A stretch of DNA of 64,000 nt. Origin: Carcharhinus longimanus (taxonomy: Eukaryota). The notes beneath the pieces were generated by a model. The model did no database searches and had not been told where the DNA came from. It was given only the letters and a program-made list of their open reading frames with translations. This document shows, piece by piece, positions 1-64,000 of this stretch (position 1 is its first letter; each line of letters starts with the position of its first letter). The translations under genes and the position numbers were made by a program. The DNA is taken from contig JASCQW010000156.1 of assembly GCA_030264375.1 (NCBI GenBank), forward strand, positions 13,507,326 to 13,571,325. Reading direction: 5' to 3'.

Positions 1-1508
1 CTCTCAAGGTAGGGAGTAAAATCCCACCTATAGTCTTGCATGGAGCTTTTCCATACAGGCTTGCTGCTTTTCCATTCATGTTTTGGCACACAATCTATTT
101 CTCTGTCTGAATTACTGATTCTGCTGTCAATTTCAATGTTTTAACTCTTCAGATAATTTCTCATTGTCAAGCTTCCTTCAAGTTTTTATTTTCCTGATTC
201 CAATTCTTCACTGGACTTGTTCTTATTTTCTGGTTGCTTTTCATGGAGTTCAGCTTATTCTCAATTGTCTCATTAAGTTCTCTTGAACTTCATTTTGACA
301 ATTTTTGTACTATCTTTTCTTGTTTGCTGTCAGTCATTACATCTTGTTATTTTAATATTTCTGCTAGAGTTCCTTTTTTTTGCAGATTCCTCTTTATGTT
401 CAGTAATTCCTGATATCTTTTGAAGTCTTTCATTTCTGCATTTCTTCCAAGGTGAATCCATCATGTTCTTACTGGGCATGTGCATTTCACAATGGAATCT
501 TCATTTCTACTTGCCTTGACTTGTGCTGAAGGAAATTAATTGATTCTTTGGAATTCTCTATGATGGGAGTGGATAGAAAAGGGGTTCATTGTAATCCTGT
601 ACAGCGGGAATGAGCAGAAAGGGGTTTGGTTCAGTTGGAATTTCTGTAGAATAGCATGTATTGGAAAGGTTTTGGTCCATTGGATTTCAGTATAATTGGA
701 CTGAATAGGAAGGGAATAATCCGCTGGAATTCTCGAAGAACAAATTGCAATTTTATAAAGCAGGATGACATGCAAGTGAATCACTTGATTTTAATTCTAT
801 CACTGAATTAGCTACAAGTCCGGGGATTAATTTCCACAGGAGTGCACTGCTTATGAGTTTTGAATTCCTGAGCAACAGCATTTTTTTTCTTCAATATTAC
901 AGGCAACCATTCCATTTCTGCCTCCATAATCCACACTTTGCCCTTTTTGAACCAATCAAGATAGAAGATAGTATTTGATATAGTATCACTGAAGGAACTT
1001 GGAGCCACTCTTTTTTAGTAAGTCACCTGTCAATTTGATAATTGACTGGAAATGCAGAGAAGGAGAATGTGAATAATTTCCTAACTAAAGCAAACTAATA
1101 GTCCTTCTCACTTTCATTTGGCAATCAAGTCACAGCCTATCCTCATGCTGTTCCAAAACGCCACACCATGCCTAAAATTCTATCAGCATAATGGAAAAGC
1201 AGCATAGACTGCCTTATTTCATGATTTTTCTTTTCCTCTCTGTGGAGTTACCTGCGTTGTTCCCCACATGATCAAAACTAATGTGCAGAACTCTGGTTGC
1301 CAAACCCATACCTTAAGTGCATGAGAACATATGTTGCCCTAAGATGTTACTTTAGAATCACCCCGTCTTGCAGTAAAAGTCCTGGATATTCAAGTGGATT
1401 ACTACATTTTACTTTCATCCCTGGGAACCTTCAATCAATTCTAGCTTGTACTGACAAGACAAATATTTCCTTTCTTTGCTGTAATGGTCTCAAATGAAAT
1501 GAATTTGT

Positions 1509-1842
1509 GGTGGCACAATGACACAGTGGTTAGCACTGCTGCCTCACAGTGCCAGGGACCCGGTTTGATTCCAACCTTGGGGACTGTCTGTGTGGAGTTT
1601 GCACATTTTCCCTGTGCGTGGGTTTCCACTGGGTGTCCCAGTTTCGTCCCACAGTCCAAAAATGTGCAGGTTAGATGGATTGACCATGCTAAATTGCCCC
1701 TTAGTGTCCCAAGAGGTTATGGAGTTTAGTGGGGTAAATACTTCAGGTTACAGGTATAGGGCCTTGGTAAAATGCTCTGTCGGAGAGTCTTTGCAGTCTC
1801 AATGGGCCGAATGACCTCCATCTGCACTATAGGGATTCTGTG
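1509..1842 (+). mobile_element. HE1/V-SINE-like tRNA-derived SINE
   Basis: Head cacagtggttagcactgctgcctcacag..gggacccggtttgattcc, V-domain ctgtgtggagtttgcac, tail gggccgaatg..ctgcact..gggattct. Confidence 0.85.
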
Positions 1843-3121
1843 AATTGGTCCATTCTCAATCCAGCATACATTGCTTAGAATTTGTCAAATTGGCTCAGTC
1901 GACTGCATTCTCAAGTCTGAGCCAAAAAATTGTGGGAAATGCCACTTCAAAACTTTAGCGTGTAATGTAGATTAATGCAGTGGATGGAATCTTAACATGT
2001 TTAAAAAATAATGGTGGGTCCAGTATCCACTGGACAATTCAAACAGGCAAGTAAGAAAGTTTGTGACATAAGAGTTTAAGCATTTAACTAACTCTGGATC
2101 CCACAGGATATTTGTTTTAATTAGGTAGCGGCGAGAAAAAAAAGCAATTTCAGTGATATATAATCCTTACACAGCTTATTAAATGTTTAAAGAGTCTGTA
2201 TTTAAAAGTTTTACGTTGTAGTGACTTGTAACTGTATACTATAATATGCACCTCACAGGCATTCAGTTTCTTTTTATCTTGAATTTATCCATGTTATAGC
2301 ATGGATTCTCTGCAGAATTTATGCCCGCAAGCTGTGTGAGATTCTGCCACCCTCCACTCCCCCACGGAAGGTTAGAAAGACGTGTTGAGAACTGTTCAGG
2401 AAGCAGGCAGACAGTGTGATGGGCCTGTCTGAAAGTGAATGGATAGCTGGCTTCCTGACAGTCTGAGGCACAATTGGTCCAACTCTGAACTCTGGCATTT
2501 TGACTTGGCTGCATACAAATTTCTAACATGCAAACTTGATGCACGAAAATCTGTTTTCACAGAGGTCAGCATACTCTGTGCACATAGTTCCTGATTTACT
2601 GAACAAGAGTGAAATCTTGTAAAATTTTCACATCGAAGCCTGATGCTTTGTCTGAACTTGTCACCGCATGGAGTAGTTGAGGCACATAGCATAGATGTAT
2701 TTAAAGGGAAGCTAGATAAGTAGATGAAGAAATGCATAAAAATAACAGCCGGAATTCTCCCATCCCGCCCGCCACTGGAATTCTAGCCAACGAGGGGCGG
2801 ACCATGTAAAGATCCATTGAAGTTGGGCTGGAATCTCTGGTTTTCAGGCGAGCATGGCCAGAGAATCCCATGCAATATGTTGATAGGGCAAGATGAAGTA
2901 AGGAAGAGCAGGCTGTTGATTGATGTTAGCATAATCCAGATGGGCCAGATGGCCTTTTTCTGTGCTATAACTTCAATGTAATTTATCAACAAACTCAACT
3001 TTTCCACTTTTACGGGGTTGAAATTGTGTTATGGAAACAAGCATGGGAATGCCTTAAAATTAGATAGAGGAGTTTCACCCAACCGATGTAACTTGTTACT
3101 ATCATTGCACAATTGGTTTTC

Positions 3122-5235
3122 TTGATCTGATTTATTGTTTCACACGTATTAGTATACAGTGAAAAGTATTGTTTCTTGTGTACTATACAAAGCATACCGT
3201 CCATAGAGAAGGAAAGGAGAGAGTGCAGAATGTGGTGTTACAGTCATAGTTTGGGTATAGAGAAAGATCAACTTAATGTGAGGTAGGTCCATTTAAAGGT
3301 CTAATGGCAGAGGGAAGAAACTATTCTTGAGTCGGTTGGTACATGTCCTCAGAATTTTTATCTTTTTCCTGACAGAAGAAGGTGGAAGAGAGTATGCCCA
3401 GGATGCATGGGGTCCTTAATTATGCTGGCTGCTTTTCTGAGGCAATGGGATGTATAGACAATGTCAATGGGTGAGAGGCTGGTTTGAGTGATGGACTGGG
3501 CTTTGTTCTCAACACTTTGTAGTTTCTTGCAGTCTTGGACAGAGCAGGAGCCATACCAAGCTGGATACAACTAGAAAGAATGTTTTCCATGGTGCATCTG
3601 TAAAAGTTGATGAAAGTCATAGTGGACCTGTCAAACTTCCTTAGTCTTTTGAGAAAGTAGAGGTATTATTGGGCTTTCTTAGTTATAATTTCAACATGGA
3701 GCAACGAGGACAGGTTGTTGGTGACCTGGACGTCTAAAAACGTGAAGCTCTTGACCATTTCTACTTCACCCCATTGATGTAAACAGGGGCATGTCCTCCA
3801 CTAGGCTTCCTAAAGTCAATGACTATCTCCTTTTGTTGACACTGTGTAAGAGTTTATTGTCGTTGCACCAATTCAGCAGACTCTCTGTCTCTTTCCTGTA
3901 CTCTGTCTTGTTATTGCTTAAGATCTGACCCACTACGGTGGTGTCATCAGCAAACTTGAAATCAAGCTGGAGGGGAATTTGGCCACACAGCCATAGATAT
4001 ATAAGGAGTATAGTAAGGGGCTGAAGACACAGCCTTGTGGGGCACCGATGTTGAGGATGATTGTGGAGGAGGTGTTGTTGCCTACCCTTACTGATTGCAT
4101 TCTGTCGGTTAGGAAATTCAGGATCCAGCCGCAGAGGGAGTAGCTGAGCTCCATGCCATGGAATTTGGAGATAAGTTTCGGTGTTGAAGGCTGAGCTGTA
4201 GTTGATAAATAGAAGTCTGACATGGGTGTCTTTATTATCTAGGTGTTCCATGTTTGAGTGCAGGGCCAAGACAATGGCATCTGCAGTGGGCCTGTTGAGG
4301 TGGTAGGTGAGCTATAACGGATCTAGGCAATCTGAGAGGCCGGAATTGATTCATGCCATGACTAACCTTTAGAAGTACTTCATAATGATGGATGTCAGAG
4401 CCATTAGTCATTAAGCACGCTGCTTAGCTTTTTTTGGTATCAGGAAGATGGTCGTCTTCTTGAAGCAGATAGGAACCTCAGATTGTTGTAAAGAGAGGTT
4501 GAAGATGTCTGCAAATACCCTCGCCAACTGGTCTGCACAGGATCTGAGTGCTTGTCTGGGTATCCATGGGTTGACTTTTGAGAAGGCTGCTCTGACATCT
4601 GCAATAGTGACCTCGGATACAGGTTCATCCGAGGCTTCCAGGTGGAGGGTGTGTTCTCGCTGACTATTTGTTCAAAATGGGCATAGAATGCATTGAGCTC
4701 ATCAGGGAAGGGTACGTTGATACCAGTGATTTTACATGCCTTCCTCTTGTAGCCTGTTATGTCTTGCAGACCTTGCCATAGTTGGCGGGGGTCCATGTGA
4801 CTAGCACGGGGCTCCAGTTCGGGTACTGTCTCTTGGCATCTTTGATGGGTCTCTTTAGATTATATATCACTTTTTTGTATAGGCCTGGGTCACTTGACTT
4901 GAACGCCTCAGATCTAGTCTTCAGCAAGCATGACTATCCCTGCTCATCCATGGTTTCTGGTTGGGAAACATGCAGATTTGCTTCTTTGGCACAGAGTCTT
5001 CTACACACTTAATAATGAAGTCAGTTACTGCAGTTGCATACTCATTCAGGCTGGTCGCAGAGTTTTTAAATACTGACCAATCTACTGACGCTAAGCAGGA
5101 GGAGGTTATCTGATTTCTCAGACCAATATTGCACAATTTCCTTTGATGGATTCTTCTGTTTCAGGTTTTGTTTATAAGCCTGGAGCAGGAGCACAGCCTT
5201 GTGGTCTGATTTGCCAAAGATATGATTGTGCTCCC
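3122..5235 (-). mobile_element. Degenerate, 5'-truncated non-LTR retrotransposon (Rex1/Babar-like LINE, RT region and 3' UTR)
   Basis: Frameshifted peptides [67 protein letters not shown] and NFYRCTMENILS; tail ends in tcaa-type repeats. Confidence 0.85.
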
Positions 5236-6752
5236 CTACTTCCACCACCCAACCCTGACCTCCCCCACTGATTTATTTATCAAAGCTTTTCATAAGGTTC
5301 TTATCAGCACAGCAATTAACCAAGTCCATCCTTCCTCTCTCCCTCCCGTTACCCCTTATCCTAGTTCTTCCCCTGTCCACCCTTGGATTTGATGAAAGAT
5401 GATAATCAAAATCACAGGCTTGCATTGTGGCGATGAGTTCAGTCTCAAGAATCAATCAGATGATATTTTGCTGCTGCCACTGGTACTCAAGTAGAGTCCT
5501 ACTTTTTCTGTTAATGTGCTGTTCATTAACNNNNNNNNNNNNNNNNNNNNNNNNNNNNNNNNAGCATTTGTGCAGCACTCAAGACGCACAAAGGGGAGTT
5601 GGGCAGTTTTTAATGTGACCTGCACACTCGGGTGGGAGGCTAGACTTCTCCTGGGACAGACATTGTCAGGACAAGGCAATGCGAGAATTGGCAAATGGAC
5701 AATGTTGGCAGCTCTGCACCATCATCAAGCGAGATGGTTGCTGAGGAGGCAAAGCTTTGGTTGTCTTGCCAGAGCGAGCAGGCAGGAAGAGCCAAGAATT
5801 AGATGGGAAACCATGAAGTGTCTGGCTCCAAAGGCCCTCCCTGTAATGGGAAGGAGCAGCTGACACGCTCCACTTATTCCTCCTCCCCCAGAATAATGCC
5901 GTTAAGCCAGGAAAATTGACCTTAATTGGACTTTTAATTGTCTAAGTTGGCTCTTTACCACAGTTACCTGGCAGGGAGAGTCATTGATCGGCAAGATTGA
6001 TCTCCCAAGGGTGGAACCATGATCCACTTAGCATAGCTATGTTTCTTCTCCTTTTAGCTGAGCTCAAACATCAGATCAAATCCAAGGTGTGGTGTTGATG
6101 CCTTATCTTGTTAACTTGGATCTTGTATGTCTCTCTTGTGGGAACCATGAATTGGGTTCAGTTTGAACTTGGTTTTTGGAGCAAGCAAGGTGGTGGATTT
6201 CAGTCTGCCCATTCCAGTCCGAGCTGATGCATGGGCGTCGCTATGTCTTGCTGCCACCAAGACAAAGGCCAAGTATGGCTGAAAATAATTAACTTAAATT
6301 TGGCAATTCACAAGTATGAAGAATTTACTTAATTTAGAAACATTTTTGCTAGTCTGCAGCTTCAAATCTCTCCCTCCTGATTACATCCAAGAATTCCAGT
6401 CTTGCAACATTCTCATTAAGCTCAGCTTTAACATGAAGTGCGTGGGAAAAGCAACCACAAGAGGAAGGAGTGAATTCCTCAATATTTACCTCTTCAGGGT
6501 GGAGGCACACTGGAGTGAATATCAGTGCAGACATGCAAGGTGATTCTTGCTGTGCTGGACTGTATTCATAAAGCTAGTCAAATACTCAAATCTTGCCAAT
6601 TCCCAGAAACCCATACAGACACTAGAACACAGCCTTAAGTAACTTTGTATTTTTTGTTGTTTTACATTGAATTCTGCAGAAAGAGGAAATTCAGCCCAAA
6701 TGTTGTGTGCCAGTGTATATGGACCAGACAAGTTTCCTTCCACTCCTCTTGG

Positions 6753-7030
6753 TGGCCGGCATGGTGGCACAGTGGTTAGCACTGCTGCCTCATAGAGCCA
6801 GGGACCCAGGTTCGATTCCCACACTGTTTGTGTGGAGTTTGCACGTTCTCCCCATGTCTGCATGGGCTTCCTCTAAGTGCTCCAGTTTCCTCCCACAGTC
6901 TGAAAGATGTGCTGGTTAGGTGCATTGACCTGAACAGGTGCCAGAGTGTGGCGACTAGGGGAATTTTGCGGTAACTTCATTGCAGCATTAATGTAAGCCT
7001 TACTTGTGACTAATAAATAAACTTTAACTT
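6753..7030 (+). mobile_element. V-SINE, second tail type (gtgtggcgactagggg...gtaagcct..cttgtgac..aataaa)
   Basis: Same head and V-domain; tail shared with 17556-17806, 48805-49082 and 60813-61100. Confidence 0.85.
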
Positions 7031-10000
7031 CTTATCTTATCCTGCCAGCATACTTTATTCCTTGCTCCCTCATTTGCCTATTTAGCTTTTCTTTAAATTC
7101 ATCCAAGTTATTCATCTAAACTGTCGCTTGCAGTAGCAAGTTCCATATTCTTATAATACTTTAGTTAAAGGAATTTCCTAAAATTCAGCAATTCCCCAGT
7201 TTTTGGTATGTTTTGGAACCATAGGGCTGGATTTTTACCACAAATGTGGAAAACAGGGAGCCAGATCTGTTAGTGTCAGAATGCCACTTCCATGGGCAAA
7301 TTGAGATTTATGGAAATTAAAGCTGATGAGAGCAGTGTGGATCATTCAGACAGCCATGGCAGCCATCATTGAGGTTGTTGGTTGCCCTAAAAGAGAGAAT
7401 GTGTGCCAAAATTTTCCACTGCATCACAAGAAAGCAAGGCATCAAGATAAAGCAAATAGAGCTGGAAACCTGGAAACAATGAGTAACAGGAGTGAGGTCC
7501 TCCTCCCTTGAAGAAAGAGACCACCTCATCCTGCAGTAGGAACACCTCCCTGTTCATTGTGATTTGCCTTCAACTCCTCCCACACTCTTACTCCTTGCTT
7601 TTGCATCTTACAATGAGCTGTCCCCTTCCAGGGCCTTACCATCCTCAAGGTCCACAGCTCTCGGCAGAATCATGTTTGGAGAGTGTAATAGATCTCTACA
7701 ATGACCAAGACCCTTGCAGGGGGACTATTCCAGTGAGCAGTTCAGGCACAAGACCCAGCACCCTCTTATAGAGCCTATGATGCCCCATTGATTGTGAATC
7801 AGATGTGTTGTCCAACCTTGGTGAAGGGGGCATGTGTTACCTGAGTGATGCACTGGTGTGCAGCAACCACAGAGGTATACACAGATATCTCCTTCAGCAC
7901 TGCCAAATTAGTTGAGCTCAGCCAAAGATTTTCTTTTGACTTTCAGAATTCGAGTAGGAACATATTAGGTTCCTCCAATGCAAACTAAAGAAAATTAGAG
8001 ATTTGAAGACCACACTAAGCTGCCACTGATAAAGCTGCAACTGTTGAAGTCTGAGTTCTTGGAGAAAATACATTCTTTAGACACTTAATAACATTTAAAG
8101 GGAGCACTGCTTTTGCAAAAATGAAGTGTTTGGAAAATATTGCTATATTTGGTTGCAAACACACATGACAAAAATTATTGTACATTAGCATGTTGCTTCA
8201 TAGTGATGAAAACAAATGCCTGGCATCTTCTGGTCTTTCACAAAGCTCTGAAAGAAAGAGATAGCACTTCTTTGTTAATGATCCCTATTTTGCTTGAACT
8301 ATTTTCCTTCCTTTTTAGTTTAATCATATATACTTGGCTATCCATTGCCCAGGTAGAGGATGAGGTATCCAATGTTCAATGACTGGCACACTGCCTCAAT
8401 CTCTGCTCTTTCTCCTCTTACCTATAGTTCTTCAACTATTTTCTTAAAGTAATATGGCATAAGCGCACTTAAAATTGCAACTGTTATGTGCATTTGTATA
8501 TCACTGTGTGGTATATTTAGAGAGAATGATGAGAGATTTAAAAAAAGAGAATAGTGCACAGCTTGCTTTTGTAGCATTTTAACATAACAAATCATCACAT
8601 AATGCTTCAAAGTTGTGGATGAACAACAGCAAGAACAAAACAAAACAGTGGCACTAATAGAAAGACCAGAAGATAAAGTGATGAATTGCTAAGATAGAGG
8701 AAAAAGATAGATATTCATACAAACGTAAACTATGAAATTTGGTCCAAAGCCAGATTAAAATCTCTGGGTCTTCCCATAGCCAAGAAGTTTCAGATCATCA
8801 GAAACCTGAAAGACTGAGGTGGTCTGTTAGTTGCCTATGGTTTTGCTGATGGAATGCAGCCACATGTAAGGAGCCTGTACATGTTCCAAATGAGACAGGC
8901 ACACTTCATCTTACTCAATGTGCGTGCAAGTCAGGACCTGGTAAAACACAGTTGTTTCTTTTTTGAAAATTACAGCAAGTCCTAACTTTCCCAAAACGAG
9001 AAGCCAATGCTTTCTGAGACTAGATCAGAGTAAAAAATATGTTGAGACCTTTCAAGGAACAAGAAGAGCCCTAACAGAGTTAGTCTGGGGGGTCTGCAGT
9101 TTCAATCTTTAGAGCCTCAAGGATATCCAGGTGTTGGAGGAATTAAGTCTTTTAAGAGTCTCAACAATCTAGAAGTGTGTTTGCTACAATACATTAAAAT
9201 TACCAGGTCTTCCTGACAGGTAGTGTCAATGGATTGTTTATCAAAGCCACAAAGATAATGAGACGCTTCGAACACAAAGAGGGGATTCCCATTTTTGTCA
9301 CTTGCCAGCTGCACCCGATAAACTGAAAACAAGCTCTCACTAAGAAGATTGCCTTCTCCAAATACAGCAGCCTCTTGGCACACTGCTGTAGAGACTTGCC
9401 TTAATGTTAAAGGCAGTTATATCTGACTGAAATAATAAATGTGGCTGGTGATTACAGTCATGCATGTTTCATGTGAAGATAAGACAGTGAATAGGACTTG
9501 CCATTAATACACATTAAAAGGTGATGCTGTTAGAATAAAAATGGTAATCTTGTCAATAATGAGAAAGGTTAGCTTGTTTGCTGACTGATTTACTTAGCAA
9601 TCATAGATAATTTAGTCATTCCTTACTTAGTCATACCTTATGCTGTCAATTTATGGAATATTTTATGTTCCCCAAAGCTGTGGCAGAGCCTTTGGCTATT
9701 ATTGCCTGATGCTGTAGAATTCTCAAACTTTTTTCCACTGTACTGCATTTTCTCCCGTATTCAGTCAGTTTCTTACAACTTAACTCTTCAGCCATACTTT
9801 CAGGAGCCTGTGTTTTAACTATCTTTTGAACTATCCTAAAGATGCTATAAATTCATGTCGCAGATATGCCTGTATTTCTGCATGTTTACATCTGTCTCTT
9901 GCTCTGTTTGTGGCAGCATTACTGTTTCTGTGTCTATTCCCTAGAACACTAGACGTTTACAGCTGTGAAAGAGGTAATTCACTCTGTCATGTCTGTTCAG

Positions 10001-11129
10001 CAATTCAAATCCCGCTGCTCTGCTTTCCCCATAACCCTGTCTCTCTATCTGCTTCAAATATTTAACATTCCTATAAAAGATGAAATGGTTTCTAGGGGTA
10101 AGATTTTTCAGTCACGCCTGCTTGGGGACTGGAAATTCCCACCTCAGGTCAACAGACTTTCTAACAATGCATTAAATGGTCCATCCTGCCTGCGACGATT
10201 CCTGTAGCGGGCAGGATAGGAAGATTTACCACTAGATCAACATCATCTATGCCAAAGCCACGATTTTGCAACAATCCGTTATGTCAAGAAGTTTCTCTGA
10301 ACCTCATTCTAAAATTTGGCTTACAACAATTTTTAAGTACCAAAGAAAATAGTCTTTTCCAATTCATTCTATAAAAACTCAAAAGAATTTCAAGACCTTC
10401 TGTAATTTTGTTCTTGGCTCTGCTGCAGTTGTGCCTCATGTTTCCTCAGTTGTATAATATTCCACCTGGCATTATTCTGGTGAGTGTGTGTTTTACACTT
10501 TCTATGGCTTTAACTTCTTTCGTATAATGAGGTGTCCAAGCTGCACAGTCTTAGCTGTGACCTAACCAATGTTTTGCATACATTCAACATTATTCATTTA
10601 CATGTATAGTTTATGCTGCAGTTTATAAAACTCCAAATTCAATTGACTATTTTGATTGCTTTACCCAGCTGTATTTTCAGAAAATTATGCATTTGAACCT
10701 CTCAACTTTTCATTCACGTACACTCATTTCTTGTTTTAACCATGAAGTGTATGTTCCTATTCTTCCAGAAATGTAGTGCTTTGTACATATCTATATGTTT
10801 GCTACTTGTCTGACCATTTTGCTAACCTGCTAGTGTTCCTGAGTGGTTTTATATGTCCCTCACTGTATGGTAACATAAGAGGAAACCCCAAATGATATTG
10901 CTGTTATCAACATAGAAAGCTGGTAGTAAATGGTGAGAATGGCCCGTTTAGGGACAAAAAAGTGATATATTCTTAAAGGCACAAATAAACTAGAATAATT
11001 CATAAATATCTCATTTATTAAGGAGGAGAATGCCAATTAAAATTTTGGTAGATGCTAATGATGCAGTGAAAATTGAAGGCAGATGTACAAGAAAGTCTTG
11101 CTATGTTTAAGAATGGATAAGTTGCCTGG

Positions 11130-11790
11130 TTTGAGTGGAACAGCAAGGAACAGGATAGAGAAGTCATATTAAATGTTTGTCTTCAGACTGTAGGATGGTT
11201 GAGTGATGTTCCCCAAGATTTAGTGCTAGGAACACTCATTTTTTTCTTGTATAAAATGACTTAGACATTGGAGTACAGAGTAAAATTGAAAAATCTGCTG
11301 ATGAAATCAAACTCTGAGGTGTGGCATTGTGGATAATAAAAATTGACTGCAACATGACATAGAATGGGCAGACAAGTGGCAGGTGGAATTTGACGCGCAG
11401 AAGTGTGAGGTAATACATTTTAGCAGCAGGGATGGGGAGAAACAATATAAGGTTTAATGGCACAAAAACAGAAAATTCTAGCAAATCTCAGCAGATCTGA
11501 CAGCATCCATGGAGAGAGATTTAATGGTACTATTCTTTAAAAATGTGCAGGGACGAGGTTCCACGTGCAGAGATCCTTAAAAGGTGACAGGACATATTGA
11601 AAGGGTAGTTAGCAAAACATATGGGAAATAGCGATATTGAGTACAAAAGCAGTAAAGTTATGCTGAATGCTTATATCAGTCTGGTTAGGCTCCAATAGAG
11701 TATTTTGTTTACTACACTTTAGGAAGGCCCTTGACAGAATCCTGAAGCAATGTATCAAAATGGTTTCATGGATGAGGGATGGAATTTTGT
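11130..11790 (+). mobile_element. Decayed CR1-like LINE fragment (RT 3' part)
   Basis: gttccccaag..agtgctagga, tgctgatga..caaact, gggcagacaagtggcag.tggaattt..agaagtgtgaggtaat.catttt. Confidence 0.7.
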
Positions 11791-12033
11791 AGAGGCGACA
11801 AGGATTGCAGGAGCCAGCTGGAGAGCTGGTAAATGCTTGCGTCATCTCTCTTCAGGATAGCCTGCTGCATCATATTCCATTCAGGCACATGACAGGCCAG
11901 TGGCAGGTCTTCCCTGGGATCAGGGACATTCAGGGGTAGAGGTCCCACATGCTGAGAGTTGCTAGCCAATCAGAGACCAGCAGCACTATTGAATGACAGC
12001 ACCACCAGAGAAGCATAGGCTGCTGCCTGTATG

Positions 12034-12060
12034 ACACACACACACACACACACACACACA
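12034..12060. repeat. (AC)n microsatellite, about 13 units
   Basis: Direct read. Confidence 0.95.
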
Positions 12061-13189
12061 GACCTGAGGCCTAGAATCGTTGTTGGGACACAGCCCAGAC
12101 GTAAGTGATAATGGGAGGGATGTTGGCAGCATGCTCAGCGGGATGTCTCTCAACAACCATCCCCAACACCACCACCCCTCTCCTCAGCCCCCACAATGCT
12201 GGGCCCCTTGATCAGACATTGGGTGCCTTCAAATGAGTCACTCCCTCTCCATCCCTGGGAGGGAATGCTTGTTGTGGTCCTTACAAGCCTGTTGCTTGCA
12301 TTTGTCATTTAAGGGCCTCAATAAGAGTGAAGGCCATCCATGGGCCTTCCTGTCACAGACATAATTGTGAAAAGATGACCAAATCCCCAACCAACTTCCT
12401 CCCGCCTGATTAAATGCCCCCCAGCACCAAACTCACCATGGGAGGAGGAGGAGATGGTAGGGCACAGATTCTGCCCAAAGAATTTAGTTATAAGGTTAAA
12501 TTGAAAAAGCAGTGTTGCTCTTGTTGGAGCACAGGAGATTGAGAGGAGATTTATTTTTAGAGGTGTATAGGATTATGACAGGTTTAGATATGGCAGATAA
12601 TTTGTAACCATTGACATAGTCCAGCTGTGTTGAAATTTGGGTCTGGTATAACAACACTATCTTGATTGGCATAGTGGGGAAAAGTGGACAAGTCCAATCA
12701 ATAAGGTCCAGAATTACTGTAAATAATGAGCGAAAGGCCTATGGAATGTATGTAGCTGTGCACGATGTCTATGTCTGCATAAAATTGGGAAAGTATCAAG
12801 AGCCAGCCTGTTTAATGTTGTTGACTTCAAACTTCTATCATGAATTATGGTTTGGTAAATGTGCCAGCAACATCCCACAAACCAAAAAGAGATGAATGGT
12901 AACGTAAGTTGAAGGACGAGCTCCCTGTTCTCCTTTAATCGTGTGCTGGAATTTCACAGACAGATGGGGTCTGGGATTAGTACCTCACCTGAAGGTCCAG
13001 TTGTGCAATTAAAATGTGAAGCAATTGCATCAACATATGCAGCAGTTTATTATTCTGAAAATTAAGTCTTGCGCGAACATTAATTGGTTTTATTTTCTAC
13101 ACCCACTGAGTTACTGCTTCTTCAACCCACCACATCTCTAGAATTCCACGTCAGCCTCCTCTGTTGACAGATTGGAATTGAAAAAAAGG

Positions 13190-13625
13190 AAGACTTTTTA
13201 TTGTGATTTTTCACAACCACATGATGACTCAAAGCACTTTACAGCCAATGGAGTATTGTTGAAGTGTAGTCACTGTTGTAATATGTGCAGATAGTTCCCA
13301 CTAACAACAATGTGATCATGACCAGTTAATCTGATTATTTTATTTAGAGCTGTTGATTGAGGAATAATTATTGGCCAGGACGCTAGGAGTAACTCCTCTA
13401 ATCTTCTTCAAAATAGAGCAATGGAATATTTTATAATTATCTGAGAAAATAGATTGTTTCTTGGTTTAATATTTCATCCAAAGTATTGCACCTCCAACAA
13501 TGCAGTACTCCCTTACTGCACTGAATTATCAGCCTAGATTTTTGTTATCAAATCTCTGGAGTGAGACTGGAATCCATGGTTTTCTTGATGCAGCAGTGAG
13601 CACTATCACCTCAGCCATGGCTGGC
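13190..13625 (-). mobile_element. DeuSINE-like (SacSINE1/AmnSINE1-type) element
   Basis: Reverse complement of acagtgactacacttcaa..cattggctgtaaagtgcttt, tcctggccaa and agtgcagt..gggagt.ctgca. Confidence 0.7.
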
Positions 13626-15429
13626 ACTGGTTTCATCAGGGATCCTGCCTTCTTTCTTTGAATGTGTTGACTTCCAGTTTAAAACAAAGATTAGGGAGGG
13701 TGGGGGAACTTGCTTGCAGCCAATCTCAAACCTGTCCTCAACATTCATGTGTACTTTCCAGCAGGGTCATTGAGCTGTGGTCAGGATCAAGGATCCCATT
13801 TACAGCCCAGGTACCAAGGTTAAGTCTAGCATAGTGTACTGGTGCTCCTGTTCAGATCAGCTAACTCAGCACAATGGCATTACTTTGCTTGCAGCTCTCC
13901 TGTGTGGGGAGTTTACATAACCAGGTCTCCAAATGGCAGGCTGTGTTTAAAAGCCATTTGCAATTTATAGCCTTTCAGATGCTGTCATTTCATTCCATTA
14001 ATCTGCATGTCTATACAAATACTGCTGAAAAGTCAGGAAACAATATGCTGCAGGTGAAGTTCTGGGTTCTTCTCAGGAAAGACATGCTGAAGCACGCCAA
14101 TGATAATGTGAAGACCTCCATGCATACGACTGTTCTACCCATGAGTGAAAATAGAATATGAGGGTTTGATTTCAAAGTGGAACAAACTGTTTGAATTTCA
14201 AAGACTAGTGTCAGGACACAAGAAAGTGATTTTCTCCACTGGACATGACCAAACTTGTTTGATTTAGTTGGAAGTTGCAATAAAATCATTTTTGCATTGA
14301 GTAGATTTGGAATTCTTGTATATGTATTGTATTTTTTAAAACTACTTTAGACATTCTTGCAAAAGATCCTCAGCTGAGTTGAAATTTAGATTCCAAGTTC
14401 AAATCTCTCTTAAAGATTCAGTCGGTAAGAGGTGGAAGTAGTACTGAGCTACTCAGAGCAGATTTCTGGTTTTGCTCACTATCCAGCACTGTGAAGCAAG
14501 ATTATCTTTGTGGGCTCTCACTCCCAGTGCTGTATCCCAGCAAATAAGTAAGGAGAAACATTACAATGGAGAAAATTTAGTTCTGTCATATAAATATTGA
14601 GAATCGCACAAAGGAAACTCTACAGTTAAGTTTTTAGGTTTATCTTTGTTTCAGTCTCAGGTTTAGGTTTATCTTTGTTTTTCTGGTACTGCAATTCCAC
14701 CAATTATTATAGGGAAGAAATAAAACCCCAAGACAGATTACATTTTCTTGACAGGATGTGAATCAATAGGGGGTTTCATACAAAAAGATTGTAAAAGAAA
14801 AAGTGTCAAAGAAGGTTTATTCAATGAGCGAATGTCAAAACATTGCGGATGGGGATTTAAGTGTTTACTTACTGATTACCAAGTGTTTACCAAATTCATC
14901 ATATGTCACAGTGTTTCCTGGAAGCTGTTACAGGCTTTTAGGATACTTTCAGAAGATGTCTAGATGCAAGAATAAATATTCCCATATGACTTCCTCGCAC
15001 ATTTGGACCAAATTCCTTTCCAGATTGTTAATGCTAACCTGGGTCTTGTTAAAAAGCACAGTAGAATTTGGTCACAATTAAAGGTTCGGTCACTGCCAGT
15101 TCTAACTGCTGACCCACACAAAGAAACTGCAAGGTGGGTTGGCTCTCTGTTTCATCTCTGAGACCTGTGTTTAAATCCACACCAAAGTTTTTTTTGTTAT
15201 GTAGAGAAACCCAAGTGATAACACAAGACAGCAAAACAAGCTGAAGAATTGAAAAGAAGGTAAATCAGGAAGCAGTTAGATGATGCCAAACATTTTTAGA
15301 AATCATGTAGTTTGTGGGACGAAGAGTAAGCTGCAAGAAGGCAAGGGGTTCTGCAATTTCAAGATCCTCAGGAAAAATGAGTTGAAGTAAGAGTTGCAAA
15401 GATCAAAAAGGAGGAAGAGTCTGAATGGC

Positions 15430-15800
15430 TTGTGTTAGCAGTAGCACTATTGCCACTGAGTTACAAAATTCTGCGTTCAAGTCCCATTTGAGGACCTGAG
15501 TACAATAATCAAGGCTTTTACTTAGGGAGTGCTGCACTGTTGAAGGTGCCATCTTTCAGATGATGTGTTAAATTGAAGTCCTATCTATTCTCTCAATTGG
15601 ATGTAAAAGAACCCACTATTTCACATCACAAAAGCAGATTATCTGGGCAAATCACCTTGCTGTTTATGGGAGCTTGTGTGCACATTGGACACTGTTTCCT
15701 GCATTACAACAGTGACTACACTTCAAAGAAGTATGACATTGGCTGTAAAACACTTCGTCTGGTGATCGTGAGAAGTGCTTTATAAGTGTCAGTCTTTCTC
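15430..15800 (+). mobile_element. DeuSINE-like element
   Basis: gggagtgctgcactgt..ggtgccatctttcagatga..ggatgtaaaaga..cattacaacagtgactacacttcaaa. Confidence 0.75.
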
Positions 15801-16249
15801 TGTTCTTCATTTTGCTGGAGGTTAGGTCTGAGTTGGCTAACTGGTCTTTCATCTGAGTTTTGGGCTCAAATAACATTTAAGTATTCAAATGTGCTCTTGT
15901 GATGCCATACAAAGCCATGGGCTAAGTGCTGGAAAATGGGATTAGAATAGTTGGGTGGTTTGTCTTTGGCTGGCATAAACCCCATGGGCAAAAGGCCCTT
16001 TCTGTGTGCTGTAGATCTCTATGACTCTATAAATACAGCCCACACCCTTTAGGTTTCTGCATAAATAGGGAGAATGGTTGTATCAGTATATTATGCTATT
16101 AGTGGAAACAGTAGTATTTTGATTTTGTTTATTGTGGACTAGTAATCTAGAGACCTGAACTAATGATCCAGATACGTGAGTCCAAATCTCTCATGAGGCT
16201 GGAGAATTTAAATTACTCAATTAAATAATACTGATATAAAAAGAATAAG

Positions 16250-17545
16250 ACTGGACAAACTACCTGGCATTTGCCTAGACTTTGGATTCAGAAAGGACAA
16301 AGGGACATTTGGCCCAGTCAATCTGGCAAAGTGCTCTTCATTAACATTCGTGGCAAAATTGTCGCAAAAGCCTGATTTAATCTTACTCACAGAATCCTAT
16401 CTCTCACCCAATGACCCAGACCCCTCCATCACCATCCCTGGGTATTCCACTGACAGGGCAGAACCACCAGAGGATGTGATCTTGGGGGTTATCATCAATG
16501 GCTCTGGACCAATTGGGTTCATGACAAGCATTGAAGGCAGCAAGTGTACAGAACATACTCAGGTTGGAGGGCTTCAAAGTGTAACACTACAATTAACTGA
16601 GCAGGCAGAGTCATGAAGAACATTGCTGTGTTAATAGAATTGTAAAATCCCTACGGTGTAGAAGGAGGCCATTTTGCACCGACAACAATTCAACCAAGCT
16701 CGATGCTTGTAACCCTATCTATTTACATTGCTAATCCCCTGACACTAAGGGGCAATTTACCATGGCCAATCCACCTAATCTACAATCTACAGAGCATCCA
16801 GAGGAAACCCACGCAGATGCGGGAAGAATGTGTAACCTCCACACAAACAGCCACCCAAGGCCAGAATCGAACCCGGATCCCTGGCGCTGTGAGGCAGCAG
16901 TGCAAACCATTGTGCCACGCCCCTACTAGGCATGCAGCAGGAGGTGAGAGAACTGACTTGACCTCTTGCGGAAAAAGCTTATTTGATCATCACCTCACCA
17001 GTTGACCAGTAGCAGATGCATCTGGCCATGACAGTATTGGTGGAATTCACTTTCCACTCACCTGACGAAGGAACAGCGTTCCAAAAGCTTGTGGGTTTAC
17101 TATCAAATAAACTTGTTGGACTTTATCCTGGTGTTGTGAGACTTCTTACTGTCAATACCATCAAGCCAGGGGACCAATCCTGGTTCGATGAGTGCCAGGC
17201 ATCTGTGCAAATGTGGTGCCAATCTGGGGTGAAGTCACAACAGAGGACTAAATGCATGATAATCAGTGGAGTTAGTGTGCTATCGACTGAACTAATTGAT
17301 CGCATAAACAATGGATCAAGTCAAAACTCATCAGCCCAATCAGAACAAGTAATGAATGGTGGTAGGCAATTAAATAAAAAAACTTAGAGGAGGAGTCTTC
17401 ATGGGGTAAAGCGCCACACAAGTGCAAAAGTTAAGGCTGAAGTATTTGCAACCATCTTCAGCCAAAAGTGTTGAGCTCAGCCTCCTCCTGAGGTCCTCAT
17501 CATCACAGATGCCAGTCTTCAGCAAATTCAATTCACTTCACATGT
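16250..17545 (+). mobile_element. Scattered fragments (endonuclease/linker region) of the same LINE family as 57160-59080, interrupted by younger insertions
   Basis: KPDLILLTESYLS..ITIPGY, TIKPGDQSWFDEC, aaggctgaag.atttgcaaccatcttcagccaaaagtg, cacagatgccagtcttcagc. Confidence 0.65.
16635..16921 (-). mobile_element. HE1/V-SINE-like SINE
   Basis: Reverse complement of the head (ccctggcgctgtgaggcagcagtgc..acca.tgtgcc) and tail. Confidence 0.8.
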
Positions 17546-17555
17546 ATATGTACTT

Positions 17556-17806
17556 GCAGCACAGTGGTTAGCACTGCTGTTTCACAGAACCAGGGACCCA
17601 GCTTGAGTTACTGTCTGTGCATAGATTTCACGTTCTCCCCTTGTCTGTGTGGGTTTCCTCAGAGTGCTTGGGTTTCCTCCCTTAGTCCATTTGCCATGCT
17701 AAATTCTCCCTCGGTGTATCCGAACAGGTGCTGGAGTGTGGCAAGTAGGGGATTTTCATGGCAGTGTTAATGTAAGCCTACTTGTGACACTAGCAAAAAA
17801 ACTTAA
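17556..17806 (+). mobile_element. V-SINE (second tail type)
   Basis: cacagtggttagcactgctg...ccgaacaggtgctggagtgtggc...gtaagcctacttgtgacac. Confidence 0.8.
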
Positions 17807-18111
17807 ATCTTCCTGGACCATCAAGCCCTGGAGCAGAACTTGAACCAGAGCTTCTAGCTCAGAGGTAAGGACACTACCCACTGTGCCACAAGACTTCCTA
17901 GGTTTATCTCTATAGCTGTAAAAAGTCAAACAGCACATACAAATCAAGATGGTGTGTATGATTTTAAAAACGTGGACTGAATTAAATCTGTGTGCCTTGT
18001 TCCTCTGCTGTCTGACTTCTCCTCACCTGATGACTACTCTGGGTCTGACTTACTATGGAAGGCTGAGATTGATTTTGATTAATGTTTTACTATGTGTTAT
18101 TTTATTTCCAG

Positions 18112-33729
<15,618 letters not shown>

Positions 33730-36700
33730 GGACAGAAAAGGGAAAAGCAGAAAACAGAGAAACCCAGCAGTTTGTTACCTTGTTCAAAGCACTGACTGTT
33801 GTAAAATAAGCTGAGAGAGATTGGAGTGTATGCTCTAACTGACCATACCCGCTTTAGTGCTACAAACATTGTCCCTGGTGGGTTTATACCCAGGCACGTT
33901 GAATACTTTCTTTGAAAAACAAAAGGGGCTTGGATAGCAATCAAACTTGGGTCATGGGGTCACCTCATCACTGGTTCTTGTGGCTGATCTGAATGCTATG
34001 TGTTTTCCTCCTTTCCTTGCCCTTTGTCTCCATTTCTAATCAGGAGGGCAAATTACCAGAAGTGCCATGATCATGACCCCCCTTCCCCAGTCAATACCCC
34101 AGACTTGTTGCAGTCCTTCAATCCATGAATATGGATGAATGGAGCTTCTTGTATAATCAAAGCACAGCATCTCTCACATTCTTCCTCCAACCTCCCACCC
34201 GCTCCCCACCCCCCCATTCTAATGCCCCCTATCGTGCATGCGTGGGAGTCTCTCACTTTCTGTTGGACAGCCAAAAATATTTCTAATCATCCAAAGTTTG
34301 TCAGTTCACTGTGGAGACTGCAGGAGAGGGTGGGTTTGCTACTCATTTTACTTATGTACTTGTACACTTCCATAGTTGAGATTTTCTTTCTCCCAATGTT
34401 AAAGAAAATGTTTGGTCATCTGAACAAAATGTGCATTGAAATATTAGTCACTGGGAACAGAAAGTGTGTTAGCCACGGTATGGTTCTCCCATTCCTCATC
34501 TAGTTTCTGGTTTTTATGTGCATGAAAATTCTCTTAGAGATATCTTGGGGCAGGACAAGGATGGAAGTGGGAGGTGTGGGGAAAAGCACATTTTTACTGT
34601 TAAAACCAAGTGACTCGTGTCCCAGGGAGGGGAGGATTTTGATGGTACACAGGATTAAAGTATCATCCTAACAGTTAAGAAAATAACTGGAAATATAAAA
34701 TAAAACAGAAAATGCTGGATATGTACAACAGCACCAAAAGCATTTATTAAGAGAGGAGAGAGGCAGATTAATGTTTAAGACATGGAACTAGAAACTGGAA
34801 TATAAGCAAACCCTTGGAACATTGTCCAAAAAGTATTTGTTGTGCTTCCTTTTGCCAAAATACATCCATTGGGGTGAATCTTGTGCCCTCCCTCATGGTA
34901 GATTTGGTGATGAGGGAGCATTTAATTGGGCAGAAGGGTGGTGATTAGGACCATGCTGTCTTCCTACTTCCATCTGTGGTAGGAAGACCTGTGAATGGTC
35001 TTCTCACACTATCGCCAATTGAGGCCTTTGAGTGTCCAATTTTGCTGATTTAAGAGTCTTATTCCCCTCTCACTGGTACTGACCAGTGGGTAGGGGGCTA
35101 GTAATGCAGGGAACATGACAAGCAAACCCTTGTGTGTGGGCTCCCAGGGCACCCCTTCTCAAAGGCGCTCAATGCTTGATTGGGGGATCTGGCATGGGGG
35201 GAGGGGGAGATGCTGAAAGCCATCCTATGCCCTTTTTGCCAACCTCCTCACCTCATCCCTCATCCACAACCCCATCACTCATGGGTCCATCATGATATTC
35301 AGGTCTTGGGTGGATGTCATTCCAGCAGCCACTGCCTTCCCAATGGTGCTGCCATCAATAGAGTTACTGGCTTCTGATTGGCTAGCAGCTTTTGGTGGAC
35401 GGGACTTCTGCCCCCAGGGTTCATAATCCCAGGGGCAGGCTCACCACTGGCCTGTTATAAATGCTTCATTGGCACAAGATGCAGTGGGACTTGTAATAAG
35501 TAGGCAGTGCAGGGATCTTATCAGCTCTCCAGCCGGCAGCCAAGAACCCTGTTGCTTTTACAAGATATTCAGCCCATTGTTCGAATTGTTTATAGATTTC
35601 TACATCACTTCATCTTCAAAAGCAAATCGTACTATACATAGTGTTAAACTCAATACAATCCAGTTCTAATGAGTGGCTCACTCATCTTCCAGTTCCTGCA
35701 CTGGGTCCACATCCAAAAGGTTAATGTGTCTTTCCTCTTCTGTTCTTGTAATTTGGCAGAAATGTAAATTGTATCGAACTACTGAGATGACAGCCACTCT
35801 CCCACCACCCCCATACTCCAACCAAGCTGGAATGAGTTAAGTAGAACTCACTCCAGTGCTAAAAGTATCAATAGTAGGGAAAATTGGGCGGAGGGTAAGA
35901 CAGGCTATAAATTTGCTATTGCTTGTTTGGTGCTACTTCCCATGAGGAATTTCTTCTTCATTGTGTTCTGTTGTACCCTGAGTTAACTTTTAAACTCTAC
36001 ATCCAATCCATCCTCCAACAGGGCCTATTTCCCCTAGCATGATATTGCCTGCTTTATCTTTCCCCTACGTTGCTTATATTCTCATTCATTTTTCCTTACC
36101 TCCACAGTTGGCTTTTCCAAGTCCCTTTCAAAAGCCACCAAGTTCCACCCTATAACAATCCCAGACCGCTACCACCTGTGTCCTAACCCATATTAATTCC
36201 TGAACATCTACAACCCTTGCTCTCAGCAAGCTACTCCAGCTTGTTATTCCCAGAAGCACTATTTCAAATCCGTACCTTTTAATCATCAAGCCTATGAAAT
36301 CTCATCTAAAACAGTATGTCTTGCCCTGAAATCTGTTTCTTTAGGCAAGTCTTCCGTGCCTCCAGAACTCTTCTCCAAAGCCGTATTCAGTGTTTAGTAA
36401 GGTACCTCGGAATGCTCTATTAAGTTATGCACTGGTATAAATGTCAGTGGTTGTTGTCGCTTAGAAGGGAAAAGGTGGGGGTTGTCTCAATATGTCACCA
36501 ATAAGGGCTGCTCAGTTTCAGATTATATGTTGATTAAACTGGCAACTTCAGCATACACTCAACAAACAGAAACAGCAACACTCCATCTTATCCTCAATTC
36601 TGATCCAATCCCTGCACGTGCACACTTATTCCATTATATCATTCACTGTTATATTTGTTATCAAACAGAGTAAATGACAAAGGTTTTGTAATACCCCAAA

Positions 36701-39700
36701 GCATTCACTGAATCCCTAGGATGATTAACCCTGCATGGCTAAATCCTCTCCACCCTAAAAGTTTTCCTTTGATTGAAAGATCTGTAAGCATCACATAAGG
36801 GAAGCTCAAAAGGGCAGAACCCATTGAATGGTGAGCGCTGGGAGAGATTGCACTGATACCAGTTAATGGCAGCTCTCCACTGCACTCTGTGGACAGACTG
36901 CGCAGTTGCATGATGTTTAAGGATGACAGTGGCAATCACTGCCTGAAGCAGACTTGGAAATACTGGGAATTGAAATTTTATACATACAAGAGGATACTGT
37001 GATTTGTAATGATATAAGATAAAGTTGTATTTGGAGAATGGATTGGAAGGTTGCTCTGTCTGAAGATTGCCACTGTAGAATAGACAAAAAGACCCAAGTG
37101 TTGTTTGACTGACGACTATCCATTTACCAGCACCCCTGACTCTCTCCTTCCCCTTCAATCCAGCCCCATTTTCCTGGTCCGTTCATTTCAGATATTTTGA
37201 TGCATGTTAGATTGTTATTTTTAAACTGAAATTCTTTAACTGCTGTTTCTTCGGTGGAACTGTACACATGATTCCTCTGAAAATGAGAAGTTCCTTTTTT
37301 AAACTTTATGTATATACATTATTTTTCTTTTCTGATGTATTGTGCAGTGTACACCTTGCAGGGCAAGGGAATTCTACGCCTTTGTTGTATTATCTAATGA
37401 GTAAAACAGTCCTCTAACTGTCTGTGGCTGGTGCAGAATTTGAGTTTTGTAGCTTTAGGCCTGCAGCATTCCAGCTAGAACCAGCAGCTATTGCTTTCGT
37501 CCTGTTGTACAAAAGACTGAATTCCTGGAAGAGTCTTCGGAAAGATGATGAAACAAAGGGCAGGGTGGATATTAAAAATATAACTGAGGGGCTCTGGAGG
37601 TGTACTGGGTTAGTCAATGACTGAAAGGTGAAAGACGGTGAACATTGATCAGTTTTTCTTGTTTCTTTCAGGAGTTGATAAAGGTGCCATGTATTTCCAG
37701 CCCCCTCTATTTTCAGAATGTGGCAGCCCATCAATGCCTGCGAGGAAGGGAGAGAGAGAACTAGTAGCAATTAGGAGTAAATCAAGTTCTGATTTTTGCT
37801 CCCATGTAAACTTCATTCAAAACCTTTAATCGCCGATTGATGCTTCCACTTCACTGGACACAAGTGTAAAGTAGGCAGAAGAGGGAGAATTGGCTTGTGT
37901 TTCTCAAAAGAAAATCAGATTGTTTGATGTTAGGTTTTACATTCTAGATACTTACAGATTTCCGTGAAACCGAGGTAGTGCAGTCCACACTATGTCAACA
38001 GCAGGCCAGGTTTTGATTAGGTCAGAAGCTGCCCAGTTTGCACGTCCCTCGGTTTGGTCAGTTTAAAACACAGTAAACCTGATGTGGCGTGCAGAATATG
38101 TCTTCTCTTATACGATAACCAAGTCACTGGCACAGGACATGATTGATATTCTGGGCTTCTATGAGCATTGGAAGCCAGAAAAAGGATTATTGGCATGACA
38201 ACAGAGCACTAATCCATGTCTAAAGGTGGGATTATCAACTCGAGGTGGATGTACCATGGTTTCAAAACATCATCTCCACTAAATAATGTAAAAAAAAGAT
38301 TTCCACTCATCTCCAAAGTGTAATCATAAAAATATTCAATTTTTTAAAAAAATGTTCTTTTTAATGTCCTATTAATTTTAAGTTGGTCACAGCAGTGCCT
38401 AGGAGATTTTTTTAATTTTTGGATACTCAGGACAGTTGGAAACCTTATGCCCTGTCAGGCAGGGAAACATCCATAGCACTGGATTTAAAAAGGAGGGGAG
38501 AGGATAGATAACAGGTACAGGGAGTCCTTTATCAGAATAAACATACTTGGGGATAGGTACTCCGAGAAGCTCATTGTAAAGAGCATATCTGGAATGTTAC
38601 CCATGATTTCTTAACAGGTCAGATTGTGAGTTTATTAAGGTTACCGTGCGTCAGAGAGATGATTCCTTCCCTCCCAAATTAAGGGGATTTTGTTCTCTTT
38701 CAGTACACCGCCAGATTTTTACGGTGTGCAACACTGTTATTGTAGTCATAAATTCTTCTGTGCACTATTTTTAGGTTAACAAGGTCCACTTAAATTTCTG
38801 CCCATACTATTTGAGTGCCCATACCATTTGTGTAAGAGTGTTGGCCATTGCACTGTAAAGAACAGACTGAACTAGTTAATCTGTCAGGCATTTGAGCGAT
38901 GTTGAGACATGTAAGAAAGCAGCATCTGCTACAACACAAAGCAGCAGGAGATTCAGGAATGAATCCGTCCCTACCTCCCCACCTCCCCTACACACACCTC
39001 CAAAACAAATCTCTCCAAAATGATGCTGGAATTTTACCACATTTGGTGGCATTTATTACATTGGAGATCAGAGATGAGCAATTGCACCGAGCTACTGACA
39101 ATGGAAAGAATGTTTCCATTCCACCCTCTTCACCCTTCTGACAAAAGAGATCAGGTATTGCAGGGGAAGAACATAACATTGAAGTGTATTGAATTGTGCT
39201 AAAACAAATGCAATCAGTTCTGGATGTCCTTAATCTGAATTCATCTGTCTCAGCAATAGGAGATCCTGCCTTTTCCCCAAAGCGAGGGTTTGAACACAAA
39301 ACACAACAGGCACTCAGACCCTTTTGCAAATCTTCTAGCATGTAAGAAAATGGCTGAACCCTTCAGTTCTAAGTTGGGGAAAGATTCCTGGTACAAGAAT
39401 CAGAGAAATAGTGTTAATAAGAAGAAAGTAAATATAAATTGTTCTTTTGGAAATTAATCAATTACTTACCAATTTTTCTTCCCTGAACTCCTGAAGGTGC
39501 TTCCACATGGGGTTCATGTTTTATTCACCCTTGAAATTCAAGTGGTGACTCTTTATTTGTGAGACTAGATGATGAGTGTCAACAGGTTATTCAGCTGTAG
39601 GGTGCATCGCCAGCTAAGCCAGTGGCCGCGCACACATTTTCTGCAGGGATTACACACGCTTTCCAGCAGGGATTATTAAATGGACAATTGTGGCTGCTGT

Positions 39701-40898
39701 TCTCATCCCAGGGTGCAAAGACTAATGGTGGTGTTCCTACTGTCATACTATCTAAAATCAGCTAATTTATAGGTTTAGACTGAACTCTAGGGTCAAATCC
39801 AAATTATTTGTAACCTTTAAGGCCTATAAGTATCAGTTGCCTTTTTTGGAATGTCCTGACATTATTATAAATTTAGTTAAACATTATGAGGGGGGTCTGA
39901 AACAGAACAAAAAGCCAATGATTTTTGAAATAGTATCTTGTAAATACTAGTAATTTGCCTGTAGTCAGTGAGTTAATGTACAAAATTAACACATGAAAAG
40001 ACCAGGTGGTCATTCAACCTTTCCCTCACTGCCAGAACAAAACTAAATATTCCTCACTCTCCCTACAGCCATGAAAGCCCCCTCAAGAGAGGTGAACAAA
40101 AATAAGATAAAAATACATTGTTGAAAGTTCACCTCCTATCCCTTCAAGTAATCAAAATGGGCCCAGGAGATCATATAGACTGAGTGTTTTCTATGAAGGC
40201 AATTAACTTCTATATGATGGAATTTCTGCCCTCGTCAAGAACTGGGCCAGCTCCCTCTTGAAGATCCTGAGCCATCAAACCCAACCCACTGAGCAAAACC
40301 CAATTAGGCTACACCATTGTGATTTGCTCTGACTTCCCACATATTCTCTTTCTAAACAGGTGTCTCACTGGGTAGTTTGGAATTAGGCTGCTGGTCGCTC
40401 ACTGTCTAACTCGCACGGGAAAATTGGGTGAGGTATCAGGTGCACAATGCTACCATGGAGCTATGAGCCAAGAAGGAATTGATAGATGTGGCAGAGCTGG
40501 GGAGTATTTCCATGGTAATATTGCTCATTTATTTCCGGAGTTCTTGAAAGAGACATTTCCACAGCACTTAGAACCCATAAATAATTTAAGTCTGCAAGTT
40601 TTATATGGTGAACTCACTGTTCTAGGAGCTTTTTCTCAATTGTAAACTGGTGCACACTGTAAAATTACATTTTGGGCACTTGTGACCCCTCACCTTTGAA
40701 TAGTAGCAATTTAAAGCACTTTATTGCTTTAAACATACATTTAAGATTAAAAGGAAAAAAAAATTGTTTCAATGTCAACTAATGCTTCTTAAGCCAGTAT
40801 TAATTGTTACCTTATATTCCAAACAAGTCGTAACTGTGTACTTTTTTATTATTTGTAATGTATCCTTTGAAATTATGTTTCAAAACATTTTGTAACAC

Positions 40899-40904
40899 AA
40901 TAAA
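40899..40904 (+). terminator. Candidate distal TP73 polyadenylation signal AATAAA
   Basis: Follows about 300 bp of U-rich sequence with repeated TGTA elements and precedes a GU/U-rich tract; no transcript evidence. Confidence 0.4.
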
Positions 40905-43469
40905 GCACATGGATCCTGCATCTATCTCTGTGTTGGTATCTAATTTACTTTTTCAGAATTTGCATTCAATTGCAGAAATTTAAAAATTCCCCTGGGCAAC
41001 TATCTCACAGATGAATAAGTCAAATTTAATTTCCATTCCATGGAATGCTACAGATTTTTCTTCATTTTTAATCAAGATCAACGGATATATCCATGAAAAT
41101 GAAAAATTTGTACATATGATATGCAGATACAGATTTTGTGTACTGGGTAGAATATATATCAATAAAACTGAGGGTATTTCAAGTCTTGGATGTGCTTTGT
41201 GAGTTTAAAAATATTTCACAGTTAAATACACATTCCTAGGTAATGGCAACTTCTAACCCTTATTGATTTTTAATGCAGGAATTTTATTCTGAGCAATTTT
41301 TTTTCATTTGCTATCCTAAAGGGCTTGGATGTGGTTTCACTAATGGGTTGCTGCCTTTTTTTAACTGTGTCCTTTATATTTAACCTAAATAAGTGGTAGT
41401 GTTAGGTATTCTGCCCAACTCCTAATTTGTCTACAGACACAGTTTACAGCTGAGATTAATGCAAGTATTCTGACTTAGTGTTTGCCCTCACACACCACCA
41501 GTTCATTTAGCACAGATAAATCAGGCCGTTGCCCAAATCTGTGTGGCTCAATCCCACACCAAATGTGGGATTATTTTAGAGTGTAGGGGGGTGCTCCCCA
41601 ATATCTCAGCCAGTATTTATCTTTCAACCACCATCATTAAAATACAGATTAGATGGTTGTCACATTACTGTGGGACCTTTGTGTGTTCAGATAGGCTGCT
41701 GTATTTCTTACACACTTCGACTGCCTAATTAGCACTTTAAGGCATCCTGGGGTCAGAAGGAGCTACATAAATAATACAAGTTCCCACACCCACTTGAAAC
41801 TGACTAAAACTCCCTTCAGAATCAATCGTCAGGAGTGAGTAAGTAAAGGAGAATTTTGTATTTTTGGCCAAGACTATATTATCAAATAAATAGGTTGGAC
41901 TAAAACCTGGTGTTGTCAGACTTTTTACTGTAATCAAAACCAACAGTTTAGAATGTTATCATCCCAAATAATTTTATTTGCAAGTCTAATATTGTAAAAA
42001 TGAATACATAAAAACAAATCAGAAGCAGTTGACCCAAGAAAAATAATGTACATCAAACTGTTCAACTGCATTTGAAGACTACTGGAAAATGCCAATTAAT
42101 ACAAACTAAAAGGTAACAGCAAATGCTAATCTTCAGAGATCAGTGACCAGCAAGAATCAAATAAGAACATCGCCAAAATACATAACTGTTACTGTTGAAC
42201 AACAGGTAACATTGTTAATTTAATTCAAATACTGTTCTTCTATAGTTTTACGTTTAAAAAAAAGTCATGTTTGAAACATTTTTTAAATTACAAGTATAAC
42301 TCAATCTGTTACAGTAGTAAAATAGCATCAATCAGATAAAATTGTAAAATATGCTAAATGTTGGTCTCTTTCTTTCGCCTTTATAAAAATGATGGTGCAT
42401 TATATTTAACTGGGAATTTCAATCATAATTTTTTGTTCCAATTTTCCTCTTTACCTTGCTTGCTCAGTTTGATTCACTGCCAGTACTTGGCTAAGTGGTA
42501 ATTCTTCAAGCTTAATTTTTGACAATGAACATCAGCAAGCTATTCAAACTCATCATAAGCAAAGCATCACAGCCAACCTGAAATCTGCACCTCAACACTT
42601 TTCAAAGTCACCACATAGCAAAAGGCAATAAAGACTTTGGCTGAATTTCCCTCTGCAGCCCAATGATGCTGCTGTGGTTTATTCATGCATCCTCACCACT
42701 AGCCTGTCTGAGATCAGCTAACATACCACACACTGGAGGTTGAACCAGGGTCCAAGTTAGTTTCAAAGCACTTTTATAGCTTTACACAAAAATACCTGCT
42801 GTTTTCCAAAACATTATCATCCTCACATCATTTGATTAAGGCACCTACTTGTATGCACTCACAGCTCTTCAATCACTGTGCTTTTCCAGTGCATTGTTAA
42901 ATATTAGAAGTCCATAGTTGCTATGGAGGGGAGGAAAATGAACTATTCCTTTAATAAACCTATCAGGTTAGTGGCGGAGACAACCAAATCATTAAGGCAT
43001 TAATCAGGTTGAGTGCTACGAAAAACAAATGCTATTCAGCTTTAAAAGAAAACCCTGGAAACAGTCAAATCCTCCTCTTACATTGCTGGACCTATAATCA
43101 AAACCAGCCCACTGGTAGTAAATGTCTTCATTTTCCATTAGCTGCAAGGGCTCCAAAGTGAAATGTTTTAGTGACCAGTGGGTACTGCAGGAAATAATGC
43201 CTAATAAAACTTGTATTATGAGTTAGCTGTATAAGATTCCGCTGAATTTAGTGAAATAGGACTCTATTACATTATTTTAAGGACCTTTCAGATTGATAAA
43301 ACCAATGTTGGTGATGCCTTTTAAAAGGGGCTGCTACTGGTGCCTCCAGTTCCAATTTTGCAGTCATCCACAGAGTGGGGAGGGGGGTTGTTTTGTTTAG
43401 ACTGTATTTAATGTCCAGTCCTATGCAAGACCTTGAGAATATTCAATACTAATACTAGAGGCAGAAACT

Positions 43470-44222
43470 GCACAGAATCATTACACCACAAGAAGCCTTT
43501 TGGCCCATCATACCCACTCTGGCTCTCCAAATGAGCAATTCACCTACTGCCATTCCCCAATAACCCTACATAGTTTTTTCCTTTCCAGTTAATGGTCCTA
43601 TTCTGATTGAAAGCCTCAAGTGAACTTCCTCCATTACATACTTGGGCAGTGCATTCTAGGCCTTAACCACTTGGGGCATGAAGTTGCTTTTATTGCCAAT
43701 TACTCTTATTCTCAATCCTATCACAAATGGCAACAGTTTCGATCTGCTCTGCCCAAACCCTTCATGATTCTCAAAATCTCTAACAATTTCCTCAGTTTTC
43801 TCCAAGAAAAACAGTTTCAACTTTTCCAATCTTTCTTCATAATTGAAGTTCTTACTTTGTGGCACCAATCTCGTGAATCTTTCCAACAGAGTCTCCAATA
43901 TCTTCACATCTTTCCTAAAGTGCAACTGAGGCCAAACAAGCCTCTTATTCAAGTTCAATATAATCTCCTTGTTTTTGTTTTCTATGTCCCAATTAAAGCC
44001 TCAGATAATGTATGTTTTACTAAATGTGCCTTCAAACTGTGTTGTTACCTTCAATTACTATTGCATACAAATACCCAGATTTCTCTGCTCCTGCACCCCT
44101 TTCAGAGTTGTATCCTTTATTTTATATTGTTTCTACATGCACTTCCTACCAAAATGAATCACTTCACATTTCTCTGGTTGAACTTCATCTGCCATTTGTC
44201 TGCCCATTTCACCAAATTTTCC
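43470..44222 (-). mobile_element. CR1-like LINE 3' fragment
   Basis: Minus-strand ORF contains FRKDVKILETLLERFTRLVPQSKNFNYEERLEKLKLF. Confidence 0.8.
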
Positions 44223-44889
44223 ATTACCCAGAACTGATGTCTCAGACTCAGCTAGACTTCACCTGTCATCAAAACCCACAAAGATTAGTATCCAATGACT
44301 CGGAAGGTAAATGCAACACCAGAACAGATTACACGGACCAAGAAAGTTCAATGTCTGCTCTTTAGCCTGCGCAGTTAGCGAAGTGTGACTACTAAAACTG
44401 TTATTAGTAACTTCAAGCTAGGTGGCAGTAGAGACTGTAAGGAACCTTGCACACAAAAAGATTTCCACTTAGGCAGAGAGACCTAATGGCCAGACATGTG
44501 TATCAGGCAACCTAAAATTCTGTTCTGATGCCCCCTTGCTGTACAAATAACCTTTTGATCGTCAACCACCAAGTTCACACATGCAAAATTCTAGAGGCTG
44601 CCAGTGACATGGGGGCAAGACAATCAGAGAAAGACAGAAGCAAGCTATCATTGTCTTACGTCTGTTTGCCTTCCCAGAATTTTGAGAAAAGCTATCATTA
44701 AAATTAAACCAGTTGAAAATTGTTCGGCAATTACCCATGCAATGTGGGTCCTTTAACGTATGGTTCCATTTTTCTTTAGCAATATGTATCCTTTTGTTTT
44801 TGCTGACAGGAATGGATAGACTTGCCACTGGGAATCCAGTAACAAATGAAGATTGCATTAATGATTTAGCAATAAGTGACTGACAGTCT

Positions 44890-45285
44890 TAGTCATGGTA
44901 CAGTGGGTAGCATTCATTTCTGAATCAGAAGGCTGCAGGTTCAAGTTCCAATCCAGAAACTCAAGTACTAAAATTTAGGCTGACATTGAACTACTGCACT
45001 GACAGAGGTGTTGTCTTTTGGATGCTTTATGGAGGTCCCAGTCTGCATACTCACGTGGACGTAAAAGATCTCACTGAAACATTTAAAAAAGCAGACGCAT
45101 TCTCAGGCCACTATTGATCCTTTAATCCAAAAAAAATCTATCCAGACATCATGTTGCTGTCGTAGGAAACTGTGTGCAAATCGGCTGCTGGGTTTACCTA
45201 CACAAATGATAACACTTCAAAGGAACTTCATCAGTTGCTAGAAAAATTCTGTGGCATCGTGAGATTGTGAAATGCACTATTTTTA
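44890..45285 (+). mobile_element. DeuSINE-like element
   Basis: gaatcagaagg..ggttcaagt..ctgcactg.cagaggtg..gtggacgtaaaagatc..gtgcaaatcggctgc. Confidence 0.7.
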
Positions 45286-46634
45286 TAGTGCATTCCAAAG
45301 GCCACGTACAGGATTCTATATTGGCTAGTAAGAGCTAACAATGCATTCTGGGTCACAATGCCATCTCCAGAGCAAGGTTCGCTCATTTCAAAAGCTTTGG
45401 CAATTTTTTTGGTTAAAAATCCTTCTCTTGGATCACAGTTTCTGCACACCTCTAGAAGATTCGGCAGGTGACAGAGGGCCACAGCCAAGGGGATGTGGTG
45501 TAGATTATTAAATGAATGGTTATAAACTGTGACATGGCACATTCTTAAAAGCAGCCAACTTTCTCCTGACAATGTAAACTTTCTGACCAACTTGTTCCAC
45601 ACTGTGTACAGCTATGAAATGTCCAGAAAAGAAAATTATTTCATTGATTGATGACCAAGTTAATTTATTAATTCGTGAGGTGGTCACTCACACAGTCTTC
45701 CATGACTAAATCACTAGTCATGTGATCTCAGGATCCAAAATAAATCAACAATTGTGGGGCACAATTGACATATTCATCGGTCACATAAATGTAACTCATT
45801 GTAAATTCATATTTATAACTCTCTGATCAGAGAATTATGAATATTGCAATAGCTGGATTGCTTACTGCAAAGTAGCATCAACATCTTAATGCACAACATG
45901 GCTTCAGGTGGGCACTGCACCAAGCCATCTTAGACTATTGAACTAATGCATTTGGGCCTCATTGCCCCTTAAGATGCTCAGTCCAAAACATCTGTTAGCA
46001 TGACTGCAAGAAACTTTGTAAAGGTCCCTTCCACTCTTGCAACAGCTGAGTACATCACACACTACCGGACTCAGCTATACTAGCAGGAAGATGCCAAGTT
46101 CAACCTGTAAGATCTTAGCTGGGATAATGATGCAACTGAGGTGTTGTATAACAGGTAATTAGCTTAGATGTGAGATTCACTAGAAATCATTTTTCTAGGA
46201 TCACGACAAGGTTAGCCACTTGAGCAAGTTATCAGTGGACAGCCAGTACCTGTGAACCATTCCATCAGGAGCATCAGCATCTTAAGAGTGGAAGTAATGG
46301 GCAGGAAAGTGGCTGGAATGCTTAAAAAAAAAAATCAGCAATTGTTGCCCGGTCTGTGTATCCTGCAACTTGCTCTGTTGCTGCCAATAACATCTACAAT
46401 CCAACCACCAATAATTGCATCTTAATTGTACAGTAACATTTCTTTAAAAAAATAAGTTGACAAGTGCAGAAATCGATAAATCAAAGGAGCATAAAATGAT
46501 TGTCTTTTGAGAAAAACAATATTGTGTGAAAAGTGCAAGACACATCACTAATCAGGAACAGAGCCAGATTAAAACTTGAGTTTGAATGGGTTCAGATCAG
46601 ACTAGCCAGACTGGGCCGCGGAATAAAAATTCAA

Positions 46635-47010
46635 GCAGTCAAAAGGCTAAGAGGAGATTTGATCGAGGTATTTAAAATCATGAAAGGTTTAAATGTAACA
46701 AATAAACAGAAAATGTTTCCAATGACTGAAGGGTTGATAACCAGAGCATACATATTTAAAGCAATTGGCAAAAAATACCCCCAGAAACGACACAAGAGAA
46801 AACCCTTTCTTTTAAACACAAGGGGTGGTTTGAATTTGGAATGCACCGATAGGGTGGCAGAAACAGATTCAAGAGTCGCTTTCAAAAGGGAATTGGGTAA
46901 ATAATTGAAGGAGAAGATATGCAGGGACATGGGGAAGCATGGAGTGGGACTAACTCAATTGCTCTTCAGAAGAGTCAGCACAGACTCGATGAGCTGACTT
47001 CTTGTGCAGT
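46635..47010 (+). mobile_element. CR1-like LINE 3' fragment
   Basis: KRLRGDLIEVFKIMKGL. Confidence 0.75.
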
Positions 47011-47644
47011 GTCCTGTGCTTTCAATTCTGTGGTAACTTAAGTAGATGGAAATATTCAAGACGACGTTTTAGATGACCAATATATTCCTTAAAGAACCTG
47101 CAGGCCCATGCCACATTTCAAGAAATCTGCATAACTCAAATCATGGAACTGATACCAAGACCCAGGTCAATAACTAGTTGCTACAACCAACATAACAAAG
47201 TGTATTTAGGGGACCACTAGCCTTACAAATATATATTTTTTAAAGATTTAAATAGTATTTACTGTTTATAGGAAGTACAATTTTTTGACCACCTTTCTAT
47301 TGCAAATTGTACGTATTCTTAAAGCTAGCTCTGTAAGTTTCAAAATGTTTGCAATCATCAGTGTGACTTCCCACACAATAGGGAAAGAACAGTCCTGAGA
47401 CTACAATTCCCAGAAGCTGTTGCACACTCTGCACTGGTGTAGAGTTAACTTTCCATTCACTCCATCGTCTTCAGATTCAAACCTAACATCAGCTAATTTG
47501 TATTTCCCAATTTACCAAATTTTCTTTCAATGCTGAAATCCACACTTTCTCAGTGAAACACCAGGCTACCCAATTGATTACAGCAGTGCTCACAAAGGAC
47601 AGCAATCCTGCCCCACACTATGAAATCCACTCAACATGACTTAA

Positions 47645-48163
47645 CTCTGGTCAGACCCCACTTGGAGTATTGTGAACAGTTTTGCGCCCCAGCTCTAAGG
47701 AAGGATGTACTGGCCTTGGAAAGATCCAGAGGAGGTTCACAAGAATGATCCCTGAAATGAGGAGCTTGTCGTATGAAGAACGATTGAGGACTCTGGGTCT
47801 GTATTCATTGGAGTTTAGAAGGATGAAGGGGGATCTTATTGAAACTTACATGATATTGAGAGGCCTGGATAGACTGGACCCAGAGGATGTTTCCACTAGT
47901 AGGAAAAATTGGAACCAGACTAAAGGGACGATCTTTTAAAACAGATATGAGGAGGAATTTCTTCAACTAGAGAGTGGCGAATCTGTGGAACTCTTTACTG
48001 CAGAAAACTGTGGAGTGTTTAAGACAGAGATAGGTTCTTGATTAATAAGGGGATCTAGGGCTATGGGGAAAAGGCAGGAGAATGAGAAAAATATCAGCCA
48101 TGATTGAATAGTGGAGTAGACTCAATGGGCTGAGTGACCTAATTCTGCTCCTATGTCTTATGG
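47645..48163 (+). mobile_element. CR1/HER1-like LINE 3' fragment
   Basis: KIQRRFTRMIPEMRSLSYEERLRTLGLYSLEFRRMKGDLIETYMILRGLDR followed by the typical 3' UTR. Confidence 0.85.
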
Positions 48164-48804
48164 TATACACACCAGGAATCTCCTGTCAGCTCAACATCAA
48201 TCAGTAATTCTCTCCAATACCACGTTGTGAAGCAGGACTTGCTGCATATCGCAAATGTAAATAGCCACCATAAGAGCTTGGTCAAAGATGCCAATTGAGT
48301 CAGGGTGTGAATTTTCTGCCATCTTTCTCACAGGTCAAACTCAGGGCAAGATGATGAAATCCCATAGTGAGCTAACTGGAGTGCCAGCAAGCTCTCATTA
48401 GCAACTTTAGACTTCTAAGTGCATTAGGTAATACTACTCATTACACAGAGCTGTGTCACTGAGCTGTTCTCTTAGAGCTTCCTTGCAAAAACACTCTCCC
48501 ACCATCAGCTCCAGATTTCACCTTACAGAAGTCATAAAAGGTTTTGTTGGTTCTATTGTTCCAAATACACATCATATGCAGTGAAATAAACAAGTTAACT
48601 CTGCAGATGCGCTGTGTTCAGTTGAGACATACAGTTTCTTTCGGCTGCCTTTGATTCCTGCTTTTCTGATCTTTCAAGGTTAATTACTGGCATGGGTTCA
48701 GTATTTCTCATTTGGACAAATAAAGCCCAGTTTGTCACTGGTTTGACAATAGGAGAAACCTCTCCTCTCCCTTCACCTGCCCAATGAATGTTAGTGTGAA
48801 TTTT

Positions 48805-49082
48805 TAAGTTTATTATTTATTACTGTAACAAGTAGGCTTACATTGACACTGCAAGTTACTGTGAAAATCCCTCAGTCGCCACAATCTGGTGCCCGTTCGG
48901 ATACACTGAGGGAGATTTTAGCACAGCCAATGCACCTAACCAGCACGTCTTTTGGACGGTGGGAGGAAACCCATGCAGACATGAAGAGAATGTGCAGACT
49001 CTGCACAGACAGTGACTCAGGCCAGGAGTTCAACCTGAGTCCCCAGCACTGGGAGGCAGCAATGCTAACCACTGTGCCACAA
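48805..49082 (-). mobile_element. V-SINE (second tail type)
   Basis: Reverse complement of the 60813-61100 type. Confidence 0.85.
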
Positions 49083-49430
49083 TGGTGGTAGCACATGTTG
49101 GTAAGCACTGCTGCCTCACAGCATCAGGGGCCAGGTTCAAATCTGGTCTTGGGTGACTGCCAGTGTTGTATTTGCACATTCTCCCTGTGTTTGCGTGGGT
49201 TTCTTCTTGGCGCTCTAACTTCCTCCCATTGTCCAAAGATGTGCAGGTTAGGGGAATTGGCCATGCTAAATTACCCCTTAGTGTTCCAAGATGTGTAGGT
49301 TAGATGAATTTGCTGTGGTAAATGTGCGTGGTTACAGGGATAGGGTGGAGGCAAGGGCCTGGGTGTGATACTCTGTCAGGGGATTGGTGCAGACTCAGTG
49401 GGCCGAATGGCCTCCTTCTGCACTCCTATG
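49083..49430 (+). mobile_element. HE1/V-SINE-like SINE, head-to-head with the preceding copy
   Basis: ggtaagcactgctgcctcacagc...tgcacattctccctgtg...gggccgaatggcctccttctgcact. Confidence 0.85.
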
Positions 49431-50595
49431 AGGTGATGCAACATTAGGGGTGAAATTAACATTCATTGTGTTCACAAAATTCATTTCATACAGAAAAGAA
49501 GAAAATTCGCTATATCTATTAAAAAGTTTACATTTTTTTAAATAAAAATTAACCATTCATTGCTATATGCCTTTCAGTTAAAACAGAGGTTACTTTCTTT
49601 TTAATTGTCCAACTCCCAATTGTTGCCTCTGCTCTGGTAAAAACAAGTCCAACAATAATAATGTTTAGAAGCAATCCTAAACTGGCCAATAATTACAAAT
49701 ATAAAAACACATTATTTCTAAATAAATTACCCTTTTAACCTATTGTATACATAAGACCTAATTCTGTTAAATCAATTAAGTTACAGGATTGTGAAAATGC
49801 CAATATTGCATCTAAAGTACAGCAAACAAAAGCATGCGCAGACTGGGTTACATCAGTTATACATATACAGTACTTGTGTTAATCCACCGCCATCATACCA
49901 GGAACGGTATAGAAATACACTTCTGATTCACGGGCAGAAAAAATTCTCATCACGCCCCGAGGTCATCTGAAGAATAGATGTTTAGCCCAGGCCGCATTCC
50001 AGATGTGCTGCTGGGAGTGCTTCACCTACACAAAAGCATCCGAGCTCCCTCGGTACAGTTCTGAAATTCAATACACTTATTGGTAGACAATAGGTAGAAT
50101 AATCGGCTGTTGCTTGTTGCTGAAAAGCACATGAGGAGTACAATTGAGGGGTGGGAAGAGAGGGAGGGGGAGGCAATGCAATTCTACTAATTCAACAGTA
50201 GACACTCAAATGCTTCCATATGTTGGAAGCTCCAACTTCTTCCTGTGTAACATTCATAATGCCAGGCATTGCCAATTGCTAAGTGATTATACAACATGGG
50301 TTCTTGCTGGGACATCAGAGTTAGACCTGCAAGGTGGGCTAACTCACTCCACTCCCCTTCACATCTCCTCCCTGGTCTCTTGCACCTAACTCCCCCACAC
50401 CAGCTGGTCTATCTGCTACCATTCTAACCCACTACTTTGAATAAAATTTTTCCTTTATAAGTATCGGTCTACAAGAGTGACAAGCAGTTTATGGAACAGT
50501 TCTCAGTTTCCTGTTTCCTCTCTGCTTCCCCAACCAGGTACTGTCACAGATAGCCATTAAACACGGTCCTCAATTTTCCTGCCATCTGCTTTTTT

Positions 50596-50744
50596 TCAGG
50601 GCACTTCAGTTTTGATAACTGTGCCGTCGAGGGCTTCGTTCCGCAGATCCACTGCTGAACCGTTCCTCCAAGACTGCTCTGCAGCTGCTGCAACCTGAAT
50701 CGTCCACAGGAAGTTCTCCTTCGTAATAAAAGGCTCCTCTTTCC
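50596..50744 (-). CDS. Oxidoreductase last coding exon with stop, 149 bp
   Basis: ttccctcag|GG AAA...CCC TGA; KEEPFITKENFLWTIQVAAAAEQSWRNGSAVDLRNEALDGTVIKTEVP*. Confidence 0.9.
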
Positions 50745-53700
50745 CTGAGGGAAGAGCAAACAATTACTCAAAAATAAAAAAAATTGTTTCTACAGCAAGC
50801 AATAAGCCAAGAGTTATTAAGCCCAGAGTTCCAGTTTAATGCATGGTAACATCAGTATTGCTCCTTTCTGCTTTCTCTCCTGAACAAGGGGGCTGGGATA
50901 AGGTTCTATAAATGAAGACAGCACTCTCACACCCCACCCATCTGCGGCTGACAGGTGTTGCGGGTTCAGAAATACTACAGAGACTTGGAACACAAAACCT
51001 ACGCTGGCACTGTGGGAGTGTTATTGATGCCATCTTTCCGATGAGATGTTAAACCAAGGCTCTCATAAAAGATCCTGTGGCACTATTTCAAAGCGGAGCA
51101 GGGGAATTCTTCCCTGGGTTTTGCCCAATATTTGTGCTCAACCAAATCAAATTATCTGACCATCGCCTTAATTCTGTTTGAGGGAGGTCGCTACGTCCAA
51201 ATTGGCTGCCATGTTCCTACGTTAAAACGGCAACTGCACTTCAAAAGTACTTCATTAGCTATAAAGCACTTTAGCATGTGCTGAGATTGTGAAACACACT
51301 ATATAAAATGCAAGGAGCAGCCTGTTGCTGGGGTCTGGTTACATAGGTGGTGGTGGCAATCCTGTATCTCACCCATTGTGGATTTGCAAGTTAAAACAGC
51401 CACCTCTGTGATTCCAGACAAGATCAGTTAAACGTAGACCTTTCTACAATGATATGATGCATTTTCCCACTGAGGTATCGGTGGAGTTTGGAATGCTTTT
51501 AAACTTTAAAGACTTAGGATTGTCTAATGGATAAACCCAGTGACATACTCTGGAAATTACATGGGTGTAGGCATAGTCAGAGAATAACACTCAGCAGTAA
51601 TGCGGTCCCTGCATCCTCCCTGCTAGAGCTGACACGAAATGGCAAAGGTTGCTGATTCTTAGAAGTCAGTGCTTTCAAAGAGAGATAAAAATTGGGAAAC
51701 CGAAGAGTGAGAAATCCAGAGAGTTTAAATGGTGTTACAATTTTTGTAGAGACCAATAACATTTAAGAAAAAATTCAAACTTCCAAATAATAGCTGAAAG
51801 TATGACAACCCGCATTCCTGTGTAATGAACAATAGTGTCTTGTTATCTGTAACTGCTGTCGCTCTCATGGACCCTGGCAAACTAAGCTTGTCTGTGAGTT
51901 TTCAGGGATATCTTTACACCCTTGTCCTCTCAAACACCCACTACTGTGGCAACGTGAATCATACAGTGGGCGTTGAATCCAGGTAGAAATGCTGATTCGC
52001 TTTCCTTGAGACCCCAATTCTCTTCTATCTTGGAAGGAAATGGACTGTTAAAACACAACTTTTACAGCCCAGCATTCTCTTTTCTGGGACTTTGGAGACA
52101 CTTAGTCTTTCCGCTGTTAGTACACAGACTCCTGCCATTGTCTCCAAGTGTAAACACTTTACACCTTTTTCCCAGTGAAACGATCTGGGCCCCCTTTTAA
52201 TTTCTAACAATTAAAACATTCAAGCCTACTGTCAGTCAAACGTCAGAACAAGCTCACATGACTCCCTTAATTTTACTTTAAAGGCACAGACCCCAAAACA
52301 TAATCTCATAAACCTTATAATTGTAAGAACAAGAGATTTGTATATTTTTGGATGCTTTTTACATCCTAAGGGTACCCCAAAACAGCTTCAAAGCCATTCA
52401 ATTATTTTCTGAAAGACAGTCATTGTTGCTCAGATAGGCAGCTCCAACAGTCAATTTGCTAACAGGAAGATTCCTCAACAATAAAACGACTGACCAGTTA
52501 ATCTATTTACTGGCAAGTGGCGTCAAAGATAAGGATTCTTGCTCTTTTATGATGACACACTGTGGCATATCTACATTCGTCTGAACCTTGAAGTCCCACA
52601 CAAAAGAAAGCACTCCCTTGGGGGAGAGGATGGCATCGTGGTAATGTCACTGGAGTAGAAATCCAGAAGTCGAGGTTAACGTCCGAGGGACATGGTTCAA
52701 ATTTTGCCATTGCAGTTAGTGGAATTTAAATTCAACTACTAAAACCTAGAATTGAAAGCTAATCTTAGTAACGTTGACTATGAAACTATCATTGACACAA
52801 GGAAATCTGCCATCTTTACCTGGTCTGGACTACACGTGACTCCAGATCCACAGCAATGTGATTGATTCTTAACTGTCCTCTGAATTGGGCTGATAGTATG
52901 AGGTATGGCCTGCTAGCAACACACACGTCACACCAAAAGAACTAAAATAAAATGCAGCACTCCCTCTTAAATATCCATGCATGAATTTTGCAGTGGGGCT
53001 TTTTAAAATTCATTTACAGGATGCAGCTTGAACTCACAAATATTCTGACTTGAGATGAGAATGGTACGCATTGAAACCAAACTGATAGATTAGGTTGATT
53101 GGAAATGGTAAACTGATCCTAGCGTCAGGTGATTAACAGGGTAATTGTGAGGGGTTATGGGGATAAGGCCTGGTTGGGATTGTGGTCAGTGCAGACTTGA
53201 TGGGCTGAACGGCCTCTTTCTGCACTGTAGGCATTCTATAATTCTATGATACTTAATTCAGCTTCTGTAAATGGCAATCTAATCTACCAAGGCCCCAAAT
53301 CTTCTGGACGGCCACACTTACAACTGGTGAGCTAACATATTCAGTAGTAATTTACTTTGTAATCCAAATCACAAACATAGAACCATCACATTACTGTATT
53401 TCTGCCCCTTTGCTAACCTTTCAGAGTCTTGAGGAAGTGTTTCAGCAGATCTCTATAAGCATCTTTGTACTGGTCGTAATGCAGGTGGGAACAGACAGGT
53501 CTTGGTGTGCCCTGCTCAGTTATTCCCAGTGCATTCCGATTGTCCATCCTTAGTGTCCCTTCTGATCCGTGAACCTTGAAGGATTCAAAAACAAACATGT
53601 GGATGAGCATGCCATTTAAACACACAGCACCCTGATGTGCACATCACCAATACCATCTGTACCCTGCACTCACCACCCCTCCCCCCACCCGCACCCACCG

Positions 53701-56700
53701 CTTGAAACAGTATTAAGCAGCGTGAGTGAAAACTTTGCTCCTACACTGATTACCCAGTAAACACTCCCAAACTTGTGTGAGGTGAGTATAGGACAAAACA
53801 AAGAATTGACTGCTATGATATTCCTTTACAACTGAATATCCACCAGGTTGACTGTCATTGTGGAAGTTGTACACCAGATAGAACCGGCACTCTCAGAAAT
53901 GAAATTGTGGAGACAGATGGTTGAAAAAAAAAGATTTTAAATAAAAAGGTAAAGGGAACAGTCAGTGAGAGATGAAGGAGGAATCCTGGTGGGGATAGGC
54001 GTGACAACCATTTGCTTATATATCTGTGGGGAAGTGACTTACCTCCAACTTCTGGTCACTACTGCGTGTACAATGCTGGCTGACATCAAGTGTGACGATA
54101 GCACCACTGGCAAATTTCATGCTGACTGAGACTGTGTCAGCATCCTTCAGGGCTGCAATCTCTGTCAGGAGTTGAGAATGGATTGGAGTTAACCTCTGCA
54201 CAAATCACAAAACTGCTTTCATCCAAAGAGAGCTGCCTCCTTTCATTTTTTGAATCATTTTAACCTCTGTGCTTTGTTTCCTGGTCTTTTTAAATAATTT
54301 ATTTTTTGCACCGGTTATTTTAATATCTTTTTGTTTGTCAGGTGTAGATATTGCAGCAGTCACTACTCCATCAGATGCTGCACAGACACACACTGATATG
54401 CTCAGTGAGGTTTAAGAACTGGCCACAATCAATACAGGTTCAGCAAAATTTAAAACTGCATAGAATAGAGAAGGGAGACAATAATATCTTAATAAATCTA
54501 TGGACACTCAGAGGGATCATGCACCAAGCCCTTCGCCTGGACTCAGTGCCAAAGTGCTGTGCAGCAAGTGTTACCTCATCCTCCTTTCACCCCACGGCCA
54601 GCAATATTTCCTTTGTCCCTTCTGAACTTGCTGACTCTCACCGGGGTTAAGGTCCAAAAACTGAAAGTGCCAAATGTTATCTCTGACAGACATGGGAATT
54701 TGCCTGTTTAAGGCCACTTAGTATTGGCAGGACATTCTACATGAAGGGCTTCTCCGGATGTCCATGTTTGCACCACAGTGAAGGACATTTGATAGCAATC
54801 ATGAGAAAAGCCCTGTTTTACCCTCTTTAATAATTTGCAAAATCTTAGCGAATATAAATCTTTACTGTGTTGACTGTGGCTCAGTGGGTAACACTCTTGT
54901 CTCCAAATCAGAAGACTGTGGATTCAAGTTCCACTCTAGGTATGGCGGCACGGTGGTTAGCATTGCTGCCTCAGTGTCAGGGACCCAGGTTCAGTTCCAG
55001 CCTTGGGTGACTGTCCATGTGGAGTTTGCACGTTCTCCTCGTGGGTTTCCTCCAGGTGCTCCAGCTTCCTCCAGACTCCAAAGATGTGTGGGTTGGATTG
55101 GCTGGTTGGCCATACTAAATTGCTCCTTAGTGTCAGAGGGAGTAGCAGGGTAAATACATGGAATTACGGGGATGGGCCTGGGTGGGATTGCTGTCGGTGC
55201 ATGTTTGATGGGCCGAATGGCTTCCTTCTGCAGTGTATGGATTCAATGATTCTACTTGAACACAACATCTAGGTTGACACTCCCTGTGCAGCACAGAAGG
55301 GGCGCTGCGCTATCAGCGGCACGGAAGGGGCGCTGCGCTATCAGCGGCACGGAAGGGGCGCTGCGCTATCAGNNNNNNNNNNNNNNNNNNNNNNNNNNNN
55401 NNNNNNNNNNNNNNNNNNNNNNNNNNNNNNNNNNNNNNNNNNNNNNNNNNNNNNNNNNNNNNNNNNNNNNNNGGGCGCTGCGCTATCAGCAGCACAGAAG
55501 GGGCGCTGCGCTATCAGCAGCACAGAAGGGGCGCTGCGCTATCAGCAGTGCTGAATCGGGTGTACTGTTAAAATTGAAGCTCTCTCCCAGATGGAAGATT
55601 CCATGGCACTAACTCAAAGATCCAGGTCTCCTTGGTGGCCTGGCCAACTTTTATCCCTAAATAAACATCACCAAAACAGAATACTGATCAATATTATGTA
55701 GTTGTTTGTGTGTTCTTGCTGCATACAAAAAAAAGGTTTTCATATATTACAACAGTAGCTACATTTGAAAAGGCACTTCATTGACTGTAAGAATTTTGGA
55801 ACTTTCAGGTGAAGACAGATACTAAATAAATGCAAGTTTATTCTTTAACAGTCAGAAGTGGAGCAGGAAAGAGGACTGTGCAAGTTGATAAAAAACATTG
55901 CTCTCTATGTTGGGAATTACTTGTAATGCTTCTATTACCCAATGATATCTGAGTATCCCTCTCAAGTGACATTTCCACAAAGACTTTGAGGGCAACATTT
56001 TCCACTTTCGTGCATGATAGAAACAGTCTGCTTCCTGTGTTCCTTTTTTCAAAAAATTTAACTCGTGCCTGGGATGTTCATAATGATTGAGGCTGTATTT
56101 ATTGCCTTTCCCCGAGTGGCTCTGGGGATATGAAGAGTCAAGCACACAATGTGGGACTGGTGTAATCTGCAGGTCTGAATGTAGGTGGAAGCAGCAGGCT
56201 CTCTGTGAACTGGTGGGGTATATTTATGACGAACTTTGATTTGGTCCCCAGCTCAAAAAGGACCAGATTGATTGAACTAGTGGAAAGAGTTAAACTCACA
56301 ACTTGTGCCCCCCAGCCACAATTCATTTCACCTGGGAGTTGACCAATTAATCTTTAAATTTCCATCCTCCCGCCCCCCATTCCTCCAGATCTACACTCAA
56401 GTCTTCAATCAGAACGCAGCTTGTTAGGTTCAAGCTTCTGAATCAGATTGAGATGGGAATTTGACACAACTGATGTAAATCTACTATTCTGAAGATTCTT
56501 CCCTCACTACTTCCAGACAAGTTCTTTGCTATGCTCACTATCTTATTGTACATTCAATTAGTTCCTACCTTGGCAGAAGGCATGACCCAATGAGAATATG
56601 GTATCTGGAGCATTTTCTCCAAGTAGCCAGCAGACAGTATCCAAATCGTGTACAACACCATCGTAGAATATCCCACCTGTTTAAAACACAACAATTCAGG

Positions 56701-59700
56701 TGACTACGCCTGTCTGGAACAATAGGTTACAGCCACAGTTATATTACAATGCATATAAGAATTCAGCTTGGAGCAGGTTTTGTGACAGAAAGGACAAACA
56801 TCACAAGATATGGGGAATTCTAAGCAGATTACCAGTCTTTATCAGTGTGCCTAAAGGTTAAGACTTGTCAGTCTCAACCTTTAGGCACACATCAACATAC
56901 GGGCATATGACAATCAGGAAAAGATCAGATTATGGAGAAGGCTCCACGGCTATCCCCATCCTCAACAGATAAAGGTAAAATACTGTGGATGCTGGAGTCT
57001 GAAACAAAAACAGAAAATGCTGGAAAATCTTAGCACGTGTGACAGCATCTGGGAGACAGAATAGAGCCAATGTTTTGAGCCTCAATGACCCATCATCAGA
57101 GCTGACGGAGGGTCATCCAGACTCAAAATGTTGGCTCTATTCTCTGTCCACAGACTATTCCTCCAGCAGTTGGCGGGCGGATGCGGGGAATAAGGGGGAG
57201 AAGATAAAGCTGATGTATTCCTCCAACCATCTTCTGCCACAAGTGCCAGTGAATGATCCATCTCCCCAGCATCATAGATGCCAGCCTTCAGCCAACTGGA
57301 TTCACCCCATGTGATAATAAGAAATAGCTTAAGGTGCTGCATACGGCAAAGGCTAAGGGTCCTGATGATATTCTGGCAACAGTATCAAAGACTTCTGCTC
57401 CAGAACTTGGCGTGCCCCTAGCCAAGCTGTTGCACCACAGCTACAACACTGGCATTTACTGGACAATGTGGGAAATTGTCTCAGTATGCACTGTCCATAC
57501 AAAGCAGGATAAATACAACCCAGTCAAATACTGTTCATAAGTCTACTCTCCATCTTCAATAAAGTGATAGAAGGGCTATCCAATAGCACTTGCTCTGCAA
57601 TAACCTGCTCAGTTTGGGTTCTGCCAGGGTCACTCATTCCTTACCTCATTATACCCTCAGTTCAAACATGGACTAAAGAGCTGAACTCCAGAGGTGAGGT
57701 GAGAGTGACTGCTCTTGACATCAGGGCAGCTTGGCAGCTTTTGAGCGAGTATGGCATCAAGGAGCTCAAGCAAAACTGGAATCAGTGGGAATCCTTTCCG
57801 CTGGAGTCATACCTAACACAAAGGATAATGTCGATCACCTCAGTTCCAGGACATCACAGCAGGAGTTCCTCAGGTCACTGTCCTTGGCACAACCATCTTT
57901 ACTTGTTTCATCAATGACCGTCCTTCAATCATAAGGTCAAATGGGGATTTTCATTATGATTGCACAATGTTCTGCGCCATTGACAGAGCTAAGCGATTCC
58001 ATAACAAATGGATCAATCTTCAACATACTGGGAGTTTACTTTGACCAGCAACTGAACTGGACTAGCCATATAAATACTATGTTTACCAGAGCAGGTCAAC
58101 GGCTAGGAATCCTGTGGTCAGTAACTCACCTCTTGATCCTCCCCCTCCCCAAGCCTGTCCACAATCTACAAGGCTCAAGTCAGGAATGTGATGAAATACT
58201 CTCCACTTGCCTGGATGAGTGCAGCTCCAACCACCATCCAGGGCAAAGCTACCCCTTCCATATTCAATCTCTCCACCACTGATGAACAGTGGCAGCAGCA
58301 TGACCATCTATGAAACTCACCAAGGTTCCTTAAACAACACCTTCCAAACTCACAACCACTACCAACTAGAAGGACAAGAGCAGCAGATATGTGGCAACAC
58401 CACAACCTGGAGGTTCCTTTCCAAGTCACTCACCAACCTGATTTGGAAATGTTTCATTGTTTGCTCATTGTCGCTGGGTCAAAAATTGGAACTAACTCCC
58501 TCCCTAATGGCAGTGTGGGTTTACTACAACTCATGATGTAGCGGTTCAAGAAGACAGCTCACCACTACGTTCTGAAAGGCAACTAGGAATGTGCAATAAA
58601 TGCTGCTCCAGCCAGCAATGTCCTCATCCCGCAAAATGAATTAAAAAACATTCACTACTCTTCAAATGCTGAAACAGTCCACATCCAAATGCAATGAGAC
58701 CTGAACAAGAAACATTTCGTGCCACGCCAGTGCCAGGCAATGACCATCTCCAACAGAGAAAATCCATTCAACGTCCCTCAAATGTCAATAGCATTACCAT
58801 TGCTGAATTCACCCTTATCAACAACCTGGAGGTTACTATTGGCCAGTAACTGAACTGGAATAGTCATATAAACACTACAAGGGTAGGCCAGGGGCTGGGA
58901 ACCATGCAGCAAGTAACTCACTTCCTGATTCGCCAAGGTCTGCCTGCCATCTACAAGGAACAAGTTAGGAGTGTGATGGAATACTCTCCACTTACCTGGA
59001 TGAGTGAAACTCCAACAACACTCAAGAAACTCAACACCATCCAGGACAAAGCAGCCTGCTTGACTGCCACTATCTACAAACATTCACACCTAGTGCATTT
59101 TTCCACCATTTCTATTTCATATTTTCAATAGTTTTCTTTTTGCTCCCAAAGTAATTTCTCCAAATCAACTTTTCTCAGAGTTGCATTCACATACATCTAT
59201 TCCACATGGAATTTACTTTTCCAAGCCCATACCTGTTTTTTTGATATAGCTGAGAGACAGAGAAGGGTAGATCCTACTGACACTAACTATTCGATGAATC
59301 CTCCCAAGAGCTTTATTGTGAACTTTCTTGTACAAGAATTGCACAGCTGGATCAAAACGTCTGCACAGAGACAGAAAATAGACATTAATGTCAAGCGTAG
59401 AGTTTATCTGTTCTGTTTTATGTGAACTTCAATAACACGCTGCTACCAACGGAAGTTTATTCTGGCAGAATAATGAAGTGGTTTCTGAAACTAACAAATC
59501 CATTCAGATTCCTGAGGTTAGTGCCAGTATTCCAAAACTGGATTTAAGAGGTTAGAATGGAGAAAACATTGGGAACATCAACAAGGTCACATGTCTTGGG
59601 CACATTTTTAAAAAACAAGTTATAATACTATGCTCCCCGCTACCTGTTTTTTAATTTGTCATCTCCCCTCTTCCCCTGAAGCCTGTTCCTGAGGTATAGT

Positions 59701-62163
59701 TCCATGCTCACCAGTGAATCACCCATTCAGCAAATGTAAGCGAAGTGAATACCAGGAAGCTATCTGATTGCTGGAGATGTTACAGTTGAACCTATTCACC
59801 TAATGTATGCAAATAAAGACATATATGCTTTCTTGCTGTGAACAGGGCCAGCACCCCTGGCTGATTTTAATTTACCCTTCCATTTTGGCCAGCTGAGATC
59901 TGGGTATATTTGCCCAGAGGGAGTCGCCACCCATGTTTTGATTTAGCAAATAAGTTACCAAAGCAATAGCCTATGCAGTTGGGATTTTATCATTAACCTC
60001 AGCTGGTAGACTTTACTCACTTATAGAGTCCACACACCAGAGGTTGCCCACATCTTGCAGCTTCATCGAAGCACGACTCAGCCATTTGTTTGTCTAAACT
60101 CAGTAGCTTTTCACAGAATACTCCTTTACCTGCAACACAAAGAAAATAATTCATTCATTTCAGAGAACCGTATACAAGACAAGACAATAATAACCCTTCA
60201 CGGTATTCTGGTGGAGTCTGGCTAAGTACGACTGAATAGAGTTTCTGTTTTGTGTATACTTGGGAATTTGGGCTTTGGAATTTGGAATTCAGGTTTTCAC
60301 TGAAAATCACTGGCATAATGACAAACATAAAATCCTCCAAGCACCTGGCTACAAATGAGAAAAAGTTCATTTATCAGACAACAAGCTTCAACCTGTATCC
60401 TTTGTAGGAGTGTGAGAAAGATACTGGAAGGAGTTAATCAGAAATGAATGGGCTCTGGCTGCATAAAACTTTAAGGGGAAAAGCGTTTCCACATGCAAGA
60501 GGAAATCTAACTTCCTGGAGAAAGCTTTGCAGGATGGTGCATGTGGTTGTCAACTGCAGTTAGAATCAGCCTTGGCAAATGCAGTCAAATAAGCTTCCAC
60601 AAACAACAATCCAGGCTCTGCTTGAACCTTAGCTACTCAGAAGAGGCACTTCTGGGCTCCTGAAATACTTGCAGCACATTTTATTTACTTTCAAGGACAG
60701 GAAGGGAAAAATGAGGAGATAAAAAGCAACAATCCTTGTGGTTGGCATTACTGAATTGCCAACGGTGCTGCCTACAGTAGATCAGGGGACGTGTTATTTT
60801 ATACCCATTACCTAGCACGGTGGCACAGTGGTTTGCACTGCTGCTTCATTGCACCAGGGACCTGGGTTCAATCAGTGTGTGAAGTTTGCACATTCTCCCC
60901 AGTTCTGTGTGGGTTTCCTCTGGATGCTCCGGTTTCCTCCCACAGTCCAAAAGATATGCTGGTTAGGTGCATTGGCCAAGCTAAATTCTCCCTTAGTGTA
61001 CCCGAACAGGCACCAGAGTGTGGCGACTAGGGGATTTTCACAGTAACTTCATTGCTGTGTTAATGTAAGCCTACTTGCGACTAACAAATAAACTTAACTT
61101 TTTAAACTACAATGTATCATTTTATAGCTAAAGGGTGAATAAAACTAGGCTTTTAAGGTTACAAATTCTAACAAATGTTAAGTAAACATTGGGTTAATTG
61201 AAAAAAATAAACCACTAATCTATTTTGGGATGAGCACCCTTTACTTTGTTTGTGGCAAGACCAACTAAGAGGCTCGGGTCACTGTGCCTCTGGTATTTCC
61301 TGCATGTAGCAAACTCTTCTGTGCTTTGACGAGAAGAGCTCTTGGTCTTAATTAAGTTTTTTTTTAAATAGTTGCAGAAATTTGCATTTGACAACAGGCA
61401 TGTGTAGTGCACAGGGAATATGTATTATTGAAAAGCAATAAAAATGATTGATGCATATCAGTCAATTAAGTTTGTAACCTCACCTGAGTTAAATAAACAA
61501 TTATAAACAATTATAACATTACGGATTACAGGAACATAAAACTTCACTCGAGTATCCCATCTCGATTTCCATCTTTGTTATCTGCCTATTTCCACTTACA
61601 ATTCCCCTGGTCCCTCCTCTCCTCAGTGACGGTGTCGATCCATAATTTATGGCAGTTACATGGGTTGCAGCAACTGTGCCAAGATCTCAGCCAAGTGGTT
61701 ACGATTTACACAGAATCCAAACATCACACAACTATCTGATAACATTGAGCACCAAAGCAAATGCTTATCTTTATCAAATGTCCAAACAAATGTATTTTTC
61801 AGCAGAAACACTGGCTTGCATTCACGAATAGTGTTGCTGACTGATCACATAACCCCCCCCGCCACCCTGCTCCAGAGATGTTATAGAAGCTTCCGGTAGC
61901 TCCCCAGGCTTAAACAACTAACATAGCACATGTTTGCAATCAAAATTAGGACTATCTGGTTGACTCAGAACCACAGCACATGAAGTAGACCCATTTAACC
62001 TTTAGAGCAAACTGACAAGAGTTACCTCCTCAACATCATCCTTCCTTGTCCCTCCAATTCCCATCTGCATTTATCCAAAACGCACACCATACCTGCGCGT
62101 AAAGCATCCAGGACTATTTCCGAGCCTTCTTCTGCCAGCGAGCAAATAATAATTCCTGAGACA
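50596..62163 (-). CDS. Gfo/Idh/MocA-family oxidoreductase (myo-inositol 2-dehydrogenase/IolG-like), 5'-partial; probable intact ortholog of human TP73-AS1/GFOD3P. Exons 62163-62093, 60129-60021, 59360-59233, 56676-56569, 54161-54043, 53574-53418, 50744-50596
   Basis: Seven GT-AG exons with matching phases give an open 279-aa frame. It carries family motifs ALRAGKGVFCEKL, KRFDP, GGIFYDGVVHDLD, DQKLEVHGSEGTL and AAEQSWRNG. The N-terminal GxGxxG exon(s) were not found in the window. Confidence 0.9.
50905..51312 (+). mobile_element. DeuSINE-like element
   Basis: catctttccgatgagatgttaaaccaaggc..aaaagatcctgtggcactatttc..cacttcaaaagtacttcatt. Confidence 0.75.
53418..53574 (-). CDS. Oxidoreductase exon, 157 bp
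   Basis: ccttcaag|GTT...AAA G|gttagc; VHGSEGTLRMDNRNALGITEQGTPRPVCSHLHYDQYKDAYRDLLKHFLKTLK. Confidence 0.92.
54043..54161 (-). CDS. Oxidoreductase exon, 119 bp
   Basis: cctgacag|AG ATT...GAG|gtaagt; IAALKDADTVSVSMKFASGAIVTLDVSQHCTRSSDQKLE. Confidence 0.92.
54940..55254 (+). mobile_element. HE1/V-SINE-like SINE nested inside a DeuSINE-like element
   Basis: Full head, V-domain and tail; host sequence ccactctag...acttgaacac resumes on the far side. Confidence 0.85.
55288..55549 (+). repeat. 28-bp GC-rich minisatellite (gcrgcacrgaaggggcgctgcgctatca)n with a collapsed 100-N gap
   Basis: About three copies on each side of the gap at 55373-55472. Confidence 0.92.
56569..56676 (-). CDS. Oxidoreductase exon with the catalytic GGxxxDxxxHD motif, 108 bp
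   Basis: ttttaaacag|GT GGG...CAA G|gtagga; GGIFYDGVVHDLDTVCWLLGENAPDTIFSLGHAFCQ. Confidence 0.93.
56965..57156 (-). mobile_element. Penelope-like element terminal (pLTR) remnant with an inverted duplication
   Basis: aaaatactgtggatgctgg..acagaaaatgctggaaaatct..gacagcatct followed by a ~42-bp inverted repeat. Shorter copies at about 11465-11520, 30380-30450, 30565-30600 and 34695-34780. Confidence 0.6.
57160..59080 (+). mobile_element. Degenerate non-LTR retrotransposon (RT-bearing LINE, CR1/L2/Jockey group), two pieces, antisense to the oxidoreductase intron
   Basis: KAKGPDDI..APELGVPLAKL, WTKELNSRGEVRVTALDIRAA, FERVWHQG, ILGVYFDQQLNWTSHI, YKEQVRSVMEYSPLTW; tail aataaatgctg..aatgaattaaaaaa at about 58600-58648. 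Confidence 0.82.
59233..59360 (-). CDS. Oxidoreductase exon with the RFDP motif, 128 bp
   Basis: ctgtgcag|A CGT...ACA G|gtatgg; RFDPAVQFLYKKVHNKALGRIHRIVSVSRIYPSLSLSYIKKT. Confidence 0.92.
60021..60129 (-). CDS. Oxidoreductase exon with the CEK motif, 109 bp
   Basis: tgttgcag|GT AAA...TAT AA|gtgagt; GKGVFCEKLLSLDKQMAESCFDEAARCGQPLVCGLY. Confidence 0.92.
60813..61100 (+). mobile_element. V-SINE (second tail type)
   Basis: gcacggtggcacagtggttt..cccgaacaggcaccagagtgtggcgactaggggattttcacagtaacttcattg. Confidence 0.85.
62093..62163 (-). CDS. Oxidoreductase exon (Rossmann fold part), 71 bp
   Basis: tttgtgcag|T GTC...GCA G|gtatgg; VSGIIICSLAEEGSEIVLDALRA. Confidence 0.88.
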
Positions 62164-63125
62164 CTGCACAAACAACAGCACAGGAAACAATTAGGTGTCT
62201 GTGTAGATCAACCTGAAATCCATCTCAGATCTCAATTCATTTTTACGAATACAACTAAAATGCTTTCATTCTAATTTGCAGAAGGAGACCACGGCAAGGA
62301 AAAATGTTCCATTGAACCAAATTTTTTCAGTTGCATTAATCACAAGGGCTGAGAAACAAAATAATAGAAACACAGTTTCTATTCACCTCCAGTCAATGTT
62401 CTGCCATATTACCTGCTGTCCAAACAGCCAATAGAACAGGATTGTCCTTGCACAAGATAAAAATAGAAGAAACTGAAAAATTCAAAATAAAGCAAAGAAA
62501 GCTTCTTCATCCAGAATAATCATTAGAACAACTCTAAAAGGTGAACTTCGAACAGACCTGCTGTCCGTTGAGAATTCATGGTTTGATTTCCGTAACATGT
62601 CCTATGCAAGGTTTTTATTGGCAATACTCACTGATTCACAATGTTTAAAGGAACATCACTTCATAAATGAATGGCCAAAACGGTCAACAGACAGGTGCCA
62701 TTATGGGCAGATAGCAGCTGACAATGGCATTCATTCATCTTGCAACGGAGTAACCAACTGCACCTAGTCCATTACATATTAGGGTACCACAACTGAAGTT
62801 AAACAAAATCTGACTTTGCTCATCAGAGTACCTTGTATAGTTCAAACATTACATCTTGTTGAGGGGTGGGAAAACAGTAAACATTACTGTTCTGATGATA
62901 TTGTGGAACAAAATGAGGAAAAGTCAGCAACTGAATGCTGAATTTGGTTCCACTTGGCTAAGGAAGAGCAACTGGTTAGATCCAATCCAAGCTGAAGTAA
63001 CTGTTTTCAACCAGCTCTACAGGGATGGGAGCTATGAAGAGCTTTGTGGTCTACAACTAGGTATTAGTTAGCAAGAGACAAACAGCCTGAGTGTCTACTC
63101 CTCTCTGTTCCTATTCAGCAACAAA

Positions 63126-63460
63126 GGGGAGGTGATGGCCTATTGGTATTATCGCTAGGCTATTAATCCAGAAATTCTGGGGATCCAGGTTCGAATCCCA
63201 CTTCGCAGCTGGCGGAATTTGAAATCAATAAATAAAAAATCTGGAATTAAGAATCAACTGATGGCCAGGAAACCATTGCCAAAAAAAAAAATCATCTGGT
63301 TCACTAATGTCCTTTAGGGAAGGAAATCTGGTCCTTACCTGCTGTGGCCTACATGTGATTCCAGGGTCACAACAATGTGGCTGACTCTCGACTGCCCTCA
63401 GGCAACTAAGGATGGGCAATAAATGCTGGCCAGCCAACAACGCTCATGTCTAATGAATAG
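63126..63460 (+). mobile_element. tRNA-derived SINE sharing the 3' tail (ggatgggcaataaatgctggcc) with the LINE at 57160-58648; related copy at 52621-52950
   Basis: A/B-box-like head (tggcctattggt, ggttcgaatccc) and shared body ggaaatctg..cttacctg..ctaca.gtga.tccag..cacarcaatgtg. Confidence 0.7.
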
Positions 63461-64000
63461 GGCATGAATATGGATTCCACATAAAAAATAAGTTCCTGTG
63501 CTGATATCCTGCCCTGGCAGATACTTACACTCTAGACTTCCAGATGATGAATGGCCACTTAGGCAAAATCTGTGGCTCATTAGTCTTTCAGGAGTGCCCA
63601 CTTGAAGAGGAAATTAAAAAGCCTAACAAGAAGACATTATACAAGTATACAAAGAAAGATGAGAAATGATCTTCAAAGCCATCCTTGCTGATACTATCCA
63701 TTAATGATGCACACTCGTGCATCTCCCTTCTGCACTGGTGGAATACCAAGCGAAATCAGCCAAAGCAGAATTTCAGGAAAGACTCTTGGAGAATCCTCAA
63801 TGCCCGAGGCAAACAAGCAACTCATGGAGATAGTGGTGGATCTAAACTATCCCAACTATTCTGTTGCCTCCATAATAGGAGCGCACTGCTCCAAAATGTG
63901 CAAATGTGTGTAGAATAAATACGCAATTCATAACCGTACCGTTGGTCATTGAGCACAATGTCAGCGTCCTGTCCCCGTAACACCCTGGTGTTTGCAAGAA

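Follow-up and report, generated by a model that had tools for sequence, protein, structure and literature searches.

The 64,000-nt stretch of Carcharhinus longimanus DNA analyzed here (the window) carries on its minus strand an intact gene, GFOD3, whose identity as the jawed-vertebrate ortholog of primate TP73-AS1/GFOD3P is well supported by sequence comparison through primate proteins. Its product is probably a nuclear nucleic-acid-binding pseudoenzyme, lost in simians, and SP0495 would be the decayed remainder of its linker and half of its Rossmann fold, a reading to which we assign a probability of roughly 0.55. The link between the shark gene and TP73-AS1 is less of a discovery, since bird orthologs already bear the name T73AS in annotation (46 among the 120 matches listed, of 307), and the orthology by itself is curator knowledge, in view of these names and the GFOD3P symbol. 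No published account of the GFOD3 architecture or of its pseudoenzyme signature was found in the literature searched.

Gene Structure and Position beside TP73

An initial annotation made from the window had proposed seven spliced minus-strand exons sharing a single open frame, and this model was upheld: all seven acceptors are AG and all six internal donors GT, giving 279 codons that close with TGA at 50596 (62163–50596). The pyrimidine fraction ahead of the acceptors is 0.53–0.82 against a background of 0.49, the alternative frames of the same splice contain 16 and 10 stops, and 0 of 20,000 random splices with the same exon lengths were open. Moreover, the exon borders coincide with isoform skips in named shark and ray records (P0006, 383–418; P0010, 280–339; P0012, 86–280) and with the end of record P0003 at 303. 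The exon count was one short, an eighth coding exon at the window end (64000–63940) having been overlooked; with it the frame reaches 299 aa, and a Mustelus asterias record is identical at 297 of these. The expectation of a 340-aa enzyme was not sustained, relatives indicating a full length of ~559 aa. Residue numbers below refer to this full-length protein, the finger, linker, and glycine loop of which lie outside the window and are deduced from a record almost identical in sequence.

The exon cut by the window end (63940..64000, minus strand, as are all those that follow; donor GTACGG) encodes residues ~260–280 within the Rossmann-like domain and is identical to P0001 at 20/20 residues. Residues 280–304 (62093..62163) are supported by AG/GT borders, frame, and tblastn, with G at the position of the enzyme H293; residues 304–340 (60021..60129) carry CEKL for CEKP and GLYKR for GFNRR; and residues 340–383 (59233..59360) include RFDP but have lost the RD loop. 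The catalytic Asp and His positions, D388-x3-H392-D, are retained in the shark exon for residues 383–419 (56569..56676), and QHC(T/N/H) takes the place of the R..YGY substrate motif in that for residues 419–458 (54043..54161). The last two coding exons (residues 459–511, 53418..53574, and residues 511–559, 50596..50744) match proboscis monkey P0128 at 47% (E 2e-14) and 53% (E 4e-9), respectively, the latter ending in a psi-K-x-E motif (IKTE) before the TGA. Thirteen splice-signal candidates for an upstream exon in 62164–64000 were discarded, none being family-like, the genuine exon being the one at the window end. Minus-strand AATAAA sequences at 48821/48814 were rejected as the GFOD3 polyA signal because they sit in a repeat tail.

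The plus-strand neighbor is TP73, p73 ranking above p63 and p53 for 3/3 exons in a PDB sequence search. The DNA-binding-domain exon (18124..18309, plus strand, limits approximate) matches Pfam P53 at E 2e-16 and has p73 as its best PDB matches, while the tetramerisation-domain exon (27988..28110, plus strand, limits approximate) matches P53_tetramer, with E 1.5e-17 to p73 vs 1e-11 to p63. The last coding exon (33411..33729, plus strand) includes a 10-N assembly gap (33688–33697) and stops with TAA at 33727–33729. With the TP73 stop corrected to this position, the ~17 kb convergent spacing noted initially becomes 16,867 nt from stop to stop, whereas the human TP73 and TP73-AS1 transcripts overlap by 216 nt. 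None of the 13 long ORFs between the two genes contains a Pfam family, no Rfam family was found within the 64-kb window, and a Pfam scan of 22 ORFs returned one reverse transcriptase match and one weak unrelated match. According to PMC5913670 (section 7), human TP73-AS1 (KIAA0495, PDAM, GFOD3P) is also tail-to-tail with TP73, in agreement with the suggestion that the pairing is old in jawed vertebrates. The arrangement is best explained as dating from the shark–human ancestor.

Orthology to Primate TP73-AS1

The symbol GFOD3P is indeed in use for TP73-AS1, and the proposed homology to its product is supported through named gibbon, owl monkey, and proboscis monkey proteins. The gibbon "putative TP73 antisense gene protein 1" (P0121) matches exon 63940..64000 at 21/22 residues (E 7e-9), including two read-through residues at the splice donor, and 0 of 200 shuffled controls reach 1e-3. 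Against shark P0001 it scores E 2e-26, aligning to residues ~122–280 of the shark-type protein; homology stops at P0121 residue 199, close to the 201 aa reported for SP0495 (PMC12071610). The shark gene is intact, with 559 aa, a finger, and the full fold, whereas all three simian models are truncated. The primate models are missing the catalytic-core exons and, in addition, the finger in gibbon or the zinc ligands of the finger in owl monkey. With respect to the proposed unitary pseudogene in humans, no human full-length GFOD3 is among the 120 matches listed of 307; unnamed short or partial matches, possibly human, were excluded throughout.

The GFOD3 family tree is monophyletic (100/100) and species-like, with one copy per lineage from chimaera to mammals, and combines a long stem (1.46 changes/site) with short tips thereafter. 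The gibbon and owl monkey TP73-AS1 products are sister to an intact colugo protein of 557 aa (support 99/97); ray-finned fish fall among mammals in the tree of the short region, a sign of long-branch error. Conceivably, what the shark carries is only a look-alike or a paralog whose neighborhood is coincidental, as the primate protein names may have been transferred by similarity and a DNA ortholog is reported absent from mouse, rat, cow, and chicken (PMC5913670). We consider this very improbable given the identical neighbor and orientation in shark and human, the near-perfect gibbon match running through the splice donor, the position of the primates beside colugo, and a species-like tree with single copies.

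An IolG-Like Domain with Eroded Motifs

Two of the seven single exons match Gfo/Idh/MocA C-terminal Pfam models, under the curated cut-off, and 5/5 full-length shark and ray proteins exceed the curated cut-offs for PF01408, PF02894, and PF22725, placing them in the Gfo/Idh/MocA superfamily. The domain is IolG-like rather than DHDH-like, as first suggested, with a PDB profile E of 2.5e-45 to 3EZY vs 1.2e-6 to DHDH 2O48. Foldseek also returned 3EZY as best match (E 2e-15) for a full-length structure model of pLDDT 50, used for fold class only, with a C-domain of low confidence. Bacterial IolG proteins (myo-inositol 2-dehydrogenases, TIGR04380; T. maritima TM0414 3EZY, S. meliloti 4HKT, and C. 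glutamicum OxiD 3EUW) are the closest solved relatives in sequence and fold. The IolG equivalog model TIGR04380 scores 176–190 bits in 6/6 jawed-vertebrate proteins, under its cut-off of 355, and 276–460 bits in 25/25 outgroup proteins. In the Atlas, the clusters lying closest consist of arthropod "YrbE-like" and fungal Gfo/Idh/MocA proteins; invertebrate and fungal "YrbE-like" enzymes and IolG have the two-domain layout in common with GFOD3, in which the RFDP, HD, and DQR motifs are retained. Low-scoring Pfam matches (YscD, EcoRI, exotoxin A, and DUF3482) were dismissed as chance.

The claim that this lineage keeps a functional enzyme was not supported by comparison across the vertebrate clade, in which cofactor and substrate motifs are eroded throughout. 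GxGxxG is present in 2/115 vertebrate rows vs 92/95 outgroup rows, the shark-type fingerprint being G-I-C-S-G-N (read from P0001, outside the window). Likewise, [ED]KP occurs in 0/116 vs 98/100, the RD loop in 0/117 vs 91/100, DxxxH in 14/116 vs 95/100, and [YF]G[YHF] in 0/117 vs 82/100, the window having CEKL at the position of [ED]KP and RSS at that of [YF]G[YHF]. The substrate motif GF(M/N)RR(Y/F)D is absent, the window encoding GLYKRFD, and QHC is invariant in 117/117 vertebrate rows. A functional enzyme is doubtful because the domain is without the GxGxxG, EKP, RD, and YGY motifs. As a point of reference, OxiC, which lacks GxGxxG and the Asp, supported no growth on three inositols (PMC9603128).

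Erosion is incomplete. Of 32 outgroup-invariant columns, 18 are kept in a thinned set of 25 vertebrate lineages and 22 in the shark, which retains the catalytic triad K311/D388/H392, corresponding to K97/D172/H176 of B. subtilis (mapped via the 3EUW alignment and PMC9603128, which also describes the roles of the triad and of motifs III and V, motif roles being covered in PMC11612644 as well). In the thinned set D388 is found in 3/25, the catalytic Lys in 17/25, H392 in 22/25, E310 and the beta-2 acidic E246 each in 24/25, and the second Gly in 18/25; D388 is present also in lungfish and in P0140/P0141. The protein may still bind NAD or catalyze an altered reaction, since the shark triad is intact and E310, E246, H392, and the second Gly are mostly kept. 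The shark itself has lost the second and third fingerprint glycines, R224, H293, P312, R340, D370, R447, and G452. In bony vertebrates the catalytic Lys varies to R/G/Q and the catalytic Asp, gone in most of them, to N/S/G/H, while the remaining protein is 60–75% identical.

Zinc Finger, Linker, and SUMO-Type Tail

An N-terminal zinc finger and linker lay beyond the window and were invisible to the initial annotation. Full-length relatives (~559 aa) comprise an N-terminal C2H2 finger, a low-complexity Ser/Asn/Pro-rich linker of ~135 aa, the dehydrogenase fold, and a terminal IKTE. The finger has the pattern C-x2-C-x13-H-x5-H, with spacing within x12–14 in 60/60 full-length rows; its region is identical at 70/70 residues between dogfish and chimaera, and the N-terminus is basic (17 K/R in residues 1–72). 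A psi-K-x-E motif lies within the last 12 aa of 99/106 vertebrate rows vs 1/95 outgroup rows. Compared with IolG, GFOD3 has gained the finger, linker, and SUMO-type tail and lost GxGxxG, the EKP proline, NRR, RD, and YGY.

The predicted finger structure is confident (pLDDT 84), and 13 of its best 15 fold matches come from snRNP, TUTase, or dsRNA-binding proteins, the best match having a Z of 5.4, under the caution level of the tool, with an rmsd of 2.9 over 56 residues. U1/matrin C2H2 fingers (snRNP subunits, TUT1/4/7, ZFa, and JAZ) share the C-x2-C...H-x5-H spacing with the GFOD3 finger and are among its fold matches, which are of weak Z. Foldseek with the finger found no match at E<=0.001, a sequence search against PDB gave nothing meaningful, and the AKAP95 Pfam model matches a sturgeon protein at E 9e-5, under cut-off. 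We infer from the predicted structure that the finger is U1/matrin-like, a weak assignment; the Atlas points instead to BED/zf-C2H2_12 clusters (0.87–0.91, with 0.87–0.89 for BED), and the fold match to ZBED1 has a Z of 2.3. Pfam BED has no match in jawed-vertebrate rows, and the CGGBP fingers, including that of CGGBP1, likewise escape Pfam (PMC8097297). An invariant Leu two residues ahead of the first Cys recalls that noted for CGGBP fingers (PMC8097297), and the Hermes domain of CGGBP/hAT zf-BED proteins was not seen in GFOD3. Fusion of a U1/matrin or CGGBP/BED finger to a dehydrogenase was not described in the literature searched.

In two sister proteins, the degenerate dehydrogenase domain is joined to a DNA-binding domain of BED (P0140, E 1e-8) or DM type (P0141, E 1e-9). 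These fusions are gene models of odd composition that could be chimeric predictions.

Proposed Function

The GFOD3 product is probably a nuclear adaptor and not an active inositol dehydrogenase. Its U1/matrin-like finger would bind RNA or DNA, and the dead dehydrogenase fold may oligomerise as its enzyme relatives do, a property known for the family, so displaying several fingers; it might still sense NAD(H) by binding it. SUMO attachment at IKTE could tie the protein to complexes for nuclear repression or RNA processing. In simians, the zinc ligands of the finger and the middle exons would have decayed to leave a transcribed locus, and the remaining "SP0495"-type ORF would consist of the former linker and the beginning of the Rossmann fold, reading through the same splice donor as that at window position 63939.

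In an amended form of the view taken by the initial annotation, GFOD3 might, in cartilaginous fishes at least, still work as an NAD(P)-dependent dehydrogenase with an altered cofactor loop, a new substrate, and a finger serving only to target it. The retained shark triad, E310, E246, and 22/32 outgroup-invariant columns are consistent with this, as are D388 in lungfish and P0140/P0141, the strong conservation of the domain (259/299 identical between dogfish and chimaera), and the new invariant QHC motif, which could shape a new pocket; moreover, glycine fingerprint variants can remain active (PMC11612644). We think it rather unlikely in light of the losses in the shark listed above and the drift of the catalytic Lys and Asp in bony vertebrates within an otherwise conserved protein. 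It is unlikely, too, that the product is a dead protein-binding scaffold, cytoplasmic or on signalling proteins, with a finger for protein contacts. Its model would be human GFOD1, a cofactor-less pseudoenzyme that binds NKIRAS2 (PMC11612644), and for SP0495, the remnant in humans, a Golgi location and binding to phosphoinositides have been reported (review PMC12071610). The finger class is indeed weakly assigned, but the basic N-terminus, terminal SUMO-type motif, and BED/DM sister proteins all point to the nucleus, and SP0495, having neither the finger nor the greater part of the fold, need not behave as its ancestor did.

GFOD1 and GFOD2, human pseudoenzymes of the same superfamily, have lost their cofactor motifs and likely have a noncatalytic role, and no zinc finger is described for GFOD1, in the text of PMC11612644 available. 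No GFOD1-named chain, nor Gal80, is among the 60 of 68 PDB matches listed. We infer that the GFOD3 pseudoenzyme arose independently of GFOD1/2. Yeast Gal80 is a transcriptional regulator with a Gfo/Idh/MocA fold, modulated by NAD(P) and not known to have a nucleic-acid-binding domain of its own; by analogy it may be the closest functional counterpart of GFOD3.

More tentatively, it is possible that an inositol dehydrogenase became a regulatory module in early vertebrates, with a dead, SUMO-tagged oligomeric core, perhaps sensing NAD(H) or inositol, and varied nucleic-acid-binding fingers. Such a Gal80-like regulator of genes or RNA would have stood beside TP73 throughout jawed-vertebrate history and been lost in simians, leaving SP0495, the human tumour-suppressor peptide called primate-specific, as its decayed middle. 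The fingers concerned are matrin-like in jawed vertebrates and BED and DM in the two sister proteins, which may be from jawless fish.

Implications

TP73-AS1 is treated as a recently evolved primate lncRNA in PMC5913670 and again in PMC12028249, and SP0495, its 201-aa product, is called primate-exclusive in PMC12071610. The evidence from sequence says that the TP73-AS1 locus and SP0495 are probably what is left of an ancient protein gene that is strongly conserved. Neither TP73-AS1 nor KIAA0495 appears as a term in the part of the supplementary files covered for the fossil-gene surveys PMC5577775, PMC5644071, and PMC6886504, the first of which left out antisense and primate-only lncRNAs by design, and the gene is not mentioned in the available text of PMC9004415 and PMC4743058.

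A large cancer literature on TP73-AS1 rests on the primate-lncRNA view, and an origin as a remnant would alter the reading of the domains and origin claimed for SP0495. GFOD3 is an unstudied vertebrate protein for which the database names "myo-inositol 2-dehydrogenase-like" and "StrI-like" appear to be wrong. Its combination of a zinc finger, a probable pseudoenzyme, and a SUMO site is an architecture that may be tested in fish, frog, and bird models.

Gene structure and genomic setting

GFOD3, a Gfo/Idh/MocA gene, occupies the minus strand of the window in exons at 62163-62093, 60129-60021, 59360-59233, 56676-56569, 54161-54043, 53574-53418 and 50744-50596, all with AG acceptors and, except for the last coding exon, which ends with TGA at 50596, GT donors. 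As the initial annotation proposed, these seven exons splice into a single 279-codon open frame (the other two frames contain 16 and 10 stops); 0/20,000 random splices of the same lengths were open, and the exon borders coincide with isoform skips of named shark and ray records. The set was incomplete, however, as an eighth minus-strand exon (64000-63940), truncated where the window stops, had been overlooked. With it the frame extends to 299 aa, 297/299 identical to the Mustelus asterias protein P0001. Self-repeats within the window overlap no GFOD3 exon bases. Four shark and ray isoforms (P0003, P0006, P0010, P0012) skip the Rossmann-like half, wholly or in part, and retain the finger and C-domain.

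The plus-strand gene is TP73, with p73 ranking ahead of p63 and p53 in 3/3 exons. Its last exon contains a 10-N gap (33688-33697) with a short duplicated stretch on its flanks and an apparent frameshift, likely an assembly artefact, the true stop lying behind it at 33727-33729. The two genes are convergent with 16,867 nt from stop to stop. Only linkage connects GFOD3 and p73; a functional tie has no support here. The TP73 exon at 31011-31158 (+) encodes nine His/Asn-rich residues (a poly-His tract) upstream of a PPPY motif.

A 28-nt GC-rich tandem repeat (55291-55548) lies in a GFOD3 intron and spans a 100-N gap. A dispersed SINE-like family of about 300 nt occurs at 48803-49424, 54939-55267, 60815-61104 and some ten further sites, and LINE fragments at 57500-59130, 43600-44000, 46500-47900 and 3800-4900 (RVT_1 match, 3936-4238). 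The 48-bp inverted repeat at 57052-57149 (2-nt spacer, 79% complementary) is possibly a decayed MITE.

Orthology to TP73-AS1 and decay in simians

A single window exon retrieved 12 cartilaginous-fish proteins, the full-length ones of about 559 aa, and residues 212-559 retrieved 307. The 120 of these that were listed span chimaera, sharks, rays, sturgeon, gar, eels, lungfish, caecilians, frogs, turtles, crocodile, birds, monotremes, wombat and one placental, the colugo; 46 are bird proteins already labelled "T73AS protein". A colugo query for shorter proteins gave 16 matches (eight unnamed rows left out), including gibbon and owl monkey records named "putative TP73 antisense gene protein 1" and a proboscis monkey model; these three proteins, rather than human sequence, form the primate side of the comparison. 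The gibbon protein matches P0001 at E 2e-26 and the window edge exon at 21/22 residues, including two read-through residues at the same splice donor (0/200 shuffles <1e-3), and the proboscis monkey model aligns to the last two GFOD3 exons. In a 22-row tree built on residues 86-280, gibbon and owl monkey came out sister to colugo (99/97), but its deeper nodes are unreliable since ray-finned fish fall wrongly among mammals. PMC5913670 describes human TP73-AS1 as tail-to-tail with TP73, and the GFOD3P symbol is in use. Because of these primate matches, the tree, the shared position and the symbol, the orthology to TP73-AS1/GFOD3P claimed initially is well supported, and that the shark gene is not an ortholog is highly improbable. 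The neighbour CCDC27 falls outside the window.

Simian GFOD3 models are broken in 3/3 species (owl monkey, gibbon, proboscis monkey), and none covers the catalytic-core exons. The owl monkey model retains the N-terminus, but the two Cys and one of the two His of the finger are gone; the gibbon model begins within the linker and its homology stops at its residue 199. The reported 201-aa SP0495 peptide (PMC12071610) would be this same piece. A rat lncRNA, XR_592813.2, reported as syntenic to human GFOD3P (PMC12690541), hints that the gene decayed into a lncRNA independently in rodents.

Curators already treat TP73-AS1 as a pseudogene whose orthologs are coding, as the symbol and GenBank names imply. 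In the open literature searched, GFOD3, T73AS and Q9UF72 had only two passing mentions, and no account of TP73-AS1 origin or synteny as an old coding gene came up. PMC5913670, repeated in PMC12028249, gives no ortholog outside primates, and PMC12071610 states that SP0495 is exclusive to primates, the opposite of the orthology seen here.

A finger joined to a remodelled dehydrogenase

Residues 1-70 open with a basic stretch and carry a C-x2-C-x13-H-x5-H finger found in 60/60 full-length rows, followed by a Ser/Asn/Pro-rich linker; dogfish and chimaera are identical at 70/70 positions in residues 1-70 versus 99/141 in the linker. Folded alone, the finger region reached pLDDT 84, and 13 of its top 15 fold matches were chains of snRNP complexes, terminal uridylyltransferases and dsRNA-binding finger proteins, which we take to be U1/matrin-type fingers, the best at only Z 5.4 and rmsd 2.9 over 56 residues (second run similar). 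The Atlas protein-cluster resource placed it weakly with BED-like clusters. The sole psi-K-x-E motif, at the C-terminal end, occurs in 99/106 vertebrate rows with an intact C-terminus versus 1/95 outgroup proteins (IolG-like, outside the vertebrate clade) and by the established consensus is a putative SUMO site.

Residues 213-545 form the Gfo/Idh/MocA fold. The structures it most resembles are bacterial and IolG-like (profile E 2.5e-45, against 1.2e-6 for DHDH), and its nearest clusters are "YrbE-like" ones of arthropods and fungi. Taking motif roles from PMC9603128 and PMC11612644, we compared 117 named, bird-heavy vertebrate rows (the 120 listed minus 3 unnamed) with 100 outgroup domain rows from 95 of 150 representatives, after removal of duplicates that were named, matches that were only partial and fragments of high identity that were unnamed. 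Vertebrates have largely lost GxGxxG (2/115 versus 92/95), [ED]KP (0/116 versus 98/100), the RD loop (0/117 versus 91/100), DxxxH (14/116 versus 95/100) and the YGY type (0/117 versus 82/100), which speaks against the "functional enzyme" first envisaged. A lineage-thinned set of 25 vertebrate rows keeps 18/32 outgroup-invariant columns, the catalytic Asp in 3/25 and the catalytic Lys in 17/25 (second aligner concordant), and IolG equivalog scores of jawed-vertebrate proteins are 176-190 bits versus 276-460 in 25 outgroup proteins. Since 18 vertebrate rows form a clade (100/100) against the first 45 outgroup rows, with short tips on a stem as long as 1.46 changes per site, the sequence record of the domain is one of rapid remodelling, then strong conservation. 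A Gln-His-Cys motif in exon 54161-54043, invariant in 117/117 vertebrate rows, replaces the substrate-binding Arg..YGY of the enzymes and might form a new site for a metal, a ligand or redox chemistry. Six of the representatives (P0142-P0144, P0147, P0154, P0166), 550-730 aa long, carry two diverged IolG-like domains in tandem, and in some of them the glycine loops are altered.

We consider a nuclear adaptor the best explanation (probability roughly 0.55), given the architecture, conservation and motif loss. The finger would bind RNA or DNA, the probably inactive dehydrogenase fold would oligomerise and may retain NAD(H) binding, and the SUMO-type tail would recruit partners in the presumed nuclear location. 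An enzyme of altered but persisting activity is unlikely in view of the motif counts, even though the shark protein retains catalytic K311, D388 and H392, E310, E246 and 22/32 outgroup-invariant columns (its glycine loop, beyond the window, was taken from P0001). Slightly less probable still is a GFOD1-like protein scaffold. The finger-pseudoenzyme architecture would belong to a kind already known from GFOD1 and Gal80.

Two unnamed representatives, P0140 and P0141, pair at 100/99 beside the jawed-vertebrate rows, a position that suggests an origin in jawless fish. Both share the degenerate motifs of GFOD3 and a terminal VKTE, with a BED finger (P0140, E 1.2e-8) or DM domain (P0141, E 1.2e-9) in place of the GFOD3 finger. 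Both are of skewed composition and could be gene models fused in error; should they be genuine, the GFOD3-type domain has repeatedly been joined to DNA-binding fingers.
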